This document shows positions 1 through 52,556 of a stretch of 52,556 nt of DNA, piece by piece. The notes under the pieces are model-generated. The model saw nothing but the letters and a program-made list of their open reading frames with translations. It had not been told where the DNA came from and ran no database searches. The DNA lies in assembly GCA_020428015.1 (NCBI GenBank), contig JAGQNQ010000002.1:1-52556 (forward strand), written 5' to 3'. The stretch's first letter is position 1. Each line of letters begins with the position of its first letter. This stretch comes from Candidatus Saccharimonadota bacterium. Lineage in GTDB: Bacteria; Patescibacteriota; Saccharimonadia; Saccharimonadales; SZUA-47. Both the position numbers and the translations under genes were made by a program.

Positions 1-597
1 TCTAGTTGGATAGATGTCCGGGTGGTCATAGTCAATACCTGAAACAAGGCTCATGTGTGGGCGAAAGCTCAAGAAATTGCGATCATACTCATCAGCCTCG
101 TATACAAAATACTTTGCATCCTGGTCGAATTCTCCAATACCGCCAAAACTTAGTTTGCCTCCGACAGAGTAGCTGAGGGTTAGTCCCAGCTCATGAAAGA
201 GCCAGATAACCATGGCGGTGGTCGTTGTTTTTCCGTGAGTACCAGCTATAGCAATAAGTTTTTGACCAGAACTGGTCAAGAGATACTGCAGAAACTCATC
301 GCGCTTTGTGCTTCGAATATTGTGTTCAGCTACGAATTTGAGTTCAGGATGATTTGGGTTTTCGCGGGGTAGTGCGGAAGAGTATACAAACCAGTCAATG
401 GGATGTTGTTCGTGCACCTTTGCAATTGTTTCGGCATCTTGACCGATGTGAATTGAGTCAATTCCTTTTGAGCGAAGGTTCGCTATGTAGCCACTATCCT
501 TCTTGTCTGAGCCAGACACTTCATATCCAGCTTTTTTTGCGATAAGTGCCAGTGGTCCTATACCTGCTCCGCCGATGCCCGAAAAATATACATGCAT
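1..597 (-). CDS. Mur ligase family protein (MurC/Mpl-like), N-terminal 199 aa; 3' end runs off the window
   Basis: Absent from the ORF track because it is truncated. My reverse translation from the ATG at 597 gives MHVYFSGIGGAGIGPLALIAKKAGYEVSGSD...IAIAGTHGKTTTTAM. The GIGGAG Rossmann N-terminus and GTHGKTT P-loop are typical of Mur ligases. Confidence 0.8.
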   Translation of the reverse strand, partial: MHVYFSGIGGAGIGPLALIAKKAGYEVSGSDKKDSGYIANLRSKGIDSIHIGQDAETIAKVHEQHPIDWFVYSSALPRENPNHPELKFVAEHNIRSTKRDEFLQYLLTSSGQKLIAIAGTHGKTTTTAMVIWLFHELGLTLSYSVGGKLSFGGIGEFDQDAKYFVYEADEYDRNFLSFRPHMSLVSGIDYDHPDIYPTR

Positions 598-717
598 AGC
601 TAACAGTTTACCCCGTCAGAAACACCCCGTCCAGCTTTAAGTAGGGGCAGAATAACACCGTTTCCTACGGGGTTTACAGGAATCATGAAACGGTTTACAG
701 TAGAATGAAACACGCTT

Positions 718-1926
718 ATGTTACAGAAACTTATTCGCAAAATAGCCTACCGCCGTCATCCGTGGCGACATATGCAGTTCGACGAGCTTGCAGAAATATA
801 CACCAGTATGAGTTTGCGCAGTCTTGGGTTCAGTATCGTCGGTATATTCATTCCAATTTACCTCTATGAGAGAGGTGTAGAGTTGCAGTCTATATTTTGG
901 CTGTTCAGTTGGATATTTTTACTTCGTATACCAGTTGCGTTTGTCGCCGCATATGTTGTTGGCCGTGCAGGCCCAAAGCACAGCATCGCACTCAGTACGT
1001 TACTATTTATACTTTTTCTCGTTATGCTTCTGAGCTTTACGACCTTTAACTGGCCGCTTGTAAGCCTTGCCGCACTCTTTACGATTTCGAACGGTTTATT
1101 TTTTATTGCTTATAACACCGATTTTTCGAAAATAAAGCATTCAAAACACGGCGGGAAAGAACTCGGATGGTTATACATATTCGAACGAATTGGTGGTGCG
1201 CTTGGACCCTTCATAGGTGGTTTGCTTGCGTCGCTTGCACGCCCTGAGGTTACGATTGTGGCTGCGATTGCTGTATTACTTGGTTCTCTCGTGCCGTTGT
1301 TCTTAACAAATGAACCGGTTAGGCTGCACCAGCATATTACTTTTAGAGGTTTCCCGTGGCGTCGTCACGTCTGGGACGCGGTGAGCTTAGGAGCTTTTAA
1401 TATGGATAATATTTCTAGTCTCATTTGGTGGCCATTATTTGTCGCTGTGACTGTATTCATAACTGGAACATACGCGAAGCTTGGGGCAGTTGTAGCGCTT
1501 GCTATGGGGATTTCGATTTTTAGTGCCTATATGTTCGGAAAATTCATCGATGGCAAGAGGGGAAGGGCACTCTTGTTCTACGGCGTTATTACGAACGCCT
1601 CTCTCCACATACTTCGGCCGTTTATTTCAACTCCAGCCGGTGTCGTTGCAGTCAGTACCGCAAACGAGCCAGTAACCTTAAGTTATCGTCTACCGCTATT
1701 TAAGGCTTTTTATGATGCGGGTGACTCAGAAGAAGGATATCGAATTGTGTACATGGCGTTAACGGAGATGATTGGTGCTTTTTGTAAAGCTGTTCTATGT
1801 TTTTCTCTGTACTTCGCAGCCTACTGGGCAGAAGCCGTGACAGTACTTCAGTGGCATTTTGTCGTTGTAGGCTGTATTAGTCTTGGTATTTTGCTGCAGC
1901 GATTTCCTGCGCTTAAAAAAGCATAA
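718..1926 (+). CDS. multi-pass membrane protein, MFS-transporter-like
   Basis: 402-aa ORF with about 10-12 hydrophobic segments. It has general MFS-like topology, but I recognise no diagnostic motif. Confidence 0.5.
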   Translation: MLQKLIRKIAYRRHPWRHMQFDELAEIYTSMSLRSLGFSIVGIFIPIYLYERGVELQSIFWLFSWIFLLRIPVAFVAAYVVGRAGPKHSIALSTLLFILFLVMLLSFTTFNWPLVSLAALFTISNGLFFIAYNTDFSKIKHSKHGGKELGWLYIFERIGGALGPFIGGLLASLARPEVTIVAAIAVLLGSLVPLFLTNEPVRLHQHITFRGFPWRRHVWDAVSLGAFNMDNISSLIWWPLFVAVTVFITGTYAKLGAVVALAMGISIFSAYMFGKFIDGKRGRALLFYGVITNASLHILRPFISTPAGVVAVSTANEPVTLSYRLPLFKAFYDAGDSEEGYRIVYMALTEMIGAFCKAVLCFSLYFAAYWAEAVTVLQWHFVVVGCISLGILLQRFPALKKA

Positions 1927-1944
1927 GCGGTATAATAGAATTAT

Positions 1945-2547
1945 ATGCGAATGAAACAGTTTGACGAGAGGCGAGATATTGCAAAAGTCGGGATATTTGG
2001 TGGCCTGACCGCTGTATCTGGCGCTCTATTTGTTGTTGGTATGGTTCAGAATGGGGATGGAGCCGTGGAGCGATATAACGCACTTAAAGCAGCTGATGAA
2101 GCTGGAGGGGATGTTTCAGAGACGCTCAATGACTTAAGAAGCTTTATATATACCCATATGAACACTGAGATAGGCGGAGAGAACGGAATATATCCACCCA
2201 TACAGTTGAGCGGTACTTACGATCGGCTTCTTGCAGCAGAAGAGAAGAGGGTCAAAGACATTAACGATAACTTGTATTCTGAGGCTCAAGCCTATTGTGA
2301 AGCCAACGGGAATCAGGGTTTTTCAGGACGTAATCGCATAGATTGTATCAATGGGTATATAGATCAGAATGGGGCAAAACCGCGTGAGATAGAGAGCTCG
2401 TTGTACAAGTATGACTTTGTTGCACCGAGATGGTCTCCTGATCTCGCAGGCTTTAGCCTCCTCGCGTCGATATTGTTTGGACTTATAACAGTGTTATCGC
2501 TCATTAGCTATTTGCGCACTCGTCATTTCGTCCATCTTGCAAACTAG
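1945..2547 (+). CDS. hypothetical protein with N- and C-terminal transmembrane helices
   Basis: 200-aa ORF with hydrophobic segments at both ends. A terminator hairpin follows it. Confidence 0.45.
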   Translation: MRMKQFDERRDIAKVGIFGGLTAVSGALFVVGMVQNGDGAVERYNALKAADEAGGDVSETLNDLRSFIYTHMNTEIGGENGIYPPIQLSGTYDRLLAAEEKRVKDINDNLYSEAQAYCEANGNQGFSGRNRIDCINGYIDQNGAKPREIESSLYKYDFVAPRWSPDLAGFSLLASILFGLITVLSLISYLRTRHFVHLAN

Positions 2548-2555
2548 ATATAAGA

Positions 2556-2587
2556 AATACCGCCCATAGATTAGGCGGTATTTCGTT
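2556..2587. terminator. bidirectional rho-independent terminator between convergent genes
   Basis: Stem taccgcc (2558-2564) pairs with ggcggta (2574-2580). It is flanked by A-rich sequence on one side and T-rich sequence on the other. Confidence 0.6.
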
Positions 2588-2602
2588 CAGCTCCAGATTA
2601 TT

Positions 2603-3262
2603 TTATGGAGTCTGAGTTTCTGTATCTGTCGTGTCTGACTGCTGATCAGTGCCGGCTGGTTGTGTTGCTTGGGTCTGATCCTGAGTCTGTTGAGTGTTTG
2701 TATTATTTGTGGTATTACCACCATTTGCCTTGTACTCAGTGATAGCTTTTACGACTTGACCGTCATCTTTGAGGTTCTCCCAGAAGAGCACTTGGCTGCG
2801 GGCAATATACATCTGATCCTGTGGGCCGTGTAGTTCATTACCGAGCTTTGCTAGGCTAATGTTTGCTTGCTGTTGCTGGTTCTGACCTTCTGGCTGTACA
2901 GGGTTTTCTACCCGTACATAGTAAATGTCCTGAAGTACATATGTGTCGCTGTTGTAGACGCCAAGCTTACCAAAGTAGACCTGTCCGTCCTGGCTGTTTA
3001 AGAATACCGCTTGGTACTTGTCTGTCTGGATAAGGTCAGCTTCTTTGTTCGTTCTGTTACCCTTACCGCCAAAAACAAGACCAATGATCATGACAGCAGT
3101 GATTAACGCTACACCAAAAAGTACAAATACGGAACTTAACTTACTGAAATCTAGACCCTTCTTGCCGCTTTTCTGTGACATAGAAGATTCCATATCACTG
3201 CTCATCTGTGGAGCAGGTTGCTGCTGTTGCATAGGGCGATTGCCTCTGTTGGCAAAGTCCAT
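2603..3262 (-). CDS. membrane-anchored hypothetical protein with Q/T-rich termini
   Basis: 219-aa ORF with a single TM helix (VFVLFGVALITAVMIIGLVF). Both tails are low-complexity and Q/T-rich. Confidence 0.5.
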   Translation of the reverse strand: MDFANRGNRPMQQQQPAPQMSSDMESSMSQKSGKKGLDFSKLSSVFVLFGVALITAVMIIGLVFGGKGNRTNKEADLIQTDKYQAVFLNSQDGQVYFGKLGVYNSDTYVLQDIYYVRVENPVQPEGQNQQQQANISLAKLGNELHGPQDQMYIARSQVLFWENLKDDGQVVKAITEYKANGGNTTNNTNTQQTQDQTQATQPAGTDQQSDTTDTETQTP

Positions 3263-3451
3263 GGGCTTCCCACCTAACCTTTCTCTAATAACTTTATTTA
3301 TACATGTAAGTGTAATGCATAAGCGTCATAAAAGGCAAGAAGATTTAAGAGACAGTTCAACAACAGATTACGAAAAAATATTGACAAGTGTTGATAAGAG
3401 GGAGTATGTTGGAGACACTAACTAATGTTAAGAGGGGAAAGGCATTTAAGC

Positions 3452-3649
3452 ATGGCTTACAAGCACACAAACTCAAAGGGTATTACTTACCACCTAAACT
3501 CAAAGGACGTTACACTTCGTGGTGGCAAAACACAAACGATTTATTACTTCAGCAAGGATCAGCGACCAGAAGCTTGCGACCTACCAGCAGGCATGCAGGT
3601 TAATGAAAACCAGCGCAATGGCTTCCTAACTGTTAGCCGCAAGAAATAA
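3452..3649 (+). CDS. small conserved hypothetical protein (65 aa)
   Basis: I moved the start to the ATG at 3452 (MAYKHTNSKGITYHLNSKDVTLRGGKTQTIYYFSKD...), which follows an aggggaaagg RBS. A strong terminator follows the gene. Confidence 0.5.
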   Translation: MAYKHTNSKGITYHLNSKDVTLRGGKTQTIYYFSKDQRPEACDLPAGMQVNENQRNGFLTVSRKK

Positions 3650-3671
3650 GTTACTAAGTAACTTATTCGAG

Positions 3672-3702
3672 GACCCCCTAGGCAAAATAGGGGGTCTTTT
3701 CT
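3672..3702 (+). terminator. rho-independent terminator
   Basis: Stem gacccccta (3672-3680) pairs with tagggggtc (3688-3696), followed by ttttct. Confidence 0.7.
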
Positions 3703-3705
3703 GTT

Positions 3706-4473
3706 ATGATGATACGGATGAAATATATAATTGAAGTGGAAAAGCTTCGTAAACAGTACGGAGATAAAGTGGCCGTAGATGGCGTCAGTTTTTCGGTCAA
3801 AAAAGGCGAAATATTTGGCATTCTAGGCCCGAACGGGGCCGGGAAAACAACAACCCTCGAAATGCTTGAAGCAATGCGGCAAATTGACGGCGGAAAAGCC
3901 CTGATTAACGGTATCGATGTGTCCAAAAACCCCGAAGGCATACGCCGTATCATCGGTGTACAACCGCAAAGTCCGGCTTTTCAGGACAAGACAAAGTTAA
4001 CGGAACTCCTTGAACTATTCGCAGCAGCTTATGGTGAAAAAGTGAACGTAAAAAAGTTTTTAAGTGACTTAAATTTAGAAGAAAAGGCAAGTTCGTTCGT
4101 AGAACAGCTGTCTGGAGGCCAGAAGCAGCGGTTTAGTATTGCGGCAGCGCTCGTGCACAATCCAAAGGTATTTTTTATGGATGAACCGACAACTGGCCTA
4201 GACCCGCAGGCTCGCCGTAATCTCTGGAGTTTGGTAGAGAAAATTCGTGATCGTGGCATTACGGTTATTTTGACCACGCATTATATGGACGAAGCAGAGC
4301 TTCTGTGCGACCGAGTCGCCATTATGGATCGTGGTCAGATTGTAACTATAGATACGCCGAAGAACCTGATTAAGCAGCTGATTCAGAAGGGCTTCAAGAA
4401 AAAACAAGAAGTCGAACAGGCAAACCTCGAGGATGTTTTCATAGACCTAACGGGAAAGAAGTTAAGGGATTAA
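3706..4473 (+). CDS. ABC transporter ATP-binding protein (ABC-2 type)
   Basis: Walker A GPNGAGKTT, signature LSGGQKQR and Walker B FFMDEP are present. It is immediately followed by the permease gene. Confidence 0.9.
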   Translation: MMIRMKYIIEVEKLRKQYGDKVAVDGVSFSVKKGEIFGILGPNGAGKTTTLEMLEAMRQIDGGKALINGIDVSKNPEGIRRIIGVQPQSPAFQDKTKLTELLELFAAAYGEKVNVKKFLSDLNLEEKASSFVEQLSGGQKQRFSIAAALVHNPKVFFMDEPTTGLDPQARRNLWSLVEKIRDRGITVILTTHYMDEAELLCDRVAIMDRGQIVTIDTPKNLIKQLIQKGFKKKQEVEQANLEDVFIDLTGKKLRD

Positions 4474-4475
4474 TT

Positions 4476-5576
4476 ATGGATTCATCATTCTACACTGTAA
4501 AAACTTTCGTGAAGATTAACACTCGGCGCTTTTTCCGCGACCGCTTAGCTATATTTTTCACCGTTATATTCCCTCTTATTTTCTTATTCATCTTTGGGGC
4601 AATGAGCCGTGGTGGCGACCTATCGTTTAAGGTCGCACTAATTAATGAATCAACGAATCAGGCAGCATTCGACTACGTATCAGAAGTTAAGAACGACAAA
4701 CTTTTTAAAATTGACGAAAAAGTGACCACACTTGATCTCGCAAAACAGAAGATGAAACGTGGCGAAATAGATGCGGCGCTGGTAATTCCAAGCAACTTTG
4801 GTGAAGATGTGAACGGTGTCGCTTCGGGTGATTTGAATATCGTTTATTCCCCTAATAACGAAGTTGCTGCGCAAGCCCTTGTTTCTATTGAGACGGCACA
4901 CTTCCAGGGAAAGAACAAACAGCAGTCACAGACACCCGACCCATTCACGGTATCAGTGGAGGTGCTGAACGAACAAGCACTATCTCGGTTTGATTATACG
5001 TTTTCGGGCTTACTCGGCTTCTCTATCATTGGTCTTGGTATCTTTGGGCCGGTCAATGTGTTTCCAGAGCTAAAGAAGCAGGGAATTTTGCGTCGCCTGC
5101 ACACCACACCTCTAAAAGTGTGGCAGTATTTCGTTTCAAATGTGATTTCACAGGCAGTAATCGGGATTATTACCCTCAGCGTTTCGTTCCTGGTTGCCAT
5201 ATTTGTATTCGATTTGAAGGTCGTCGGTAACTGGTTCGAACTAGCAGCATTTATCGCCTTCAGTATCATTTCTATCTATGGCATTGGTCTTGCTATCGGT
5301 GGCTGGGCTAAGAACGAACGTCAGGCCGCACCGCTATCTAATATTGTCGTGTTTCCACTGATGTTCCTATCCGGCACATTCTTCCCTCGTTATGCAATGC
5401 CAGAGTGGCTGCAAAGCGTGTCAAACTATCTGCCGCTTACACCCGTTATTGATGGTATTCGACTTATTGCTGCCGAAGGTCAGCACTTGGTGGATCTAGG
5501 TCCGCAGCTGGGGTTGATTGCCGCATGGACGGTAGTAATTTATATCATAGCTTTCAAAGTATTTAGGTGGGAATAA
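4476..5576 (+). CDS. ABC-2 family transporter permease
   Basis: 366 aa with an N-terminal TM helix, a large extracytoplasmic loop and a C-terminal 5-TM bundle. It is adjacent to the ATPase gene. Confidence 0.8.
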   Translation: MDSSFYTVKTFVKINTRRFFRDRLAIFFTVIFPLIFLFIFGAMSRGGDLSFKVALINESTNQAAFDYVSEVKNDKLFKIDEKVTTLDLAKQKMKRGEIDAALVIPSNFGEDVNGVASGDLNIVYSPNNEVAAQALVSIETAHFQGKNKQQSQTPDPFTVSVEVLNEQALSRFDYTFSGLLGFSIIGLGIFGPVNVFPELKKQGILRRLHTTPLKVWQYFVSNVISQAVIGIITLSVSFLVAIFVFDLKVVGNWFELAAFIAFSIISIYGIGLAIGGWAKNERQAAPLSNIVVFPLMFLSGTFFPRYAMPEWLQSVSNYLPLTPVIDGIRLIAAEGQHLVDLGPQLGLIAAWTVVIYIIAFKVFRWE

Positions 5577-6022
5577 TGGCTGACTATCCCCTAACTAAAG
5601 AGGAGTTTGATGCAATTTATCATAAGGTGCCACGTTTAACAGTCGAGGTTATTGTGCAGACGGACCGGGGCGTTGCACTGACGTTGCGAAGCATTGAGCC
5701 CAGCGCAGGTCAGTGGCATTTGCCAGGTGGGACGGTCTACTACGGAGAGTCGTTTGAGGACACGGTGAAGCGTATCGCTAAAAAAGAGCTCAATATTGAG
5801 GTGCGCGCATGCAAAAATATTGGCTACATCGAATATCCTGAACATGTTAAGAGTGGCTATGGAGACCCGCGAGGGTTAGCCTTTTTGGTAACAGATTTCT
5901 CGGGCGAGCCTACACCAGACGAAGAAGCAGACGAGGTTCAGTGGTTCAAAACAGTCCCCGAAAAAATCCACCCCCATCAGGACGACTTTCTCGTCGAACA
6001 TCAGCTTTTAACGCGGGAATAA
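5576..6022 (+). CDS. NUDIX hydrolase
   Basis: NUDIX box GGTVYYGESFEDTVKRIAKKELNIE. I prefer the ATG at 5576 (TAATG overlap with the permease stop, taggtggg RBS) over the GTG at 5567. Confidence 0.8.
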   Translation: MADYPLTKEEFDAIYHKVPRLTVEVIVQTDRGVALTLRSIEPSAGQWHLPGGTVYYGESFEDTVKRIAKKELNIEVRACKNIGYIEYPEHVKSGYGDPRGLAFLVTDFSGEPTPDEEADEVQWFKTVPEKIHPHQDDFLVEHQLLTRE

Positions 6023-6420
6023 ACAACCAGACCTAGGCCGATCGCTACGAGTAGCAACCCAAGTCCTTGCAGTGGAACGATCTTTTCCTTGAATAAGAAG
6101 TAACTTGCAACTGTTGTAATTACGATGGATCCGCCAAAAACAATTGGAGCAACAATTGCGACGTTATTCTGCTCGTAAGATTTTCCTAGCGCAAGTGTAA
6201 AAACGGAAATTATCACACCGCCCGCAATAGCAGCTGCTAATCCTGACTTTGTTGACACTTTGTCGCCCGCTTTAGCCGTAAGAATAAGCAGCAAGGGTAT
6301 GCTTATAGAAGTAATATTAACGATAAGAGCGACTAGACTGACATTCGCATGACGATTCGCATAGGTAGCGACAAGTATCCCGAGCGAATAGGTGAATAGA
6401 GAAATAAAAATGTAAACCAT
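6001..6420 (-). CDS. small EamA/DMT-like membrane protein
   Basis: 139 aa with four or five TM helices, which resembles a single EamA domain. Confidence 0.5.
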   Translation of the reverse strand: MVYIFISLFTYSLGILVATYANRHANVSLVALIVNITSISIPLLLILTAKAGDKVSTKSGLAAAIAGGVIISVFTLALGKSYEQNNVAIVAPIVFGGSIVITTVASYFLFKEKIVPLQGLGLLLVAIGLGLVVYSRVKS

Positions 6421-6464
6421 TGTTAGTTAAAGCATAGAACAGAGCAGAAAAAACACAAAACAGA

Positions 6465-6493
6465 TTGATTTATAACCGTAACTGTGATATAAT
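6465..6493 (+). promoter_or_regulatory. sigma70-type promoter with extended -10, probably giving a leaderless mRNA for the 6500 ORF
   Basis: TTGATT (6465-6470), a 17-nt spacer, then TGaTATAAT (-10 at 6488-6493). The ATG at 6500 lies only 6 nt after the -10 element. Confidence 0.5.
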
Positions 6494-6499
6494 ATAAGT

Positions 6500-7063
6500 A
6501 TGGCACCAAAATATACACAACCTCTAAAAAACCCTGACTTAATTCCTGGCCAAGGCGAACTAATAACTTTCTTGCCTCAAACAGGTCGTGAGGTTGCTGC
6601 AGACGTGTTCGCACCCCTGAAACCCGAGGATGGTGTCTCAGTCGATCTGGCTACGCGTATATCAGCTTTAGGACAAGCTGTCTCAGAGTTAGCTCAAGCT
6701 AGCAAGCTTAGTGGTTTTCATACTGCAACATCAAGCGAAGAGTTTCCTCGCCTACGAGCACCCATAGAACGCCAGTATGAAGATGTTGATCAAGTAGCCG
6801 GTAGAGCGCAGGATAAAAGAGCAAGACATATGCTTAGTGCCAAACAAGCGTTTGCTAGGGCTATAGGGCTACCACAGATGATCGCTGCTGAAGCCGATCC
6901 CAAAGAGCAAGAAAGAATGAAACAGGAAGCAGCTGCTGAGTTCGGAGAGTTTACGCAGAAATACGGAGATGCAAAGGGTGCAGAGAATAGGAAAGAGTTA
7001 CGTAAGAGTTTAAGAAAAGTGGAGCGGGAGCTTGCCAAAGTAAGTCGTAAGCAAGCATTATAG
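6500..7063 (+). CDS. hypothetical protein with a charged/coiled C-terminus
   Basis: 187-aa ORF. I recognise no family. Confidence 0.45.
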   Translation: MAPKYTQPLKNPDLIPGQGELITFLPQTGREVAADVFAPLKPEDGVSVDLATRISALGQAVSELAQASKLSGFHTATSSEEFPRLRAPIERQYEDVDQVAGRAQDKRARHMLSAKQAFARAIGLPQMIAAEADPKEQERMKQEAAAEFGEFTQKYGDAKGAENRKELRKSLRKVERELAKVSRKQAL

Positions 7064-7069
7064 AACCAT

Positions 7070-7870
7070 ATGAGAACAAGAGAATTCCCTTTTGCAAAAT
7101 ATCGTGATTGGGGCCAGGTTCCTCAAGCCAGGCCAGATATTGACGTTGATTTAGTTGCCGACCTGACAAGCTGGCAGAGTAATATTTTAAAAGAACCCGC
7201 ACTAGACGATATTACAGGCTATTATCGGTTTTTCCCGTCAGCAAACGGAGTTATGGGGTACGCGACGAGAGCAGCTAATAGACGACCAATAGTTCTTGAG
7301 GACGTTGAAGACGGCGACACACCAGAGCAAAAAAGAGAACGACAGATACGACATATTGGAGAAACTGCGGAACTGGCATCTGCTGTGTTTTGGGCTGCTG
7401 CAGTAATGCGTCATGACGTTACGAACAGGGCTCTAGGTCAAATAGCAGATCTTGCGGAAAGAGGTTTAAGCAACGGAACTATGCCAGATGACATTGCGGC
7501 ATATGCGTCAGATGCCATCGCTGACTACGGTTATTGTCTAGTCTATCCCGTACAAATTGATCATAAAGGCGAAGATCATGGCAAAGGCTTGAAGTCTCAG
7601 ATTGAGAGAGTTGCTCCAGGTGTTGGGCAAGCATTGCTAGATTTTGGAAACTACTCTGGGGAACATCCGGAAGTATTGCATAGTTACGACGGAATCGTTG
7701 CTCTACAGGCAGCTATGCTCGAACAGGAAAGGCGCATTGATCATTGGGCTCCTCGACATGTTGCAGTACTAGAGGCCATGCCAGAAATTTCTCCATCGCA
7801 AGAAGTGATTAACCTTGCTGTAGACTTTCCTGAGCTGTTCTCTCTTCATCAACGAGTGAAAATAGCCTAG
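7070..7870 (+). CDS. hypothetical protein
   Basis: 266-aa ORF tightly following the previous gene. I recognise no family. Confidence 0.45.
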   Translation: MRTREFPFAKYRDWGQVPQARPDIDVDLVADLTSWQSNILKEPALDDITGYYRFFPSANGVMGYATRAANRRPIVLEDVEDGDTPEQKRERQIRHIGETAELASAVFWAAAVMRHDVTNRALGQIADLAERGLSNGTMPDDIAAYASDAIADYGYCLVYPVQIDHKGEDHGKGLKSQIERVAPGVGQALLDFGNYSGEHPEVLHSYDGIVALQAAMLEQERRIDHWAPRHVAVLEAMPEISPSQEVINLAVDFPELFSLHQRVKIA

Positions 7871-7875
7871 TTTTT

Positions 7876-8976
7876 ATGGCATTTTTCATTCTGGCGCCGA
7901 TGGATGATGTGACTGATACGGTGTTTCGCCGTATTGTTGCTGATTGTGCTGCACCTGATATGACAATGACAGAATTCGTGAATGTTGACGGCCTGACAAG
8001 CGTCGGACGTCCGAAGCTCATGCATCGATTAAGTGTTGAGCATGACAGTGTGCCCGTCATTGCCCAAATATGGGGCAAGAAACCCGAAAACTTTAAACAA
8101 ATTGCTGACGAAATAGCATCCGGAGTAATACCAGGATTTGCTGGAGTAGACATCAATTTTGGGTGTCCCGAAAAGAGCGTCGTTAAGAACGAATGTTGCT
8201 CAGCACTTGCTCAGCCACAACTGCGCGATAAAGCGTTGGCCATTATCAATGCAACAAAAGAAGGGCTAGTAGGTCGGTTACCGTTAAGTATCAAAACACG
8301 GCTTGGATTCAAAGACATCGATTATTCGTGGCATGAGTTTTTATTAGAGCAAAAGCCAGATATGTTGACCGTTCATGTGCGGACAACGCGCGAAATGAGT
8401 AAGGTGCCGGCACGCTGGGAGGCAATTGAGCCAATCGTAATATTGAGAGACAGAATATCACCAAATACCAAAATCGTTCTAAACGGCGACGTGATGAATA
8501 GGGAGCAGGGTGAGAAACTGGCGAGAAAACACGGTGTTGACGGCATCATGATTGGTAGGGGGGTGTTTCACGACCCCTATTGTTTCGCCCCCACAACGCA
8601 TCAGCCGACCTGTCAGCTAGCAAAGCCAGCTGCTCTCTCGGCTTCTTCGGATGCTACACATTTTTCTTCTCCGGTGCTCACTTCACCGTATGACGATACG
8701 GTTCGTTCCGCTACTCAAAGAGAAAATGCACATCATCTCGAAGTGCATTCCGGGTGCAAAACACCGTGGCAGCAGAAAACCAAGCAAGAGCGAATTGATC
8801 TGCTCAAACACCATATGAACTTACACGAGCAAACGTATCCTAACGGTGCGCGGCCGTTCAATCCGCTTAAAAAATTCGCTAAAATTTATATCAGTGATTT
8901 CCCGGGCGCATCCGAACTACGAGATAAAGTAATGCACACCAGTTCAGTCGAAGAAGCAATTGAGCTACTGCAATAA
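7876..8976 (+). CDS. tRNA-dihydrouridine synthase (Dus family) with an internal S/T/P/A/H-rich insertion
   Basis: N-terminus FILAPMDDVTDTVFRRIV, then INFGCPEKSV and IMIGRGVFHDPY, all typical of the Dus TIM barrel. Confidence 0.85.
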   Translation: MAFFILAPMDDVTDTVFRRIVADCAAPDMTMTEFVNVDGLTSVGRPKLMHRLSVEHDSVPVIAQIWGKKPENFKQIADEIASGVIPGFAGVDINFGCPEKSVVKNECCSALAQPQLRDKALAIINATKEGLVGRLPLSIKTRLGFKDIDYSWHEFLLEQKPDMLTVHVRTTREMSKVPARWEAIEPIVILRDRISPNTKIVLNGDVMNREQGEKLARKHGVDGIMIGRGVFHDPYCFAPTTHQPTCQLAKPAALSASSDATHFSSPVLTSPYDDTVRSATQRENAHHLEVHSGCKTPWQQKTKQERIDLLKHHMNLHEQTYPNGARPFNPLKKFAKIYISDFPGASELRDKVMHTSSVEEAIELLQ

Positions 8977-9479
8977 TGGCTAAGGACAGAGTATCTATTC
9001 CAGTAGAATGCAAGGGGGCTGAAAATGTTGAGGCTTCTGGACTATTGTATGTATGGAACAGAGATCGCTTGACGCCAGGATTTGCGAGCACACTGATTGA
9101 TGAGTATTTTGAAAAGAACCGCTTAGAATTGCCTCGCATAATTCCAATAATTAGTCTTGAAGTGGGTGGCATCGACTGTTCATATGCAGGTGAATATCTT
9201 CGTGTTGACGGCAGATGGCCCGCGGTTGTGAGTGGTGGAAGAACTGTAATGGGGCGAATAAACAGGGGATTAAGTCATTTTGAAACAATGATCGGTGACC
9301 GCATAAAAAACGATTCAGATTTCGTTGCTTGTTTTACACGACCTGGTGTCCTGAAACAGCAATTTCCAGAAGAGCTAGAGCTATTTCATTTGACTATGGG
9401 GTCGGTTTGCGTGAATAGTGGGATTGCTGTTATCAGATCTGATTTGCAAAGACTCGAAATACCTGAAGTGATGCACTAG
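8976..9479 (+). CDS. hypothetical protein
   Basis: 167-aa ORF whose start overlaps the dus stop. I recognise no family. Confidence 0.4.
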   Translation: MAKDRVSIPVECKGAENVEASGLLYVWNRDRLTPGFASTLIDEYFEKNRLELPRIIPIISLEVGGIDCSYAGEYLRVDGRWPAVVSGGRTVMGRINRGLSHFETMIGDRIKNDSDFVACFTRPGVLKQQFPEELELFHLTMGSVCVNSGIAVIRSDLQRLEIPEVMH

Positions 9480-9817
9480 TCGCGGTAGCGTTCGCCCCAA
9501 GCGGCCATGGACGCGAGGATATCAGTCAGGCCGTGGCCTTTCTCAGTCAAATGGTACTTGTAGCGGGGCGGGTGGGCATTATACTGACGTTTTTCAATAA
9601 TTCCTTCATCCTGTAGGGCTTCTAGGCGAGCGCTAAGGGTACGAGGACTTATGCCGGCCAAAACGGTTTCGAGGTCACCAAAGGTACGAGGTTCTGTGAC
9701 AAGTTGGCCGACAAGTAGAGGAGTCCATTTGTCGCCGAGAATACGAAGAGCGGCCTGTATGCAGCCAGGTTTTTTTTCGACTTTTTCAACTTGTGGTTGT
9801 GGGGTAGTGAATGCCAT
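9476..9817 (-). CDS. HxlR-family winged-helix transcriptional regulator
   Basis: ILGDKWTPLLVGQL...ISPRTLSARLEALQDEGIIEKR matches the HxlR signature. It is divergent from an FMN reductase gene. Confidence 0.85.
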   Translation of the reverse strand: MAFTTPQPQVEKVEKKPGCIQAALRILGDKWTPLLVGQLVTEPRTFGDLETVLAGISPRTLSARLEALQDEGIIEKRQYNAHPPRYKYHLTEKGHGLTDILASMAAWGERYRD

Positions 9818-9872
9818 ATATACAGAATATTACTTACTTCCCTACCATCATATCACGAATTGACTTTACAAA

Positions 9873-9916
9873 GTGTAGTTACTTGGAGTACACTTCTAGG
9901 AGCACTGTAACTACAC
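9873..9916. promoter_or_regulatory. 10-bp inverted repeat in the hxlR / FMN-reductase divergent intergenic region (candidate operator)
   Basis: gtgtagttac (9873-9882) and gtaactacac (9907-9916) are perfect reverse complements. Confidence 0.4.
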
Positions 9917-10006
9917 AATGTATAGTGACAGAAAAGAGTACGTTTCTATTAAAATCAATGGATCAATCAATTATTAAAAAATAATTTATAGGAGGCCCTA
10001 CCCCGT

Positions 10007-10549
10007 ATGTCAAAGTTAAAAATCATCGTTGGATCAATTCGTGAAAACCGAAATGCACGTACCGTTGCAGACTGGCTTGTTTCGCAAGCGAAGGATGCTG
10101 GCTACGATCTAGAAATACTTGACCTAAAAGAAATTGATTTGCCAAAGTTTAACTCTCCAATATCCCCAATGTACGCAAGCGTGGATACGCCGGAAGCAAA
10201 GGCATGGGCGAGCCAAATTGACGATGCGGACGGCATTGTCTTCTTGACATCCGAATATAACCGCAGCATCCCAGCATCACTTAAGGATGCCATAGATTAC
10301 CTTTATGGGGAATGGAACGATAAAAAAGTAAGTATTGTTAGCTACGGCTGGACTGATGGCGGTGGCAGTGCAACCAAGCACCTGACAGATATTCTGAATT
10401 GGGTTAAAACACAGATTGTCGGTCCTGAAGTAGCGATACCTTTTACCGGTGCAACATTTGCCGAAGACGGTAGTTTTAACGACATTGATGCCACTTTGGG
10501 CGGTGTTAAGGACGACTTTCTTATTCAGCTTAAAGCGCTCAGTGAATAG
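10007..10549 (+). CDS. NAD(P)H-dependent FMN reductase family oxidoreductase
   Basis: Flavodoxin-like fold: KIIVGSIRENRNARTVADW...FLTSEYNRSIPASLKDAIDY. Confidence 0.8.
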   Translation: MSKLKIIVGSIRENRNARTVADWLVSQAKDAGYDLEILDLKEIDLPKFNSPISPMYASVDTPEAKAWASQIDDADGIVFLTSEYNRSIPASLKDAIDYLYGEWNDKKVSIVSYGWTDGGGSATKHLTDILNWVKTQIVGPEVAIPFTGATFAEDGSFNDIDATLGGVKDDFLIQLKALSE

Positions 10550-10558
10550 TCTCTATCT

Positions 10559-11530
10559 CTAGCCTTGCTTGATCAAGAAGCCCATGTAGGCAAAGTAAGC
10601 AAGAACAAATACCAGTCCTTCGATACGATTGAGTCGGTGGCGGCCGTTCACGAACATGAAAATAAACAGCCCGAGGGTTGCTGCTACGCCTACGGCAATA
10701 TCTATTGACCCGTTTGCAGCGACTGGTAGTGGTGCGACACTACTGCTGGCACCAAGGATCCAGAATGTGTTGAATATGTTACTTCCGATAACGTTGCCTA
10801 TTGCTATGTCGTTCTGACCTTTGATAGTAGCAATGAGCGACGTGGCAAGTTCTGGCAGGCTGGTACCAATAGCGACAACAGTGAGGCCGATAAGCGACTG
10901 ACTCAAGCCCGCTTTTTCTGCAATGCCAACAGCGTTGTCAACAAGCAGACTTCCACCCAGGACAAGTAGTCCAAAACCTATGAACGCATATACAACTGAA
11001 AGCGATGTGCTATAAGTCTGAATTTTAGTTGATTCTGCGTTTGCTTTTGCATCTCGATCATTACGAGCTAGACCGAAAATGTAGTACATAAAAATAACAA
11101 ATAACACAAGAAGAGAGACTCCGTCAGTACGTGTGATTGCGTTTGATGGAATATTGTCAAACAAGCTATCGTTGGCCTCTACAAATATGAGCCCCATACC
11201 GGCTAAGGCGAGCGGAATTTCTTTCCAGACAGTGGTGCTTTTTACGATGAGAGGTTGGACCAGTGCGCAAATACCCAGAATCAGTAGGATGTTCGCGATG
11301 TTACTACCAATGACGTTACCGAGCACGATGTCGGTCGAGTTTCTTAGCGCTGCGGTGACGCCTACAGTCAGTTCAGGCATTGACGTACCAAAAGCCACGA
11401 CAGTCAATCCAATGACAAGTGTTGATATATGGAACTTTTTTGCGATTGATGCAGCGCCTTTGACCAAAAAGTCTGCACCAAAAATAAGTGCAACAAACCC
11501 AGCAAGCAAAAAGACAATATTTAAAAACAT
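10559..11530 (-). CDS. Ca2+/Na+ antiporter (CaCA family, YrbG-like)
   Basis: Two alpha-repeats are present: GTSMPELTV...GNVIGSNIANILL and GTSLPELATS...GNVIGSNIFN. Confidence 0.85.
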   Translation of the reverse strand: MFLNIVFLLAGFVALIFGADFLVKGAASIAKKFHISTLVIGLTVVAFGTSMPELTVGVTAALRNSTDIVLGNVIGSNIANILLILGICALVQPLIVKSTTVWKEIPLALAGMGLIFVEANDSLFDNIPSNAITRTDGVSLLVLFVIFMYYIFGLARNDRDAKANAESTKIQTYSTSLSVVYAFIGFGLLVLGGSLLVDNAVGIAEKAGLSQSLIGLTVVAIGTSLPELATSLIATIKGQNDIAIGNVIGSNIFNTFWILGASSSVAPLPVAANGSIDIAVGVAATLGLFIFMFVNGRHRLNRIEGLVFVLAYFAYMGFLIKQG

Positions 11531-11582
11531 CTAGAAACAGTGTAACACTAACAGGAGTATGGAAGTAAAAAACGACTTTTCC

Positions 11583-11658
11583 TGGTGGGGGTACCTGGAC
11601 TTGAACCAGGGACCAATCGGTTATGAGCCGACTGCTCTAACCACTGAGCTATACCCCC
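11583..11658 (-). tRNA. tRNA with CAU anticodon, probably tRNA-Ile2 (lysidine-dependent)
   Basis: Minus strand reads GGGGGTATAGCTCAGTGGTTAGAGCAGTCGGCTCATAACCGATTGGTCCCTGGTTCAAGTCCAGGTACCCCCACCA. It folds into a clean cloverleaf with an encoded CCA. From memory, the D-arm, variable region and T-arm closely resemble E. coli ileX, so the Ile2 versus Met assignment is tentative. Confidence 0.9.
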
Positions 11659-11723
11659 ACACAGGAGAAATCGTCCTTTTATCACAGAATTATAACAATT
11701 TTATGATGTAAACTATAGAGGTT

Positions 11724-12167
11724 ATGGATAGTATACTTGATATCTTCCAAGGCTTCCGCCAAAAACTAGCGACGCGCGGGCTTGATGACCCTCGTCTCTT
11801 TGGACTTGTAGTGCTTGCAATAATTGGCCTCAGCGTCGTCTGGAACGGTGTAAAAGTCGTTCAACAAAACTATACGTTGCTACAAAAAATTACTGTGTTG
11901 AACGAGGAAAATAGGATACTTGAACTCCAAAATAGTAATAAAAATATCCAGAACGATTACTACAAAACTCCGGAGTTTGCAGAATTAAAAGCAAGGCGGG
12001 TAAATGGTAAGGCAGCCCCTGGTGAAGCGGTCTTTACCATATCAGACGAAGTTGCTGAAGCAGCGCTAAAAACACCTGCTGATACCAAAGAAACTTTGCA
12101 GGAGCCCGAAAAACCAACTTATCAGAAAAACTTCGAAGCCTGGATAGATTTCTTCTTTGGCAGCTGA
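11724..12167 (+). CDS. septum-formation-initiator-like protein (FtsB/DivIC-type: TM helix plus coiled coil)
   Basis: 147 aa with one TM helix followed by a heptad-like segment (LLQKITVLNEENRILELQNSNKNIQ). Confidence 0.5.
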   Translation: MDSILDIFQGFRQKLATRGLDDPRLFGLVVLAIIGLSVVWNGVKVVQQNYTLLQKITVLNEENRILELQNSNKNIQNDYYKTPEFAELKARRVNGKAAPGEAVFTISDEVAEAALKTPADTKETLQEPEKPTYQKNFEAWIDFFFGS

Positions 12168-12168
12168 T

Positions 12169-14727
12169 CTACTCGTGATAGATAGCTTTTAACACGTCCA
12201 TGCGTGCTGCTTTGCGAGCAGGCCAAGCTGCAGCGAGAATGCCTGCGAAAATAGCGAGTATGAAGTATATGATGACCTGTCCAGTCGGGAAAACGTAGCC
12301 AGAAATTCCCTGGTCTTTCAATGCTCGCAAAAGTACCCAGGCAAAGAACGCTCCCATTGACACGCCAAGTACCGCACCGAATAGTGCAATGATGATTGAT
12401 TCGTAGCGTATCATGCGGCGCATTTGACTGCGCACCATACCGATAGCACGAAGCATGCCAAGCTCCCGTGTACGTTCGCTAATCGAAAGCATCAAGGTAT
12501 TGGTGATGCCGAGTACGGCGATGATAACCGCAAAGCCAAGTAATCCCCAGAACAATCCTAGAACTTGGTCTATTTGTTTCTCAGCGGTATCAAACAACTC
12601 GCCTTTGTCCTGTACGTCAAGTTGCGGGTAGCCAGCGAGTGCCTTTTCGGCCTCTGTTTTTACCGCTGCTTCATCCTGACCATCTGCTATGCTTGCGGCA
12701 ATCCAGGTTACGCTGTCGTCTTTCACGGTATCGAGGTAGACGGCGGTGTTTACGATATATTCGGAGTCAAATGGTTCGGTAAAGATTCCTGCGACGGGCA
12801 GTGTTTTTTCGCCTGTTTGAGCGAACTCAAATGTTATCGTGTCACCAGCTTTTACGTTGCTTTTTTTACTAACATTCTCAGAGATTAATACCGCTCCTTT
12901 TGCAAAATCCTTCATAGCTTGTTCAGACGCACCTAGTTTCATCACTTTATCAAGGCTTTCGGAATCCGCTCCGATAAAGAAGTCAAGGATGTCTCCATCA
13001 ACTTTGACGCTCTGGAATGCATAGCGAAATGCCGTCACATCCTCAAGACCCTTGACTTGTTCAAAGTCATTGAGTGCCTCAACACTAATACCAGCCGTTC
13101 CTGGTCCGGCATCGCCAATGTTCGTCGACTGTATTATTAGATCAGCAGGGAAACTGTCTGCAAGCAGACGAGTGATTTCAGATTTAAACGTCGTTGCCAT
13201 GACAGATAGCATGGTGACGAGCGAAACACCAATCATGAGTGCAGCTGCGGTTGATGCCGTTCTTCGTGGTGTGCGACGAGCATTATCACGGGCAAGTCGT
13301 GCTGGGATTCCTCGTGTCTTAACAAGTGGCCAGCCGACCAGTCTTGCAATCGGAACCGATAGAAGCGGCGCCACAATAGATACGCCAATGAACATTGCAA
13401 AAACACCAAAGCCTACGAGGTAAATTGGCTGTTCAAGTGAGCCGTTGAGTCCGTATGCTAGAGCACCAGCACCAAAAACAGTTATTAGAGTACCAATAAG
13501 CCCTCGTTTGAAAAGAGATTTTCGTTTTCGTCCACCACCCTCGTTCTCTTGTAGCGCTTCGACGGGCGACACTCGGGATGCTTTGATCGCAGGAAGTAGT
13601 GCTGAAACAAGCGTAACAACTACACCAACCAGGATAGACACAATAATAGTGCGCGGCTCGACCGTTAATGGCCCTTTTGGCAAACTAAACCCAACTACAT
13701 TCATGAGATTACGAACGCCGCTAGAGACAAGCATACCCATAAAAATACCTGCTATCGAAGACAAGATAGATACAGCAAGTGCCTCGTAGATAACCAGTCG
13801 TACAACTTGTACTTTGGTCGCGCCCATGGCACGTAGGAGGGCAAGCTCCTTAGCTCGTTGTGCGACTATTATGCGGAACGTGTTCTGAATGATGAACGAA
13901 CCAACAAAAATTGCAATGCCGGCAAAAGCAAGAAGTGCGGTGTTAATGAATCCAAGCCCTTCGTTTATTTCCGAAACACTTTCGTTCGTTTGCTCTTGTC
14001 CGGTGATTGCTTCAACTTCTTCAGGTAATTTTGAATCAATTCGGTCTCGAAGCTCTTCAGGGCTAATGCCGCTTTGCGCTTTAACACTTATTTCGCTGAG
14101 CTTTCCAGGCAAATTGAAGAGTTCTTGGGCTTGTGCGAGCGAGAATACTGCCAAGGTTGCTCCACCCAAACCATCAGACTCACCAAAGGTTGCGACACCA
14201 ACTATTTTGAACTCTTGAGCAGGCTTCAAGGTAACAATCTTTACCGTGTCGCCTACTTTGAAGTCATTTTTATCGGCAGTGGCTTTGTCGACTAGCACTT
14301 CACCGTTTGCTTCTGGTGCCCGACCGCCCTCAACGATACGTAAAACGTTCAAGCCTGACTCTTCAGCCCAAGACGCACCAATGGTTGGTGGTCCTTGTCC
14401 TCCGATTGGGTTACCGTCAGCATCAAGAAATTGAGCAACACCACCAGCACCACCAGCAGCAGCACTGACACCATCAACGGACTTCACAATGTCCAGGACA
14501 CTTTCGTCAAAGGATAGTGCGCCAACTCCGAATTCAGGTTTTGCAGGCCGTACACTTACATCAATGCCAGCGTAGACGTCCTTGAACAAGTTATCGAATG
14601 TACTGCCGATACTGTCCGTAAAGATGTAAGTACCAGCAACAAAACTAACGCCGAGAATAATTGAGAATCCAGTCAGGAACATACGGAGCTTATGCCCCAG
14701 CAGATTTTTGAGAGCTGCTTTAAACAT
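12169..14727 (-). CDS. ABC transporter permease with two FtsX-type domains (MacB-like)
   Basis: 852 aa. Each half has a TM helix, a large extracytoplasmic domain and a 3-TM FtsX module. It sits downstream of the matching ATPase gene. Confidence 0.85.
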   Translation of the reverse strand: MFKAALKNLLGHKLRMFLTGFSIILGVSFVAGTYIFTDSIGSTFDNLFKDVYAGIDVSVRPAKPEFGVGALSFDESVLDIVKSVDGVSAAAGGAGGVAQFLDADGNPIGGQGPPTIGASWAEESGLNVLRIVEGGRAPEANGEVLVDKATADKNDFKVGDTVKIVTLKPAQEFKIVGVATFGESDGLGGATLAVFSLAQAQELFNLPGKLSEISVKAQSGISPEELRDRIDSKLPEEVEAITGQEQTNESVSEINEGLGFINTALLAFAGIAIFVGSFIIQNTFRIIVAQRAKELALLRAMGATKVQVVRLVIYEALAVSILSSIAGIFMGMLVSSGVRNLMNVVGFSLPKGPLTVEPRTIIVSILVGVVVTLVSALLPAIKASRVSPVEALQENEGGGRKRKSLFKRGLIGTLITVFGAGALAYGLNGSLEQPIYLVGFGVFAMFIGVSIVAPLLSVPIARLVGWPLVKTRGIPARLARDNARRTPRRTASTAAALMIGVSLVTMLSVMATTFKSEITRLLADSFPADLIIQSTNIGDAGPGTAGISVEALNDFEQVKGLEDVTAFRYAFQSVKVDGDILDFFIGADSESLDKVMKLGASEQAMKDFAKGAVLISENVSKKSNVKAGDTITFEFAQTGEKTLPVAGIFTEPFDSEYIVNTAVYLDTVKDDSVTWIAASIADGQDEAAVKTEAEKALAGYPQLDVQDKGELFDTAEKQIDQVLGLFWGLLGFAVIIAVLGITNTLMLSISERTRELGMLRAIGMVRSQMRRMIRYESIIIALFGAVLGVSMGAFFAWVLLRALKDQGISGYVFPTGQVIIYFILAIFAGILAAAWPARKAARMDVLKAIYHE

Positions 14728-14742
14728 GATTGGCCCTCCTTT

Positions 14743-15516
14743 TTAAGATCCAAATTTCTTGAAATATTGTAGGATTTTGTCGACGGTCGGTTTTTGTATT
14801 TCGTCAACTATCTTTCCGTCTCTGAGCATTACGACTCGATCAGCGTAGGCCGCAGCGTTTGGATCATGTGTCACCATTACGATAGCCTGTCCGTATTCGC
14901 TAGCGGCTTTTCTCAAAAACATCAATAGGTCTTGTGCAGATTTTGAGTCAAGGTTACCGCTTGGTTCATCTGCGAAAATAATGTCAGGACGTGCAACGAG
15001 TGCGCGTGCAACAGCAACACGTTGTTGTTGACCACCAGATAACTCACTTGGGATGTGGTCTAGTCGATCGCTCAGGCCAAGCAGCCCTACAAGGTCCTTA
15101 AACCATTTCGTGTCGTATTTTTTGCCAGCGATAGTTGATGGAAGGAGCATGTTTTCTTTAGAAGTTAGGGTTGGGACTAGGTTAAAGCTTTGAAAAATAA
15201 ACCCAACACGTTTTCGGCGCAACATGGTGAGCGCCTTGTCCTTCGCTTTTCCAAGGTCAGTTCCTCCAACCTCAGCGACACCGCTACTTAAGCGATCAAG
15301 CCCCGCTGCACAGTGGAGCAGGGTCGACTTACCAGAACCGCTCGGACCCATGATGGCGGTGAACACTCCTTTTTCAAATTCAATACTCACGCCGTTGAGT
15401 GCGCGGACCTCTGTGTCACCCTTACCATATATTTTGAAGGCATCAGTTACGGATGCTACGACATTTTTTTTCGCTGCTTTTGTTTGTTTTTCGGCTTTTT
15501 GCTTAGTTGCTGGCAT
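14743..15516 (-). CDS. ABC transporter ATP-binding protein (MacB/LolD type)
   Basis: Walker A GPSGSGKST, signature LSGGQQQRVAVARAL and Walker B IIFADEP. It has a lysine-rich N-terminal extension. Confidence 0.9.
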   Translation of the reverse strand: MPATKQKAEKQTKAAKKNVVASVTDAFKIYGKGDTEVRALNGVSIEFEKGVFTAIMGPSGSGKSTLLHCAAGLDRLSSGVAEVGGTDLGKAKDKALTMLRRKRVGFIFQSFNLVPTLTSKENMLLPSTIAGKKYDTKWFKDLVGLLGLSDRLDHIPSELSGGQQQRVAVARALVARPDIIFADEPSGNLDSKSAQDLLMFLRKAASEYGQAIVMVTHDPNAAAYADRVVMLRDGKIVDEIQKPTVDKILQYFKKFGS

Positions 15517-15628
15517 AAAGAATCTCCCTTTCTACGTATCAGTATACGCTTTCACCGCATGGTCTGTCATGTAGGCGATAAGAGATAGCTGTTGAATGTT
15601 TAATGTAAATAATTTACAATAAAGCGCT

Positions 15629-15892
15629 ATGAGTACTAGATATTTTATTGACGTTCGAGAACCATATGAATATGCCCGCGACCATGTAGACGGTGCAATT
15701 AACCTGCCGCCAGCCGACCTTGTGGCAGGGGCTAAAATTCTAGCGGATATTCCAAAGGATACGGAGTTAGTGCTGTATTGTCTTAGCGGTGCACGCTCAA
15801 ATGCCAGCATGCATTATCTGAAACGACTCGGGTATACCAACCTCGTGAACGGTATCAACAAAGACCATATTCGCCGAAAATACAAAGTCTAG
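15629..15892 (+). CDS. rhodanese-like domain protein
   Basis: 87 aa with the active-site loop YCLSGARS and the motif DVREPYEYARDHVDGAINLP. Confidence 0.8.
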   Translation: MSTRYFIDVREPYEYARDHVDGAINLPPADLVAGAKILADIPKDTELVLYCLSGARSNASMHYLKRLGYTNLVNGINKDHIRRKYKV

Positions 15893-16185
15893 TTCGTCGC
15901 AATGAACTGCGCAGCGTCAAGTAGATCTTTCGCTACATTGGTTGCGTTCGGAGTCTCACTAGCCGTACCTGTTAGTACTTAGATCGTTTTGGTGCCCGCG
16001 TTGATTTGCTATCGCAGTCTAGAAAAATTGCTTTTATCACTTGAGTTAATGATAGTACTTTATTTTGCGGGCTTTCGCGCCCAGACCCACGCCATACTTT
16101 TGACTACAGTCTCAAAACCGGGGTTCCCCGCAAAACCTGTTTTGTGGGGTGGAGTGTTTGCAAAAAGTCCGCGGCCTGGGAATTA

Positions 16186-16210
16186 ACAAAATAGCCGGCG
16201 AACCGGCTAT
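16186..16210 (-). terminator. rho-independent terminator just after the tRNA-fMet-3'-like segment of unit 5
   Basis: Minus strand reads ATAGCCGG-TTCG-CCGGCTAT followed by TTTTGT. Confidence 0.6.
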
Positions 16211-16221
16211 AAATTCTATCT

Positions 16222-16312
16222 TGGTAGCGGGTCCGCCAGCTGGCGGAAGGACTCGTCTATAAATGTTCGCTCGGTAACGTGCGAAACGCACGCTCGCTCA
16301 GCCAAGCAAAGA
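16222..16312 (-). repeat. tRNA-fMet-3'-end-terminated repeat unit (copy disrupted by a 16-nt palindrome)
   Basis: Minus strand reads TCTTTGCTTGGCTGAGCGAGCGTGCGTTTCGCACGTTACCGAGCGAACATTTATAGACGAGTCCT[TCCGCCAGCTGGCGGA]CCCGCTACCA. It is about 90 percent identical to 16948-17025. Confidence 0.7.
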
Positions 16313-16321
16313 CTCCCGTCT

Positions 16322-16651
16322 TTATCTAACGACCGTGCGTAAAAGTCCAAGATTTCCAGCAAATGAAAAAGTTCTTCCGTCGTCTGTTACTATAGTGCTG
16401 CCCGGTTCAAGGTGTGTTAGAGAACAGCTGTCATCTATATATACTCCATCGCCAGAAACTACTTCATAACGATGTCTTCCGCCACGCCAAGTTTCACAAA
16501 AGCGCTCTGCGGTTAGCTGTGAATACCAGACAATTCCTTCACCGGTTTCGGGATCTCTTAACCAGCATTCCTCATCAAGATTCACTTGGGGCATATTTGA
16601 GTAAGGCATTCCCAAATCTAATTTTTTAGGTATAAGTCCTTCTCCTGCCAT
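16322..16651 (-). CDS. hypothetical 109-aa protein embedded in the tRNA-fMet repeat array
   Basis: The ORF has an AGAAAGAGAG RBS-like stretch and its own TTGTAC-18-TATAAT promoter. I recognise no family. Confidence 0.4.
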   Translation of the reverse strand: MAGEGLIPKKLDLGMPYSNMPQVNLDEECWLRDPETGEGIVWYSQLTAERFCETWRGGRHRYEVVSGDGVYIDDSCSLTHLEPGSTIVTDDGRTFSFAGNLGLLRTVVR

Positions 16652-16691
16652 GTCTACTCTCTTTCTGTTAGCGGCTAAACTCTATAAATTA

Positions 16692-16721
16692 ATTATATAA
16701 CAAATATATAAATGTGTACAA
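16692..16721 (-). promoter_or_regulatory. candidate promoter for the 109-aa ORF
   Basis: On the minus strand: TTGTAC (16716-16721), an 18-nt spacer, then TATAAT (16692-16697). Confidence 0.4.
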
Positions 16722-16733
16722 TATATATTTATA

Positions 16734-16782
16734 GGGTAGGACTCGCCCACATTCTGCGGGCCTGAAAGTAGCGGGGGTAGGA
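16734..16782 (-). repeat. two permuted fragments of the tRNA-fMet 3' end flanking a 22-nt hairpin module
   Basis: Minus strand reads TCCTACCCCCGCTAC-TTTCAGGCCCGCAGAATGTGGG-CGAGTCCTACCC. The same 22-nt module occurs next to the Met-tRNA 3' copy at 24404-24425. Confidence 0.6.
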
Positions 16783-16912
16783 ATATAACTTCGCTGCAGA
16801 GCAGCTTAGTATATAATCCGCCCATTTTACGCCTTCGGCTAGGGGGATTATCGTACCTTCGCTCTCCGCCAGCTGGCGGATCGCTATACGGTTCTCGCCC
16901 TGCGCCGATACA

Positions 16913-16941
16913 AGAAAAAACAGCCACGATGTGTGACTGTC
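16913..16941 (-). terminator. rho-independent terminator after repeat unit 2
   Basis: Minus strand reads ACAGTCAC-ACATC-GTGGCTGT followed by TTTTTT. Confidence 0.6.
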
Positions 16942-16947
16942 TTTTCT

Positions 16948-17087
16948 TGGTAGCGGGGGTAGGACTCGACTATGAATGTTCGCTCGGCAACATGCGTAAC
17001 GCATGCTCGCTCAGCCAAGCAAGGATTCCTCAATATGCCACTGGCATATTTCGCCTATCGGTTCTCGTCCAACACCGAAACATGAAA
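16948..17087 (-). repeat. tRNA-fMet-3'-end-terminated repeat unit 2
   Basis: Positions 16948-16969 are identical to the tRNA 3' end at 17118-17139 (tggtagcgggggtaggactcga). The body carries the GGCGAA-hairpin-TGAG-nnn-TCCTTGCTTGGCTGAGC module, which is also present at the tRNA-Lys locus. Confidence 0.7.
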
Positions 17088-17111
17088 AAGGCCCTACACA
17101 AGGTAGGGCTC
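17084..17111 (-). terminator. rho-independent terminator of tRNA-fMet
   Basis: Minus strand reads GCCCTAC-CTTGT-GTAGGGC followed by CTTTTTC. Confidence 0.7.
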
Positions 17112-17117
17112 TTTTCA

Positions 17118-17192
17118 TGGTAGCGGGGGTAGGACTCGAACCTACGACCTTGTGGTTATGAGCCACACGAGCTGCCTCTGCTCCACCCCGCG
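17118..17192 (-). tRNA. initiator tRNA-fMet (CAU)
   Basis: Minus strand reads CGCGGGGTGGAGCAGAGGCAGCTCGTGTGGCTCATAACCACAAGGTCGTAGGTTCGAGTCCTACCCCCGCTACCA. It has the 1:72 C-U mismatch and a CGCGGGG acceptor, as in bacterial initiators. CCA is encoded. Confidence 0.92.
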
Positions 17193-17342
17193 TCGTCGGC
17201 GTGTGATGGCGTTCTCGCCGCACCGCCGATGAAAACAAGTTTCCTCGGACGCTGCTTGCATTCTCGCCAAGCCGCCTCCTCTCATTTTTGCGAATCCCCT
17301 CGCAAAAATGTATGAGCTGCAAAGCTCTGAAGAGTGGTCATT

Positions 17343-17371
17343 ATCATACCAAACAGAGGTAGGAAAGTCAA
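17343..17371 (-). promoter_or_regulatory. sigma70-type promoter about 150 nt upstream of tRNA-fMet
   Basis: On the minus strand: TTGACT (17366-17371), a 17-nt spacer, then TATGAT (17343-17348). Confidence 0.5.
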
Positions 17372-17419
17372 GACTAGGTGTGAGGGTGGTACTATTGATA
17401 TGTAGAAGGAGATGAAAAA

Positions 17420-17989
17420 ATGGGGGAGATTCACGTCGCAATTTTGATAGGGACAACGAGGGAACAACGCAAGAGTGTCTATGCGGCACGATTGATGAAA
17501 GAAATCGCTGATACCTATCCAGAAATAACCAGTGAACTAGTAGATCCAAAAGATTTCACGTTTGAGGGTGACGGTAATGATCCAGAAGGGAAAGACGTGC
17601 GCTACACCGAAATTACAGAGCGAGCGGATGCTTTCTTAATCGTGACACCAGAGTATAACCATAGTTTCCCAGGTTCGCTAAAAAGGATGTTGGATAGCGA
17701 GCTGAAAAACTACATACATAAACCAGTGGCTTTCGCCGGCGTCAGCAGTGGTGGTTGGGGCGGCGTGCGCGCCATCGAGTCGCTGGTGAACGCTGTACGA
17801 GAAATGGGGTTAATTGCAACCTTCACCGACATGCAGTTCCCGCGTGTGCAAGATCTATTCAGTGAGGAGGGAAAGCTTCTAGATGAGAAATACCGAGAAT
17901 ACCCGAAAAAACTCTTCAACGAACTCATCTGGATGGCGACCGTCTTAAAACATGGTCGTGAAAACGTCGAGAAGATAGAGCATAAATAG
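17420..17989 (+). CDS. NAD(P)H-dependent FMN reductase family oxidoreductase (second copy)
   Basis: ILIGTTREQRKSVYAA...FLIVTPEYNHSFPGSLKRMLD matches the flavodoxin-like NADPH-FMN reductase pattern. Confidence 0.8.
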   Translation: MGEIHVAILIGTTREQRKSVYAARLMKEIADTYPEITSELVDPKDFTFEGDGNDPEGKDVRYTEITERADAFLIVTPEYNHSFPGSLKRMLDSELKNYIHKPVAFAGVSSGGWGGVRAIESLVNAVREMGLIATFTDMQFPRVQDLFSEEGKLLDEKYREYPKKLFNELIWMATVLKHGRENVEKIEHK

Positions 17990-18208
17990 TCTGCTGCGCC
18001 CTTGACTCGTGCCAAAACCGCCAATAAAGCGTACATATGCCAAGTTGGCACTCTTGACCTGTGTCAAGAATGCCAGGCCTTGCCAGCTCCCTGCACATCC
18101 TTGGCACTACCGGAGTTAATTTTTTTCTCTAAAACGTATCTACGGATACGTTTTATCAAAAGAAAATTAATCCATCAGCACCAATGAAGCACAGAGAAAC
18201 AGGCAATT

Positions 18209-18235
18209 CTGGCACTCTTGACACGTGACTGCCAG
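18209..18235. promoter_or_regulatory. CIRCE-like inverted repeat overlapping the hsp20 promoter
   Basis: CTGGCACTC-ttgacacgt-GACTGCCAG lies inside a perfect 11-bp inverted repeat GAATTCTGGCA...TGCCAGAATTC (18205-18240). The promoter is TTGACA (18218-18223), a 17-nt spacer, then TACAAT (18241-18246). Confidence 0.6.
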
Positions 18236-18297
18236 AATTCTACAATGGAAGTGTGGAGTATTCCACATTAGTTATTAATAATAAAAGGGGTTAAAAA

Positions 18298-18732
18298 ATG
18301 ACAAACGGACTCACCCGCTGGGACCCATTCGAAGAAATGCGATCCCTGCAAAAACAATTTCTTAACGACGACTGGTTCAGCGCGCCGCTGAAAACACTAA
18401 CACTGCCGACGACGGACGTGTACACCAGCGATGACAAAGAGCTTGTCGTTGAGGCACATATGCCGAACTTTGAAGACACAGATATCGACGTGCACATTGA
18501 AAACGGGGCACTCGTTATTCGTGCCGAAAAGCACGAAAAGGAAGAAGACAAGAAGAAAAAGTACGTGGTGCGTGAATCGAGCAGCAGCTTCTACCGACGT
18601 ATCCATCTGCCAAAACATGCCGACCAAGAAAAGATTGAGGCTGAAATGAAAGACGGCGTGCTGAAAGTAGTGGTACCGTTCAAAGAACTGCCGAAACCAA
18701 AGAAAATCACCATAAAATCAGGCAAAAAGTGA
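18298..18732 (+). CDS. Hsp20/alpha-crystallin family small heat-shock protein
   Basis: Alpha-crystallin domain: DVYTSDDKELVVEAHMPNF...FYRRIHLPKHADQEKIEAEMKDGVLKVVVP. Confidence 0.9.
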   Translation: MTNGLTRWDPFEEMRSLQKQFLNDDWFSAPLKTLTLPTTDVYTSDDKELVVEAHMPNFEDTDIDVHIENGALVIRAEKHEKEEDKKKKYVVRESSSSFYRRIHLPKHADQEKIEAEMKDGVLKVVVPFKELPKPKKITIKSGKK

Positions 18733-18752
18733 CAAGAAACAAACGCATGAGG

Positions 18753-18784
18753 AAACGAGGTCAAAAAACGACCTCGTTTTTCTT
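18753..18784 (+). terminator. rho-independent terminator of hsp20
   Basis: aaacgaggtc pairs with gacctcgttt, followed by a T-run. Confidence 0.7.
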
Positions 18785-18824
18785 ATGCTTGCACACGGCA
18801 CACGAAAAGCGCATCATAGTCTGA

Positions 18825-19289
18825 ATGATTCAGAGCACTGATGTTTTGTTACTTTATGGTGACCGGTCACGTTTGCCTCATCAAGCTAATGCATACGCAG
18901 AGGCTCCGCTATACAAAAGGCGACAAATCCTTCGTCCAAAAGCTATGGAAGAAGCTGCACAAAGGATTGTTGAGTGTGCAGGAACTCGAATTGTAGGTGT
19001 GGTGAGCGAAGAATGGTCTGCACTGGTGCGCAAGGTACTGATTGGCTTATCTGAAGGCGGTAAAGTCTATGAGCCAGTTGTATTTCTAGCAGAAGGGGCT
19101 ACACCACTACGTTTTCAGGACGAGCTATCTCAGCTGGCAGCTCTATCTCAGTACGTAGGTGTTGATACACAAATGGACGTAAGTAATGGTATATATCATT
19201 CATCTCGTTATGGAAACGGATCACTAACCTTGGATGTTGTTAGTCAACCGAGTGACTTCCTATCACGCATCGTTGAGTACGAGTTTTAA
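18825..19289 (+). CDS. hypothetical protein
   Basis: 154-aa ORF. I recognise no family. Confidence 0.4.
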   Translation: MIQSTDVLLLYGDRSRLPHQANAYAEAPLYKRRQILRPKAMEEAAQRIVECAGTRIVGVVSEEWSALVRKVLIGLSEGGKVYEPVVFLAEGATPLRFQDELSQLAALSQYVGVDTQMDVSNGIYHSSRYGNGSLTLDVVSQPSDFLSRIVEYEF

Positions 19290-19297
19290 CTTTTTGC

Positions 19298-20194
19298 CTA
19301 CCAACTAGATTTGCTGTAGTCGTGATAGCGGATATTCATCGGGCTGACTTTAATAACCGTAACCTCGCCTTTTTTCATAGAAACAACAGGGGGGAAGTGG
19401 CTGCCTTCCTCATAGTTTTTCGGCTCGGCAACTGCGCGGTAGATTTTTGTAATCATTGATTGGCTGGTCTCTGTGTCGGCGAGGCCGGATACCTGTACGG
19501 TTTTCAGACTGTTCGGTTTGTGAATCGTTAGGGCAACTTGGCCGTGGTAGGCTATATTTTGGGCTTTTTCGGTTTGTTTTTTCGTCACTATGTAGAATTG
19601 CTCACCTTCATAGACATAATGCACGACCGCACCATGAGCGTTACCTTCGCGGTCGACCGTAGAAAGAATAGCGACGTTTTGTTCTTTGATAACTCCGGCT
19701 GCATCACTGTTTTGGGGCACATTTGTAAGATTTTTTTCACGCTCTGTAGATTTCCAGACCTCGTTTGTAACCTTGTTGTTTCCTAAGCTCTCTTGGAGTT
19801 CAATATGATTCTCAATGTACTCTACGAAGTTTTCTGCACAGTTTGAGTTAGTGAACCGTAGGCCGTAATCACGGACTCGGGTGTGTAAAATAACGCCCGC
19901 GAACGGACCGGCTTTCGTTTTTTTCACACCCGCCACGACGTCATAACTGACTTCATCAAATGTTTTGAAAAACGGCTTAACATCAAGAAAAATTATACGT
20001 TTATCGGTTGCAATCAGCATTGCTGAACCTACTTTTTCACCTGTTGTGCGCCCATACACGACACCGCCGATATGCTCATTTTCGTGTATGACATTTGGCA
20101 AGTGTTCGGTCTCCATTTTCATGGTGCCGTACGTAGTCATACCGGCTGCGCGAAGCTCGTTAAGGATGCGCTTCTTGTGTTGGCGTGAGTCCAT
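19298..20194 (-). CDS. fusion protein: N-terminal bacterial PH-like domain plus C-terminal pyridoxamine-5'-phosphate-oxidase-like FMN-binding split barrel
   Basis: The N-terminus (LPNVIHENEHIGGVVYG...MLIATDKRIIFLD) resembles YokE/bPH domains. The C-terminus (AILSTVDREGNAHGAVVHYVYEGEQFYIVTKK) resembles the PNPOx family. Confidence 0.6.
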   Translation of the reverse strand: MDSRQHKKRILNELRAAGMTTYGTMKMETEHLPNVIHENEHIGGVVYGRTTGEKVGSAMLIATDKRIIFLDVKPFFKTFDEVSYDVVAGVKKTKAGPFAGVILHTRVRDYGLRFTNSNCAENFVEYIENHIELQESLGNNKVTNEVWKSTEREKNLTNVPQNSDAAGVIKEQNVAILSTVDREGNAHGAVVHYVYEGEQFYIVTKKQTEKAQNIAYHGQVALTIHKPNSLKTVQVSGLADTETSQSMITKIYRAVAEPKNYEEGSHFPPVVSMKKGEVTVIKVSPMNIRYHDYSKSSW

Positions 20195-20249
20195 TTCATC
20201 CTCCTAGTACTTCTAGTATCTACCCAAAAACTACGCATTTCAAGTAATC

Positions 20250-20287
20250 AAAAAAAGCGTCAGTGAGGGAAGTCTGACGCTTTTTTG
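20250..20287 (-). terminator. bidirectional-looking rho-independent terminator
   Basis: Stem gcgtcag (20257-20263) pairs with ctgacgc (20274-20280). An A-run and a T-run flank it. Confidence 0.65.
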
Positions 20288-20306
20288 ACGGACAGTGACT
20301 ATTTGG

Positions 20307-20810
20307 CTATTCTTGGTCGGAATCGCCCATCATGCCGTGTCCACCGCCATGACGACCACCCATGCCTCTACCACCTAGTGGTCCGATATCTGTGAGGTCA
20401 ATGCCTTGTTCGTCTGCCCACGCCTTAAGTTCATCATGGAACTGTTTCATCTGATCGTGTCGTTCTTCGCGTGTTAGCTCTTGGTCATGCAGCTCTTCCA
20501 TTTTGTCATGCAACTCGGTCCATTTCTGTTCAATAGCAGTTTTTTGTTCTGCGGTGATAGTGCCGTCATCTACCTTTGCTTGTAATCTATCACTGAATTC
20601 TTGCTGTCGCTCAGCTTCCATTTCGCTGTGCTGTTCGTCAAATACTGCCTGAACGTCGTCTTTGTTGAGATTGAACTTCGTTACTAATTTATCAATGATG
20701 CTGTTCTGCGGACTACTTGTTGCCGCACTTGCTGCACCAATGGTCAGGAGCGATCCTGCACCGACGGCAGTCACAACACCTGCTGCAATAAGTTGTTTGC
20801 TTAATTTCAT
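20307..20810 (-). CDS. secreted Spy/CpxP/ZraP-like helical protein with a Gly/His/Met-rich C-terminus
   Basis: It has a signal peptide (AGSLLTIGAASA) and helical repeats with LTxxQ-like motifs (ITAEQKTAIEQ, LTREERHDQM). The tail is GGRGMGGRHGGGHGMMG. It lies next to a two-component system. Confidence 0.5.
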   Translation of the reverse strand: MKLSKQLIAAGVVTAVGAGSLLTIGAASAATSSPQNSIIDKLVTKFNLNKDDVQAVFDEQHSEMEAERQQEFSDRLQAKVDDGTITAEQKTAIEQKWTELHDKMEELHDQELTREERHDQMKQFHDELKAWADEQGIDLTDIGPLGGRGMGGRHGGGHGMMGDSDQE

Positions 20811-20927
20811 AGTTCTAGTTTCCTTTCGGTTATGTTATTTTTGCCACCTGTCTTCAAGTGACAAGAACATAGTACAAATCTATATTGAAAGGATACTTGA
20901 CGCTACCTGAGTGGAGGCTGAATCACT

Positions 20928-21392
20928 TTAAACTATAAATTTTGAAATAATTTCGAAGAGTTTGTCGGTGTTACCTGTGGAGGGGTCAAGTTTTTCATTT
21001 TTGAGCTCATCGATGCTAAACCATTTGTACGCAGTTATCTCATCTGTTGTTTGAATATTGTCGACAGAACTTTTAACCAAATAAAAGATGTTTACTCGAG
21101 GTATTCCTATCTTTTCATGTCCTGAAATTACATGGATAAGATTAGCTTCTTGAATGTCTTTACGCTGTACGTTCACTTCTTCTTTGAGTTCTCGAAATAA
21201 AGCCTCTTCTGCAGTCTCACCATAGTCAATGCCGCCTCCAGGAAAAGTATATTCTGTGTCACGACCGTCCAGTACGAGTAGTATTTTTTTGTCATGAACT
21301 ATAACTGCCTTGACAGCTACTCTGTACAAGCAATCTTTAATTTCAAGAAGTCTTTTATCGATATCCATAGTAAATAGTATACAGAGTGTCAC
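20928..21392 (-). CDS. NUDIX hydrolase
   Basis: NUDIX box GGGIDYGETAEEALFRELKEEVNV. The true start may be the ATG at 21368 (MDIDKRLL...). Confidence 0.8.
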   Translation of the reverse strand: MTLCILFTMDIDKRLLEIKDCLYRVAVKAVIVHDKKILLVLDGRDTEYTFPGGGIDYGETAEEALFRELKEEVNVQRKDIQEANLIHVISGHEKIGIPRVNIFYLVKSSVDNIQTTDEITAYKWFSIDELKNEKLDPSTGNTDKLFEIISKFIV

Positions 21393-22423
21393 AAAATCGG
21401 TAACTGAATCGTGAAGGTTGAGCCTTTTTTTGGGGTGCTTGTGACTGAAATAGTGCCGTTATGTGCCTCGATTGTCGCTTTAGCGATTGAGAGTCCTATG
21501 CCAAACCCATTGACTTTGTTTTTTGTGCGCGATTGGTCCGCTCGGTAGAAGCGGTCAAATATACGCTTCTGCTCGTCCTTTGTCATACCGACGCCTTGGT
21601 CAGCGATAGTTAGGTTAATTGAGTCGTCAGAAACGGTGCTGTTGACACGAATTTCTGTCGTTTCAGGGCTGTATTTCACGGCGTTCTCCAAAATGGTTAC
21701 CAAGGCTTCAGTGAGCGATGTTTTTTGTGCCTGAATCTTGGTTTGGTCTAAATTGTCGACCACGATAAGCTGTTTTTTAGCTTCAGCATGAGGTAGTACT
21801 CGCTCAACAGCCGCATGAACTATCTCTGCAAAGTCTACTTCGGTAAGTTCAACAGAGTTATTCTCTAAACGAGAGAGGTTAAGTATTCCTTCAGACAATT
21901 GTGTCAACTTGTCTAGCTCCTCTATGTTACTTTCAAGCTGTTTTTTGGCTTGGGCTAGCGTTAGTTTTGGTTCAGTGAGCGTGAGTTCGGTTTCTGCGCG
22001 CATGGCGGTAATTGGTGTTCGTAGTTCATGACTAGCGTCAGAGATAAATCGACTTTGTGCATCGTGGGCTTCCTCAATTGGCTTTAAACTGCGGCGCGCC
22101 AGATAGTAGCTAAGCAGACCGCCAATTATGAAGATTAATAGGTTAAGCGATATCAGGTTAGATTTTAGACGTTGCTTGGCAAGGACAGCATTCATATCTT
22201 GCTGATCGAGGTACTGCTGTAGGAAATCGTCTTCCTGCAGGCGCAGCATCTGACCCATGCGCAACGGGCGTTCAGTGTTTCGGTCAATTTCTTGAATCGA
22301 TACCTGGTAAAACCGAAAACTAAATAAAAGACTCAGAAACATAATGATTACAAGGTACAGACTTGTGAGTCGAACTGAGGCGTTGTGAAACAGGTTGTTT
22401 TTCATCCCGTCAGTACTCCCCAA
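21389..22423 (-). CDS. sensor histidine kinase
   Basis: One or two TM helices, the H-box FISDASHELRTPITAM, and a HATPase_c domain (DQGVGM...GFGIGLSIAK). Confidence 0.85.
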   Translation of the reverse strand: MGSTDGMKNNLFHNASVRLTSLYLVIIMFLSLLFSFRFYQVSIQEIDRNTERPLRMGQMLRLQEDDFLQQYLDQQDMNAVLAKQRLKSNLISLNLLIFIIGGLLSYYLARRSLKPIEEAHDAQSRFISDASHELRTPITAMRAETELTLTEPKLTLAQAKKQLESNIEELDKLTQLSEGILNLSRLENNSVELTEVDFAEIVHAAVERVLPHAEAKKQLIVVDNLDQTKIQAQKTSLTEALVTILENAVKYSPETTEIRVNSTVSDDSINLTIADQGVGMTKDEQKRIFDRFYRADQSRTKNKVNGFGIGLSIAKATIEAHNGTISVTSTPKKGSTFTIQLPIL

Positions 22424-22510
22424 TAGTGTTTACGCGCGTATGGTATGGCTCTGATGTGCTCAGTCTATCAGACCAGCTGTTACAGGTTTTCGAAAAAGTA
22501 CCTACGGGAT

Positions 22511-23191
22511 TCACGCCTTTGCTCCAAAGATGTAGCCGAAACCACGCCTCGTGTTGATAAGTGGCGGCAAGTCCGGAAAAGCTTTGTCTATTTTATTTCG
22601 CAAATAGCCAATGTATACCTCAACGGTATTCGGTAGAATGTCTGCATCGTAATCCCATACATGCTGCATAATATGGTCTTTGGTGACAATGCGACCGGCA
22701 TTTGTCATAAGGTATTCAAGTAGTGCAAATTCCTTCGCTGTTAGTTCAACAGTATGGTTATTACGAGTCGCCGTAAAGCTATCGCGATCAAGTTCCACAC
22801 CGTTTGACTCAAGCGATGTTTCTAGTAGATCCTGCGGTCGTCTTAGGAGTGCACGAACGCGTGCAATCAACTCTATGAAGGCAAAGGGTTTCGCCAGATA
22901 ATCATCGGCACCGGCGTTTAAGCCTTCGGCACGATCAAGTACTTTGTCCTTTGCCGTAAGCATGAGCACTGGCGTATGTATTGAAGATCCTCGCATGGAC
23001 TTCAATAAACTCAAGCCGTCAGTGCCCGGAAGCATACGGTCGAGAATAACGAGGTCATACGGCTCTGTGGTTGCCATCGCCAGACCATCGTCACCGTCGT
23101 AACTCACATCAACAGCGAAAGCCTGGCGCTCTAAACCGCGCTTTATTGCACTTGCTATCTTGTGATCGTCTTCGACGATGAGAATTCTCAT
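22511..23191 (-). CDS. OmpR/PhoB-family response regulator
   Basis: Receiver domain (MRILIVEDD...LVILDRMLPG...LTAKD) plus a winged-helix C-terminus (LTAKEFALLEYL...RRGFGY). Confidence 0.9.
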   Translation of the reverse strand: MRILIVEDDHKIASAIKRGLERQAFAVDVSYDGDDGLAMATTEPYDLVILDRMLPGTDGLSLLKSMRGSSIHTPVLMLTAKDKVLDRAEGLNAGADDYLAKPFAFIELIARVRALLRRPQDLLETSLESNGVELDRDSFTATRNNHTVELTAKEFALLEYLMTNAGRIVTKDHIMQHVWDYDADILPNTVEVYIGYLRNKIDKAFPDLPPLINTRRGFGYIFGAKA

Positions 23192-23231
23192 AGTAAGTAT
23201 TATAAAGATAAACCTGAGAATAACTTGAAAC

Positions 23232-23260
23232 TAAAAACACCCCGAGTCTCCTCGGGGTGT
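23232..23260 (-). terminator. rho-independent terminator of the RRM protein gene
   Basis: Minus strand reads CACCCCGAG-GAGA-CTCGGGGTG followed by TTTTT. Confidence 0.7.
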
Positions 23261-23281
23261 TAATTGTAATTCAATACTGAA

Positions 23282-23533
23282 TTAGCGCTGTTCGCGTTCG
23301 CGAGCTTCGCTCACGTGAATAGTACGGCCACCGAGTTCCTTGTTGTCAAGGCCATCAATTGCAGCTTTTCCTTCGTCATCACTATCGAATTCAACGAAGC
23401 CGAAGCCACGTGAACGACCGGTTTCACGGTCAGTGATAACTTTTGCGCTTGCGACTGTACCAAACTGTGCAAAAGCAGCAGCTAGTTCATCATCTGTGGT
23501 TGCGAACGGAAGTCCGCCTACAAATAGTTTCAT
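23282..23533 (-). CDS. RRM-type RNA-binding protein
   Basis: 83 aa with RNP-2 (LFVGGL) and RNP-1 (RGFGFVEF) motifs. Confidence 0.9.
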   Translation of the reverse strand: MKLFVGGLPFATTDDELAAAFAQFGTVASAKVITDRETGRSRGFGFVEFDSDDEGKAAIDGLDNKELGGRTIHVSEAREREQR

Positions 23534-23730
23534 CTGTGTATAGTTACTTTCCTCTTAATATCTTTGCAGATCGACCAGTTTAGCGAGGATGTGTAACGTT
23601 GATAGTTTCTCTGTGTACTCTTCACTCATTTATACTCTTGCAAGCTCTATTATCCCACAAAATGCAAAAATCAACTAATTTTTTCACGAATAAATAACAG
23701 AGGAGGATAAGCAGCACTATAAATATACTA

Positions 23731-23759
23731 TTGACAAAAAATAAAGCATAAGCTATAAT
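23731..23759 (+). promoter_or_regulatory. perfect-consensus sigma70 promoter with no ORF downstream
   Basis: TTGACA (23731-23736), a 17-nt spacer, then TATAAT (23754-23759). Confidence 0.6.
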
Positions 23760-23766
23760 AGTGCTC

Positions 23767-24340
23767 AGTTGATTAAAAAACAAAAAATCAACAAAAACAA
23801 AAATTAAATCAAAGGAACGAACGAAAATGTAAACGTCATTCAAAAAACGTTACACGGTTCCTACGAACCAAAAGGCTGCGCAGCCATCAAGTCTACACCT
23901 TATTTCGGTCGGAACGAGCGATTTTTTCCCACACTTTTCATCATATAAAAAAGTGCAAAAAACAAAAAATTGCTCGTAAACCCATCAAAATCTTTGGGGA
24001 AAAGTGAGAAAAATTGAAGCTTGAAACCAGAGTAAGGTCTATGCGATACTAGGTGAGTCATAGACAAAAACAAAAAAATCAAAAAAGCACCTGTAACAAA
24101 TGTTAGTTGCGTGCACTAAAACAAATAGAAAGGAGTAGCTCTTTAAGCTCTAATTTCTTAAAAAGGAAAAAGAGCTGGGCGAATAACCTATATGAGTTAC
24201 GAACGAGAAGAATCAAAGAGTCTTTTGGTCAAAATTTATGACCGTATCTTTGACAACTAAGATAAACTAGAGCAATCTAGAACAGGAAAAGAACTTCTTC
24301 GGATTAAAAGGTCAGTCCCTTCCGAAGAAGTTTTTATTTT
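23767..24340 (+). ncRNA. candidate ~570-nt A-rich, hairpin-rich non-coding transcript of unknown family
   Basis: It is bounded by the consensus promoter and by a terminator (aacttcttcgga 24292-24303 pairing with tccgaagaagtt 24321-24332, then a T-run). The longest ATG ORF I can find on this strand is 22 codons. At least six stem-loops are separated by CAAAAAACAAAAAAT-like tracts. Confidence 0.35.
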
Positions 24341-24350
24341 TATCAAGAAT

Positions 24351-24536
24351 TAAAAATCCCATCATGGGATGAGATTATTATTTTGGTAGCAGGACCGAGA
24401 TTTTCCCACATTCTGCGGGCCCGAAACTTCATCTTTGCAAACAAGTTTGCAAGAGAAGGTTTCCTTGCGAAAGTTCACTGAACTTTCTCACTCGTGACCC
24501 TATGCCGCGCTCAAATACCGAATACTAATATCAAAA
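24351..24536 (-). repeat. 186-nt unit: a 133-nt structured body plus a 53-nt perfect copy of the tRNA-Met 3' end and terminator
   Basis: Positions 24351-24403 are identical to 24537-24589. The body contains the hairpins GAAAGTTCA-G-TGAACTTTC, TTGCAAAC-TT-GTTTGCAA and CCCGCA-GAA-TGTGGG. Confidence 0.7.
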
Positions 24537-24569
24537 TAAAAATCCCATCATGGGATGAGATTATTATTT

Positions 24570-24646
24570 TGGTAGCAGGACCGAGATTTGAACTCGGGAC
24601 CTCAGGCTTATGAGTCCTGCGCTCTAACCAACTGAGCTATCCTGCC
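24570..24646 (-). tRNA. tRNA with CAU anticodon, probably elongator tRNA-Met
   Basis: Minus strand reads GGCAGGATAGCTCAGTTGGTTAGAGCGCAGGACTCATAAGCCTGAGGTCCCGAGTTCAAATCTCGGTCCTGCTACCA. From memory, the D-arm is identical to E. coli elongator Met, so the Met versus Ile2 call is tentative. Confidence 0.9.
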
Positions 24647-24697
24647 GTGCTTGAGGGACAATTATAACAGATATGAGGAACGTTTCCTAGGGGCGGC

Positions 24698-25312
24698 TCA
24701 ATCTGCTTTATCAGTTTTAAACCAGTCGTCGTGGGCAAGAATCTGCTCACGGAAAACGTGCCAGATTTCGTTAACTTCTTTGCTTGGCGCTGTCTTTTCA
24801 TCTTTCAGTTGTATGACTTCTGAGCGTAGAATGTCGTACTTTTTCCATGTCTTGCCATTACTTAAAATTTGGAGCATCATTGGCGTTATCTTATCTAGGG
24901 CTTTGACAAACACTGCTTCCGGATCTTTTTGCTCCTCGTATTCTTCGATAGTATCTGTCATGTCTGAGAAATCCGGCCATTCACTTTTTAGCTGGTTTAA
25001 AGCCTCAGCTTCACGCTCATCTTTTGTGGCTTGCTGCTCTGCTGTTCGACCTATTGCCATAACATCACCAGCATGAATTTCTACCATGTCGTGCATGAGT
25101 GCATAGCGAATAACTTTATCACGATCTAGATGCGGGAACGATCCGCACAAATACCAGGCAAGAATCGCCAGATTGTAGCTGTGCTCCGTATCAGTTTCCT
25201 TTCGGTCCGTATGTTTGCCATCGGGCATATAAATGAGTCGCTCAATTTCAGAAAAGTTAACAAGTAGGTCCTGCAAATCTAAAAGTCTTTTGGCGTGTCT
25301 CTCTGGTTTCAC
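24698..25312 (-). CDS. HD-domain phosphohydrolase (YfbR-like 5'-nucleotidase family)
   Basis: ETDTEHSYNLAILAWYL...ALMHDMVEIHAGD contains the HD motif. I shortened the start to the GTG at 25312 to avoid overlapping tilS. The longest ORF reaches 25393. Confidence 0.75.
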   Translation of the reverse strand: MKPERHAKRLLDLQDLLVNFSEIERLIYMPDGKHTDRKETDTEHSYNLAILAWYLCGSFPHLDRDKVIRYALMHDMVEIHAGDVMAIGRTAEQQATKDEREAEALNQLKSEWPDFSDMTDTIEEYEEQKDPEAVFVKALDKITPMMLQILSNGKTWKKYDILRSEVIQLKDEKTAPSKEVNEIWHVFREQILAHDDWFKTDKAD

Positions 25313-25331
25313 GCTATTATTATGACACAGG

Positions 25332-26198
25332 ATGAAGAAAACATATGTTATTGCTGTTAGTGGTGGGGTCGACTCGATGGCGCTTTTACACAAGCTTTCA
25401 AGTGTGAAGCCTCAGAACATCGAGTATATTGTCGCGCATTTTGACCACGGTATACGCAGTGATTCACACGAAGACGCAGCATTCGTCGCAGCTGTTACAA
25501 AAAGTCTAAACTATTCATTTGAACTCGGTAAGGCGAGTCTCGGCGAAAAGGCAAGTGAAGAAGCTGCGCGCAATGCACGTTACGATTTTCTGTATACCAT
25601 GATGAAAAAACACAAAGCGGAAGGAATTATTACCGCCCACCACCAAGACGATGTGCTCGAAACAATGATAATAAACGTGCTGCGCGGCACGGGCCCAAAA
25701 GGGCTTATTGGTTTTACGAGAGCCCATATTATTCGGCCTTTTATGAATAAGACCAAACAAGACGTTCTGAGCTACGCGACGGAGCATGAACTGGAGTGGC
25801 GCGAAGATAGTACAAATACCGACGAATCATATTTACGCAATTATGTTCGGGCGCAGCTCGTGCCAAAGCTGGGTGGGGTACGGGAAAAATTGCTCATAAT
25901 TCGAGAGTCAGTTGGTGACTTATATTTAGAGATCGATGATTTAACCAAAAAGTTATTAGTTAGTAGTCTGCGAAAAGGCGAATTGGTTCGCTCTCGATTC
26001 GTAACATTACCCGTTACAATCCAGCATGAGCTCATTGCCGCTTGGCTACGTCTACACGGAGTTTCTTTTGATGCAAAAACAATTGCTCGACTTAGCCTCG
26101 CTATCAAAACGTTGGAGCCAGGGAAGCGCATTGATATTTCGAATGGAGCAAGTCTTGAAATAAAGAAAGAGACGATTCGGTTAAATATCGAGGGCTAA
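25332..26198 (+). CDS. tilS: tRNA(Ile)-lysidine synthetase
   Basis: PP-loop VIAVSGGVDSMALLH. The tilS-ftsH gene order is conserved. Confidence 0.85.
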   Translation: MKKTYVIAVSGGVDSMALLHKLSSVKPQNIEYIVAHFDHGIRSDSHEDAAFVAAVTKSLNYSFELGKASLGEKASEEAARNARYDFLYTMMKKHKAEGIITAHHQDDVLETMIINVLRGTGPKGLIGFTRAHIIRPFMNKTKQDVLSYATEHELEWREDSTNTDESYLRNYVRAQLVPKLGGVREKLLIIRESVGDLYLEIDDLTKKLLVSSLRKGELVRSRFVTLPVTIQHELIAAWLRLHGVSFDAKTIARLSLAIKTLEPGKRIDISNGASLEIKKETIRLNIEG

Positions 26199-26216
26199 CC
26201 TGTATAATCGAAGTAT

Positions 26217-28088
26217 ATGGATAAAAAGAAGCTTAAAAGACCAGTTCCTCAAAAACCAAATGGAAAGAAAAATAATGTTCGAACAATTCTGTTCGTGTTG
26301 TTTATTGCAGGCTTTTTGTTTCTCGGACTATCGAGTTACGGGAAAAGCGAAGATCTTCAGAGTGTCGCATTTTCTGATGTAATCCGACGTGCTAACAACG
26401 GTGAGATAAGCAAAATTGAAGTTGTCGGTGACGAATTAAAGATAACTAAAAGCGGCGAAGAAGAGCCGTCACAGACCTCGCGCAAAGAGAGCGGGTCTTC
26501 GATTTATGAGCAGGGCCTTGAGAATCGCGACGTTGAAGTCAAGATTACCCCAGAGAATACAAGTGGTGAGGTTTGGTCTAATGTTTTGTTTACATTAGCA
26601 CCTGTCATTCTTCTCGGTGGCCTCCTATTCTGGATGATGCGCAGTGCTCAAGGGCAAGGTAACCAGGCGATGAGCTTTGGCCGCAGCAAGGCGCGCCTGT
26701 ATGGTAATGAAAAAGACAAAGTAACATTCAAAGACATTGCGGGTAGCAATGAAGCAAAAGATGACCTGGAAGAAATTGTTGATTTCTTAAAGAGCCCGAA
26801 GAAGTATGAAGCTAACGGTGCTCGTATCCCGAAAGGAATGTTGCTTGTTGGTCCTCCGGGAACAGGTAAAACTATGCTTGCTCGTGCTGTTGCTGGTGAA
26901 GCCGATGTACCGTTTTTCAGCATATCTGGTTCTGAGTTCGTTGAAATGTTTGTCGGCGTTGGTGCCTCACGTGTACGCGACCTGTTTAGTAAGGCAAAGA
27001 AAAATGCGCCATGTATTATTTTCGTCGACGAAATTGATGCTGTTGGACGCAGACGTGGCTCTGGTATGGGTGGCGGGCACGATGAGCGTGAACAGACCCT
27101 CAATCAAATCTTGGTAGAAATGGACGGTTTCGAACAGGGTGTAAACGTCATTGTTCTGGCCGCGACAAATCGTGCGGATGTGCTGGATCCTGCGCTGCTT
27201 CGACCAGGACGATTTGACCGACGCGTGAACATCGGCTTGCCTGATCGTAAAGATCGAGAAGCAATTCTAAAAGTACATTACGAGAAAAAACCGCTTGAAA
27301 AGAATGTGAACCTTGACGCGCTTGCGGCTAAGACAGCTGGCAGTTCTGGTGCTGACCTGGCGAATATTGCCAACGAGTCAGCAATCATAGCAGCTAAGCA
27401 CAGCAGAAAGACAATTACGCAGGACGATGTCACGGCAGCATTTGAAAAAGTTGCAATTGGCCCTGAGCGTAAAAGTAAAATCATGAACGACAAAGAAAAA
27501 GAGCTGACTGCCTATCACGAGGCAGGCCACGCGATTGTTGGCCATGTGCTGCCGGATAGTGACGATGTGCACAAGGTGACAATTATTCCACGCGGAGGGA
27601 CCGGTGGTGTTACTTGGTTTATACCACCCGAAGACAAGAGCTACCACAGTATCGTGGAATACAAAGATATCCTGGCTCGTATGCTTGGTGGCCGAATAGC
27701 GGAAGAGGTAATATACGGATCAGATCGAGTTACAACTGGTGCAGGAAACGATCTGCAAAAAGCAGCTGAGCTGGCACGTGAAATGGTGACAAACCAAGGA
27801 ATGGGCAAAAAACTGCGAAATCAAGTATTCCATAGCGACGAAGGTATGATGATGGATCGTATGATGCACGAGCGTCAGTACTCTGATGAGACTGCAAAAG
27901 TCATTGATGACGAGGTAGAGGCGCTTATTTCTGAGGCTGCTGAACGAGCACGCACCGTCATTAAGGCAAACCTGAAGAAGCTCGAAGAACTAAAAGACGC
28001 ACTACTCGAAAAAGAAACGGTTGAAGACGTCGAAGTGAAGAAGATTTTTGAAGGCACCAGCATGCCAAAAGCCGCAGCGTTGTACTAA
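26217..28088 (+). CDS. ftsH: ATP-dependent zinc metalloprotease FtsH
   Basis: Two N-terminal TM helices, Walker A GPPGTGKT, Walker B IIFVDEID, an SRH region and the HEAGHA zinc site. Confidence 0.95.
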
Positions 28089-28161
28089 GTTCGAATATAA
28101 TTAATTTCGCTCAAGTTTACGGTTCTATTCTCAGACTAAAACGACTATAATAAGGTGTTGA

Positions 28162-29748
28162 ATGAAACGAACTTTAACGAGCGCATCACGAAGAATCTCT
28201 CTCCCTGGAGCTGCTACTTTGTTGGTTGTTACCATGTTGCTATCTCAGGTGCTCGGGTTCCTCAGAACAAAGCTCGTAAACGCTAACTTTCCGTTGACTG
28301 GATCTGAGAGTACCGACGTGTACTTTGCGGCTTTTAAGATTCCTGATTTTTTCTTCTACATACTTGCAGCTGGCGCACTTGGTGTCGCCTTCATCCCCAT
28401 CCTAAGTGAACACATGCAGAAGCATGATCGTCGCGGCGTCTGGACACTTTCTACTAGTCTTATGAATTTTATGGCGCTCCTGATGTTCGGTGTCGGGATT
28501 ATTATCTTTGTTTTTGCTCATTCACTCATGCATGTTGTAGCGCCTAATTTGAGTCCTGAGCAGCTAGATACAGCCACGAAAATTCTACGACTTATTTCAT
28601 TTAACCCGTTGTTCTTCACGGTATCAGGTGTCCTAACAAGCACGCAGCAGGTTTTTGGTCGTTTTTTCTTCTTTGCGATTACACCGCTTGTCTATAATCT
28701 GAGCCTCATTGCGAGTATTTTTATGTTCAAGGATTCACTTGGTCTAGCGGGCTTGGGAGTAGGAGCGCTAGTAGGAGGCTTACTCCAGCTTGGCGTGGCA
28801 GCGCTTGGTGTTACAGGACTGAATTTTCATTGGAAACCAATCATCAACTTCAAAAGTGTTGATTTCAGACGTGTTTTGCGCCAGCTACCAGCACGATCTC
28901 TTGATCAAGGTGTTGACTCCTTTAACTCAATCGTTGAAACCAACCGTGCTCGGATTCTCGGTGATGGTGTGGTGAGCTCTTACGAGAACGCCTTTACTAT
29001 TCACACAGCCCCGATTCTGCTCATCGGATCATCTATTTCAACGGCAGCATTTCCTCGACTCACCGAACGACTTGCACAAGGCAGACCAGACTTGTTCAGG
29101 AAAGATTTCGTCGGAGTGTTGCGAGTACTTATGTGGCTTTCAATACCGGTCGCCATCATTGCCTACTTTTGTCGTGGGTACCTAGCTCGTATTATTTTCA
29201 CGAAAGGTTCACCAGATATAGCACTTATCCTCGGTTTCTTATCAATTGCTATATTTTTCCGATCGATTTATGCACTCTTGTCACGCTATTTTTATGCTCA
29301 CAAAGACACGACAACCCCGCTCATTATTTCCTTGTTTGCCATCGCCTTGAACATCATTCTAGTGTTCACGCTCGCACGGCCTGAAGCGTATGGTGTCGGT
29401 GGTTTGGCGCTAGCACAAAGCATCGTGTCAGCATCAGAAGTTCTTGTAATCGGTATCGTTATGTTGATGCGGGACCCGAAGATATTAGATAAAGATTTCT
29501 GGAACATGTGCACCAGACTTGTATCAGTTTCAGGCTTTACTGTCGTTGCAGCTTTTATCATGATCACGATTTTGCCGCTTAATCTGAGCGACACTGGCTT
29601 CTTCTTGCTCGGTAGTAAGCTCGGTGCCATATCTTTGGCAACATTTGCAGTGCACGTTGGCATGTCAATGGTATTCGGATTCGACGAAGCACGTGCAACC
29701 CTAGACAAGGCTAAGAATTTAATCCTTAAACCCGTAAAGATTCAGTAA
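28162..29748 (+). CDS. murJ: lipid II flippase MurJ/MviN
   Basis: 528 aa with about 14 TM helices. The N-terminus LLSQVLGFLRTKLVNANF is typical of MurJ. Confidence 0.85.
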   Translation: MKRTLTSASRRISLPGAATLLVVTMLLSQVLGFLRTKLVNANFPLTGSESTDVYFAAFKIPDFFFYILAAGALGVAFIPILSEHMQKHDRRGVWTLSTSLMNFMALLMFGVGIIIFVFAHSLMHVVAPNLSPEQLDTATKILRLISFNPLFFTVSGVLTSTQQVFGRFFFFAITPLVYNLSLIASIFMFKDSLGLAGLGVGALVGGLLQLGVAALGVTGLNFHWKPIINFKSVDFRRVLRQLPARSLDQGVDSFNSIVETNRARILGDGVVSSYENAFTIHTAPILLIGSSISTAAFPRLTERLAQGRPDLFRKDFVGVLRVLMWLSIPVAIIAYFCRGYLARIIFTKGSPDIALILGFLSIAIFFRSIYALLSRYFYAHKDTTTPLIISLFAIALNIILVFTLARPEAYGVGGLALAQSIVSASEVLVIGIVMLMRDPKILDKDFWNMCTRLVSVSGFTVVAAFIMITILPLNLSDTGFFLLGSKLGAISLATFAVHVGMSMVFGFDEARATLDKAKNLILKPVKIQ

Positions 29749-29792
29749 ACTACCTCTGTAATTCTTGCCTTGTTTTTGGTAGAATGGTATGA

Positions 29793-31571
29793 ATGAGTCA
29801 AGAAAAAATTAGGAACTTTTGCATCATTGCCCATATTGATCATGGCAAAAGTACTCTAGCAGATCGGTTGCTAGAAATTACAGGTACGGTGGAAAAAAGA
29901 GAAATGAAGGCCCAGCTACTGGATAAGATGGATTTAGAGCGTGAGCGGGGCATTACCATCAAACTTGCGCCGGTTCGAATGAATTTCAAAGGTGTGCAGT
30001 TGAATCTGATTGATACACCTGGTCACGTTGATTTTAGCTACGAAGTTTCACGTAGCCTGCAAGCTTGCGAAGGTGCAATCTTAGTTGTTGACGCATCGCA
30101 AGGTATCCAAGCTCAAACGCTTGCTAACGTGTATTTAGCGATGGAAGCAGATCTAAAGATTATTCCAGTTCTAAACAAGATAGATCTGCCGGCTGCCGAT
30201 GTACCGCGCGTGACGAAAGAAGTTGTGAGTTTGCTCGGATGTGAGCCGTCAGACATCATGGCAATAAGTGCTAAAACAGGTGCTGGAGTTGAGGAGCTGC
30301 TCGATAAAGTAATCGAATTAGTACCTCCTCCTGCGGGCGAGGCAGAAAAGCCATCTCGAGCTCTCATTTTTGATAGTTTTTATGATGAATACCGCGGCGT
30401 AATTCTCTACGTGCGCACCATAGACGGTCGTCTGCCGAAGGGTGCTGAAATCAAAATGTTGGCGACGGGTGCTGTAGGAGATGCGTTGGAAGTTGGTTCT
30501 TTGGCACCGGACATGAAAAAAGCCGATGCGCTAGAAACAGGTGAGATTGGCTATATTGTGACAAACTTTCATGACACGAGCGAAGCACGAGTCGGCGATA
30601 CCGTGTCGCTTGCAAAGCAACAGCCCCAGGCGCTCCCCGGCTACAAAGAGGTGAAACCGTTTGTGTATGCTGGATTTTTCCCAAGCAGCAATGAGTTTTA
30701 TCCGCAACTAAAGGATGCAATCGAAAAACTGAAGCTAAGCGATTCAGCACTTGAATATGTTCCTGAAAATTCACCAGTTCTTGGCCACGGATTTCGCATT
30801 GGGTTTTTAGGACTTCTTCACATGGATATAGTGCGCGAACGGATTGAGCGTGAATTCGACATAGATCTAATTGTTACAAATCCATCGACCGACTACAAAG
30901 TAACTCTATCGAATAAAACTGAAATTGATCTAACAAATGCAAGCCAACTACCGGAAACACAAGAAATTCTAGAAATCAAAGAGCCGTGGATAAACGGGGA
31001 GATTGTTGTGCCAAAAGAATATGTTGGCGCAGTAATCCAGCTCATAAGCAGCGCCCGAGGGTTTCAAAAAAATATTAGTTATGTTGACGACCAACTTGCG
31101 CTCGTCAACTTTGAAGCGCCACTAGCGAACCTTCTTACCGATTTTTATGACAAACTTAAGAGTCAGACATCAGGCTACGGTAGCTTTAATTACGAACTAG
31201 CAGACTACCGGGTTGAGGATTTGGTGCGAGTCGATTTCTATGTTGCAGGTGACATGGTCGAAGCCCTCAGTGTTATGTGTCATCGAACGGAAGCACAAAA
31301 TCTGGGCAGAACTACTGTGGAGAAACTCAAAGATATTATTCCAAGGCAAAACTTCAAGGTAGCCATTCAAGCAGGTATTGGCGGACGGTTCATTGCGCGT
31401 GAAGACTTGAGTGCGTTTCGAAAAGATGTAACTGTTGGCTTGTACGGAGGCGACGTGTCACGAAAGAAAAAAGTTCTTGCTAAACAAAAACGAGGTAAAG
31501 AACGCCTCAAGCGCTTCGGCAAAGTTGATCTACCCGCCGAGGCATTTACAGTCCTACTAAAACGTGATTAA
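29793..31571 (+). CDS. lepA: translation elongation factor 4 (LepA)
   Basis: IRNFCIIAHIDHGKSTLADRLL, DTPGHVDF and NKID motifs, plus the LepA-specific C-terminus. Confidence 0.95.
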   Translation: MSQEKIRNFCIIAHIDHGKSTLADRLLEITGTVEKREMKAQLLDKMDLERERGITIKLAPVRMNFKGVQLNLIDTPGHVDFSYEVSRSLQACEGAILVVDASQGIQAQTLANVYLAMEADLKIIPVLNKIDLPAADVPRVTKEVVSLLGCEPSDIMAISAKTGAGVEELLDKVIELVPPPAGEAEKPSRALIFDSFYDEYRGVILYVRTIDGRLPKGAEIKMLATGAVGDALEVGSLAPDMKKADALETGEIGYIVTNFHDTSEARVGDTVSLAKQQPQALPGYKEVKPFVYAGFFPSSNEFYPQLKDAIEKLKLSDSALEYVPENSPVLGHGFRIGFLGLLHMDIVRERIEREFDIDLIVTNPSTDYKVTLSNKTEIDLTNASQLPETQEILEIKEPWINGEIVVPKEYVGAVIQLISSARGFQKNISYVDDQLALVNFEAPLANLLTDFYDKLKSQTSGYGSFNYELADYRVEDLVRVDFYVAGDMVEALSVMCHRTEAQNLGRTTVEKLKDIIPRQNFKVAIQAGIGGRFIAREDLSAFRKDVTVGLYGGDVSRKKKVLAKQKRGKERLKRFGKVDLPAEAFTVLLKRD

Positions 31572-31579
31572 ATTCGCGC

Positions 31580-31825
31580 ATGGCTAAAAAACAGACGTTC
31601 ATTCAGCACGAAGAAGAACAAGTAAAGAAATTTCATAAAACGTATTCTCAGAAGTACCCGATGGTATTTGCACTCGGTGCAACTTTTGGGCTTGTCTCCG
31701 TACTTTATGGGTTCGAAAAGCTCATAGACAAAGTTGATTTGTTCTCGAACAATCCTTGGATTTTGCTGGCAACTGGACTTGCGGTATTGTCGGTCACTGG
31801 GTCTTTTTACAATAAACTTAGATAA
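31580..31825 (+). CDS. small membrane protein (2 TM helices)
   Basis: 81-aa ORF with two hydrophobic helices. An overlapping antisense ORF of equal size makes this call less certain. Confidence 0.4.
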   Translation: MAKKQTFIQHEEEQVKKFHKTYSQKYPMVFALGATFGLVSVLYGFEKLIDKVDLFSNNPWILLATGLAVLSVTGSFYNKLR

Positions 31826-31855
31826 ACGAGCCAAACTGTTACAATATCCGTAGAT

Positions 31856-32563
31856 ATGGATAAAAAAGATTTCATTGGTTGGGCTCGCAAGCTACAGGAA
31901 ACGTATCATGCGAGCGATGCAGTGAAGCAGCAACTTTCGCAGGTAGATTTGTTAGCGATAGTCGGGCCAACAGGCGTTGGTAAGACAACTCTTATCAACC
32001 AGCTTAAAATGCCAGCCGTGAAAAGCGATGTTACACGTGATATGCGTCCTGATGAGAAAAATAATCAGAACTATCGTTTTAGACACGATTATGAAAACAT
32101 ACTTCAAGAAATAAAAACAGGGCAGTTCGCCCAGTTCGTGGTAAGTGACTCAGGCGACTTCTATGGCACCCACATTGACGAATATCCGAAACAAGGTTGG
32201 TGTGCTATGGCAATTTTTGCAACGGCAATACCTTCTTTCCGCCAACTAGGATTTAGAAAAGTTTTACCTATCTATGTCATGCCTCCTGGCTATGTCGAGT
32301 GGATGCGTCGTGTTGGCGCACAAAGAGATACGGATATTAGCGATCGCATTGCAGAGGCCATAACTTCCATAAAGACAGCCGTTCAAGATCCTGAGTACAC
32401 ATTTATCCTCAACGATAATCTTGACTTCGCAGTTGCTGACATCGAAACAATTCTGGCAGGGGAGCAGCTAGATGAGCGTAGATCGCGACTGGCTCGCGAG
32501 ACATCAGACGTATTACTTGAACGGCTTGGTGACCAAGACGACAGCATCTATTTTGTCGAGTAG
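31856..32563 (+). CDS. P-loop kinase, divergent guanylate-kinase-like
   Basis: Walker A GPTGVGKTT. Its overall length and layout parallel the downstream paralog, but the GMP-binding TTR motif is degenerate (DVTRDMRPDE). Confidence 0.5.
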   Translation: MDKKDFIGWARKLQETYHASDAVKQQLSQVDLLAIVGPTGVGKTTLINQLKMPAVKSDVTRDMRPDEKNNQNYRFRHDYENILQEIKTGQFAQFVVSDSGDFYGTHIDEYPKQGWCAMAIFATAIPSFRQLGFRKVLPIYVMPPGYVEWMRRVGAQRDTDISDRIAEAITSIKTAVQDPEYTFILNDNLDFAVADIETILAGEQLDERRSRLARETSDVLLERLGDQDDSIYFVE

Positions 32564-32611
32564 CGACCAGTACCTCTTTGCGGAATTAGAGAGATAGTTT
32601 ATACTACGCAA

Positions 32612-33331
32612 ATGGAAGCAGACTTAAAACAAATACTAACGCAGTTGCATGGCGCGGTAGCGTCCTACAAAATGCCCGCCAATGCCAGACAGCTTATTGG
32701 CTCAGGCGAAGTTACCTTGCTTTGCGGTGTCACTGCAGCAGGGAAGAACACCATTGCTAACTACTTAGTTTCTCACGGTGACTACGCGCACGTTGTATCG
32801 CATACTACTCGCGTACCCCGCGAAAATCACGGAATAATGGAGCAAAGTGGCAATGAATACTGGTTTGTTAGCCCAAACGAAATGTTCGGATTAGTAAATA
32901 GCAAGGCATTTATCGAGGTAAAAGCAATACACGGTGAAACTGTGTATGGAACAAGTATCGAGGCAGTTAAATCTGTCATTGAAGCTGGCAAACATCCAGT
33001 AATGGAAATTGATGTGCAGGGTGCGTTAGAGCTAACAGAAGCTGTGCCGGGTTTGCGGCCACTATTTATTTTGCCCCCAAGCTATGATGTTTGGATGGAG
33101 CGTCTTGGTACGCGCGGGTTTATTAGCGACGGTGAAAAACAACGTCGTTTGCGTAGTGCTAGTATGGAGATTCAAACTGCGCTTGATCACCCTTCCTTCT
33201 TACTCATTGCGAATCATGAAGTTGAAATGACTGCTGCTGAAATTATGAAAGGTGTTGATCCTGGCTTTCAGTCTCAGGCTGAGCTTCGTAAACTGGCAGA
33301 AGAGCTCCTTGAAACAATAAAAAACATCTAA
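32612..33331 (+). CDS. guanylate-kinase-like protein
   Basis: Walker A GVTAAGKNT, then SHTTRVPRENHGIMEQSGNEYWFVS and VYGTSIEAV, as in the Gmk family. It has a ~35-aa N-terminal extension. Confidence 0.65.
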   Translation: MEADLKQILTQLHGAVASYKMPANARQLIGSGEVTLLCGVTAAGKNTIANYLVSHGDYAHVVSHTTRVPRENHGIMEQSGNEYWFVSPNEMFGLVNSKAFIEVKAIHGETVYGTSIEAVKSVIEAGKHPVMEIDVQGALELTEAVPGLRPLFILPPSYDVWMERLGTRGFISDGEKQRRLRSASMEIQTALDHPSFLLIANHEVEMTAAEIMKGVDPGFQSQAELRKLAEELLETIKNI

Positions 33332-33332
33332 G

Positions 33333-33359
33333 TTAGCACTCTTGATATATGACTGCTAG
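33333..33359. promoter_or_regulatory. CIRCE-like operator overlapping the hrcA promoter
   Basis: TTAGCACTC-ttgatatat-GACTGCTAG. The promoter is TTGATA (33342-33347), a 17-nt spacer, then TATAAT (33365-33370). Confidence 0.7.
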
Positions 33360-33376
33360 AAGGCTATAATTGTCGT

Positions 33377-34078
33377 ATGCTTTCTGAGAGACAAATTAAT
33401 ATCTTAGGCGCTGTTGTAGAACAATACGCAGAAGTTGCGAGTCCGGTAGGTTCACATTTGCTTGCTAAAATTTTCAATGTATCTAGCGCAACAATTCGTG
33501 CTGAAATGGCTCAGCTTGAGAAACTTGGGTATATAGAGCAACCACATACAAGTGCTGGTCGAATACCTACAGACAAGGGCTATAGATATTATGTAAACCG
33601 TATGAGCGAAAGCGGTCATCTCGAGACTCCGCAACGCGCAGAGCGGGCTTTGACGGCTCGTATCGGCGAGGGCAGTGTTCCAGAGCGAGCAATTCGTAAC
33701 ACAGTAGATACGCTGGTTGAGCTGACTCACAATTTAGGCATTGCGACCATCGGTAAGCAACTTTATATGAGTGGGTTGTCTAATCTTTTTGGCCAACCTG
33801 AGTTCATGCATCCTGGTCAAGTTCAGGAAGTTGCTCGGCTACTGGATAATCTTGAGCCTTGGCTTCGTGAAGTAGCTCCAAACGAGCCATTGAGCGTATA
33901 TATCGGTAGCGAAAACCCGATTGGACGTAGTAGTGGCTGTAGCCTGATTATCAGTAAATTTAGCAGTCCTTATTCAGATAAAAGCTATATTGGAGTACTT
34001 GGTCCGACTAGACAAAGTTATAAAGATGTAATGGCATTAGTCGAGAACGCTGGGCGAATGTTAGAGAGGTCATTTTGA
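33377..34078 (+). CDS. hrcA: heat-inducible transcription repressor HrcA (short form, 233 aa)
   Basis: N-terminal wHTH (LSERQINILGAVVEQY...SSATIRAEMAQLEKLGYIEQPHTSAGRIPT) and C-terminal IGVLGPTRQSY. It is about 100 aa shorter than typical HrcA proteins. Confidence 0.85.
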   Translation: MLSERQINILGAVVEQYAEVASPVGSHLLAKIFNVSSATIRAEMAQLEKLGYIEQPHTSAGRIPTDKGYRYYVNRMSESGHLETPQRAERALTARIGEGSVPERAIRNTVDTLVELTHNLGIATIGKQLYMSGLSNLFGQPEFMHPGQVQEVARLLDNLEPWLREVAPNEPLSVYIGSENPIGRSSGCSLIISKFSSPYSDKSYIGVLGPTRQSYKDVMALVENAGRMLERSF

Positions 34079-34320
34079 TGGAATCCCTTACATCAGACGG
34101 TAGAATTTGGGAATGCGATCCAGATGGGTATAACCAAATAATGGGTAGACTAGTTAAATCTTGGAGAGTCGATTGTGCACAGACAGACGAACACAGAACA
34201 TATGAAGTTGCTGCTGCAAAAAAAGAGTTGCTTGACGCTGGTTTTAAACAAAATGAAGTAGATTATGCAACAGATTTTGCCTATAGTATTTATGTTGCTT
34301 CAGTGGGGAGAGCATCGTGA
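34075..34320 (+). CDS. hypothetical 81-aa protein translationally coupled between hrcA and grpE
   Basis: Its start overlaps the hrcA stop (ATGA) and its stop overlaps the grpE start (GTGA). Confidence 0.45.
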   Translation: MMESLTSDGRIWECDPDGYNQIMGRLVKSWRVDCAQTDEHRTYEVAAAKKELLDAGFKQNEVDYATDFAYSIYVASVGRAS

Positions 34321-34799
34321 GCAATAAAGAGCCAAATTATAAGGAAGTAGCAGAACAACTTGCCAAAGAAAATGCTCAGTTGAACGAAGCACTACTTCGT
34401 GAGCGCGCTGACGCAATGAATGTTCGCAGACGCGCTGAAGAAGATAAGCTAAAGCTAGCAGGATTTTATAAAGCGATGGTAATTCGTGATTTATTACCAG
34501 TAATTGATAATTTTGAACGCTCGCTTAAACACGTACCAAAAGACTTACAGAAAAACGAATATATCAAAGGCATTCAAGGAGTTGTTAAGCAGTTTGAACA
34601 AACGCTTGAAAAGCTCGGTTTGAAGCGAATTAAAACTGTTGATGAGCATTTTGATCCAAATTTACATGAAGCCGTAAGCATGGAAGAGGGCGATGGGAAT
34701 TCGCCAGCTGGCGAAGAAACTGTTTCCGAAGAACTGCAAAGTGGCTGGATGCTAGGAGACGAAGTCCTTCGCCACGCTATGGTACGAGTGAGGAGTTAG
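34317..34799 (+). CDS. grpE: nucleotide exchange factor GrpE
   Basis: GTG start, then LRERADAMNVRRRAEED...LLPVIDNFERSL...FDPNLHEAV. Confidence 0.9.
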   Translation: MSNKEPNYKEVAEQLAKENAQLNEALLRERADAMNVRRRAEEDKLKLAGFYKAMVIRDLLPVIDNFERSLKHVPKDLQKNEYIKGIQGVVKQFEQTLEKLGLKRIKTVDEHFDPNLHEAVSMEEGDGNSPAGEETVSEELQSGWMLGDEVLRHAMVRVRS

Positions 34800-34803
34800 T
34801 AGA

Positions 34804-35202
34804 ATGTTTTCGGTGGAAACAAGGATCGCATTCATTTTATTTTGGGGTAAGATGTATTTTCTTAGTGTTCCTGCTTCAATCGATTATAGAGATCGACAAA
34901 TAAAATTAAAAACTGCTCAGATATTTGGCGTAAGTACTACTATGCTCAGTATCTTTCGGTTAGCATTTTTTGTGTTGCTTGCTCTACTTTTGTATCTATC
35001 TCTGTTGGTTGGGAACTGGATAAAATCAATTTACCCTTCTAATATTAAAATAATGTTTCTTACTGCACTTGTTATGGTAACCTTCCTCAGTTTTTTTGCT
35101 ATATTTTCGCCTGTTTATTTCAAGCGAATGCTCGCATATTTCGGACTAATAAGAAGTAGCATAAATTACCTGACCCTAAAAAGACTGTATGACATAAATT
35201 AG
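34804..35202 (+). CDS. hypothetical membrane protein
   Basis: 132-aa ORF with three or four TM helices, in an AT-rich stretch. Confidence 0.4.
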   Translation: MFSVETRIAFILFWGKMYFLSVPASIDYRDRQIKLKTAQIFGVSTTMLSIFRLAFFVLLALLLYLSLLVGNWIKSIYPSNIKIMFLTALVMVTFLSFFAIFSPVYFKRMLAYFGLIRSSINYLTLKRLYDIN

Positions 35203-35355
35203 CACTCCAGTGACTGCCAATCATTATATTTACATCCTGTGGCCTCCATATGCATACCGTCTGCAGGATATCTAGCCATCTCCCTTAGCTATAGTCAATG
35301 TCTATATATCCCACAGCTCGCATACCTATGTAGACCACAGAATATAAAATAATAA

Positions 35356-35382
35356 TTAGCACTCACAGCTCTTGACTGCTAA
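35356..35382. promoter_or_regulatory. CIRCE-like operator overlapping the dnaK promoter
   Basis: TTAGCACTC-acagctctt-GACTGCTAA. The promoter is TTGACT (35372-35377), a 17-nt spacer, then TATGAT (35395-35400). Confidence 0.7.
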
Positions 35383-35460
35383 TTTTTGGTCTGCTATGAT
35401 AATTGGCAGAGGCACGCATAGAGTGCTAATTTAGAAGCTAAACAAGGGGAAATACGTAAA

Positions 35461-37365
35461 ATGTCAAAGATTATAGGTATCGATCTAGGAACAACAAACA
35501 GCGCCATGGCTGTAATGCAGTCTGGTAAACCAGAAATTGTCGCAAACAGCGAAGGAAACCGCACTACGCCATCTGTTGTGGCTGTGAATAAAAAAGGTGA
35601 GAGACTTGTTGGTGCATTGGCACGAAGACAGCAAGTTACTAATCCAAAGAACACTATTTATGAAGTAAAGCGACTTATTGGACGAAAGTTCGAGGACAAA
35701 GAAGTTCAAAAAGACTTGAAACTCATGGGTTACGAAATTGTTAAGAGCGGTAAATCTACCAAAGTCAAAATGGGTGACAAAGAATACAGCCCTGAAGAAA
35801 TCAGCGCAATGGTGCTTGGTAAGCTAAAGGCTGATGCTGAAGCTTTCCTTGGCGATACAGTTTCAGAAGCCGTAATTACAGTCCCAGCATATTTTGATGA
35901 CAGCCAACGACAAGCAACCAAAGATGCAGGAAAAATCGCAGGACTAGAAGTTAAGAGAATTATTAACGAGCCAACTGCTGCTGCGCTAGCTTATGGCCTA
36001 GATAAAGAAGGTAAAAAAGACGAGAAAATCGTAGTCTACGACCTAGGTGGTGGTACTTTCGACGTATCTGTACTTGAGCTTGGCGACGGAGTGTTTGAAG
36101 TTAAGAGTACCAACGGTGATACGCACCTTGGTGGTGCAGACTTCGACCGTGTAATTATTAACTACCTAGCAGATGAGTTCAAAAAAGAACACGGTCTAGA
36201 CATTACTAACGACAACGCAGCTATGCAGAGACTTCGCGACGAAGCTGAGAAAGCTAAAATCGAGCTGTCAACTGCTCAAGAAGTTGATATCAATCTTCCG
36301 TTCTTGACTGCCGATGCGGACGGTCCTAAGCACTTCGAGCACAAACTATCTCGAAGTAAATTAGAAAGTCTCGTTGCTGATTTGATAGATAAAACAGCAG
36401 TTCCATGCGAAAAGGCGCTGAAAGATGCGAAATTGACCGCTAAAGACATCGACGCAGTTGTACTGGTTGGTGGTATGACCCGCATGCCAGCAGTTGTAAA
36501 GAAAGTAAAAGACATATTTGGTAAAGATCCAATGCAGGGCGTAAACCCTGATGAAGTTGTAGCCGTTGGTGCTGCAATCCAAGGCGGAGTTCTAGCTGGT
36601 GATGTTAAGGATGTGCTACTTCTAGACGTAACTCCGCTTTCACTTGGTATCGAAACGATGGGTGGAATTGCGACAAAGTTGATTGAGAGAAACAGCACGA
36701 TTCCAACTTCAAAGAGTGAAACATTTAGTACCGCTGCCGATAACCAGCCACAAGTAGAAATACATGTTGTGCAGGGTGAGCGTGAAATGGTGGCTGACAA
36801 CAAGAGTTTGGGGCGCTTTGTACTAGATGGTATTGCGCCAGCACCACGTGGTATGCCGCAGATTGAAGTGACTTTTAACATCGATGCCAACGGTATCTTG
36901 AACGTTACTGCGAAGGACAAGGGAACTGGTAAAGAACAATCTATTACCATTCAGAACAGCGGTAATCTTGACAAGACAGAAGTTGAGAAAATGGCCAAAG
37001 AAGCCGAAGCTCACGCCGAAGAAGACAAGAAAAAGCGTGAAGCAATTGAGGCAAGGAATATGCTTGAAAATGGTATTTACCAGACAGAAAAATTCGTCGC
37101 CGATAACAAGGACAAGATTAGTGAAGAAGACAAGAAGACATTAGAAGACGCTGTTAAAACTGCTAAAGAAGTTCAGGGCAAAGAAGACGCCGATAAGGAG
37201 ACTCTAGAAACTGCTGCTAAAGAACTATCAGACAAAATGATGCCAATTGGCGCCAAAATGTACGAAGAGGCAGCCAAAGAGGAAGAAGCAAAAGGCGATT
37301 CAGATGGCGACGACAAAGACGAGCCGGTTGAAGGCGAAGTCGTCGACGAGAATGAAGATAAATAA
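35461..37365 (+). CDS. dnaK: molecular chaperone DnaK (Hsp70)
   Basis: [19 protein letters not shown] and other Hsp70 signatures. Full length at 634 aa. Confidence 0.97.
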
Positions 37366-37453
37366 AAAGGAACGGGGCTGAAAAGCCCCGTCCAATAAAC
37401 GCAAAGAAGCTAATGCTGGTTTTGTAAGGTAGTTTTGCTATAATTGGTTTACT

Positions 37454-37681
37454 ATGATTTTTTCATATCCTCCTGAATATAAAACAAAAATAATGAACTC
37501 GTTTGGCTTGAAGAGTAAGGGCGGTAGAGTTGTTGACGCGGTTTCCGAAAGACCAGTATTGGATAATTTGGATTCAGAAATAAAAGTCAAAAACTTTGGT
37601 GGAGTAAGAAAGGGGTCTCTAGAGTTTATAAACAAAGATGTTGCTTCTCTAGTAAAACTCCATAAAAAAATGAAAGATTGA
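37454..37681 (+). CDS. hypothetical small protein
   Basis: 75-aa ORF in low-GC sequence. The start is uncertain, and an internal Met at MNSFGLK is possible. Confidence 0.3.
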   Translation: MIFSYPPEYKTKIMNSFGLKSKGGRVVDAVSERPVLDNLDSEIKVKNFGGVRKGSLEFINKDVASLVKLHKKMKD

Positions 37682-37687
37682 ACTCGG

Positions 37688-38497
37688 ATGCTTGATTGGC
37701 TTAAGGGTATCCTACCAGAACATCTGCACGTCAACCTAAGTCTGATTAATTATACAAGAATTGAAAAAAATAATTCAGATAACGAAAACAGCAACCCAAT
37801 ATCGATAGACGGTAATACATTACGAATCAATGCTTCAACGGATGAGGGTAGAAGAATAGCTGACGCCATTGTAAAAAAACTACCCCGTAATGTTAAGCAT
37901 AACGATTTGGTTTTAGAGCAGGGAAGTCTTGAAGAGTTTGAAACAGTAAGCAAAGTACTAGATGATACCGCATACAAAAAAGAATTGGAAATATTTAAAC
38001 CTATGGTGGTAAGTAGTGATGTGCCCATTCTTGAAATAGCGATATTGGTGAAAAAAGCATACGACAATGGGGAAAATGTGGCACCGATCAAAAGCCAGGC
38101 TATACAGAGGTATGGTAATAGAGCAGCAATGATATGTAACTTGTATAGTTCAGGATATTTCCACACTCTTATTAAGCCGCTGTTTTATAGTAAAGAAAAA
38201 GGCGACATTGCAATCGACACATATTTAGAGATATACGACATGATAGTGACGGAGTCGCCACTCGCTATGTTTATTGGCGTCGGAACTGAAAGGAGTTCTG
38301 CAAAAAAGCAGCTTCTGAAAAAAATTAAAGCAAATAAAGAAAACGAAGTTGGATACTTGAACATTCACGGAATCAATGAAACGAACATAAAACTAATAAA
38401 AAGTCTACTCGAAGAAGATGATGTGAAATCTGAGTTTACTGACGATCCTCAATTCTATCAAAAAGGACGTTCTTTCAAAGCTGTGATCTTTTTTTGA
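37688..38497 (+). CDS. hypothetical protein (low-GC islet)
   Basis: 269-aa ORF. I cannot assign a family with confidence. The C-terminal YLNIHGINETNIKLIKSLLEE is faintly Smr-like. Confidence 0.45.
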   Translation: MLDWLKGILPEHLHVNLSLINYTRIEKNNSDNENSNPISIDGNTLRINASTDEGRRIADAIVKKLPRNVKHNDLVLEQGSLEEFETVSKVLDDTAYKKELEIFKPMVVSSDVPILEIAILVKKAYDNGENVAPIKSQAIQRYGNRAAMICNLYSSGYFHTLIKPLFYSKEKGDIAIDTYLEIYDMIVTESPLAMFIGVGTERSSAKKQLLKKIKANKENEVGYLNIHGINETNIKLIKSLLEEDDVKSEFTDDPQFYQKGRSFKAVIFF

Positions 38498-38640
38498 ATG
38501 TTTTGAGTGAGGTTACTCCTCGGTGATTATTGCTTATTCAGTCTTTTTTCATGCACAACAATCGGTCTTGTGAGAGGGAGGAGTAGGCTGCAAATCATCG
38601 GGGTCATCATTCTTTTGGCCGAGACTACAAATGCTACAAT

Positions 38641-39132
38641 TTGGGTATGAGTGAAATGGTGCAGTTGGTTGATGAGGACGGAAATTTTCAGAGAGCTGTT
38701 GAGCGCGATGAGGTCGATGAATATCCAGATTTGCAAATGGTGATTGTTGAGTTGGTACTCATGAATAGCGTGGGCGAGTTTCTTTATCATGAACGACATC
38801 CATCCAAATCTGAGGCGGGTAAAATAGATCATGTATGTGGCGCGGTCAGAGAAGGTGAGACGCCAGAGGAAGCTGCGCGCCGTGAAGCATTAGAGGAAGT
38901 AGAGCTAGAAGTTGGAGAGCTTAAAGAAGTAGCTAGAGGTGTCAACGAGTATGGTCGCTACAGAATGCTGTTTGTTGGTGAATTCGACCAAGTACCAACT
39001 TTGTCGCCAACAAATGAAGAAGCAAGTTATGTCGCTAAAGCAACACTTGACGAGCTACAAGCTATTCAGACTGCCGGGCAGCTGTTCGTCAATAGTTTCT
39101 TCAGTAGTATTGATCAAGCCGTCTCAATTTAA
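38641..39132 (+). CDS. NUDIX hydrolase
   Basis: NUDIX box GAVREGETPEEAARREALEEVELEV. Confidence 0.75.
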   Translation: MGMSEMVQLVDEDGNFQRAVERDEVDEYPDLQMVIVELVLMNSVGEFLYHERHPSKSEAGKIDHVCGAVREGETPEEAARREALEEVELEVGELKEVARGVNEYGRYRMLFVGEFDQVPTLSPTNEEASYVAKATLDELQAIQTAGQLFVNSFFSSIDQAVSI

Positions 39133-39146
39133 GTATCTGCTACAAT

Positions 39147-39470
39147 TTGTTCATGAGTGAGTTTTGTCAGGTTTGGTTGTCGTGTGGTTCTTCAGAGGAA
39201 GCGAGTAAGATTGCCAGCGTTTTACTTGAAATGAAACTTATAGCGTGCGCTAAACAACTACAGATAATGTCAGATTATCGTTGGCAGGATGCGATTGAAC
39301 ATGACAACGAAGTGCTGCTGGTCATGGAAACGCGACTAGAATTGTTCGAGCAGATCGAAGCAGAAGTTGCCAAATTGCATAGTTATGAAACCTTTGTCCT
39401 CCAAGCAATCCCAATTGTAAAACTATCAAAAGCTGCCGAAAAATGGTGGCTCGAATCAACAACCAGCTAG
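39147..39470 (+). CDS. cutA: divalent-cation tolerance protein CutA
   Basis: VWLSCGSSEEASKIASVLLEMKLIACA...SYETFVLQAIPI matches the CutA1 fold pattern. Confidence 0.8.
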   Translation: MFMSEFCQVWLSCGSSEEASKIASVLLEMKLIACAKQLQIMSDYRWQDAIEHDNEVLLVMETRLELFEQIEAEVAKLHSYETFVLQAIPIVKLSKAAEKWWLESTTS

Positions 39471-39479
39471 CATCTCGCA

Positions 39480-40289
39480 TTGCTACTGTATAATTATCTT
39501 CATATGAAACTTTGGGGACTTGAGCTTACAAAAATTCGAAAACTGAAAGCGGAGGAAGCTCTAGGCGCTAGTTTGCCAATCATGTATTTAGTGTATGTGC
39601 TTTTTTGGGGCTATGATTCGATTCAGCAGTTTGTCGGGCTTGGATTAATCGTTCTGGTTTGGGAGGTTGTACTGTGGCATCGGCTAACAAAGGGCAAGAA
39701 AGAGTTTGCCAAAAAACTCACCACGATCTTGCCGCTACTGACGATATTTGTTGCCAGCGTCGGTATGGGCGCTGCTTATTCGCTTGCTAAAGAAAAGCAA
39801 GCACTCGACGCTGATCCGACCCATATTGCATCATGCTCAATTAACCCAATTGTATCCTGTGCCGCGTCAGTCACGACCGAGCAGGGAAGTGCTCTTGGAG
39901 TTTCTAACCCATCGCTCGGCATTGTGGCGTATGGATTATTACTGCTGTTGGGAATAGGTCTATTAATTGGGCTTAAAATGTCGAAGCAATGGTGGTGGCT
40001 CGTGTTCGCGGGAGGTATTTTTGGTATAGGTTTTTGCGTGTATCTATTCACGCAGTCGCTATACGTCATCGGCACACTCTGTTTGTACTGCAGTACTATT
40101 TGGGCCGTGACAAGCGCGTTTTTTGTATACGCAACAACGCATATCTTCTTACAGGACTACATACCTTCTTCAAAGAAAATAAAGTCCTGGCTAGAGAAAA
40201 ATCATATGCTGCCATTACTCATCATCTACGTGCTCATAATTCTGCTTATTTACTTCCGTTGGTCAGAATATTGGAACAGCATCGCTTGA
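39480..40289 (+). CDS. vitamin K epoxide reductase (VKOR) family protein with an N-terminal extension
   Basis: Loop cysteines CSINPIVSC and active-site CLYC lie in a 4-5 TM core. Confidence 0.7.
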   Translation: MLLYNYLHMKLWGLELTKIRKLKAEEALGASLPIMYLVYVLFWGYDSIQQFVGLGLIVLVWEVVLWHRLTKGKKEFAKKLTTILPLLTIFVASVGMGAAYSLAKEKQALDADPTHIASCSINPIVSCAASVTTEQGSALGVSNPSLGIVAYGLLLLLGIGLLIGLKMSKQWWWLVFAGGIFGIGFCVYLFTQSLYVIGTLCLYCSTIWAVTSAFFVYATTHIFLQDYIPSSKKIKSWLEKNHMLPLLIIYVLIILLIYFRWSEYWNSIA

Positions 40290-40377
40290 TTTCTTAGAAA
40301 TCAGCATAACGTATAGAAAAGTAAAGTCGGCTATACCCTTAACAGGGAGTTTAGACGTAAGGTGATATGATAGACAG

Positions 40378-41205
40378 GTGAAAAAGCCCAAGCTTCTATA
40401 CATGCGCGTTCAGGGGATTTATCGGAAGCGTCCCAAACTCATCATTCCAACGGTTGCCGTAGGCGTTTTTTTACTCTTCAGTTTATTTGAGTGTGTTCGG
40501 GCAAGATTATATTTAGCGAATATCGAGGCGTATACACACTCGACAAGCGTGCTGAACCTGGTAGGCGCAGCAGAGAATCTGCTACATGCCGACGATAAGC
40601 AATCTGGGTCATTGTTCTGTCAGTTTAGCTTGTCAGAGATATCTGACAACACTGACATAGCCTACGAAGCGTACCAACGAGCAATAGCAGAAGTATCAAA
40701 ACCACCTGTGTATAGTAGCATTATGCGGTTTTTGCCGAAACCGAAAAAGGCTCGTCAAACAAGCGTCGAATTTGCTGGTGCTTATACTCGGTTACAACAA
40801 CTTGCAGAAACGGATATTCGCTCAAAATATTGCGCCGAGCTATCCGATGCACTCAGAAATCTCGATTTTATGACAGATCTGCAAAAACCAGAGTCGGTTA
40901 GTGCGCTTTTGCCTGGGCAACTCGAAAATTATCAAATACAGGTCGCAAAAGCTCGCGAAGTGCTACAAGGCATGAGTTTCCCATCAGATTTTTCTAGTGA
41001 ACATGCGGATTTGTTTCGGACGATTGATCAGGTCGGGGTACACCTGAGAGGTGACGATAACAAGTACACGACCTTTGCGCGCGTAATCGAAGGAGGTCTA
41101 GATTCAATCACAGAGATATTAGTGCGTATCCAAGAAAAGTCGCTCGATCTTCAGTTGCGACCAGTAGAAATTAGTCTACAAGCTCACTACTTTGAGGCAC
41201 GGTAA
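40378..41205 (+). CDS. membrane-anchored hypothetical protein
   Basis: 275-aa ORF with a single N-terminal TM helix. Confidence 0.45.
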   Translation: MKKPKLLYMRVQGIYRKRPKLIIPTVAVGVFLLFSLFECVRARLYLANIEAYTHSTSVLNLVGAAENLLHADDKQSGSLFCQFSLSEISDNTDIAYEAYQRAIAEVSKPPVYSSIMRFLPKPKKARQTSVEFAGAYTRLQQLAETDIRSKYCAELSDALRNLDFMTDLQKPESVSALLPGQLENYQIQVAKAREVLQGMSFPSDFSSEHADLFRTIDQVGVHLRGDDNKYTTFARVIEGGLDSITEILVRIQEKSLDLQLRPVEISLQAHYFEAR

Positions 41206-41211
41206 AAAGCT

Positions 41212-41469
41212 TTACGATTCGGCTTCTTGCTCCATTTGAATCAAGCGTGTGTAGTAGTCGCTCAGTTCTTTTAAATGAGCCCACGCGATTTTTCCTGCTT
41301 TGTGAACATCGTCACCAATGACATCTGTCTCCGGATCGTGGCTCCCATGTTCCATTTCGATAGCAAGGCCAAGACGAAATTGTTCTAGGTCTACTTCTCC
41401 CCATCTGATACCTATGGCGTTACCAATTTCGCGTGCTTCTTGTGTTGAAAACTCTTTTCCGTGTGACAT
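41212..41469 (-). CDS. small conserved hypothetical protein (DUF5661-like)
   Basis: 85 aa containing GLAIEMEHGSHDPETDV...AWAHLKELSDYY. The family assignment is from memory only. Confidence 0.5.
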   Translation of the reverse strand: MSHGKEFSTQEAREIGNAIGIRWGEVDLEQFRLGLAIEMEHGSHDPETDVIGDDVHKAGKIAWAHLKELSDYYTRLIQMEQEAES

Positions 41470-41502
41470 GACCTATCCTCCTCCTATTATTGTACGCCTA
41501 CT

Positions 41503-42111
41503 TTAGCTCGCACATTTCTGGAACGCAGGCAGGTGATTGTCTTGAGACGCGTTCATGAGGTTCGTAAAGACACTTATGATATCAGGATATTCACTAACAG
41601 TTGGCAGTAGTTCATTTCTGTAAAGATCTGCGTTAGCAATCTCGGCCGCAACACCGACCGAACAGTTTTCAGCTTTTGTATTGGCGATGCTCACGCTGTC
41701 TATATATGAATTCCCCGGTATGTCCAGTCCGTATTTATCAAACAATGCCTTCAATGAGCTTATGTGCTGTTCTTCGGCGCGGATAATCATCGAGAAAGGA
41801 CGGATCTTCCCAAGCTTTGAAATAACTGCATCATAGGTAGCGTAGGCCTTGTACTCATCATCAAGGGCTTTGACTAGTGACTCTTGTACATTAGCCGGAA
41901 GTTCACCCGCAGGGTACTCAAGATTGTCTACCTGCAAGCACTCATCTGATACGCAGTTTTCTTTATTTATTTGGGCTTGGGTTTGCTGCTGACTTTGGTC
42001 TGTGGTCTGATCTTGAGAGCTGCTCGTATCTGAGTCTTCTTTTGAAGCTTGATAGGCGAGCAATCCCCCGACTAAAAATAATATTGCTAAGATAGTGATG
42101 GCTGTTTTCAT
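41503..42111 (-). CDS. secreted ferritin-like (DUF2202-type) protein
   Basis: Signal/TM segment, a Q/S/T-rich linker, then ALDDEYKAYATYDAVISKLG...IIRAEEQHISSL. Confidence 0.6.
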   Translation of the reverse strand: MKTAITILAILFLVGGLLAYQASKEDSDTSSSQDQTTDQSQQQTQAQINKENCVSDECLQVDNLEYPAGELPANVQESLVKALDDEYKAYATYDAVISKLGKIRPFSMIIRAEEQHISSLKALFDKYGLDIPGNSYIDSVSIANTKAENCSVGVAAEIANADLYRNELLPTVSEYPDIISVFTNLMNASQDNHLPAFQKCAS

Positions 42112-42251
42112 GATGTGTTTCCTTGTTTTACAACTCTATCATTCTATAAAAACCTGAAATTAATCTGAAAATTGCTTGATTTTTTACTGACTAGCAACAC
42201 AAGAGTGGATTCAGCCAGTAGAGAAGAATATAATAGAGTTAGCAAAAAAGG

Positions 42252-42851
42252 ATGCAGTTCATGCTAAAACAACAAAAAAACGAAGTATCATTTCCGCAAA
42301 TTTTAACTTTCGCGTCGTTTGTGGGATTAGTCGCATCATTCTGGCAGGCAGCAGAACGAGTGCATATGTTGAAGTATCCCGATCAACCTCTCAACTGTAA
42401 CATGAGTCCAGTTGTAGATTGTGGTGGCGTACTGAATGATCGCTTAGCAGCAGTATTTGGGCCTCCAAACGCACTGATTGGCATCGTAGTGTTTGCAATG
42501 TTGTTCGCGCTTGGCATCCAGCGTTTGCTGGGTGGAAGCTGGACGGTCGTTACGCGTAAAGTAGCTGTGTTCTTAACGACACTCATTATGGCGTTTAGCC
42601 TTTGGTTTTTCGGAGTTAGCTTATATATACTTGGCAAGATCTGTATTTTTTGCGTTTTTATCTGGGCTGCGAGCATGCCGATAGGTATTTACGGTGCTAG
42701 AGATTTTTTGAACAGCCTGAAAAAACCAACTGGAATCGTGCTTTGGAAGCGAGATATGCTAAATAAGTATCATTTCACGGTACTAGTCACCGTCTACGCA
42801 GTGATGATTTTATTATTTCTATTAAAATTCCAAGACTACTATTTTGGCTAA
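42252..42851 (+). CDS. vitamin K epoxide reductase (VKOR) family protein
   Basis: Loop cysteines CNMSPVVDC and active-site CIFC, with 5 TM helices. Confidence 0.75.
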   Translation: MQFMLKQQKNEVSFPQILTFASFVGLVASFWQAAERVHMLKYPDQPLNCNMSPVVDCGGVLNDRLAAVFGPPNALIGIVVFAMLFALGIQRLLGGSWTVVTRKVAVFLTTLIMAFSLWFFGVSLYILGKICIFCVFIWAASMPIGIYGARDFLNSLKKPTGIVLWKRDMLNKYHFTVLVTVYAVMILLFLLKFQDYYFG

Positions 42852-42858
42852 ATAATTG

Positions 42859-42885
42859 TTGGCACTCTATAGGCTAAAGTGCTAA
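42859..42885. promoter_or_regulatory. CIRCE-like operator upstream of dnaJ
   Basis: TTGGCACTC-tataggcta-AAGTGCTAA. Confidence 0.6.
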
Positions 42886-42969
42886 AATAACAGCATGTTA
42901 GATATACTAGACTTTTTAGGTTCTATTTTGCTAGAAGTCGTTCATTTTTTCGTGAGAAGAGAATCATAG

Positions 42970-44079
42970 ATGAACAAGCGAGATTACTATGAAGTTTTGG
43001 GTGTAGCTAAGGGTGCTTCTGACGACGAAATAAAAAAAGCTTTCAGACGGAAGGCCATTGAACTGCATCCCGACAAAGAAGGCGGTGATGAGGCCAAGTT
43101 CAAAGAAGTGAACGAAGCATACGAAGTGCTAAAAGATAGTGCTAAGCGTCAGCGTTATGATCAATTCGGCCATGCTGGTGTCGGCGGCTCAGGCGTCGGC
43201 GGCAATCCTTTTGAAGGCTTTAATTTTGGCGGTCAAGGTCACTCAGTCAACTTCGACTTTGATGATCTCGGTGGTTTCGGTGACTTGTTCGGTAGCTTTT
43301 TTGGTGGCGGTCAAGGACAACGACGATCAAAACGACCTGAACGTGGCCGCGACATAGAGATGGAGCTCGTGCTCGATTTTGAAGAAGCAATATTTGGTGT
43401 TGAAACAGAAGTGAAATTGAACCTGCACGATGTGTGTAGACACTGCAAGGGTACCACTGCGGAACCTGGCCATGAAGTTGTGACTTGCGAGACCTGCAAA
43501 GGGTCAGGTCAAGAAGTACGGGTAGCACAAACAATCTTTGGCAACATTCAACAGGCCGTGACTTGCAGCAAATGTCGAGGTAAGGGCAAGATTCCGGAGC
43601 AGAGGTGCAGTGTCTGCAATGGCGTTGGCGTAGAGCGTGTTGATAAAAACGTAAAGATTAAAATACCTGCTGGTATTGACGATGGAGCAACAATTCGTCT
43701 CGGGGGCTACGGCGAAGCAACCGCCAACGGCAATAAGGGTGATCTGTATGTACATATTCGCGTTAAACCACACAAAGAATTTACGCGCGAAGGCGACCTA
43801 GTGTTGAGTAAAGTTCATGTTGATATGGTTGATGCTGCCCTTGGAACGGAAATTAATGTCGATACAGTTGATGGTCCCGTAAAAATGAAAGTCCCTGCGG
43901 GTACACAGAGCGGTACCGATTTTAAATTATCAGGACACGGTGTTCCGCATATCAAAACCGGGACACGTGGAGCTCATATCGTCACGGTCAACGTAGATAC
44001 GCCAACGAAATTAAGCAAAAAACAGCAAGACTTACTTGAAGAATTTAAAGACCATAGGAAAAAGGGTTTCTTTAGTTAA
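42970..44079 (+). CDS. dnaJ: molecular chaperone DnaJ
   Basis: J-domain with HPD, a G/F-rich linker and four CxxCxG zinc-finger repeats. Confidence 0.95.
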   Translation: MNKRDYYEVLGVAKGASDDEIKKAFRRKAIELHPDKEGGDEAKFKEVNEAYEVLKDSAKRQRYDQFGHAGVGGSGVGGNPFEGFNFGGQGHSVNFDFDDLGGFGDLFGSFFGGGQGQRRSKRPERGRDIEMELVLDFEEAIFGVETEVKLNLHDVCRHCKGTTAEPGHEVVTCETCKGSGQEVRVAQTIFGNIQQAVTCSKCRGKGKIPEQRCSVCNGVGVERVDKNVKIKIPAGIDDGATIRLGGYGEATANGNKGDLYVHIRVKPHKEFTREGDLVLSKVHVDMVDAALGTEINVDTVDGPVKMKVPAGTQSGTDFKLSGHGVPHIKTGTRGAHIVTVNVDTPTKLSKKQQDLLEEFKDHRKKGFFS

Positions 44080-44117
44080 GCTTGCCAGTCTACCGAATAA
44101 GGCCTATCATAGAGCTA

Positions 44118-44228
44118 ATGTTTCGAAAGCGCCCGCAACAAGAAGGCTTTATTACGATGATAGTGATGATGATTCTTATTTTAGCTTTTTTTATTTTTCT
44201 TGCGTACAAGCGTGTCGCAGCAGGGTAA
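44118..44228 (+). CDS. possible 36-aa single-TM micropeptide
   Basis: My own reading gives MFRKRPQQEGFITMIVMMILILAFFIFLAYKRVAAG, a hydrophobic core flanked by basic residues. The RBS is weak, and a different frame is listed in the ORF track. Confidence 0.25.
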   Translation: MFRKRPQQEGFITMIVMMILILAFFIFLAYKRVAAG

Positions 44229-44250
44229 CGATTGAAAAGGAGTGCGGTGG

Positions 44251-45519
44251 GTGAGAAAGAAGGGTTTTACGCCGAAAGCTAGGGTTAGTCCTTCGAATGT
44301 TTATTTACGCGGCAAAACTGACTGGCGACAGAAACAAGCCGAATTATTTATAAGAGGCGAAATCGAAGTTCCTGAATATGACTATGAGCTGCTCCAGAAC
44401 TATGTACGCAAAGAACTGCTCAAAGATGTAGATGTCCTAACGGAGGATCTGAATCGTTTGGTTATGCACAAGGCGTCATCGGCACTAGAGGAAACTGTTA
44501 ATCTCCTTCAAAAGCACAAAATTGAACAGGAGATCGTTGAGCGCTATTTGCTTAGAGCTGCAGCAGAGCTGCTCGCGGACCCTGGGTCAGAAGGACTGTT
44601 AAATGCGTATATACGGAGAAATATTGAGGTATACGGTGAGTATGATGTGAATTTATCTCGGCAGGTTATACAAGGATCGTTGGCTAAAGATTTAGAAAAC
44701 GATTATCGAGACACTATAGAGTTCTACCGATCGGTTGCGAGGAGAAAGTTCTACCCTTTATTGAGCTTGTTAGACAATCTCAGAGACGATGAACGTGTCA
44801 ATGCAGAAAGAGCCACGGAACTTATAAATAATTATCTGCACGCTAGAGGGCTATCGCAGCTCGGCTGGATAGCTAGCATTAGTCCGGAGGCTATTATCGT
44901 ACATACTAAATATCGTACACGCGAAATAGTAATACCAAAAAATTTCGATAGGACCGTCTCACAACTGAGAAGACTTATGGTACATGAGGTGGAAGCACAC
45001 GCAGCTCGCTATGAGCATGGTTTAGACGAGAAATTTCCTATAGTTGCCACTGGAACGGTTTCGTCAAAAAAAATAAATGAAGGCCTTGGTATATTTCTTG
45101 AACTGTTGATTGATCAAAGTCCTGTGAGCGAGCACCCAGCACTTAGGCGTGCGTTGCACCGATATGCTGCTCTTTGCTTCGCACTTGATACAAGTGAAGA
45201 TACAACTTCTACAAAACATATTTTTAAGCAATTATTCAAGTTTATGCATGACGAAGAGTTTAATGAGAAAAAGCACGCGGGCCCCTCGATTAGTAAAGAA
45301 GCACTTGAAACATATGCCGTGTTTGATAATGTGTATCGAGGAAGTGACTTTCGACATCCAAAAGCTGTATATATGAGAGGAAAAAACTATCTCGAAGGCC
45401 TTATTGCCGTGTTGACGTATCTATCAGAAGCAGAATTACATGAGTCTACTTTTGATCTGATGTTTAGAGGAACAATTGATTTCACATCTAGACTTGAGCG
45501 TTCGATGCTTGATCTATGA
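44251..45519 (+). CDS. DUF1704-family (MATCAP-like, QEGLA-motif) putative metallocarboxypeptidase
   Basis: HEVEAH (an HExxxH motif) followed by INEGLGIFLE, a QEGLA-like motif. I prefer the GTG at 44251 (aaggag RBS 8 nt upstream) over 44242. Confidence 0.7.
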   Translation: MRKKGFTPKARVSPSNVYLRGKTDWRQKQAELFIRGEIEVPEYDYELLQNYVRKELLKDVDVLTEDLNRLVMHKASSALEETVNLLQKHKIEQEIVERYLLRAAAELLADPGSEGLLNAYIRRNIEVYGEYDVNLSRQVIQGSLAKDLENDYRDTIEFYRSVARRKFYPLLSLLDNLRDDERVNAERATELINNYLHARGLSQLGWIASISPEAIIVHTKYRTREIVIPKNFDRTVSQLRRLMVHEVEAHAARYEHGLDEKFPIVATGTVSSKKINEGLGIFLELLIDQSPVSEHPALRRALHRYAALCFALDTSEDTTSTKHIFKQLFKFMHDEEFNEKKHAGPSISKEALETYAVFDNVYRGSDFRHPKAVYMRGKNYLEGLIAVLTYLSEAELHESTFDLMFRGTIDFTSRLERSMLDL

Positions 45520-46740
45520 TTGGGTGACAACAAAAACTTGACTGTTTACAAACTCTAGGTCGTTTTCAAACTGTTTAGCATCTTCATTATGTAGACATAT
45601 TACACAGGCAGCTTTATAACCATCAGCAGATTTTCCTGCTATATCACCAGGCTTGTACTTTATCGAAATATAGTTCAAAGACGGCAAACTTCGTAGCGAT
45701 TCCTCATTTTCTACATGAGAAAAAACTCCCGTCTTTTTTGGAAAGAGCTCCAAGACTGCGCAGGGCTCGTCTTTTTTCGCAGCAATATCAAGGGTACTGT
45801 CTGTTATTGCAAGGAACAAGTTATCATAGATGTCTATTCCCTGTGCCAATTTATGCATTCTTTCTCGATAGCCACCATTTCTTGCGCCGATTTCTACAAC
45901 TCGTGGTCCATCTTCGGTTACGATTATCTCTACGTGTGCCGCGCAGTTTTTCATCCCAAGTGACTTAATAGCAATCTCTGCTGTTTCGATAAAATCCTTT
46001 TGCGTATCGCTAGAAAGTTTTGACGGGAGTATTCTGCTGTAGTGAAAATTATCATCGTAACCTATATCATAGCCTGTTTGGTAGTCGACAATATGCGGAA
46101 GTACAGTCGGGTTGCCCTTGCCGTCAACGAATGCGTCCACAGAATGGATTGATCCTTCCAAGAACTCTTCAACCAATACAATTCTTTCGTTATGGGGTGC
46201 ATATTTCTGATAGACTGGCTCGATTTTTTCGAGCATCTTTTTGTATGTTCTCAAAAGCTCCTCAACAGTATTATTTCTTGTAACTAATAAGCTTTTGGCT
46301 AAGTTTGCTGGTTTTAGTATGAGAGGAAACGAATGCGTATTTGCAAATGCTTTGAGATCAGATTCTGATTCCACAACTTGAAATTGCGGGCTAATCTTTC
46401 TCGGTGCGTTTGCAAAAAGTGTTCTCATAATGGACTTGTTGGTGCAGGCCCTAGCGGCATCGACAGGAAGTCCATTTATCGAAAGTTTTTCAGCTATTTC
46501 TGCAGTTATCAAAATGTATTGTTCGTATAGTGTGACCGTCGCATCGAAAGGGTTTTTTTCGTGTTCGTGAGCAACAGCGTCAAAAACCAACTCCTTTTTT
46601 GAAAAATCTACATGCTTGGTATTGGTATCAGTATCTGCGTGATTTTGAGTAGAGTCCTTGAAAAGTACAAAATCTACATTTTTTTCAGCCATGTACTTCC
46701 TAAGTCCACTGAAGTTTTTACCGATAATCGCTATTCTCAT
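45514..46740 (-). CDS. ATP-grasp domain ligase (L-amino-acid-ligase-like)
   Basis: FPLILKPANLAKS...VLVEEFLEGSIHSVDAFV...AHVEIIVTEDGPRVVEIGARNGG. Confidence 0.75.
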   Translation of the reverse strand: MRIAIIGKNFSGLRKYMAEKNVDFVLFKDSTQNHADTDTNTKHVDFSKKELVFDAVAHEHEKNPFDATVTLYEQYILITAEIAEKLSINGLPVDAARACTNKSIMRTLFANAPRKISPQFQVVESESDLKAFANTHSFPLILKPANLAKSLLVTRNNTVEELLRTYKKMLEKIEPVYQKYAPHNERIVLVEEFLEGSIHSVDAFVDGKGNPTVLPHIVDYQTGYDIGYDDNFHYSRILPSKLSSDTQKDFIETAEIAIKSLGMKNCAAHVEIIVTEDGPRVVEIGARNGGYRERMHKLAQGIDIYDNLFLAITDSTLDIAAKKDEPCAVLELFPKKTGVFSHVENEESLRSLPSLNYISIKYKPGDIAGKSADGYKAACVICLHNEDAKQFENDLEFVNSQVFVVTQS

Positions 46741-46817
46741 GGTGGACTAGTATAATGGAATAGGCTGTGAAGACAGATATTGTAAAAAAATTATAATTGT
46801 GATATAATAAACTGAAT

Positions 46818-47300
46818 ATGGCGAAGTATAAATCAATTATCGGTCGTTTCGAACCAACTACTTTTCCCCAGCATCTTTTAAGCGATGTTCCAGCAAAGAT
46901 TGATACAGGTGCTAGCATTTCTTCCATACATGCTGTGGATGTTCGCGAAGAGAAGAGGAATAATAAGACAGTACTAAGATTCACTTTGCTTGGTTCACAT
47001 GCATCCTATGACTATTGTCGGGATATTGAGATTGAAAAGTATTCAAAAAAAACAATAGAAAATTCGTTTGGACATTCTGAAAAAAGGTACATGGTTACAC
47101 TGAAAGTCAAAGTTGCGAACAAGGTGTTTAACGCAAAGTTTACCCTGGCGGATCGTTCGAAAAAAGCATTTCCTATATTATTAGGCCGGGAGATGTTAAG
47201 CAGGCGCTTTATCGTCGATACATCAATTAATAATGTTAATCGCAAGTATCTTGAGGCTCGAATGCCCCGCGTGTTAAAAGAAGATTTAGACGAAGATTAG
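46818..47300 (+). CDS. retropepsin-like aspartic protease (COG4067/DUF785, RimB-like)
   Basis: KIDTGASISSIHA (D-T-G-A motif) and ILLGREML. It lies immediately upstream of rimK. Confidence 0.7.
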   Translation: MAKYKSIIGRFEPTTFPQHLLSDVPAKIDTGASISSIHAVDVREEKRNNKTVLRFTLLGSHASYDYCRDIEIEKYSKKTIENSFGHSEKRYMVTLKVKVANKVFNAKFTLADRSKKAFPILLGREMLSRRFIVDTSINNVNRKYLEARMPRVLKEDLDED

Positions 47301-47309
47301 GAGCTTTTC

Positions 47310-48221
47310 ATGAAGATCGCGATTTTATCAAATGGACCAGGGAACTACTCTACGAAACGCCTTAAAGAGGAGTTTAAACTTCGCGGGCATGAAGTAGACA
47401 TTATTAAGTATAAAGACTGTTTTGCGTCCATCGAGTCCAGTAACCCAGAGGTACGGTATCATGGGGAAGTCCTGAGTGGATACGATGTTATTATTCCAAG
47501 AATTGCCAGCAGTATGACGAGGTATGGTACGGCGATTGTTCGTCAATTTGAAATGCAAGGTGTGTTCACAACGGCGAGCTCGATTGCAATAACTCGCTCA
47601 AGAGATAAATTGCGCAGCCTCCAGCTTTTAGCTCGTGCGGGAGTCGGTATTCCGAAAACTGTTTTTACGCGTGACGGGCGAGAGATTGATGATCTTATTG
47701 ATGAGCTCGGAGAACTACCGGTTATTATCAAATTAGCCCGTGGAACTCACGGTAACGGTGTCGTTTTGGCAGAGACTAAAAAGGCTGCTAAGAGTGTAAT
47801 GCAAGCTTTTCATGTTATGGATGATGATGGGACGAACATCCTGATGCAAGAGTTTATCAAAGAATCAGCAGGTGAAGATATTCGTGTATTTATTGTAAAT
47901 GGTAAAGTTGTCGCGAGTATGAAGCGTAAAGGACTTGATGATGATTTCCGTTCTAACTTACACCAGGGCGGAGAGGGAACAGTCGTTAGGCTAACCGACG
48001 AAGAGCGAAAGGCAGCTCAAAAAGCAGCTAAGTCGATGGGCCTGCCAATTTGTGGCGTAGACATAATGCGATCTGCAAGGGGCCCCTTAGTTCTGGAAGT
48101 TAACTCAAGCCCAGGGTTTGGCATAGAAAAAGTGACAGGGCGGAACGTGGCGGCTAAAATAGTAGAGTATGTCGAACAGACCGCCAAAAAAACTCGAAGA
48201 CGTGACCGCGTCGGCGCCTAG
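47310..48221 (+). CDS. rimK: RimK-family alpha-L-glutamate ligase
   Basis: MKIAILS...PVIIKLARGTHGNGVVLAE...DIRVFIVNGKVVASMKR...GVDIMRSARGPLVLEVNSSPG. Confidence 0.9.
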   Translation: MKIAILSNGPGNYSTKRLKEEFKLRGHEVDIIKYKDCFASIESSNPEVRYHGEVLSGYDVIIPRIASSMTRYGTAIVRQFEMQGVFTTASSIAITRSRDKLRSLQLLARAGVGIPKTVFTRDGREIDDLIDELGELPVIIKLARGTHGNGVVLAETKKAAKSVMQAFHVMDDDGTNILMQEFIKESAGEDIRVFIVNGKVVASMKRKGLDDDFRSNLHQGGEGTVVRLTDEERKAAQKAAKSMGLPICGVDIMRSARGPLVLEVNSSPGFGIEKVTGRNVAAKIVEYVEQTAKKTRRRDRVGA

Positions 48222-48663
48222 CCGGTTTTTACTGTTTAGTACTTTTCTGGGTCTTTTAACAATTTTTTCGTATGTATCGCTGCAGTCTAGATCATCGGGC
48301 CTGTTTGTTCAAACACCAAGGCAAACACTTAGAGTCGAGGTAGCAGATACCCCAGAAGAGCGAAGAGTTGGCCTTTCTGGTCGACAGTTACTTGCTGAAA
48401 ACAAAGGTATGTTATTTGTTTTTGAGGAAGGTGGTGCGACGTGTTTCTGGATGAAGGATACGTATATTTCACTTGATATGATCTGGATGGACGAAAATAA
48501 ACAAGTAGTATACATCTACGAACACGCAACCCCAGAATCCGAAAAGCCCATTTGTCCAAATCAACGAGCTACGTTTGTCCTTGAGGTGAACGGAGGCTCT
48601 GCACGGCAGTACGGGATTGAAAAAGGCACATCACTGAAGTACAAAAAGAGTCCTCTAGAGTAG
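48169..48663 (+). CDS. DUF192-domain protein with an N-terminal membrane anchor
   Basis: VEVADTPEERRVGLSGR...GMLFVF...MKDTYISLDMIWMD...VLEVNGG. The start is uncertain (ATG at 48169 or GTG at 48202), and either overlaps the end of rimK. Confidence 0.7.
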   Translation: MSNRPPKKLEDVTASAPSRFLLFSTFLGLLTIFSYVSLQSRSSGLFVQTPRQTLRVEVADTPEERRVGLSGRQLLAENKGMLFVFEEGGATCFWMKDTYISLDMIWMDENKQVVYIYEHATPESEKPICPNQRATFVLEVNGGSARQYGIEKGTSLKYKKSPLE

Positions 48664-48675
48664 CATACAAATTGC

Positions 48676-49173
48676 TTGTGCTACACTGAAGTTATGACTG
48701 CGCTTATCATGTCCGGAATTGTACTGCTTGGACTACCTCTTTTACTACTTTTTTGGTTTAAAACAAATGCTGGAGTCATGTTTCTTGCAGCATGTGCCGG
48801 TCTTGTCCTACTGAGTAGCCTAGACCCTGTCGTTGTTTCAGCAGCAGGTGCATTTGTACCACATGAAGGTGAGGCGTACGTACGTCTTATTGTTGTTCTA
48901 TTATCTATTATTTTTGCGGCAATGATGTTTAAGCATTCGGTAAAAAGTGGCTATCTATACCTTCATGTTCTGCTTGCTTTACTGACAGCGGTGATGTTAT
49001 GGCTGTTGCTCCCGAGCGTAACTGGAGTAAGCTGGCTTTTGGACAATTCTAAAGAAGCAATATGGCAAAACGTGAACGAGTATCGAACGCTCATTGTTGC
49101 TGCGGGCTTTTCACTAAGTCTTTTAGCAGTACTCACAAAAGCAAGTCATCATTCAGGTAAAGCAAAACATTGA
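48676..49173 (+). CDS. hypothetical membrane protein (about 5 TM helices)
   Basis: Hydrophobic 165-aa ORF. The start may be the ATG at 48694. Confidence 0.4.
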   Translation: MCYTEVMTALIMSGIVLLGLPLLLLFWFKTNAGVMFLAACAGLVLLSSLDPVVVSAAGAFVPHEGEAYVRLIVVLLSIIFAAMMFKHSVKSGYLYLHVLLALLTAVMLWLLLPSVTGVSWLLDNSKEAIWQNVNEYRTLIVAAGFSLSLLAVLTKASHHSGKAKH

Positions 49174-49198
49174 CTTTTTATCTGTTAACAGGTAGAAT
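49170..49198 (+). promoter_or_regulatory. sigma70-type promoter of tRNA-Lys
   Basis: TTGACT (49170-49175), a 17-nt spacer, then TAGAAT (49193-49198). Confidence 0.55.
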
Positions 49199-49221
49199 AT
49201 ACCTCTGTTAACCTAAAAAAC

Positions 49222-49298
49222 GGGACCATAGCTCAGCTGGTTAGAGCACCTGCCTTTTAAGCAGGGTGTCCTGGGTTCAAGTCCCAGTGGTCCCTCCA
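49222..49298 (+). tRNA. tRNA-Lys (UUU)
   Basis: GGGACCATAGCTCAGCTGGTTAGAGCACCTGCCTTTTAAGCAGGGTGTCCTGGGTTCAAGTCCCAGTGGTCCCTCCA. It folds into a clean cloverleaf with an encoded CCA. Confidence 0.95.
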
Positions 49299-49299
49299 A

Positions 49300-49482
49300 A
49301 GAATGGCCACCCTTCAGGGGTGGTTTTTCTTTGGATTGTCTCCTGAAACTTACCTAAAAGGGCACCTTGAGTGTCCTGCTGGCGAAGAAGTTCTGCGAAC
49401 TTCTGAGTTTTCCTTGCTTGGCCGAGCATATGCTTTAGCTTTTTGCGAGCAGAAAAGGCGCAAGTCCCAGTGGTCCCTCCAA
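49300..49482 (+). repeat. 183-nt non-coding unit ending in a 22-nt perfect copy of the tRNA-Lys 3' end
   Basis: Positions 49461-49482 equal 49278-49299. It contains a terminator (49305-49329) and the GGCGAA-hairpin-TGAG-nnn-TCCTTGCTTGGCCGAGC module (49381-49428) shared with the fMet array. Confidence 0.7.
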
Positions 49483-49485
49483 TAA

Positions 49486-49516
49486 AAAGTCCAACTCGGA
49501 AGTTGGATTTTTTTTA
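49486..49516. terminator. bidirectional rho-independent terminator (for the tRNA-Lys unit and nhaA)
   Basis: TCCAACT-CGGA-AGTTGGA (49490-49507) is flanked by an A-run and a T-run. Confidence 0.7.
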
Positions 49517-50710
49517 TTTTACAGTCCTGCTTTTGACTGTCCGCAAAATAAACACGCCTATAATAGACGACAAAATAGATGCAGTGAACACCCCAGCGAT
49601 GGCTGCATCACGCAATGCATGGTTTTCAAAGGACAAATCTGCAATTAGCAGAGACACCGTAAACCCGATTCCGGCTAGAAAGCCAACGCCTAATAGCTGC
49701 GTCCAGGTAAAGCCAGCTGGTTTCCTGGAAAGACCCAGTAAGTTAGATACAAAGCTTGCTGCAAAAATACCGACTGGTTTTCCAATGAGTAATCCTCCGG
49801 TTACTCCAGCAAATACGTTCAGGCTGCTGCCGCTTTCAAGTGAAAGATCGGACAGACGTAGACCTGCATTCGCAAAAACAAAAAGAGGGACAATGATATA
49901 CGCGGTTAATGGCAGAAGTATATCTTCAACTTTTTCTGAAGACTGTAGATGAGTCGCGTTTTTCCGCGATGTAACCAGCGGAGCGAGCACGGCTAGAATA
50001 ACCCCCGTCATTGTTCCCGATATACCCGCGAGGGTAAAACAATACCAAAGGATAAAACCAAGCACTCCAAAAATAACTAACCAGTTGCGTTGCCTTCTGA
50101 ACAGAACGAGAAACATAATAACCGTGAACGCGGCGATAAGAGCGAAGGCGTTTTCTGGGTGGTTAAAGAATAGTCCAATAATAATGATGGAGCCAATATC
50201 GTCGATAATTGCGAGCGCTAAAAGAAAAATTCGAAGGCTTCGGGGAATCCGCTTACCGATCAGCCCAAGCACGCCAATAGCGATAGCGATGTCGGTTGCA
50301 ATAGGTACCGCCCAGCCATTACTTTCAGGCGCATATTGATTTATGCTGGTATAGATGAGCGCAGGCAGCAGCATGCCGCCGACTGCGGCTGTTACCGGAA
50401 AAGAAGCTTTACGCCAACTTCGAAGCTCTCCGTCGATAAGTTCACGCTTGACCTCGAGCGTGACGACGAGAAAGAAAAGCGACATCAGCCCCTCACTAAT
50501 CCAATGTTTTACGTCAAGAGATACACCTCCTAGACTTATTTTGTTATGGATGAATGATTGATATAAATCGTTGAAGTTTGTGTTACTTAAAACAAATGCA
50601 GTAGTCGCTGCAATTAGGAGTAGCGAGCCACTCCGTCGTTCTTCGTGAAGAAGAAAGCTCAGAATGTTACGAGGAAGCGTAATTGCTGAATGCCGCTTAT
50701 GCTTTGTCAT
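49514..50710 (-). CDS. nhaA: Na+/H+ antiporter NhaA
   Basis: 398 aa with about 12 TM helices. LAIIDDIGSIIII matches the NhaA DD motif region. Confidence 0.9.
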   Translation of the reverse strand: MTKHKRHSAITLPRNILSFLLHEERRSGSLLLIAATTAFVLSNTNFNDLYQSFIHNKISLGGVSLDVKHWISEGLMSLFFLVVTLEVKRELIDGELRSWRKASFPVTAAVGGMLLPALIYTSINQYAPESNGWAVPIATDIAIAIGVLGLIGKRIPRSLRIFLLALAIIDDIGSIIIIGLFFNHPENAFALIAAFTVIMFLVLFRRQRNWLVIFGVLGFILWYCFTLAGISGTMTGVILAVLAPLVTSRKNATHLQSSEKVEDILLPLTAYIIVPLFVFANAGLRLSDLSLESGSSLNVFAGVTGGLLIGKPVGIFAASFVSNLLGLSRKPAGFTWTQLLGVGFLAGIGFTVSLLIADLSFENHALRDAAIAGVFTASILSSIIGVFILRTVKSRTVK

Positions 50711-50789
50711 TACACTCTATGGTAACAGAGGTTACGACTTTATAAAAACGTCTGTCGTTGGTAAAATATGATTAAAAGAGAGGCGAAAA

Positions 50790-51491
50790 ATGGCTGGACA
50801 TAACAAATGGAGCAAGATTAAACGAGGCAAAGCAGTTGCTGATGCGCAGCGCGGAGCAGTATTCACAAAGATCGGTAACCAGATAGCGCTCGCTGCTCGT
50901 GGTGGCGCAAACCCAGATATGAATCCTGCGCTGGCACTTGCAATAGAAAAAGCCAAAGCTGCCAATATGCCAAACACGAACATTGAGCGGGCAATTGCGC
51001 GTGTGACAGACAAAGACGCAGCGCAGCTCCAGGAAGTGACCTATGAAGGCTACGGACCAGGTGGAGTAGCGATTATCGTTGAATGTGCGACCGACAACAC
51101 CAATCGTACGTATCCAGAGGTGCGTACTGTATTCACGAAGCGCGGCGGGAGCATAGGAGAAAAAGGTTCAGTTGCGTTCCAATTTGATCGTAAAGGCGTA
51201 ATTACGGTCGGTGCTAGTGGTGAAGAAGCGCTGCTTACTGTGTTAGACGCTGGCGCTGAGGATGCGGTCGAAGAAGACGGCGAGCTGATTGTGTATACAG
51301 ATCCGAAAGAACTGGGCAAGGTCAGAGATGCAATTAAGGCGGCAGGGCTCACAATAACTGACGCAGAGCTAAGCTATGAGCCAAACACGACTGTTGAGCT
51401 TGACGATGAAAAGCAGGAAAAGCTTATGGGCATGATGGAAGCGTTTGAAGAGCTGGACGATGTTGTGAACACATATACGAACGCCGCATGA
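50790..51491 (+). CDS. YebC/PmpR-family DNA-binding regulator
   Basis: MAGHNKWSKIKRGKA...YEGYGPGGVAIIVE. Confidence 0.95.
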   Translation: MAGHNKWSKIKRGKAVADAQRGAVFTKIGNQIALAARGGANPDMNPALALAIEKAKAANMPNTNIERAIARVTDKDAAQLQEVTYEGYGPGGVAIIVECATDNTNRTYPEVRTVFTKRGGSIGEKGSVAFQFDRKGVITVGASGEEALLTVLDAGAEDAVEEDGELIVYTDPKELGKVRDAIKAAGLTITDAELSYEPNTTVELDDEKQEKLMGMMEAFEELDDVVNTYTNAA

Positions 51492-52009
51492 ATAAGGAAA
51501 CAGAAATAGAGCTAACATTTTTAGCTGCTGAGTTGCCTAAAGAAATTAAAGCAAGTGCCCCGTTATGTATTGTGGACACGTACATTCCTGAAAAACACGA
51601 TTTTTCACCCCTGAGGATAAGGAAGCGAGGTAACGTTCATGAACTCACCCGAAAAATGCCAATCAAAAAGGATGATTATTCGGCTCATGAAGAGATTACA
51701 ATTCCTCTCGAAGAGGATGTGTATATTGATATGTTGCGATTGAGTAAAAAATCAGTCACAAAGGATCGTTATGTAGTAAAAATCGATGACTATTATGCGC
51801 ATGTTGATGTTTTTAAAGAAAGGTTGCAAGGACTTGTTCTTATAGAGTTTGAATTCAAGAGCAAGGAAGAAATTGACGGATTTGAAGTGCCGAACAGTTG
51901 TCTAGTTGATGTAACGCAAGATCGTACAATATTAGGTGGACAAATAGCAGGAAAAAGGTATGAAGATATTGAACCTTGGTTAAAATCCAAAGGCTATAAA
52001 AAGTTATGA
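51488..52009 (+). CDS. CYTH-domain protein (triphosphate tunnel metalloenzyme-like)
   Basis: N-terminal EIELTF (ExExK-like), LRIRKRG and LVLIEFEF strands. It is inserted between yebC and ruvC. Confidence 0.7.
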   Translation: MNKETEIELTFLAAELPKEIKASAPLCIVDTYIPEKHDFSPLRIRKRGNVHELTRKMPIKKDDYSAHEEITIPLEEDVYIDMLRLSKKSVTKDRYVVKIDDYYAHVDVFKERLQGLVLIEFEFKSKEEIDGFEVPNSCLVDVTQDRTILGGQIAGKRYEDIEPWLKSKGYKKL

Positions 52010-52479
52010 AAATTCTAGGAATTGATCCAGGGTCAGGAATTATTGGATTTGGATTAGTTGAGAAGTCGAGCAAGCCTAAAATGCTTGATGCGGGCGTGAT
52101 AAGAACAACTATAGGTGACGATCCGGCAAGCCGATTGGTTGAGCTCTATGAGTCAATGAAAGAACTACTAGCTGAATTTGAGCCGGATGAAGCTGCGGTA
52201 GAAAAGTTATTCTTCGCACAAAACGTCACGACTGCGATGACGGTGTCACAGGCACGTGGCGTCATATTACTGGCGCTTGCTGAGGCCGATATTCCAATAG
52301 CGGAATACACACCGCTGCAAATTAAAATGGCGATGACCGGCTACGGGCGGGCTGCCAAAGCACAAATACAGGAAATGGTACGAGTACAGCTGAATTTGAA
52401 GAAAAAACCAAGCCCAGATGATGCGGCCGATGCACTTGCTGTCGCCCTCACCCATATCGCTACCCTTCGTGTACAATAG
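52006..52479 (+). CDS. ruvC: crossover junction endodeoxyribonuclease RuvC
   Basis: MKILGIDPGSGIIGFG...EKLFFAQNVTTAM...DAADALAVALTH. Confidence 0.95.
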   Translation: MKILGIDPGSGIIGFGLVEKSSKPKMLDAGVIRTTIGDDPASRLVELYESMKELLAEFEPDEAAVEKLFFAQNVTTAMTVSQARGVILLALAEADIPIAEYTPLQIKMAMTGYGRAAKAQIQEMVRVQLNLKKKPSPDDAADALAVALTHIATLRVQ

Positions 52480-52483
52480 AACT

Positions 52484-52556
52484 ATGAAATTGGGTAAAAA
52501 TCAAAAAGTTTTTTTATCATATGCTTGGACTGGCGAGGACCAAAGTGTAGTGGTGA
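52484..52556 (+). CDS. 5' end of an ORF with a TIR-like first strand (24 codons visible)
   Basis: MKLGKNQKVFLSYAWTGEDQSVVV. The KVF(I/L)SY(A/S)W..ED pattern resembles the first beta-strand and loop of bacterial TIR-type domains. Too little sequence is visible to be sure. Confidence 0.3.
   Translation, partial: MKLGKNQKVFLSYAWTGEDQSVVV

Follow-up and report, generated by a model that had tools for sequence, protein, structure and literature searches.

The 52,556-nt stretch of DNA analysed here (the window) is an entire contig of Candidatus Saccharibacteria, in which ARAGORN and the Rfam tRNA model detected only the four true tRNA genes. Three of these four carry downstream units of approximately 140-190 nt that are tailed by the last 21-22 bases of the respective tRNA, the exception being tRNA-Met at 11583-11658, which is without a unit. 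The 3'-end copies comprise 22 nt for tRNA-fMet, 20 nt for a second tRNA with the anticodon CAT and 21 nt for tRNA-Lys, CCA included. All units share the strand of their tRNA, and the tails are followed by hairpins with T-runs. None of the units was called as a tRNA; they retain only the variable loop, the T-stem and the 3' strand, and the acceptor 5' strand, D arm and anticodon arm of a cloverleaf are missing.

The tRNA-fMet locus, all features of which lie on the minus strand, begins with a sigma-70-type promoter (TTGACT-17-TATGAT, 17343-17371; extended -10, 10/12 matches) that drives the tRNA-fMet unit. Its 26-nt core is 92% conserved in the relative L033, although the leader following it differs there. 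The leader of the window (17193-17342), in place of which L033 and L121 have an unrelated leader, contains a 10-bp hairpin (ATTTTTGCGA/TCGCAAAAAT, 17284-17309). The GGCGAGAA motif occurs twice in it (17258-17268 and 17208-17235), and the second copy shows homology to the starts of units 2 and 3. The tRNA(CAT) at 17118-17192 (ARAGORN; 60.6 bits with the Rfam tRNA model) is of the initiator type, with a C1xU72 mismatch and an A11-U24 pair read from the sequence, and is identical in L033. Directly after its CCA, a first terminator-like hairpin with a T-run is located (17084-17116, an inverted repeat). The second such hairpin (16914-16946, inverted and direct repeat) lies behind unit 2 in the window and directly follows tRNA-fMet in L033. 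The flanks of the two hairpins are homologous and their stem sequences entirely different, with the pairing still kept. The motif TTTTCWTG..GRCGAGAACS opens the leader (17208-17235), unit 2 (17059-17080) and unit 3 (16889-16910), and over 31 nt of their starts, units 2 and 3 share 81% identity. An earlier note on this DNA had described the promoter, the leader hairpin, tRNA-fMet, its terminator and a 109-aa ORF, together with the homologous starts and with unit 2, its perfect 22-nt copy of the tRNA 3' end and the hairpin behind it, and all of these elements were recovered at the positions given there.

Unit 2 (16948-17080) is of type A and RtT-like. It is composed of a 5' closing strand with the GGACGAGAAC motif (17059-17080), a hairpin H1 (17033-17049), a long distal stem (16974-17028) and the tail TCGAGTCCTACCCCCGCTACCA (16948-16969), for whose perfect 22-nt match to the tRNA-fMet 3' end the chance expectation is about 1e-8 in 2 x 52.5 kb; its minimum-energy fold has a z of -2.4. 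Unit 3 consists of two successive units. The first, unit 3a (16768-16910), is of type D, has a minimum-energy fold with z = -3.25, is 95% identical to L033 and comprises the start motif (16889-16910), an H1 palindrome TCCGCCAGCTGGCGGA (16865-16880), the type D stem AATCCCCC..GGGCGGATT (16815-16849) and a shortened tail TCCTACCCCCGCTAC (16768-16782). The second, unit 3b (16734-16763), is the remnant of a type B unit with the H3 hairpin AGGCCCGCAGAATGTGGG (16746-16763) and the tail fragment CGAGTCCTACCC (16734-16745); L033 retains approximately 78 nt more of this unit. The two tail pieces seen before in unit 3 are the truncated tails of two successive units, the second being fuller in L033, and not permuted fragments; a terminator of its own, which unit 3 had been assigned, is not present.

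Further along the minus strand, a promoter-like site (16692-16720) lies upstream of the 109-aa ORF (16322-16651), an orphan whose coding status is doubtful. Given that it has no Pfam match, that its only homologues are near-identical copies in two relatives (L001, 94% identity, and L033), that the substitutions are mostly nonsynonymous (nonsynonymous versus synonymous, 6 versus 0 and 13 versus 4) and that the AlphaFold2 mean pLDDT is 37, the ORF gives no clue such as a nuclease fold. Unit 5 (16222-16312), the distal half of a type A unit with direct repeats (minimum-energy fold z = -2.0), is 87% identical to unit 2 over 75 nt and carries, in the GCRUGCG/CGCAYGU hairpin, a compensated change of A-U to G-C; the distal stem of unit 5 spans 16261-16312. 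Both the unit and the terminator-like hairpin behind it (16188-16210) had been recognized earlier, but its tail is not continuous, being split into ACGAGTCCT (16248-16256) and CCCGCTACCA (16222-16231) by an inserted 16-nt palindrome TCCGCCAGCTGGCGGA (16232-16247). Downstream of ...CTACCAAG, the window diverges completely from L001 and L033.

At the second locus (24351-24646, minus strand), a tRNA(CAT) that is probably Ile2 (24570-24646) is followed by a terminator (24537-24569), a type B unit and an identical copy of this terminator (24351-24383). The unit contains a copy of the variable loop and the T-stem 5' strand (24490-24500), the helices H1 (24469-24487), H2 (24423-24464) and H3 (24404-24422), and the tail (24384-24403); it is also found in the relative L266, where H1 is swapped. 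The neighbouring gene encodes a PP-loop domain of the kind found in TilS. The third locus (49222-49515, plus strand) harbors tRNA-Lys(TTT) (49222-49298), a first terminator (49303-49329), a type A unit and a second, different terminator (49484-49515). Here, the unit comprises a T-stem 5' copy (49371-49382), H1 (49387-49403), a distal domain (49412-49458) and the tail (49461-49481), and it is conserved in the relative L265. Further tRNA 3'-end duplications were thus looked for and found at two other tRNAs of the window, and the phenomenon is not tied to tRNA-fMet as had been supposed.

A literature search found no existing description of tRNA-tailed units in Saccharibacteria, and Rfam at permissive thresholds returned nothing except tRNA and a weak RtT match. 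Exact look-up of two window proteins gave no match, and relatives with an 80%-identical FMN reductase have no tRNA at that locus. The pattern TCGAGTCCNNNCCCCGCTACCA, with which genome contigs were scanned, was too general and gave at least 120 matches, mostly from other phyla; among the matches listed, Saccharibacteria and related small-genome (CPR) bacteria account for about 12 loci.

At all of the approximately 45 metagenome loci with a same-strand tRNA no more than 400 nt upstream of H3, the bases after H3 match the 3' end of that tRNA, mostly at 21 of 21 positions, and twelve anticodons (eight tRNA types) are represented. The tail begins at C56 and runs to CCA in nearly all units. A unit carries its own copy of the tRNA variable loop and T-stem 5' strand, and this T-stem copy pairs with the T-stem 3' strand of the tail and thereby closes a four-way junction. 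A conserved multi-helix module, closed by the T-stem, occupies the place of U55 in the T-loop, and the acceptor 3' strand and NCCA are left unpaired in front of the hairpin with its T-run. In type B, the strand that closes the junction directly copies the T-stem 5' strand, so that the module lies inside the T-loop. The module types A to D, of which the window contains A (units 2, 5 and the Lys unit), B (the CAT unit and unit 3b) and D (unit 3a), share one scaffold.

An alignment of 24 type B units was used for the analysis of covariation. In this alignment 97.4% of the cells are paired and 26 of the 32 pairs show changes on both sides, a value reached by 0 of 500 shuffles, slid controls giving 27-46% pairing; RNAalifold independently predicts an identical fold. 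The G.U pair of H3 is invariant. With this pair left out, G.U/U.G pairs exceed A.C/C.A pairs by 27 to 7, which argues for selection on the tRNA-sense strand, although single-stranded DNA of this strand would also fit the asymmetry. Where the tail is intact, mismatches to the tRNA were counted at 4 of 336 tail positions and at 28 of 192 positions of the T-stem 5' copy. A model built from type B units alone (R1) scores 126 bits with the CAT unit and also finds unit 2 (28 bits, E ~2e-7), unit 3 (26 bits, 16725-16848) and the Lys unit (18 bits, E ~5e-4). A filter-free search of the window with R1 gave only the four tRNA-linked units and nothing away from a tRNA at E < 0.5. We conclude that the units are members of a structured-RNA family that is widespread but unannotated and resembles E. 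coli RtT in its construction. The four-way-junction structure and the tail rule (the last 21 nt of the tRNA) of this family are both absent from Rfam 15.

The tRNA 3' third inside each unit and the visible decay of the unit 3 region might also be expected of neutral relics of old tandem tRNA gene duplications. This reading is already contradicted by the tail rule, which places homologous modules beside twelve anticodons (eight tRNA types), by the strong covariation and by a tail that is approximately 12 times better conserved than the adjoining T-stem 5' copy, and we give it hardly any weight. That the array is just an old local duplication, one outcome considered in the earlier note, is excluded since relatives vary by unit and other tRNAs carry copies.

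Such variation at the level of single units was looked for in relatives and found. Unit 2 is absent in the close relative L033 and the junction lies exactly inside the 22-nt core; L033 therefore resembles an empty site for unit 2, but a deletion between the 22-nt repeats would give the identical result. The downstream flank that tRNA-fMet usually has in this lineage (AGTAAGA..CAGATAGAGAT..) stands directly after the tRNA in L225 and after the last tail in L121, L033 and L001. In L225, cargo genes that are kinase-, acetyltransferase- and deaminase-like, as judged by eye from their sequences, are located between the tRNA and a distal tail, and these genes together with the ORF inside the window array are a hint of insertion events. 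Bacteroidota loci contain a small GIY-YIG ORF between tRNA-fMet and a partial tRNA copy. All of these observations are compatible with miniature non-autonomous integrative cassettes, or their remains, for which a tyrosine integrase with its gene elsewhere would perform the crossover in the T-loop, and the incoming element would bring a replacement 3' end and push the native tail and terminator downstream, building an array; the repeat from C56 to CCA likewise corresponds to T-loop-type att sites. However, an integrase or recombinase family match was obtained neither for any of the 28 window ORFs scanned, in agreement with the earlier note, nor is an integrase among the L225 cargo genes. The units are uniform in length over dozens of loci, while random deletion remnants would vary more, and compensatory changes and G.U bias are unexpected for double-stranded protein-binding arms. 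In addition, a single integrase would need to act on tRNAs with twelve anticodons (eight tRNA types), and no phage-borne copy was seen, as the viral contigs scanned with the H3 17-mer and the type A motif yielded only unrelated coding sequence. We therefore consider such cassettes improbable. The tyrosine-integrase reading put forward earlier keeps in its favor the T-loop start at C56 and the absence of unit 2 exactly at the core in L033, and loses ground by the lack of an integrase in the window, the uniformly small size, the RNA-type structure and the lack of viral copies. A graveyard of att sites, proposed at the same time, describes only the unit 3 region, where the tails are truncated and comparison with L033 shows an internal deletion, and not the remaining units.

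In some units, the terminator is followed by an inverted copy of the tRNA 3' third (z -3 to -5), which is decayed in others. Among 24 units, five (L186, L217, L161, L260 and L261) have an inverted copy with strong complementarity to the tail, and in the rest it is weak or absent; GC-rich 'class 2' units also show it (TGGGCGGAGAAA...GGGGGATTCGAA). Tandem arrays with identical terminators are found at some loci (L213, L156), and the H3 hairpin is also present at the end of an IS256-like element. These properties, as well as the reported link of RtT-like sequences to BIME repeats (PMC2965389), would suit selfish palindromes of the REPIN/MITE type with inverted and direct tRNA 3'-third copies as arms, spreading in the form of DNA hairpins or through template switching at the palindrome of the terminator, with a structure selected only for its own propagation. 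We regard this as an unlikely explanation, because the copies stand only beside tRNAs in constant orientation and are never dispersed, as seen in the filter-free search of the window, because in most units the inverted arm, unlike the conserved module and tail, is decayed (mean z = -1.1), and because no transposase or RAYT-type gene was seen.

A role restricted to the tRNA operon itself has also to be considered. RtT is listed in Rfam as cis-regulatory, every tail has a T-run hairpin behind it, the inverted copy could pair with the tRNA 3' third in read-through transcripts, and the tRNA-fMet leader bears the start motif of the units. The units might thus be cis-acting parts only, i.e. platforms for termination, attenuation or processing that tune tRNA output without a stand-alone RNA. 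A four-way junction with approximately 30 conserved pairs and alternative module types is, however, more elaborate than a terminator needs, the tRNA-Met at 11583-11658 manages without a unit, and units are lost in close relatives without visible compensation, which makes this possibility a rather poor candidate in our opinion.

We hypothesize instead, with a probability of roughly one half, that the units are trailer RNAs of the tRNA operon with a tRNA-like 3' end, built like RtT, and that the arrays are reshaped by recombination at the repeated tails. Among the three readings of the earlier note, expressed tRNA-tailed small RNAs fit the observations best, considering the conserved junction, the compensatory variation, the G.U strand bias, the placement on the tRNA strand and the T-run hairpins. 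The units would be made by read-through from the tRNA promoter. Read-through must be assumed because a terminator-like hairpin precedes each tail, and the promoter scan of the window found no promoter-like site before the units themselves. The tRNA-like T-stem and the CCA tail may then allow cutting, trimming and protection by the tRNA 3'-end machinery, as reported for rtT RNA, and the module would be the working part that binds a partner. Recombination between the repeated tails and terminators might grow, shrink and shuffle the arrays, which would explain the missing unit 2 in L033, the change of flanks exactly at the tail and the identity of tail and tRNA. The tail of the Lys unit in L265, in which CCA is replaced by TCA, counts against trailer RNAs, as do the Rfam RtT score far below threshold and the hints of insertion events from the L225 cargo genes and the ORF inside the window array. 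The model accounts neither for the inverted copy of the tRNA 3' third nor for the arrival of the module in a copy of each new tRNA's T-loop.

A more far-reaching and quite tentative possibility is a large RNA family, perhaps across phyla, that is scaffolded on the T-stem and 3' tail of the neighbouring tRNA and equipped with interchangeable T-loop modules (A to D). Its units would be mobile without an integrase by copying the local tRNA 3' third, inverted and then direct, and RtT would represent one diverged branch. The data suggest that tRNA-linked RNAs with the RtT design form a much larger set, in Saccharibacteria and other bacteria. They provide a well-supported secondary structure and the simple rule that the tail equals the last 21 nt of the adjacent tRNA. 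Both make directly testable which partner the invariant GGCCCGCAGAAUGUGGG hairpin has, whether the CCA tail plays a role in tRNA-type processing or protection, and how the modules acquire the sequence of each new tRNA. For the calling of genomic islands, repeats of tRNA 3' ends should not be read automatically as integrase att sites.

The closest known system is RtT of the E. coli tyrT operon (Rfam RF00391; rttR, tyrT-tyrV; 178-bp repeats), a precedent missing from the earlier note. RtT is described as being released from tRNA operon transcripts during processing, and members of this family are reported to adjoin Asn and Lys tRNA genes in Pasteurellaceae (PMC4986893; bioRxiv 10.1101/2024.07.17.603846). 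Knowledge of RtT goes back to the 1970s-1990s, and the way in which it acts is even now described as unknown (bioRxiv 10.1101/2024.07.17.603846). In both systems, tandem same-strand units, four of them in E. coli K-12, lie between or after tRNA genes, and the E. coli unit ends in a copy of the tRNA-Tyr 3' end (AATCCTTCCCCCACCACCA, 19 nt) just as the window units end in that of their tRNA. In E. coli, the structure is closed by a 5' strand, GGGGAAGG, which is paired to the T-stem 3' and acceptor portion of the tail, and the motif GGAUGAGAAC after this closing strand matches GGACGAGAAC and GGGCGAGAAC of the window. Unit 2 aligns over the full Rfam RtT model and shares the GGAYGAGAAC motif and the closing stem, at a score of 16.0 bits versus a gathering score of 45 and 133-137 bits for the E. 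coli RtT controls. A motif of this kind is also found in unit 3 and the leader, and was not seen in the type B CAT unit, which is closed by a direct T-stem 5' copy. The Rfam RtT search of the Lys unit, type B and class 2 loci gave no match, nor did R1 match E. coli RtT. Unlike those of E. coli, the units here have a terminator-like hairpin between them; their modules, of types A to D, are different, the type B closing strand is a direct T-stem 5' copy with the module inside the T-loop, and the host is a Saccharibacterium.

Two groups of candidates were rejected. A tRNA-like gene on the opposite strand was dismissed since the G.U pairs, including the invariant one of H3, would turn into A.C mismatches. 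Known ribozymes, TnpB/Cas12-type guide RNAs, integron attC sites and split tRNAs have no Rfam match and no associated protein here, and the tail duplicates a neighbouring sequence, not a distant target.

Tyrosine integrases that target the T-loop of tRNA genes have att sites whose direct repeat comprises the tRNA sequence from the T-loop towards the 3' end. The units resemble these att sites in a repeat that starts at C56, in tandem accretion at one tRNA, in presence or absence between strains and in occasional cargo. They differ by the lack of an integrase among the 28 window ORFs scanned, by a length of 140-190 nt, by a structure conserved at the RNA level and by one module family serving many different tRNAs. 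With REP, BIME and REPIN sequences the units have in common imperfect palindromes at gene 3' ends and a terminator-like behavior, the link to rtT having been noted before (PMC2965389), but they are confined to positions behind tRNA genes and have arms that duplicate tRNA sequence, and no RAYT-type gene was seen. Engineered tRNA scaffolds, viral tRNA-like structures, tmRNA and Y RNA/YrlA (PMC4201824) likewise hold a foreign module in parts of a tRNA, and embedding in such parts could provide the module with tRNA-type processing and stability. Unlike these scaffolds, the units described here retain just the T-stem and the 3' acceptor strand, type B being without the acceptor 5' strand; the module resides in the T-loop, and the tRNA parts are copied from the neighbouring gene.

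Every element that the earlier note had listed around tRNA-fMet was found again on the minus strand: a promoter (17343-17371), a leader hairpin (17284-17309), a tRNA(CAT) with initiator marks (17118-17192), a terminator hairpin behind it (17084-17116) and unit 2. The last 22 nt of unit 2 (16948-16969) repeat the tRNA 3' end without a mismatch (chance expectation about 1e-8), and a second hairpin comes next. The leader, unit 2 and unit 3 do share a start motif, and the 109-aa ORF and unit 5 follow farther on in the array. Unit 5 has its own terminator, is 87% identical to unit 2 across 75 nt and holds a compensated change in one hairpin. The terminator ascribed to each unit is absent from unit 3, and the tRNA fragments described there as permuted are present but belong to two consecutive units (3a and 3b), each with its tail truncated, a tail being the unit end that copies the last 21-22 nt of the neighbouring tRNA (C56 to CCA). 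A 16-nt palindrome that had escaped the earlier description splits the tail of unit 5 and also makes the first hairpin of unit 3. Downstream of the terminator of unit 5 lie ~290 nt more of non-coding DNA (15900-16187) with several G+C-rich hairpins, for which we found no annotation and no Rfam match.

The presence or absence of single units among relatives, which had been suggested as a check, was observed for unit 2. In L033, a locus of Saccharibacteria HKST-UBA54, an identical tRNA-fMet runs straight into the counterparts of the second hairpin and unit 3, so that the 170 nt of unit 2 are missing and the junction falls within the 22-nt core. The ORF and unit 5 recur in L033, which moreover retains ~78 nt of a type B unit lost from the window. 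Past unit 5's ...CTACCAAG, no similarity remains between the window and L033 or the related locus L001. From there on, L033 and L001 carry the flank that usually lies downstream of tRNA-fMet in this lineage; in L225 this flank adjoins the tRNA itself, in L121 the tail of a unit. The tRNA-fMet leader (17193-17342, ~150 nt) is wholly unlike those of L033 and L121, which have another conserved leader in common that may itself be structured, while promoter and tRNA are common to all. In L225 (1922-4300), tRNA-fMet and its usual terminator are followed by three small ORFs, which by eye resemble a P-loop kinase, a GNAT acetyltransferase and a cytidine/dCMP deaminase, and then by a pseudo-tail, a type B unit and a perfect tail, an arrangement that resembles a small cargo-bearing array.

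Searching the window with the last 22 nt of each tRNA revealed 3'-end duplications at other tRNAs too, as the earlier note had proposed to look for. A tail copy lies 186 nt downstream of tRNA(CAT) 24570-24646 with an identical terminator, and another 183 nt downstream of tRNA-Lys 49222-49298 with a different one; tRNA-Met 11583-11658 is the only window tRNA for which this search found no copy. Units behind different tRNAs have TCCTTGCTTGGCYGAGC and the hairpin GGCCCGCAGAATGTGGG (H3) in common. The Lys and CAT units are both conserved in a further relative, GCA_020428065.1: the tail of its Lys unit has TCA where CCA would stand, and its CAT unit is identical to the window in 132 nt but has the first hairpin swapped. 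Near the CAT unit, a close relative carries a TerC-family gene (L266 803-1804) that is absent from the window (23683-23714; indel of ~1 kb), and ~850 nt of non-coding DNA are kept in the window between this unit and an RRM-protein gene.

Scanning metagenome contigs with the H3 17-mer gave at least 120 matches, and among the matches listed, about 45 have a tRNA on the same strand within 400 nt upstream. At all of these ~45 loci H3 is followed by a match to the final 21 nt of that very tRNA (C56 to CCA), mostly at 21/21 positions, and the tRNAs comprise Ser, Trp, Met/CAT, Glu, Lys (two anticodons), Leu (three), Ile and Pro (two). Variable loop, T-stem 5' strand and U54 of this tRNA are likewise copied in the units, ~85 nt before the tail. 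Each unit thus corresponds to the 3' third of its tRNA, the T-loop of which harbours a module where U55 would stand. The same site is occupied elsewhere by other modules, namely type D (window unit 3a, L170, L239) and type C (L059, L035, L069, L211). A GC-rich subset, probably proteobacterial judging from the form of its tRNAs, adjoins tRNA-Ser and tRNA-Glu and forms tandem arrays with repeated terminators. In its member L166, the T-stem of the unit is changed on both strands (GCGGG/CCCGC vs GTGGG/CCCAC in the tRNA). At loci of this class, sub-threshold matches (48-49 bits) to the proteobacterial sRNA sX4 of Rfam cover tRNA-Ser and its terminator (L159 787-937, L253 1-109), and the seed of that family may overlap a tRNA.

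The exact H3 17-mer also caps a long hairpin in L190, L192, L236 and eight similar metagenome loci with no tRNA near; an ORF follows closely whose N-terminal sequence, by eye, is that of an IS256-like transposase. Behind tRNA-fMet of Bacteroidota (L115 3543-4500, L044 1909-2600, L040 275-730) there are 98-nt repeats that are partial tRNA copies, in which anticodon-stem 3' strand and variable loop have given way to a TCCGCC-NNNN-GGCGGA hairpin, a palindrome that recurs in window units 3 and 5. Between tRNA-fMet and the partial copy, L044 and L040 carry a small ORF that is GIY-YIG-like by eye. In L069, the first 30 nt of tRNA-fMet (5419-5493) together with 21 nt of upstream flank are duplicated ~150 nt upstream of the gene, mirroring the 3'-end copies.

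An alignment of 24 type B units supports a four-way junction composed of the T-stem (5 bp), H1 (8 bp), a composite H2 with the loop CUUG, and H3 (7 bp), which includes C56 and has the loop GAA; RNAalifold predicted the same fold. Paired cells amounted to 97.4% and both-side changes were found in 26 of the 32 pairs, values reached by 0/500 shuffles, while slid controls gave 27-46% pairing. H3 was left out as evidence because its use as search query makes it invariant; T-stem, H1 and H2 were not selected by the search. The excess of G.U/U.G over A.C/C.A pairs outside H3 (27 vs 7), together with an invariant G.U in H3, speaks for the tRNA-sense strand. The covariance model derived from the alignment scored the CAT unit at 126 bits, unit 2 at 28, unit 3 at 26 and the Lys unit at 18 and also matched the GC-rich class; with filters off, it gave no window match away from a tRNA at E < 0.5, its E-values being rough. 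H1 and terminator stems are swapped wholesale, as in the CAT unit, where H1 is exchanged between two strains with full compensation (AAGTTC-AGT-GAACTT, window 24469-24487, vs ATGCC-GGT-GGCAT, L266 1-13). Since the window Lys unit has the H1 stem of the window CAT unit (GAAGTTC/GAACTTC), its sequence suggests that units exchange H1 or that H1 has a partner specific to the genome.

Where the tail is intact (16 units), it differs from the tRNA at 4/336 positions, as against 28/192 for the T-stem 5' copy; either homogenisation with the tRNA or a sequence constraint therefore acts on the tail. That the units are neutral duplication relics is very improbable, being contradicted by this difference, by the tail match across many tRNAs and by the covariation. 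An inverted copy of the tRNA 3' third behind the terminator stands out strongly in five units, whereas most others show it in decay (mean z -1.1). We favour, at a probability of roughly one half, the reading that the units are RNA-level trailer elements of the tRNA operon: T-stem and CCA tail would give each a tRNA-type 3' end, recombination at the repeated tails would reshape the arrays, and the units would be transcribed by read-through, processed and possibly active in trans. A purely cis-acting role, as terminator or processing platform, seems improbable to us. Assembly by an integrase as mini-cassettes has in its favour that the repeat starts in the T-loop, that the native flank lies distally and that L225 carries cargo genes, but we consider it unlikely, given the uniform unit size, the RNA-type selection and the lack of an integrase: the 28 window ORFs scanned are all ordinary chromosomal genes (transporters, DnaK/DnaJ, FtsH, LepA, MurJ, a PP-loop protein of the TilS kind, a Dus enzyme, NhaA, a two-component system), with no recombinase among them. 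An origin as palindromic selfish repeats is equally unlikely. The interpretation in the earlier note is thus supported in part, with tRNA-tailed RNAs fitting best and integrase-built cassettes less well, and the observation itself now extends to other tRNAs, relatives and metagenome loci. We attach moderate to high importance to the window units because they expose a large, well-structured and unannotated family of tRNA-linked RNAs.

The only non-tRNA match of Rfam in the tRNA-fMet locus was RtT (RF00391), the repeat RNA of the E. coli tyrT operon, which aligned to unit 2 along the whole length of its model, scoring 16 bits (threshold 45), and matched neither type B, class 2 (GC-rich) nor Lys units; conversely, the type B model did not match E. 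coli RtT. With RtT, the tyrT-tyrV-rttR region of E. coli K-12 gave four units at 133-137 bits. RtT is reported to be released when tRNA operon transcripts are processed and to be tied to the stringent response; in Actinobacillus, members are reported close to tRNA genes for Asn and Lys, and the mode of action is given as unknown (PMC4986893; bioRxiv 10.1101/2024.07.17.603846); a link between RtT and BIME repeats has been noted (PMC2965389). E. coli RtT follows the same plan as the units: its 5' strand GGGGAAGG, the pairing partner of the tail, is succeeded by AUGAGAAGC, an insert and lastly the tail AATCCTTCCCCCACCACCA; and the window motif GRCGAGAACS is the counterpart of its GGAUGAGAAC. Although they are not members by Rfam's test, the window units would, by analogy, resemble RtT in the way they work.

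Follow-up and report, generated by a model that had tools for sequence, protein, structure and literature searches.

Units of a common build were found behind three of the four tRNA genes in the window (the whole stretch of DNA analysed, 52,556 nucleotides), where they occupy about 1.3 kb of a tiny, streamlined Saccharibacteria genome. Each copy in the window has a tRNA gene on one side and, on the other, a displaced duplicate of that tRNA's 3' end. The units behind the initiator tRNA gene form an array on the minus strand, with the following features.

17371-17343: promoter-like site upstream of tRNA-fMet (promoter/terminator scan)
17193..17335, minus: tRNA-fMet leader with degenerate module-like pieces
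17118..17192, minus: intact initiator-type tRNA-Met(CAT), the anchor of the array (ARAGORN; Rfam tRNA, 60.6 bits)
17081..17117, minus: unit 1 terminator hairpin, with an A-run, a GCCCTAC stem and a T-run (terminator scan)
17060..17070, minus: unit 1 inverted T-arm copy (rcT), GGACGAGAACC (sequence reading)
17009..17059, minus: unit 1 module, 5' half (covariance model R1, 57 bits, E 4.7e-15)
17050-17032, minus: unit 1 hairpin 1, AATATGCC-AGT-GGCATATT, then GAG-GAA
17025-17009, minus: unit 1 core, TCCTTGCTTGGCTGAGC
16970..17008, minus: unit 1 module, 3' half, with hairpin 2 and a tail ending GAACATTCATAG
17005-16991, minus: unit 1 hairpin 2, CATGCG-TTA-CGCATG
16948..16969, minus: displaced tRNA-fMet 3' fragment, TCGAGTCCTACCCCCGCTACCA (repeat family D4)
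16768..16947, minus: unit 2 (sequence and repeat comparison)
16947-16911, minus: unit 2, its own terminator
16900-16890, minus: unit 2 rcT, GGGCGAGAACC, then GCGA
16880-16865, minus: unit 2 hairpin-1 variant, TCCGCC-AGCT-GGCGGA, then GAG
16789-16768, minus: unit 2 fragment, degenerate
16734..16762, minus: stump of a type-2 module, GGCCCGCAGAATGTGGG (16762-16746), fused to a partial fMet fragment, CGAGTCCTACCC
16720-16692: promoter-like site of the 109-aa ORF (promoter/terminator scan)
16322..16651, minus: orphan 109-aa ORF inside the array (ORF list)
16222..16312, minus: last unit, 5'-truncated module and fMet fragment
16312-16296, minus: last unit core, TCTTTGCTTGGCTGAGC
16292-16278, minus: last unit hairpin 2, CGTGCG-TTT-CGCACG
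16191..16210, minus: distal array terminator (terminator scan)

The sequence that recurs downstream in the array is the T-loop-to-CCA segment of the tRNA-fMet gene (17118..17192). Unit 1 closes at the fragment 16948..16969, identical to the gene at 22 of 22 positions from the T-loop through CCA, and has a period of 170 bp. Its terminator, the 3' third of tRNA-fMet and the rcT fold into a single long hairpin. The unit 1 rcT reverse-complements GGTTCGAGTCC, except that GAG replaces TCG mid-loop, and the module then starts with GATA-GG, the GG of which pairs with the CC of the rcT in a small hairpin, followed by C-GA. The 3' half of unit 2 is unlike that of unit 1. In the last unit the 109-aa ORF stands in place of the terminator, rcT and hairpin 1; what follows aligns with unit 1 over 75 nt at 87% identity (repeat family D2), and the fMet fragment, CGAGTCCT(TCCGCCAGCTGGCGGA)CCCGCTACCA, is split by a 16-nt palindrome (16247-16232). 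The ORF gave no Pfam match and has a single homologue among 5.8 billion proteins, which rules it out as a sign of general cargo; otherwise the cassettes are ORF-free. Two copies, 16762-16734 and 16312-16222, are truncated and decaying, with hairpin 1 gone, and the leader holds the pieces GGCGAGAAT (17268-17260) and GGCGAGAAC (17219-17211). The truncation of several array units and the bracketing of the copies by a tRNA gene and its displaced 3' end were overlooked in the first-pass annotation, in which the fMet array and the tRNA-Lys locus had been linked by a shared hairpin module.

Two further loci carry cassettes.

49222..49298, plus: intact tRNA-Lys(TTT) (ARAGORN; Rfam)
49299..49380, plus: Lys cassette terminator (49305-49325 and T-run) and degenerate inverted-T-arm region
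49381..49462, plus: Lys cassette module, with GGCGA at its start (model R1, 60 bits, E 5.9e-16)
49386-49404, plus: Lys hairpin 1, AGAAGTTC-TGC-GAACTTCT, then GAG-TTT
49411-49427, plus: Lys core, TCCTTGCTTGGCCGAGC, then the hairpin-2 region and a tail ending AAAAGGCG
49463..49483, plus: displaced tRNA-Lys 3' fragment, CAAGTCCCAGTGGTCCCTCCA, 21/21 identical
24570..24646, minus: intact tRNA-Met(CAT), third locus (ARAGORN; Rfam)
24404..24533, minus: type-2 module (model R1 match 24489-24467, E 0.006)
24348..24403, minus: displaced tRNA-Met 3' end and entire terminator (repeat family D3)

The Lys cassette has a period of 183 bp, and another terminator (49484-49513) directly follows its tRNA fragment. 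Its rcT is weak, the longest match being 6 nt, and its hairpin-1 sequence recurs at L023 (Trp) and L058 (tmRNA). The tRNA-Met locus (24384-24530), also missed earlier, has the common hairpin 1 (GAAAGTTC-AGT-GAACTTTC, 24487-24469) and a distinct 3' half that terminates in GGGCCCGCAGAATGTGGG (24422-24405); the 17-mer of the fMet stump, GGCCCGCAGAATGTGGG, likewise ends this cassette (24421-24405). The type-2 module is also present in L143 and L142. The segment 24348..24403 is a 56-nt direct repeat of 24534-24589, with 98% identity.

The 17-mer core, allowing up to three mismatches, occurs three times in the window against 0.18 expected, and none of 100 shuffles reached three. A search for further homologues, as had been proposed, gave 11 true loci in a genome scan, all 11 in Saccharibacteria, and 112 loci in a metagenome scan before removal of redundancy; together with the window these make 77 non-redundant true modules. 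All attributable copies come from Candidatus Saccharibacteria, and descriptions of such units in Saccharibacteria or Patescibacteria were not found in the literature. The targets are tRNA genes for Lys, Met/fMet, Leu (three anticodons), Glu, Trp, Val, Ala, Ser, Pro, Arg, Gly, Tyr and Asn, and in eight loci the tmRNA gene, where the architecture is like that of the tRNA loci.

The usual order of a unit is tRNA or tmRNA gene, terminator hairpin, rcT, module and displaced tRNA 3' end (T-loop to CCA). Within the module the order is C-GA, the 8-bp hairpin 1, GA-G, the invariant 18-mer UUUUCCUUGCUUGGC, hairpin 2 and a tail of about 9 nt ending (G)TTC. A same-strand tRNA end lies 63-78 nt before hairpin 1 in about 45 of the 77 units. 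The displaced fragments, 22-27 nt long, are identical to the tRNA from T-loop to CCA in at least 30 loci. Units repeat every 162-187 bp (median 173, n=30) at no fewer than 14 tRNA species. Junctions lie in the T-loop everywhere except at L143, where a type-2 module is inserted at the anticodon loop.

Direct repeats of a tRNA 3' end from the T-loop or anticodon loop, with the intact gene proximal, are the classical footprint of a tRNA integrase at its att site. Such repeats also occur as array remnants, for example in tycheposon islands (bioRxiv 10.1101/2020.12.28.424599). The units could accordingly be inert scars, the attP arms of kilobase tRNA-integrating elements that lost their interior, with the hairpins serving as terminators or insulators. 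The truncated units of the window are in line with such decay, and Lys hairpin 1 was indeed flagged as terminator-like (stem 8, GAGTTTTCCT), UUUUCC following the GA-G closure in most hairpin-1 copies. Yet the space between the repeats holds neither an integrase nor kilobase cargo, only the period of 162-187 bp, and random internal deletions would not yield so tight a size range across so many targets and genomes. The fMet copy reads GAGGAAUCC after the hairpin and keeps it without a U-tract, and the invariant 18-mer and the conserved GA/GA flanks and loop would be unexpected of a plain terminator. A larger element with the module was not found, IMG/VR included: scans of these viral contigs with three patterns gave only chance matches in coding regions, which rules out identity with a phage or plasmid attP. 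Origin as inert scars is thus considered very unlikely.

The hairpins were compared across the family. In the window both hairpin-1 sequences quoted in the first-pass annotation are present, with perfect complementarity and 3-nt loops. The plus-strand GGCGAA lies at 49381-49386 as given, but on the minus strand it starts at 17055 and not at 17056. The stems, described as 7 bp, are in truth 8-bp helices (AATATGCC/GGCATATT and AGAAGTTC/GAACTTCT) flanked by C-GA...GA-G. They had been said to differ at every position; five of the seven quoted positions (five of eight in the true stem) do so, while A3 and C7 are unchanged. The account of hairpin 2 was exact, with one compensated pair between 17005-16991 and 16292-16278, and GCGA-TCCGCC-AGCT-GGCGGA-GAG was located at 16884-16862, where the next unit has its hairpin 1. 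On their own, two copies would be weak evidence; the claim of conserved hairpins stands because 57 distinct homologous hairpins stay paired via compensatory change. Hairpin 1 occurs with 40 distinct arms; 527 of 552 stem cells are Watson-Crick pairs (95%), 18 are G·T and 2 are A·C. Doubly changed cells number 121, compared to 31 ± 4 in shuffles, none of 500 reaching 121. Stem positions in this larger alignment thus vary with compensation; they covary with a score of 0.585, where shuffles give 0.164 (none of 500 as high) and slid controls 0.114 or below. Hairpin 2 (the P2 helix) covaries across the family as well, and the tandem G·A positions beside hairpin 1 change to A-U/U-A or G-C/U-A in three loci. 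At their base the hairpin-1 stems are rich in AU, and conservation extends to flanks and loop. Motif statistics and covariation together rule out a chance or junk origin of the module. The assertion that decaying junk does not look like this therefore holds for the module as such, though not for those window copies that are truncated and have lost hairpin 1. Folding z-scores were -2.85 for the fMet unit and only -0.22 for the Lys unit.

The excess of G·T over A·C, 18 against 2, identifies the tRNA-sense strand as the folding strand; by the same asymmetry a fold of the opposite strand was ruled out. A tRNA-like fold of module plus fragment was rejected too, the T-stem partner being absent. Several traits of the module are RNA-like: the small hairpin has GNRA loops and hairpin 2 has CUUG loops, the tandem G·A flanks are exchangeable for Watson-Crick pairs, and there are G·U-rich extensions. 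An explanation could be a functional non-coding RNA, which read-through transcription starting at the strong tRNA promoter would produce and processing of the tRNA 3' end would free, the DNA cassettes being its genes. It might act in a guide- or bridge-like manner (antisense T-arm 5', sense tRNA 3') or as a regulator or decoy for tRNA-binding factors. The strand bias, the bracketing of units by terminators, a folding strand that follows tRNA transcription, and the placing of the left target half in antisense and the right half in sense around a conserved scaffold would all fit. Against this, a strong terminator precedes every module, and promoter scans of the window loci gave no promoter in the space of only about 25 nt between terminator and module. 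Rfam, which had been suggested as a check, gave no family for the module: Rfam 15 found only four tRNAs in the window at gathering score, tRNAs and chance matches, none on the module, in eight module-bearing loci at E up to 1, and only tmRNA and tRNA in ten further loci at gathering score. A known RNA family is thereby ruled out. Hairpin and P2 sequences are uncorrelated with target identity, the same sequences occurring at different targets, which rules them out as guides. The sense segment is a full duplication of 22-61 nt, far above known guide lengths, and no effector gene is linked. For these reasons a functional RNA as the primary identity of the units is regarded as rather improbable. 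The alternative left by the first-pass annotation was a folded single-stranded DNA site such as attC. The structural constraint common to both alternatives stood; membership in attC did not, since there is neither IntI nor cassette ORFs; the R''/R' boxes are matched in part. Because the tandem units are bounded by tRNA 3' ends, contain an inverted T-arm, have no promoter and carry terminators on both sides, the context suits a recombination site on a folded single strand no less well than an RNA gene standing on its own.

HUH nick sites, too, are laid out as a hairpin on one specific strand with an invariant single-stranded motif after it. Miniature transposons of the IS200/IS605 type (PATE/REP-like) or of the IS91 type would accordingly place the nick site at hairpin 1 plus CCTTG/CTTGG and the target at GTTC in the T-loop. 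CTTG occurs twice in the core, the junction follows GTTC, the linker from the hairpin 2 foot to the junction is constant at about 9-10 nt, and the enzyme could act in trans, as in REP/RAYT. Transposons of this kind make no target duplication, however, whereas duplications of 22-61 nt are the rule here, and an interrupted tRNA would not be restored. Among 170 neighbouring proteins no TnpA, TnpB, IS91 or Y1/HUH transposase was seen, and Rfam gave no omega or guide RNA match. Such an origin is highly improbable.

The rcT carries the relation of each unit to its target. Family-wide, it matches the T-arm of the neighbouring tRNA over 9.5 nt and those of other tRNAs over 6.6 nt, and it follows odd T-loops, such as Gly GGGTTAGAGTCCC and tmRNA GGTAGTA and AGCATTA. 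In 33 of 35 loci the tRNA 3' third, terminator and rcT form one long hairpin, with a mean of -44.5 kcal/mol compared to -20.9 kcal/mol in shuffles. A generic search for closing stems in a wide window gave controls as high as the signal, and the targeted rcT test was used instead. 'Empty' rcT-loop-T hairpins lacking a module were not found. One terminator family stands behind Gly, Ser and Arg genes, near-identical modules occur at Lys, fMet and Ser genes, and an identical terminator-plus-module block is present twice within one contig; cassette content moves together. The tRNA-Leu(CAG) loci compared for terminators were not syntenic.

The rcT begins with TGG(T), complementary to ACCA, directly past the T-run of the terminator, and runs through a degenerate acceptor complement to the T-arm. 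This is what would be left by target-primed copy-in, with nicking and fold-back synthesis, if a resident unit served as the source through an RNA or single-stranded DNA copy; the units would then be bacterial counterparts of SINEs. The module would be transcribed or copied in one piece with the tRNA fragment and terminator that lie downstream of it, and this 3' block would pair with the same tRNA gene at another place. A T-loop nick would prime copying of the module and a second nick would fall past the terminator; the hairpin end would fold back, CCA pairing with TGG, prime itself and write the inverted acceptor and T-arm. The outcome would be a long target-site duplication and an inverted target copy, with a polymerase or reverse transcriptase supplied in trans. 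Retargeting would be explained with no target sequence borne by the element, as would the copying of the T-loop 5' half of the functional gene, even of odd tmRNA loops. The junction GTTC always given by the module tail may provide microhomology to G53-C56 in any tRNA; direct repeats of 56-61 nt that include the terminator, at the window Met locus, L096 and L115/L073, the RNA-like module, and a folding strand set by tRNA orientation point the same way. However, copies of the host terminator are predicted, and unrelated terminators flank successive array units and most single units, while one terminator family is common to cassettes at three different tRNA genes. The rcT is imperfect even beside identical direct repeats, and neither a reverse transcriptase nor a nickase is linked to the units. 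Target-primed retroposons other than group II introns and DGRs are not known from bacteria. Copy-in is considered unlikely.

Enzymes were sought around the modules. Of the 20 largest window ORFs, none was an integrase or transposase by Pfam; when 592 neighbouring ORFs were clustered all against all, no protein family recurred, and Pfam analysis of cluster representatives and 147 further neighbouring proteins gave housekeeping genes only. No integrase recurred near 71 loci. The sole tyrosine recombinases near modules, two XerC/D-like proteins, are both at one syntenic tRNA-Arg locus. On these searches, linkage of an enzyme in cis was rejected. The arrays vary between near-identical strains, and metagenome assemblies break there. 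Strain L164, 97-100% identical and with an identical unit 2, diverges 2 nt past the CCA of the last fragment (about 16220, upstream of the distal terminator), and eight of eight same-strain metagenome contigs end at 15923-16205, the opposite flank picking up at about 17455.

The best explanation is a lineage-specific, non-coding and non-autonomous family of about 173 bp behind Saccharibacteria tRNA and tmRNA genes. That these are mobile, structure-constrained cassettes in a general sense is very probable. The module would be a recombination site or an RNA, folding as a single strand. For the specific mechanism, miniature integrative cassettes mobilised in trans and targeting the tRNA T-loop, we would put the chances at even or slightly below. 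Each cassette would bring a new 3' end for the tRNA, from T-loop position 57 through CCA, an intrinsic terminator, the rcT and the module, and on integration the original 3' end of the gene would be shifted downstream. Repeated integration would build tandem arrays in which the gene-proximal unit is the newest. A recombinase encoded elsewhere in the genome would carry out site-specific recombination within the T-loop-to-CCA identity block, on a small excised cassette, probably circular, with its tRNA-sense strand folded as DNA. The rcT may pair with T-arm sequence and so rebuild a double-stranded target site, and the module hairpins may serve as structural recognition elements, a logic shared with the attC sites of integrons and with CTX phage and its folded attP.

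Several findings weigh against this recombination of cassettes. No circular junction, empty site or enzyme was seen, and a duplex circle of 173 bp would be very small for tyrosine-recombinase synapsis. One module lineage bears target-matched flanks at more than 15 targets, and the rcT reproduces the T-loop 5' half of the functional gene, which is missing from the direct copy in the cassette; a simple circle model therefore needs an extra step of copying or correction. Four loci have direct repeats of 56-61 nt that take in the whole terminator and so resemble a target-site duplication more than an att identity block. The GNRA and CUUG loops, the tandem G·A and the G·U-rich extensions are RNA-like. 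The GC skew is positive across the window, so minus- and plus-strand cassettes fold on opposite replication strands; this makes it less likely that single-stranded DNA arises by exposure on the template of the lagging strand, and the folding strand tracks the orientation of tRNA transcription, not the direction of replication. More tentatively, and with the odds against it, the units may represent a new mobile system in which gene-free cassettes of about 173 nt enter tRNA and tmRNA T-arms and are retargeted by sense and inverted target copies, either through an integron-like system working on folded single strands, for which the T-arms would be multiple 'attI' sites, or in a target-primed SINE-like or RNA-guided manner, with the enzyme elsewhere.

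If active, these cassettes would be the smallest site-specific integrative elements described, with one scaffold redirected to more than 15 essential RNA genes that are not inactivated by it. They bear on T-arm recognition by integrases and other enzymes and on the origin of attC-like structured sites, and also on the plasticity of reduced episymbiont genomes and on assembly breaks at tRNA loci. If the module is an RNA, the Candidate Phyla Radiation would gain a new class of structured RNA, and a widespread one. Either way, covariance model R1 and the unit architecture are an immediate annotation tool.

Related systems share parts of this build. A system of tandem remnants is known from CIME/ICE accretion. 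In the wider group of tRNA-integrating elements (tyrosine-integrase islands; tycheposons, bioRxiv 10.1101/2020.12.28.424599), as here, the intact tRNA comes first, then the element and a partial tRNA that has been displaced; crossover falls within the T-loop (at L143, within the anticodon loop), tmRNA genes are targeted too, older units are pushed outward, and partial-tRNA arrays and non-autonomous derivatives occur. Unlike these elements, the cassettes have only about 173 bp, no genes and no integrase in cis, are uniform in size over more than 15 targets, and carry the rcT and covarying hairpins, neither of which is known from attP arms. REP/BIME and PATE elements are likewise short, intergenic, strand-specific hairpins with conserved flanks, many copies per genome and an enzyme elsewhere, whereas the cassettes lie strictly at tRNA and tmRNA 3' ends with long target duplications, restore the target gene and form a much larger composite unit.

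Guide or bridge RNAs serve transposon recombinases, as in the bridge RNA of IS110 and the omega RNA of TnpB/IscB. The IS110-family bridge RNA comes from the non-coding end of the element, which itself carries the DEDD recombinase, and holds short guides in two internal loops. The cassettes resemble them in a structured scaffold of about 100-180 nt between target-matching segments, the left half antisense and the right half sense. They differ in that these segments are real duplications of 22-61 nt, that the scaffold comes after a terminator and has no visible promoter, and that there is no adjacent recombinase or nuclease gene and no Rfam match.

Integron cassettes also stand in tandem beside a fixed entry site, and attC is a site of variable sequence defined by its structure, with one active folded strand and an enzyme acting in trans. 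The module agrees with attC in being an imperfect palindrome of conserved structure of which one strand folds. Its inverted core-like boxes, CTTGAAC ... GTTCAAG (or GTTCGAG), recall R''/R'; read by eye against RYYYAAC/GTTRRRY, they share AAC/GTT and miss two of seven positions on each side. In contrast to integrons, the entry sites are T-arms of many tRNA genes and not one attI, no IntI or Pc is present, the cassettes are essentially empty where those of integrons usually have one ORF, and the site centre is a conserved multi-hairpin module with an invariant 18-mer.

In the folded attP(+) of CTX phage, single-stranded DNA mimics the duplex of the host dif site. The target of the cassettes is a tRNA T-arm instead of dif, and no phage genome is attached. 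The likeness lies in two inverted target-like segments in one strand, the rcT with its small hairpin and the T-arm copy, which can rebuild a duplex target, and in the central mismatches that the GAG variant of the cassette would place within it.

Two full copies of the module, in which an invariant core of 18 nt follows hairpin 1 and precedes a second hairpin (P2), were present in the window. They very probably represent a family of mobile cassettes constrained in structure. A 17-mer, with up to three mismatches allowed, had three occurrences in the window, where chance would give 0.18. On one side of each module stood an intact tRNA gene with its terminator, and on the other a duplicate of that tRNA's 3' end. 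The first-pass annotation had placed both sequences correctly, except for a start coordinate that was off by one. Its loci, the array of units behind the tRNA-fMet gene and the tRNA-Lys locus, were found as described; a third, at a tRNA-Met gene, had been missed.

Cassette loci of the window
17192-17118, minus strand: tRNA-fMet gene, head of the array
17117-16948, minus strand: fMet unit 1, with terminator, GGACGAGAACC and module, closed by a fragment of 22 nt that repeats the gene's T-loop-to-CCA segment exactly
17055-17009, minus strand: fMet module copy, GGCGA-AATATGCC-AGT-GGCATATT-GAG-GAA-TCCTTGCTTGGCTGAGC
16947-16768, minus strand: fMet unit 2, with a terminator of its own and GGGCGAGAACC, then a variant of hairpin 1, a different 3' half and a degenerate fragment
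16762-16734, minus strand: stump of a third module type and a partial fragment
16651-16322, minus strand: orphan 109-aa ORF inside the array, with a promoter-like site of its own at 16720-16692
16312-16222, minus strand: 5'-truncated module and a fragment broken by a 16-nt palindrome
24646-24570, minus strand: tRNA-Met(CAT) gene of the third cassette locus (whole locus 24348-24646)
49222-49298, plus strand: tRNA-Lys gene with one unit, whose 21-nt end fragment lies at 49463-49483
49381-49427, plus strand: Lys module copy, GGCGA-AGAAGTTC-TGC-GAACTTCT-GAG-TTT-TCCTTGCTTGGCCGAGC

A final terminator closed the fMet array. At the tRNA-Met locus a divergent module with another 3' half (type 2) retained hairpin 1, GAAAGTTC-AGT-GAACTTTC, and was bounded by a 56-nt direct repeat including the entire terminator. 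The tRNA at 11583-11658 was the only one in the window without such a unit. Genes for housekeeping and transport made up the remaining content, and neither an integrase nor a transposase was found among the 20 largest ORFs of the window. The 109-aa ORF had no match in Pfam; 5.8 billion proteins yielded a single homologue, 94% identical, which a related strain encodes on a contig of 771 nt.

Several further observations were made around these loci. The perfect palindrome TCCGCCAGCTGGCGGA was present twice (16232-16247 and 16865-16880), once as hairpin 1 of unit 2 and once inserted within the distal fMet 3' fragment, where the related strain (locus L164) carried TACTGCCAGCTGGCGGA. A promoter-like site was seen about 150 nt upstream of the tRNA-fMet gene (17371-17343, minus strand), and the leader (region 17193-17371) held degenerate module pieces, GGCGAGAAT and GGCGAGAAC, as if the functional gene lay within an older unit. 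Promoters of tRNA genes (window 49183-49215 and 24655-24680; loci L091, L131 and L164) had a common ATCTGTTAAC or ATCTGTTATAAT motif. An ORF-free, AT-rich stretch of 800 nt (23540-24340) adjoined the Met cassette (compare locus L155, 803-1804); in a relative, GCA_020428065.1, a 333-aa TerC gene absent from the window lay between this stretch and an RRM-protein gene. Operator-like inverted repeats were located upstream of heat-shock genes (18046-18080, 18210-18227, 35199 and 35356), with TGGCACTCTTGAC...GTCAAGAATGCCA preceding hsp20 and the CIRCE-like TTAGCACTC preceding dnaK.

Scanning one genome per species for the exact pattern gave 13 loci. Eleven were true modules, all from Candidatus Saccharibacteria/Saccharimonadales, and the other two were rejected as chance matches in coding regions. 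A metagenome scan gave 112 loci, and after a hairpin filter and removal of duplicates the pooled metagenome, window and genome-scan loci comprised 77 true modules. None were found in viral contigs. A covariance model of hairpin 1 and core scored 60 and 57 bits on the full window copies and also detected the Met-locus hairpin and the core of the truncated fMet module. No Rfam match to the module was obtained even at E up to 1, and no description of such units in Saccharibacteria or Patescibacteria was found in the literature.

The order of parts in the common unit was tRNA, terminator, inverted copy of the tRNA gene's T-arm (rcT), small hairpin, hairpin 1, core, P2, tail and displaced tRNA 3' end. 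A same-strand tRNA ended 63-78 nt upstream of hairpin 1 in about 45 of the 77 modules; the targets included at least 14 tRNA species, and tmRNA at eight loci. The terminator was a long hairpin with pairing that reached CCA/TGG, and the small hairpin had 2-4 bp and a GNRA-like or 3-nt loop. Hairpin 1 was set between C-GA on the 5' side and GA-G on the 3' side and was followed by the invariant UUUUCCUUGCUUGGC. P2 was longer and had several sequence variants. The tail of about 9 nt ended in (G)T(T)C. The T-loops of gene and displaced copy were 162-187 bp apart (median 173, n=30). The rcT matched its own tRNA over 9.5 nt, compared to 6.6 nt for other tRNAs, and tracked unusual T-loops such as Gly GGGTTAGAGTCCC; the tmRNA loops GGCAGTA, GGTAGTA and AGCATTA were likewise reproduced. 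These non-canonical loops occurred at L046, L058, L096, L021, L070, L136 and L115/L073, where ARAGORN detected none of the tmRNA genes and Rfam all of them. At tmRNA loci the displaced copy read ...GTTC|GTACCC, which puts the junction between T-loop positions 4 and 5, with GTTC derived from the module tail. The tRNA 3' third, terminator and inverted copy formed one long hairpin at 33 of 35 loci (-44.5 kcal/mol versus -20.9 for shuffles).

Folding of single sequences gave z = -2.85 (RNA) and -2.26 (DNA) for the fMet unit and -0.22 and -0.97 for the Lys unit. By these values the units fold just moderately better than their shuffles, and the structural case thus rests on comparative data. The hairpin 1 stem, annotated as 7 bp and different at every position between the two copies, was found to have 8 bp and to differ at five of the seven positions quoted. 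As had been noted, one compensated pair sets apart the second hairpins at 17005-16991 and 16292-16278, and the palindrome TCCGCC-AGCT-GGCGGA (16880-16865) occupies the hairpin-1 position of the next unit. Among 69 units with a 3-nt loop, 40 distinct 5' arms were observed, and 527 of 552 stem cells were Watson-Crick, with 18 G·T, 2 A·C and 5 other mismatches. In the test of an 11-pair helix (57 distinct sequences), 121 cells had changes in both partners; shuffles gave 31 ± 4, and none of 500 came up to 121. The covariation score was 0.585, compared to 0.164 in shuffles and at most 0.114 when partners were slid 1-3 columns. At three loci A-U/U-A or G-C/U-A took the place of the two G·A positions flanking the stem, which are thus part of the helix. 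Compensated pairs were present in P2 too. The excess of G·T points to structural selection on the tRNA-sense strand. That the module is primarily an RNA gene is judged unlikely; no promoter was found for it. A role of the hairpins as guides was rejected, since their sequence is independent of target identity.

Genes for tRNA-Lys, tRNA-fMet and tRNA-Ser carried near-identical modules, one terminator family stood behind Gly, Ser and Arg genes, and an identical terminator-plus-module block occurred twice in one contig. This family, TCCTCCGTCGC...CTATGGAGGA (L072, L087, L138), lay directly 3' of CCA, and its inner stem covaried. Arrays mixed unit types as well as terminators. L164, from a near-identical strain, had the same sequence as the window across unit 2, the ORF and the last fragment, and diverged completely 2 nt past that fragment's CCA (window ~16220; L164 663-771). 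Beyond this point it had another terminator and another flank, with a T-loop-like piece, GTTCGAGTC. All eight same-strain metagenome contigs (99.8-100% identical) stopped at 15923-16205, just short of the fMet array, with scattered opposite ends; a contig from the far side of the array started at ~17455 and another within the Met-locus module. The 1.3-kb array was never assembled in metagenome contigs (L147-L154, L161). The duplicated tRNA 3' end had its start within the T-loop or within the anticodon loop. Taken together, this duplication, the restored gene, tmRNA as a further target, tandem accretion and uniform size identify a discrete, non-autonomous mobile unit and not random scars; inert scars are very unlikely.

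The module also occurred elsewhere. At L023, L025/L127, L031 and L143 the intact gene was preceded by a displaced 5' tRNA copy whose T-loop held the module, and the copy at L143 had a type-2 module in its anticodon loop as well. At L025 and L031 the displaced 5' copies departed from their functional genes specifically at the anticodon loop, where they had substitutions and 1-2 additional nt; these may be footprints of anticodon-loop insertions like that still in L143. At a few loci the module was inside long non-tRNA inverted repeats or abutted an antisense tRNA. Alternative 3' halves were joined to a common 5' half that runs from the terminator through rcT and the small hairpin to hairpin 1, and many tRNA genes at module-bearing loci had no unit.

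No enzyme linked to the units was found, and no protein family recurred within 4 kb of 71 loci. Pfam matches near the loci were housekeeping, save one DDE transposase (L065), and the only tyrosine recombinase was XerC/D-like and syntenic at a single tRNA-Arg locus. A HUH transposon is the least probable reading. Site-specific recombination inside the T-loop-to-CCA identity block is tentatively favoured, at close to an even call. A trans-acting enzyme would recombine within this block, the folded tRNA-sense cassette strand would rebuild the target duplex from rcT and small hairpin with the T-arm copy, and the module hairpins would act as structural signals. The same folded-strand logic applies to the attC sites of integrons and to CTX phage with its folded attP. 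However, recombination does not easily explain the copying of the functional gene's loop into rcT, leaves the 56-61-nt repeats including the terminator at four loci unexplained and fits poorly with RNA-like loops; given the uniformly positive GC skew of the window, its opposite-strand cassettes also fold on opposite replication strands. Nick-and-fold-back, target-primed copying accounts for all four, but is contradicted by terminators that are unrelated within one array and by terminators that different targets have in common; it is judged unlikely.

A categorically new mechanism is a real, though minority, possibility. The module belongs to no Rfam family. The nearest systems are tRNA-integrating islands with partial-tRNA arrays (e.g. 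tycheposons) and integron cassettes. The cassette differs from the islands in its size, absence of genes, inverted target copy and covarying module, and from integron cassettes in its many entry sites, lack of IntI, empty cassettes and conserved centre.

Follow-up and report, generated by a model that had tools for sequence, protein, structure and literature searches.

Small structured units downstream of tRNA genes that repeat the tRNA 3' end in Candidatus Saccharibacteria and Burkholderiales

The window, i.e. the whole stretch of DNA analyzed here, comprises 52,556 nt of a Candidatus Saccharimonadota bacterium (GCA_020428015.1, JAGQNQ010000002.1:1-52556) and contains four tRNA genes: tRNA-Met at 11583-11658 (minus strand), the initiator tRNA-Met at 17118-17192 (minus), tRNA-Met(CAU) at 24570-24646 (minus) and tRNA-Lys at 49222-49298 (plus). 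Three of the four are followed by one or more small units that repeat part of the tRNA 3' end; no unit was seen at the tRNA-Met at 11583. The tRNA-Met(CAU) gene at 24570-24646 is intact, encodes its CCA and was identified by ARAGORN and by the Rfam tRNA model (68.7 bits). Its 3' part belongs to the proximal copy of a direct repeat (24537-24589, minus), which consists of tRNA positions 57-76 and 33 nt with a first terminator hairpin (24541-24562). The distal copy (24351-24403, minus) consists of the segment called R (tRNA positions 57-76, at 24384-24403) and a second terminator hairpin (24355-24376), and each of the two terminator-like hairpins carries a T run. In a repeat search, 24348-24403 matched 24534-24589 over 56 nt with a single mismatch, with 53 nt perfect within. 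The first-pass annotation of this DNA had described a perfect 53-nt repeat bracketing a 133-nt body and made up of 20 nt of tRNA 3' end plus 33 nt of terminator, and on both counts it was correct. The tRNA part is the last 20 nt, A57 to A76; the repeat measures 20 + 33 rather than 21 + 33 nt because the downstream copy has an A (24404) where C56 would be. The unit as a whole measures 186 bp.

In tRNA sense, the first feature of the 133-nt body is the left arm L (24505-24533, minus), an inverted but degenerate version of the 3' region of the tRNA (TGATATTAGTATTCGGTATTTGAGCGCGG as compared with TGGTAGCAGGACCGAGATTTGAACTCGG, the reverse complement of the tRNA end), which was recognized by reading the sequence and is present in homologous units. 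It is followed by A' (24490-24500, minus), a short segment that repeats, in direct orientation, the tRNA from its variable loop through the 5' strand of the T stem to T54 (GGGTCACGAGT in the unit, AGGTCCCGAGT in tRNA-Met). The core then comprises hairpin P1 (24466-24490, minus), assigned by covariance model and covariation and including the conserved UGAGA...CGCA frame; hairpin P2 (24423-24464, minus), a long 42-nt stem with a CUUG tip; and the junction module GGCCCGCAGAATGTGGG (24405-24421, minus) with hairpin P3 (24405-24420), which has a conserved G.U wobble and a GAA loop. A covariance model of the core (see below) matches this unit at 24398-24498 with 102 bits. Three hairpins had been proposed for the body in the first-pass annotation, and all three are present, but the one delimited as TTGCAAAC-TT-GTTTGCAA is only the tip of the 42-nt P2. 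No ORF was found within the 133-nt body, and no promoter-like site inside the unit, which is flanked by terminators on both sides and leaves no room for a promoter between the first terminator and the left arm. The distal terminator is often followed by the beginning of a further left arm, namely TTGATA in the window and TGGATAG in the homologous locus L122 (homologous loci are referred to by L numbers).

Behind the initiator tRNA-Met lies an array of three units (16734-17117, minus). The first differs in its core and has a complete R (16948-16968), the second ends with a truncated R (16768-16782), and the third consists only of the 22-nt module (16746-16767) and a truncated R (16734-16745). 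The recurrence of this 22-nt junction module behind two different tRNAs had been pointed out in the first reading and holds, with one base differing between the two modules. The window contains two copies of the 17-mer GGCCCGCAGAATGTGGG, on the minus strand at 24405-24421 and at 16746-16762, each adjoining a local tRNA fragment that begins in the T loop; in 100 shuffles of the window it did not occur at all, even with two mismatches allowed. The third unit-bearing gene, tRNA-Lys(UUU), is followed by a variant-core unit (49299-49481, plus) in the order terminator, left arm from TGGAT, variant core (49375-49467), R and second terminator, where R (49461-49481) is identical to the last 21 nt of the tRNA. 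An RRM protein of the window had suggested a cyanobacterial origin, which is rejected: HIP1 is not enriched, and the HD-domain protein of the window is 99% identical to one from Candidatus Saccharibacteria.

An exact search with the 17-mer was carried out in 185,579 species genomes (one per species, 596 Gb), in which about 70 chance matches are expected by our own arithmetic, and yielded at least 118 loci. About half of the matches listed are single ones within unrelated, mostly coding sequence (e.g., Nonomuraea, Chitinophagaceae); also among the matches listed are about 37 loci in MAGs of Candidatus Saccharibacteria/Patescibacteria and about 17 in Burkholderiales (Herbaspirillum, Massilia, Actimicrobium, Oxalobacteraceae and relatives). 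In both groups the module runs into CGAGTCC, CAAGTCC or CGAATCC and on into a tract ending in CCA, an intact tRNA gene on the same strand ends 78-190 nt upstream of the module (ARAGORN), and the tract equals the last 21 nt of that tRNA, from C56. A search of JGI metagenomes with GGCCCGCAGAATGTGGGCRA yielded 81 loci, about 68 of them with the same architecture, and added Ile, Leu-CAA/CAG, Pro-GGG and Ser-GGA to the tRNAs concerned. Altogether the architecture is found behind at least 17 tRNA isoacceptors across Saccharibacteria and Burkholderiales, always in the orientation of the tRNA. Essentially all loci, across Lys, Pro, Trp, Leu, His, Met, fMet, Ile, Val, Arg, Ser, Glu and Asp tRNAs, have a copy that begins at C56, 21 nt from the end of the tRNA.

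From the module at two tRNAs the first-pass annotation had argued for a common mobile or recombinogenic element, and this is supported by the fact that 17-mer matches, chance matches in the species genomes and JGI metagenomes apart, nearly all adjoin tRNA 3' halves starting at C56. Not conforming to this are a small number of truncated 3' halves, an insertion in a D loop (L106) and one locus whose flank is no clear tRNA end (L100). In its 17-mer form the module is not a generic REP-like repeat at non-tRNA sites, and an assembly artefact is excluded by the occurrence of the same architecture in more than 100 independent assemblies. A minority of covariance-model matches have variant P3 hairpins followed by non-tRNA sequence. 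The covarying structure, the tRNA-complementary segment, the occurrence in two phyla, which share the P2-P3 junction and the identical 17-mer, and the third unit, at tRNA-Lys, go beyond what had been noted before. Among 109 distinct full-length cores, 71 are followed by a CCA-ended tract and 56 have an intact same-strand tRNA directly upstream (14 isoacceptors, median spacing 166 nt); in 40 of these 56 the tract matches the last 21 nt of the tRNA with at most one mismatch. As for the remaining cores, some are the second or third unit in an array, some are cut off at the end of a contig and others have decayed. Roughly 40% of the bystander tRNAs of Saccharibacteria, i.e. those fetched only through their proximity to a searched module, also have a downstream copy of their 3' end at +150-180 nt (e.g., Arg-UCU in L099, Val in L114, Met in L106). 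The units are kept in genomes of roughly 1 Mb.

The units are small (about 95-190 nt), free of ORFs, apparently promoter-less and located directly downstream of tRNA genes. In tRNA sense, a Saccharibacteria locus runs from the tRNA with its CCA through a terminator hairpin with T run, L, a short loop, A', the core and R, usually to another terminator. L opens with TGG or TGA, and its sequence is the reverse complement, in degenerate form, of the part of the tRNA that extends from CCA back to and including the T arm; the core has the order UGAGA, P1, CGCAAG, long P2, G(G), P3; R extends from C56 to CCA. Burkholderiales units are shorter and form a three-way junction of closing helix, P2 and P3, in which the closing helix has as its 5' strand a stretch complementary to the first 9 nt of R. 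Where the T loop reads CGAGT instead of CGAAT, the left strand reads CTCG instead of TTCG and the pair is kept (e.g., L036); since TTCG and CTCG follow CGAAT and CGAGT in this way, the left strand is a complement of R and not a direct copy of the T loop. C56, the first nucleotide of R, closes P3, which places the junction within a helix.

The duplicated segment has a constant left edge, at C56, and a variable right edge. The latter lies 0-2 nt past CCA in most Saccharibacteria loci, at +4 in L036, where the unit sits between the tRNA and its native terminator, at +20 in L115, at +33 in the window and at +69 in L084, where the repeat ends inside a hairpin loop. Where the perfect repeat ends at CCA, the two terminators are often still recognizably related (L122, L029), and the 53-nt repeat of the window is therefore a young or homogenized case of the general pattern. 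In L020, the T-stem strands of A' and R match each other (CTGGG/CCCAG) where the adjacent tRNA has GTGGG/CCCAC, so the distal copy is not always simply a displaced native 3' end. An element-free tRNA-Met (L212) has TGGTAGC directly after its terminator; together with the apparent arm starts after distal terminators, this means that either remnants of older units persist or an inverted 3'-end segment is already there before a unit is.

RNAalifold, applied to 37 Saccharibacteria cores, predicted P1, P2 and P3, with compensatory changes in 19 of 28 pairs, and the covariance model built from this alignment gave 126 hits in 89 loci, many of them without the exact 17-mer. Pair counting over 119 distinct copies, on an alignment that was itself fitted to the model, gave 96.7% standard-pair cells compared with 74.7% in shuffles, changes on both sides in 24 of the 28 pairs, and a covariation score of 0.55 compared with 0.158 in shuffles and at most 0.093 with the partners slid. 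P3, which is unrelated to P1 in sequence, covaries (CG/GC, CG/UA, AU/GC/CG/UA), but its fifth pair stays G.U in 113 of the 119 distinct copies; because the opposite strand would have an A.C mismatch here, it is the tRNA-sense strand that folds. The window copy by itself does not fold significantly better than shuffles (z = -0.98), and the evidence for structure is the covariation across homologues, not the thermodynamics of the window copy. The pairs of the Burkholderiales junction are likewise maintained by compensatory changes. These patterns indicate selection on the folded tRNA-sense strand. The decay of the left arm per position was followed in only 12 usable copies, with a noisy alignment.

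Core subtypes do not track the identity of the tRNA: the P2 subtype of the window (at Met) is near-identical at Leu-GAG (L114) and Lys-UUU (L122) in other genomes, and the P1 of the window is shared by a tRNA-Met locus (L108) whose P2 is of another subtype. Arrays mix unit families, with the most intact unit proximal to the tRNA and truncated ones distal (the fMet array of the window, L152, L178, L179); in the latter three loci the proximal unit differs in its interior, and its junction with the tRNA copy is at about T60 rather than C56. The copies of a single genome differ considerably from one another, and different species have units at the same tRNA. Presence also differs, tRNA-His and tRNA-Arg bearing units in L099 and none in L068, and the tRNA-Met of L212 and L213 lacking both core and copy; loci of the latter type were found via homologues of the HD-domain protein encoded in the window, at 68-74% identity and with different gene order. 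A relative, Candidatus Saccharibacteria bacterium GCA_020428065.1, has an HD-domain protein 99% identical to that of the window and contigs 92-96% identical to it, but these contigs break on both sides of the unit, and no clean empty site was obtained from a near-identical strain. A metagenome pattern search for an empty allele of the window locus gave none, and exact-protein look-ups for four flanking genes of the window gave no result. Cores are also found inside tRNA sequences: in L106 a tRNA-Glu(CUC) with its own promoter is complete except for a core in its D loop, and in L083, L025 and L090 the tRNA copy that hosts the core, in its T loop, is near-complete but degenerate and lies upstream of the intact gene.

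Enzymes that might act on the units were sought in their surroundings. A Pfam scan of 19 ORFs of the window, including all those beside the three unit loci (about 36 other ORFs of at least 110 aa lay outside the scan), showed no integrase, and all-against-all clustering of the ORFs of 54 loci showed no recurrent recombinase, nuclease, reverse transcriptase or transposase; the clusters of neighboring ORFs are housekeeping genes following tRNA synteny (RuvB, RNase Y, FolD, sortase). In about 125 true element loci no recombinase-sized gene recurs between tRNA and core, and in unit-sized loci no remnant of an integrase or of cargo was seen between the repeats; ORFs between tRNA and unit are present in a few loci with longer spacing (L038, L048, L083). 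In IMG/VR the 17-mer matches only at chance level, and BLAST against phage and plasmid collections gave no match and no larger autonomous relative. Rfam 15 at gathering thresholds (the window, five Saccharibacteria and eight Burkholderiales loci) returned tRNA hits only, and at E <= 10 the region 24300-24700 gave only noise. Several known possibilities were set aside: tmRNA or a permuted tRNA, of which ARAGORN finds none; hammerhead, HDV-like and other self-cleaving ribozyme cores, for which the junction strands are too short and Rfam gives no hit; an archaeal-type bulge-helix-bulge intron, as the two junctions are unpaired with each other; a retroviral-type primer-binding site, as the complementarity of the left arm to the acceptor end is too degenerate; a Xer/dif site, the match being limited to a XerC-arm-like half; and the IS91 target GTTC, from which the junction is offset. 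Full-text searches of the literature retrieved no description of such elements; one paper on tRNA gene fragments deals with archaeal integration scars.

The reading that we prefer, tentatively and at a little less than an even chance, is that of a non-autonomous mobile cassette with specificity for tRNA 3' ends, which would recombine via the shared 3'-end segment. It draws on the fixed C56 junction and the copy statistics, the junction shared by two phyla, core subtypes that are independent of the tRNA, the arrays and the presence/absence differences, the constant left and variable right edge, the selection on structure and the lack of a promoter. The anatomy, the fixed C56 junction, the covariation, the distribution, the mixed arrays and the presence/absence differences are observed; from these we infer mobility as such, the route of recombination and an enzyme acting in trans. 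The cassette would enter beside or within the 3' part of its cognate tRNA gene by recombination through the shared segment, leaving the tRNA intact or regenerated, and older cassettes would be pushed away from the tRNA to form the arrays; the trans-acting machinery would recognize the folded tRNA-sense strand, as RNA or as single-stranded DNA. Against this reading stand the searches reported above, which showed no associated recombinase, transposase or reverse transcriptase, no larger autonomous relative and no clean empty site. Long retention, possibly for a host function, fits the diverged copies and the recurrence at the same tRNA across species as well as mobility does, the near-invariant G.U wobble is more characteristic of functional RNAs than of DNA sites, the copy in L020 differs from its adjacent tRNA, and the complementary left arm is left unaccounted for.

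The main rival, which we consider somewhat unlikely, is that the units are structured non-coding RNAs retained by the host, co-transcribed with the tRNA by read-through or as an operon and serving as a tRNA-tail mimic, decoy or guide; the tRNA-like 3' end (helix plus CCA) would serve 3' maturation and stability, and spread would be by duplication and ordinary recombination. The covariation is of the level seen in bona fide RNAs, with the G.U pair kept while neighboring pairs covary, and the fold works on the tRNA-sense strand only, in an orientation that is always that of the tRNA. P3 stacks directly on the closing helix, as a T arm does on an acceptor stem, a terminator follows the copy as it follows the tRNA gene, the copy tracks the sequence of its own tRNA across species, and the units are retained in small genomes. 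Also in favor of this rival, several Burkholderiales loci have no terminator between tRNA and unit (L036, L115); against it, Saccharibacteria usually have a strong one there, and no promoter was seen. Presence is also patchy (about 40% of bystander tRNAs, differing between related lineages), the heterogeneous, decaying arrays have a selfish rather than a functional look, horizontal transfer is needed for two distant phyla to share the units, and in the window copy C56 is lost and the left arm pairs poorly. A further proposal, possible but doubtful, is a new class of RNA in which a hairpin junction with invariant G.U carries a 21-nt tRNA tail and acts either as a self-guided inserter at T-loop positions 55/56 or as a mimic or decoy of tRNA ends.

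Insertion at that point is spelled out in an improbable SINE-like model, in which a read-through transcript of core plus tRNA tail anneals by way of this tail to a nick at T-loop 55/56 of a tRNA gene and is copied into DNA, the tRNA-derived copy being the target-site duplication with one fixed and one variable edge. A left edge fixed at C56 and a variable right edge are the pattern of target-primed insertion, the ends of many copies coincide exactly with natural RNA 3' ends, namely CCA or the terminator, the units have no promoter of their own and always lie downstream of a strongly transcribed gene, and the copy would automatically be cognate to a new target. No reverse transcriptase is associated in the sequence around the loci, however, some right edges are not RNA ends (L084 within a hairpin loop, L115 at +20), and the model does not produce the left arm and A', which are also tRNA-cognate; we know of no bacterial precedent except group II introns. 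Direct repeats of 17-25 nt of a tRNA 3' end are the classical footprint of P4-type integration, and arrays at tRNA genes are typical of successive integrations, which would suit inert attL/attR scars of deleted larger prophages or islands with tyrosine integrases of the T-loop/3'-end class. Such scars are nonetheless very improbable, given the uniform size and order over more than 100 loci in two phyla, the compensatory substitutions maintained in three hairpins, the lack of integrase or cargo remnants between the repeats of unit-sized loci and the lack of matching phage or plasmid ends. Least probable, by a little, is a purely local origin, in which template switching at terminator and T-arm palindromes would have produced direct-inverted-direct copies of the tRNA 3' end locus by locus, with no transfer between loci: the palindrome of the terminator often reaches into the 3' end of the tRNA and the inverted copy of that end (L122, L029, L099), the element-free L212 tRNA-Met already has its TGGTAGC, and small palindromic hairpins recur in pseudo-tRNA loops (L090), but the identical 17-mer with a homologous P2-P3 junction at about 17 tRNAs in two phyla would be left unexplained, as would core subtypes common to unrelated tRNA loci, and for the core this origin is already contradicted. 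Local template switching may still be the source of the inverted left arm.

tRNA genes are classical landing sites of mobile DNA, and the known users are kilobase-sized and bring their own integrase. In its workings the element comes closest to an ORF-less integron cassette or to tRNA-targeting integrative elements (P4-like and T-loop-class islands and prophages with tyrosine integrases, and CIMEs, their cis-mobilizable derivatives lacking an integrase). The latter likewise leave the tRNA intact, produce a 3'-end direct repeat starting in the T loop and build arrays by successive insertions. The repeats of a tRNA 3' segment that are the hallmark of islands and prophages are present, with 53 nt in the window and at least 21 nt in most homologous loci. 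Unlike those integrative elements, the units measure 95-190 nt, were found without integrase, cargo or autonomous relative, have a covarying hairpin junction as their interior rather than protein-binding arm sites, always have a segment complementary to the tRNA 3' end, and show a variable right repeat edge. Integron attC cassettes and the attP(+) hairpin of CTX-phi resemble them in keeping structure over sequence, in having one strand that folds better, in heterogeneous cassette-like arrays beside a fixed site (ORF-less cassettes exist) and in an apparent junction within the 3' arm of a hairpin. The junction reads GTGGG/CGAGT in the element and GGTT/CGAGT in the tRNA. In contrast to attC, the units have no R'' (RYYYAAC) and R' (GTTRRRY) boxes, their T loop GTTCGAG not fitting GTTRRRY, no intI-like gene neighbors them, and they target a tRNA gene rather than attI or dif. 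P3 matches the XerC arm of dif at 8 of 11 positions by eye, a weak similarity that does not extend to the XerD arm.

PATEs of the IS200/IS605 type, REP/REPIN sequences and omega RNAs are also small, non-coding, hairpin-bearing and strand-specific, and a scaffold hairpin followed by about 20 nt of flanking sequence recalls the scaffold-plus-3'-guide layout of omega RNAs. IS200/IS605 PATEs make no target duplication, however, whereas the units always duplicate 21-90 nt; the end hairpins of IS200/IS605-type elements resemble each other, which P1 and P3 do not; the TnpA, RAYT or TnpB gene to be expected was not seen near the units; no IS605 or omega-RNA model of Rfam matches the units; and a guide with the sequence of the intact neighboring tRNA gene would be self-targeting. 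With tRNA-derived SINEs and target-primed retroelements they would share the dependence on a tRNA promoter or read-through, and they share the combination of one fixed with one variable edge, but they are bacterial, were found without a reverse transcriptase, do not derive from a whole tRNA and have a complementary left arm. The units form a large and apparently undescribed family of tRNA-tied structured mini-elements. The nearest known kind are tRNA-gene-specific insertions with 3'-end repeats, and there is a substantial chance that the family is categorically new.

If the cassette reading is true, a minimal, gene-less passenger of about 100-190 nt still finds the same spot in the T loop; self-insertion via RNA would instead amount to a protein-less, SINE-like or guide-RNA-type homing element in bacteria, and for a mimic or decoy RNA the targets could be toxins that modify tRNA ends, processing enzymes or recombinases. 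Any of these readings, be it a folded-DNA cassette, an RNA homing element or a tRNA-tail mimic, points to unrecognized machinery acting at tRNA genes or tRNA 3' ends. An elaborate conserved fold is common to ultra-small episymbionts (Saccharibacteria) and free-living Burkholderiales, and in the former a large fraction of the tRNA genes is decorated in genomes that are otherwise under strong deletion pressure. Herbaspirillum and Massilia are cultured hosts, so that the question is directly testable. Many of the "partial tRNA" fragments and of the contig breaks that assemblies of these lineages contain are also explained by the units.

In the closest available relative of the window, GCA_020428065.1 (92-96% identity), a TerC-family gene of roughly 1 kb lies between the tRNA-Met unit and the gene for an RRM protein; this gene is missing from the window (window 23683-23714 versus 762-1792 of locus L001). 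The contigs of GCA_020428065.1 break on either side of the tRNA-Met unit. In a related lineage with an element-free tRNA-Met (L212, 4246-4300; L213, 3970-4030), TGGTAGCTAC, which is the reverse complement of the 3' end of that same tRNA-Met, directly follows the terminator. Because this inverted 3'-end segment is kept beside a tRNA gene that carries no element, it may be older than the core (the hairpins P1, P2 and P3), or else be the remnant of a lost unit.

In L106 (1-180, minus strand), a tRNA-Glu(CUC) gene that is complete in other respects and has a promoter-like region of its own carries the same 88-nt core within its D loop, a placement that is intron-like. Since the contig stops just past this gene, a second intact tRNA-Glu(CUC) copy is possible. 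In several species, tRNA-Pro(UGG) is preceded, at a distance of 50-60 nt, by a core of a subfamily in which P3 is GGTCGCGGAACGTGACC, with the G.U wobble retained (L010, 1016-1115; L068, 3820-3921; L205, 1129-1229; L083, 2222-2322); tRNA-Pro therefore has cores on both flanks.

Within the window, a unit with a variant core follows tRNA-Lys(UUU) on the plus strand (49299-49481). Its core differs from that of the main family and consists, in this order, of GGCGAAGAAGTTCTGCGAACTTCTGAG, a long hairpin and AAAAGGCG, and the layout logic is that of the main family: after the terminator come a left arm (the segment complementary to the tRNA 3' region) beginning with TGGAT, the core, 21 nt that repeat the tRNA end from the T-loop position C56 onward (49461-49481) and, last, another terminator. 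A core resembling this one is present at 17023-17061, in the tRNA-proximal unit of an array behind tRNA-fMet (16734-17117, minus strand) whose three units belong to different families. Truncation in this array increases progressively in the distal units, and the third unit is reduced to the 22-nt module that had been noticed in the first-pass annotation. Unit 2 contains the small palindrome TCCGCCAGCTGGCGGA (16868-16890), which occurs again in another genome, in the anticodon loop of a pseudo-tRNA-Trp (L090, about 100-120).

Units of the Burkholderiales (L030, L036, L063, L115 and L135) lie inside or adjoin tandemly duplicated tRNA genes, in the settings Ser-Ser, Asp-Asp and Ala-Glu-Glu-unit-Ala-Glu, which suggests that the 3'-end copies are linked to tRNA gene duplication. 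Other small unit families adjoin tRNA-fMet and tRNA-Lys (L152, L178 and L179); they have the logic of an inverted arm and a direct copy in common, their interiors are unrelated, and the joint to the tRNA copy is at about T60, not C56.

Follow-up and report, generated by a model that had tools for sequence, protein, structure and literature searches.

A RimB–RimK gene cluster of a Saccharibacteria genome with a MATCAP-like metallopeptidase and a second ATP-grasp ligase: a putative extended protein-tail module

Gene content of the locus

The window analysed here is the whole of a 52,556-nucleotide stretch (contig JAGQNQ010000002.1) from a 0.92 Mb genome of the Saccharibacteria (candidate phyla radiation, CPR). 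The cluster under study lies downstream of dnaJ (42970–44079, plus strand; TIGR02349, 415 bits), which anchors the locus on its left side and, as a conserved neighbour, is found upstream of the cluster in nearly all relatives; its right boundary is a tRNA gene (Rfam tRNA, 72.4 bits) followed by a terminator-like hairpin at 49305–49325 (together 49222–49325, plus strand). Five open reading frames had been described between these limits in an earlier note, and all of them were recovered where it had placed them, with Pfam assigning them to MATCAP/DUF1704, an L-amino-acid-ligase (LAL)-type ATP-grasp enzyme, a RimB-like retropepsin, RimK and DUF192.

The first gene after dnaJ, preceded by a promoter-like site at 44082–44110, encodes a 36-aa single-helix membrane micropeptide (MFRKRPQQEGFITMIVMMILILAFFIFLAYKRVAAG; 44118–44228, plus strand). 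Proposed earlier as a possible ORF only, it is real as judged by its conservation: 16 distinct phmmer homologues (E about 1e-11), every one inside this locus in relatives and located between dnaJ and rimB, share the pattern GF[IF]TMI...AY.RV, and the gene has been called in one relative's locus (L146).

The next gene codes for a MATCAP/DUF1704-like gluzincin, a putative carboxypeptidase (44251–45519, plus strand), whose frame is open from GTG 44242. The start adopted in the earlier note, GTG 44251, is the more plausible of the two because the AAGGAG at 44237–44242 overlaps the GTG at 44242. The protein reaches 37.6 bits against PF08014 (Pfam cut-off, 27), a profile that all 47 aligned homologues match too, and it does carry the motifs from which it had been recognised as DUF1704, namely an HExxxH (HEVEAH, residues 248–253) and a QEGLA-like element (NEGLG, residues 279–283), which align to HEIGTH...EEGLA of human MATCAP. 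Residues H248, E249, H253, E280 and G281 are invariant among 47 sequences, and N279 stands where at least 90% of the homologues have E. The best PDB fold match to the AF2 model (pLDDT 87.6) is human MATCAP (7z5g), to which all of the top five matches belong (probability 1.0), the superposition being moderate (target TM 0.50–0.54, rmsd 9 Å). The predicted structure shows a MATCAP fold with an intact HExxxH...E metal site. Against the TIGR02421 QEGLA equivalog the protein obtains 28.8 bits (cut-off, 338.65) and falls outside that narrow family; it belongs, distantly, to the superfamily that includes it.

Tail to tail with this gene, overlapping its stop by 6 bp, lies a second ligase of the L-amino-acid-ligase type (45514–46740, minus strand), divergent from rimB. 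Its assignment as an ATP-grasp enzyme is borne out by ATP-grasp_4 (PF13535, 72.7 bits), accompanied by a weak LAL_C2 match (PF18603, 24.4 bits; cut-off, 29.4). The role of second tail writer that had been proposed for it is only a guess, because its closest solved relatives, BL00235 (PDB 3vot, E = 7e-19) and BacD (PDB 3vmm, E = 2e-16), ligate free amino acids and not protein ends. The 77-bp divergent region between this gene and rimB (46741–46817) holds promoter-like hexamers on both strands, which are suggestive only because the total of promoter-like sites does not exceed the shuffled expectation.

On the other side of this region, the RimB-like retropepsin (46818–47300, plus strand; PF05618, 77.1 bits), of an aspartic endopeptidase family, displays IDTGAS with the catalytic D29-T30-G31, and inspection by eye revealed no signal peptide and no N-terminal hydrophobic signal. 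It scores 71.7 bits with the RimB equivalog of NCBIfam (NF052261), below the cut-off of 200, and nearly as much with RloA3 (70.5 bits). Its gene ends 9 nt before the start of rimK (47310–48221, plus strand), the product of which, an alpha-L-glutamate ligase, contains the RimK_N (119.1 bits) and RimK (196.7 bits) domains, reaches 261.6 bits with TIGR00768 (cut-off, 143.4) and comes to 322.3 bits with PRK10446 (cut-off, 331). A Pfam search of every ORF from 41503 to 50710 gave no EAL-domain match of the kind expected for the regulator RimA. The gene following rimK encodes a protein of the DUF192 family whose N-terminus carries a membrane anchor (48169–48663, plus strand; PF02643, 107.8 bits; gathering threshold, 27), the constant right-hand partner of the locus, which is kept even in relatives without rimK. 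Conserved after it in relatives is a membrane protein of 165 aa (48676–49173, plus strand), multi-pass and with a basic C-terminus rich in His and Lys, for which no family match was found in Pfam or NCBIfam. Both proteins are co-inherited partners of the module and are probably co-transcribed with it.

Linkage across the order and fusions across the phylum

RimK is encoded in 168 of the 201 sampled genomes of the order, with 64–90% identity, and DUF1704 in 44 of the 201 (PF08014 profile). Since the majority of the RimK-positive genomes are devoid of DUF1704, this protein is dispensable. When both genes are located on one contig, the MATCAP-like gene lies at most 6 kb from rimK in 23 of 26 genomes (of roughly 0.9 Mb), and in most of 15 independent loci the order dnaJ, DUF1704, rimB, rimK and DUF192 is found on one strand with gaps of 0–66 nt. 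Across the phylum, 21 of the best 30 PF08014 loci encode a single ATP-grasp/MATCAP fusion of ~800 aa; in these, and in P0140, the fusion joins ATPgrasp_ST (TIGR02291) to MATCAP (TIGR02421). In NCBIfam, TIGR02291 is an alpha-L-glutamate ligase-like family and TIGR02421 a QEGLA motif protein family; the two adjoin each other in Proteobacteria, as remarked in TIGRFAMs. One fusion (L130) also scores with the RimB-like PF05618 (33 bits); in the window, the same three kinds of enzyme are encoded separately.

Given these counts, the arrangement is far beyond chance, and the linkage of the genes is tight and evolutionarily persistent. The neighbourhood comparison that had been suggested as a check found DUF1704 very strongly linked to ATP-grasp and RimK genes in the order, and mostly fused to the former across the phylum. 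The earlier idea of a writer/eraser module of C-terminal tails is thus partly supported, by this linkage and also by the S6 ending and the published family activities given below. In the window, the opposite-strand ligase separates DUF1704 from rimB–rimK and leaves it outside their operon. The second ligase, in turn, is linked to rimB–rimK and not to DUF1704 as such: its orthologues stand head-to-head with rimB–rimK in 18 of 19 cases, and loci reached independently agree. Its homologues in CPR are 50–64% identical. The nearest relative of the second ligase (L145) likewise has a convergent MATCAP-like gene. In the literature searched, no paper was found joining MATCAP with RimK, or Saccharibacteria with RimK.

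Candidate target and proposed module

RimK extends a C-terminal Glu by alpha-linked glutamates; RimB is an endopeptidase. Eukaryotic enzymes of the MATCAP/TMCP type shorten their substrates from the C-terminus by single residues, and the human one, MATCAP, trims tubulin tails. To our knowledge, only two polyglutamylated bacterial proteins have been described, and cleavage of bacterial Glu runs has been demonstrated only for the RimB/RloA-type retropepsin. RimB is reported to cleave Glu tails and to need at least 5–6 contiguous Glu (PMC11957791); removal of polyglutamate, that is, deglutamylase activity, has been reported for MATCAP-family enzymes (PMC10499314).

In the source genome, ribosomal protein S6 (the rpsF product), whose C-terminus had been recommended for inspection, ends in ...DESDDEE, and nine of its last ten residues are acidic. 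Among the 1057 ORFs of the genome, only nine of which end in EE, no other Glu-ending tail is as acidic, and the -DDEE end agrees with what a substrate of RimK would look like. In the order as a whole, the S6 ending follows the presence of RimK only weakly: an EE end is found in 16 of 27 RimK-positive and 6 of 13 RimK-negative genomes, and in some RimK-positive genomes S6 ends in -KRR, -EER or -DEA. We infer that S6 is most likely the target in the source genome.

With moderate confidence, the window is interpreted as carrying the RimK/RimB module for alpha-polyglutamylation in a Saccharibacteria form enlarged by two accessory enzymes, with the MATCAP-like protein as its putative exopeptidase; the locus looks like an enlarged variant of the bacterial machinery by which protein tails are added and removed. 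In the proposed cycle, S6 with its -DDEE end would be the protein modified, and the MATCAP-like exopeptidase would trim what RimB itself cannot handle, either Glu tails that are short or the oligo-Glu fragments left by RimB cleavage. Such trimming would return the target to its starting state and make the glutamate available again. The divergent second ligase would be a dedicated accessory of rimB–rimK and would probably supply or extend a peptide, whether by making a free dipeptide or oligopeptide or by putting a different residue on the same tail.

Alternative readings

A different substrate is possible, if rather unlikely: the product that is made and recycled might be an acidic peptide or polymer in free form (such as poly-alpha-glutamate or mixed Asp/Glu) instead of a tail on S6. 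Polymerisation would then fall to the ligases and degradation to RimB and the MATCAP-like protein, and at the membrane the product would be dealt with by DUF192 and the basic-tailed membrane protein. RimK makes free poly-alpha-Glu and RimB stimulates that synthesis (PMC11957791), and the Rlo paper suggests free polyglutamate as a possible substrate (PMC12239564). The poor correlation between S6 endings and RimK points in the same direction, as do the linkage of DUF192 and the 165-aa membrane protein to ATP-grasp ligases even when RimK is missing from the genome, and the presence in the relatives' same slot of a Peptidase_S51 (dipeptidase E/cyanophycinase family) and an FGase-family amidohydrolase. 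However, S6 of the source genome has a textbook acidic -EE end, no recognisable exporter or polymer-anchoring protein was found, and DUF192 has no known function. A free polymer and an S6 tail are in any case compatible, not exclusive, products.

It is also conceivable, and we judge it doubtful, that the DUF1704 gene of the window has been decaying, or has acquired a new function, since the second ligase came between it and rimB, so that it no longer serves the RimK module. Its branch is ~7 times longer than those of its sister orthologues (6.6 versus 0.7–1.0 substitutions per site) within a supported clade (91/98) of same-genus and same-family orthologues, to which it is only 24–27% identical; the protein is roughly 55–75 aa shorter than these, and N replaces the near-invariant E at 279. 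Such a branch could reflect relaxed constraint or a changed function. Nevertheless, the frame is open over 425 codons, four of four invariant catalytic/metal residues are kept, the fold is confidently predicted, a 97%-identical fragment occurs in another sample (P0001), and a convergent MATCAP-like gene also accompanies the nearest relative of the second ligase (L145).

Very unlikely, finally, is that the linkage is mere inherited gene order, with DUF1704 and the second ligase unrelated in function to RimK/RimB and merely occupying a slot after dnaJ that is prone to recombination: gene order is generally conserved in the order (dnaJ on the left, DUF192 and the following genes on the right), slot content varies even inside one genus and the relatives are non-independent samples, but the slot is filled almost only by ATP-grasp ligases and peptidases/amidohydrolases, the linkage outlasts the divergence of DUF1704 to about 25% identity, and the ligase/retropepsin-like/MATCAP fusions in other classes of the phylum are inexplicable by synteny.

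If the RimK/RimB module with a MATCAP-like exopeptidase is the right reading, the locus would add to the system a second eraser, one that is exo-acting and related by family to the tubulin-tail-trimming enzyme of animals. The pairing and fusion of MATCAP with ATP-grasp ligases across Patescibacteria suggests, in addition, a prokaryotic precedent for the eukaryotic ligase/MATCAP pairing. Because RimK is kept in most of these genomes of roughly 0.8–1 Mb, the modification is probably important for the Saccharibacteria symbionts. A broader proposal, unlikely in our estimation, would be that, between dnaJ with the micropeptide and DUF192 with the membrane protein, Saccharibacteria have a rapidly changing cassette site in which sets of ATP-grasp ligases (RimK, RimK-like, L-amino-acid-ligase-type) and matching peptidases (RimB, MATCAP-like, S51, FGase-like) are swapped. 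Each lineage would thereby have its own C-terminal tails or peptide products, on targets not limited to S6, and this prokaryotic 'tail code' would be the setting from which the pair of tubulin ligase and MATCAP descends.

Comparison with known systems

The nearest parallel is found in the RimA–RimB–RimK system of Pseudomonas (PMC4741518, PMC7343187, PMC11957791) and in RimK of E. coli. Shared features are the adjacent rimB–rimK pair, a RimK-family ligase with RimK_N, a cytoplasmic retropepsin with DTG and an S6 ending in acidic -EE. In contrast, the Saccharibacteria cluster has no RimA (EAL) gene; beyond RimB and RimK it encodes two more enzymes, the MATCAP-like metallopeptidase and the ATP-grasp ligase of the L-amino-acid-ligase type, together with DUF192, the membrane protein and the micropeptide; and its host is a 0.9 Mb CPR genome, from an order with near-universal RimK (168/201). 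Another example is the Rlo system, formed by the retropepsin RloA, RloB and the ATP-grasp protein RloC (PMC12239564), to which the CPR fusions are akin in scoring TIGR02291, RloA-like and TIGR02421 together. The ligase of the window is, however, a true RimK and not of the RloC type, its retropepsin is devoid of a signal peptide, and the RloB-like transglutaminase-7TM protein is missing.

The L-amino acid ligases BL00235 and BacD, the best matches among solved structures, have in common with the second ligase the ATP-grasp_4 core; yet similarity is low, LAL_C2 stays below its cut-off, and the context is a protein-tail module and not an antibiotic or dipeptide pathway. Lastly, the eukaryotic tubulin tail cycle (TTL/TTLL versus MATCAP/TMCP, KIAA0895L, PDB 7z5g; PMC10499314) also sets a MATCAP-fold gluzincin, from a family that shortens polyglutamate chains, against an ATP-grasp ligase by which residues are added at the C-terminus, and the HExxxH...EEGL motif is common to MATCAP and the DUF1704 protein of the window. 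The latter is only about 14% identical (TM 0.5), and the source organism has no tubulin, so that either a free peptide or a protein of the ribosome is the probable target; the bacterial genes, on the other hand, are clustered in the window and fused in relatives.

The locus and its genes

The five ORFs that the earlier note had listed for this cluster are present, and their family assignments hold at Pfam and NCBIfam scores. On the forward strand, a gene for a putative HExxxH metallopeptidase of the MATCAP/DUF1704 family (44242/44251-45519; Pfam, 37.6 bits against a cut-off of 27) overlaps tail to tail by 6 bp with an ATP-grasp_4 gene on the reverse strand that has a weak LAL_C2 match, here called the second ligase (45514-46740; 72.7 bits). 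These are followed on the forward strand by a RimB-like PF05618 gene with an IDTGAS motif (46818-47300; 77.1 bits), by rimK with RimK_N and RimK domains (47310-48221; TIGR00768, 261.6 bits against a cut-off of 143.4), and by DUF192 (48169-48663; 107.8 bits). The GTG at 44251, already taken as the start of DUF1704, is favoured by an AAGGAG at 44237-44242. Upstream of the cluster lies dnaJ, and downstream a 165-aa membrane protein, a tRNA gene and a strong terminator-like hairpin with a T run, the last two marking its right end (49222-49325); an Rfam scan returned tRNAs only and no other RNA family. The source genome (915,796 bp, 97% complete, the window being its contig 22) is a reduced CPR genome, in view of its size and because the related loci come almost all from Saccharibacteria/Saccharimonadia metagenome-assembled genomes.

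A distant MATCAP-like protein

The DUF1704 protein is very divergent. A word-index homologue search gave no match, and among 1.84 billion representatives a full HMMER search recovered only 171 proteins at E <= 1e-3; apart from one fragment of 97% identity, the nearest of these is 34% identical. PF08014 is matched by all 47 aligned homologues, in which H248, E249, H253, E280 and G281 are invariant, and the family profile meets human MATCAP (7z5g) exactly at HEIGTH...EEGLA. From 17 sequences, AlphaFold2 gave a model (pLDDT 87.6) for which human MATCAP takes the first five places among PDB fold matches (probability 1.0, target TM 0.50-0.54), followed by DUF885 and an M32 metallocarboxypeptidase. 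Taken together, alignment and predicted fold identify the protein as a genuine though distant MATCAP-superfamily gluzincin. It misses the TIGR02421 equivalog cut-off (28.8 versus 338.65 bits) and thus lies outside that narrow family.

The identity of only 26% to a same-genus copy might suggest a xenologue, but the tree places the protein with its same-genus and same-family orthologues (support 91/98) on a long branch of 6.6 substitutions per site, versus 0.7-1.0 in the sister orthologues. The long branch may reflect relaxed constraint or a changed role; in addition, N279 stands where most homologues have E. Since the reading frame is unbroken and both the catalytic residues and the predicted fold are preserved, function is favoured. 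In the window, the gene lies outside the rimB-rimK transcription unit because the second ligase intervenes on the opposite strand.

Linkage and fusion with ligases

The association of DUF1704 with ATP-grasp and RimK genes, which the earlier note proposed to check, is borne out by gene neighbourhoods. Among 15 loci reached by way of the DUF1704 subfamily, the order dnaJ, DUF1704, rimB, rimK, DUF192 (and the membrane protein) recurs, all on one strand, with a DUF1704-rimB gap of 0-66 nt. In an even set of 201 Saccharimonadales genomes, RimK (64-90% identical) is found in 168 and the DUF1704 profile is matched in 44. Coordinates were compared for the 43 DUF1704-bearing genomes besides the source genome: both genes are placed on one contig in 26, of which 23 have them within 6 kb of each other; they are on different contigs in 6, RimK is absent in 4, and in the other 7 the place of RimK is missing from the listed coordinates. 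In one genome of the order DUF1704 is reduced to a 109-aa remnant adjoining rimK. From this linkage, and from its absence in most RimK genomes, DUF1704 is a long-standing but dispensable partner of rimB-rimK.

Elsewhere in the phylum the two kinds of enzyme are mostly fused. PF08014 occurs in 72 of 401 phylum genomes; the 14 control genomes have no match. Among the best 30 PF08014 loci, 21 encode a ligase-MATCAP fusion of about 770-840 aa, four carry the ligase immediately upstream as a gene of its own, two have a RimK-like ligase adjoining, and in three the ligase is absent from the short stretch available. In the fusions checked, Pfam and NCBIfam confirmed ATPgrasp_ST/TIGR02291 joined to MATCAP/TIGR02421, as in the 799-aa protein P0140 (ATPgrasp_ST + MATCAP). 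One fusion, at locus L130, has an additional PF05618 retropepsin-like domain between the ligase and MATCAP domains, thus combining in one polypeptide three kinds of enzyme for which the window has separate genes. Synteny offers no explanation for such fusions, and the domain composition argues for a joint function of the three.

The second ligase

Hundreds of second-ligase homologues (50-64% identity) occur in CPR, and at each locus reached through them the gene stands head-to-head with rimB-rimK. The presence of the second ligase in only 2 of 19 DUF1704-centred loci would fit a chance insert, an explanation ruled out by the head-to-head arrangement with rimB-rimK of 18 of 19 orthologues in the order sample (E <= 1e-55). 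Its other neighbour is always tail to tail, often with an overlap of a few bases, and its identity varies by locus: the MATCAP-like gene in the window, L054, L145 and, via a Peptidase_S51 gene, L034; otherwise a RimK-like paralogue, dnaJ or a micropeptide. Because the head-to-head arrangement is nearly constant and the other neighbour variable, the second ligase belongs with rimB-rimK as an accessory, rather than with DUF1704 itself.

Among proteins of solved structure, those nearest to the second ligase are two L-amino-acid ligases, BL00235 and BacD, which join free amino acids. In several relatives the second ligase has a Peptidase_S51 gene (dipeptidase E / cyanophycinase family) immediately behind it or nearby (L034:7253-8035, L042:2780-3547, L036:9364-10128), which hints at Asp in the product of the ligase. 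The RimBs beside close second-ligase orthologues (loci L034-L051, compared with window 47230-47300) have in common a C-terminal extension, NR[VI]ELKKQYGIxFPxDEEE, and RimB of the window ends ...LKEDLDED. This extension might serve for docking or as a substrate tail, or it might simply be characteristic of the lineage.

Cassette turnover between constant flanks

The left frame (dnaJ and the micropeptide) and the right frame (DUF192 and the membrane protein) are constant in genus and family, whereas the content of the slot between them changes, which is rapid cassette turnover. The slot holds rimB-rimK alone in two other genera and DUF1704-rimB in the same genus; in three same-genus genomes, RimK is absent from it and two to four ATP-grasp genes of RimK-like or L-amino-acid-ligase-like type are present, in part accompanied by an FGase-family amidohydrolase. 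At E <= 1e-20, RimK was found in none of four same-genus genomes. The ATP-grasp sets of L110 (genome G004), L113 (G001) and L114 (G002) are quite different from that of window 44242-48221, and G002 has the FGase-family amidohydrolase as well. Where RimK is missing in the order, genomes often retain ligases of the L-amino-acid-ligase-like and RimK-like types next to DUF192. At L038, a 590-aa protein with a HELTH motif and no Pfam match (8126-9898, reverse strand) occupies the DUF1704 position, adjoining a RimK-like ligase, and is possibly a further zincin peptidase; fragments homologous to it occur in L055 and L057.

The flanking small proteins are themselves conserved. The possible 36-aa ORF at 44118-44228 (forward strand) has proved to be a conserved single-helix membrane micropeptide (basic N-terminus, GF[IF]TMI, a hydrophobic run, AY.RV), with 16 distinct homologues that in relatives sit in this locus too, either directly behind dnaJ or directly in front of rimB. 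Its N-terminus is loosely like a prepilin leader, but the Glu at +5 is absent. The 165-aa multi-pass membrane protein (48676-49173, forward strand) has no family match, always follows DUF192, RimK-less genomes included, and has a His/Lys-rich C-terminus in all homologues (e.g., ...SHHSGKAKH, ...SKHKSKKH).

Possible mechanism and target

RimB is an endopeptidase that acts on runs of no fewer than 5-6 glutamates (PMC11957791, section 7), and MATCAP/TMCP enzymes take C-terminal residues off one at a time and make polyglutamate chains shorter (PMC10499314). A MATCAP-like exopeptidase would therefore cover the gap left by RimB, either trimming short tails or degrading the oligo-Glu that RimB releases.

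With regard to the target, S6, whose C-terminus the earlier note had singled out for inspection, ends ...DAEEDDEDESDDEE in this genome. Of the 1057 non-overlapping ORFs of the genome, only 9 have EE at the end, and among all Glu-ending tails of the 1057 that of S6 is by far the most acidic. Across the order the signal is weak, S6 ending in EE in 16 of 27 RimK-positive versus 6 of 13 RimK-negative genomes, and in some RimK-positive genomes it ends in -KRR, -EER or -DEA. DUF192, the membrane protein and the micropeptide were also considered as tail targets and ruled out, as none of them has an acidic C-terminus. From the poor fit between S6 and RimK across the order and the non-acidic ends of the neighbours, the target may not be the same in every lineage, or else a free peptide may be the product. 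Outside the window, the genome has one further ATP-grasp gene (contig C55:20805-22127, reverse strand), which matches the RimK-like paralogue of relatives (E = 2.7e-15). About 5 kb from it, on the forward strand (C55:27171-27821), is the gene for an L25/Ctc-like ribosomal protein whose acidic tail ends ...EVKEAE.

Comparison with known systems

Literature searches linking MATCAP with RimK or Saccharibacteria with RimK, and searches on DUF1704, QEGLA and MATCAP with ATP-grasp, returned nothing relevant from the library covered, and MATCAP and DUF1704 are absent from the Rlo paper (PMC12239564). Hybrids of 444 aa with RimB and RimK-like domains, followed by a separate full RimK (L023:5935-7269, L027:4800-6146, L029:1597-2928), resemble the RimBK hybrids described in PMC11957791. 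The core of the window's locus is the same as that of the known RimK/RimB system, although RimA is absent; since a MATCAP-like peptidase and an L-amino-acid-ligase-type enzyme are added to this core, the locus is a new variant of the RimK/RimB system.
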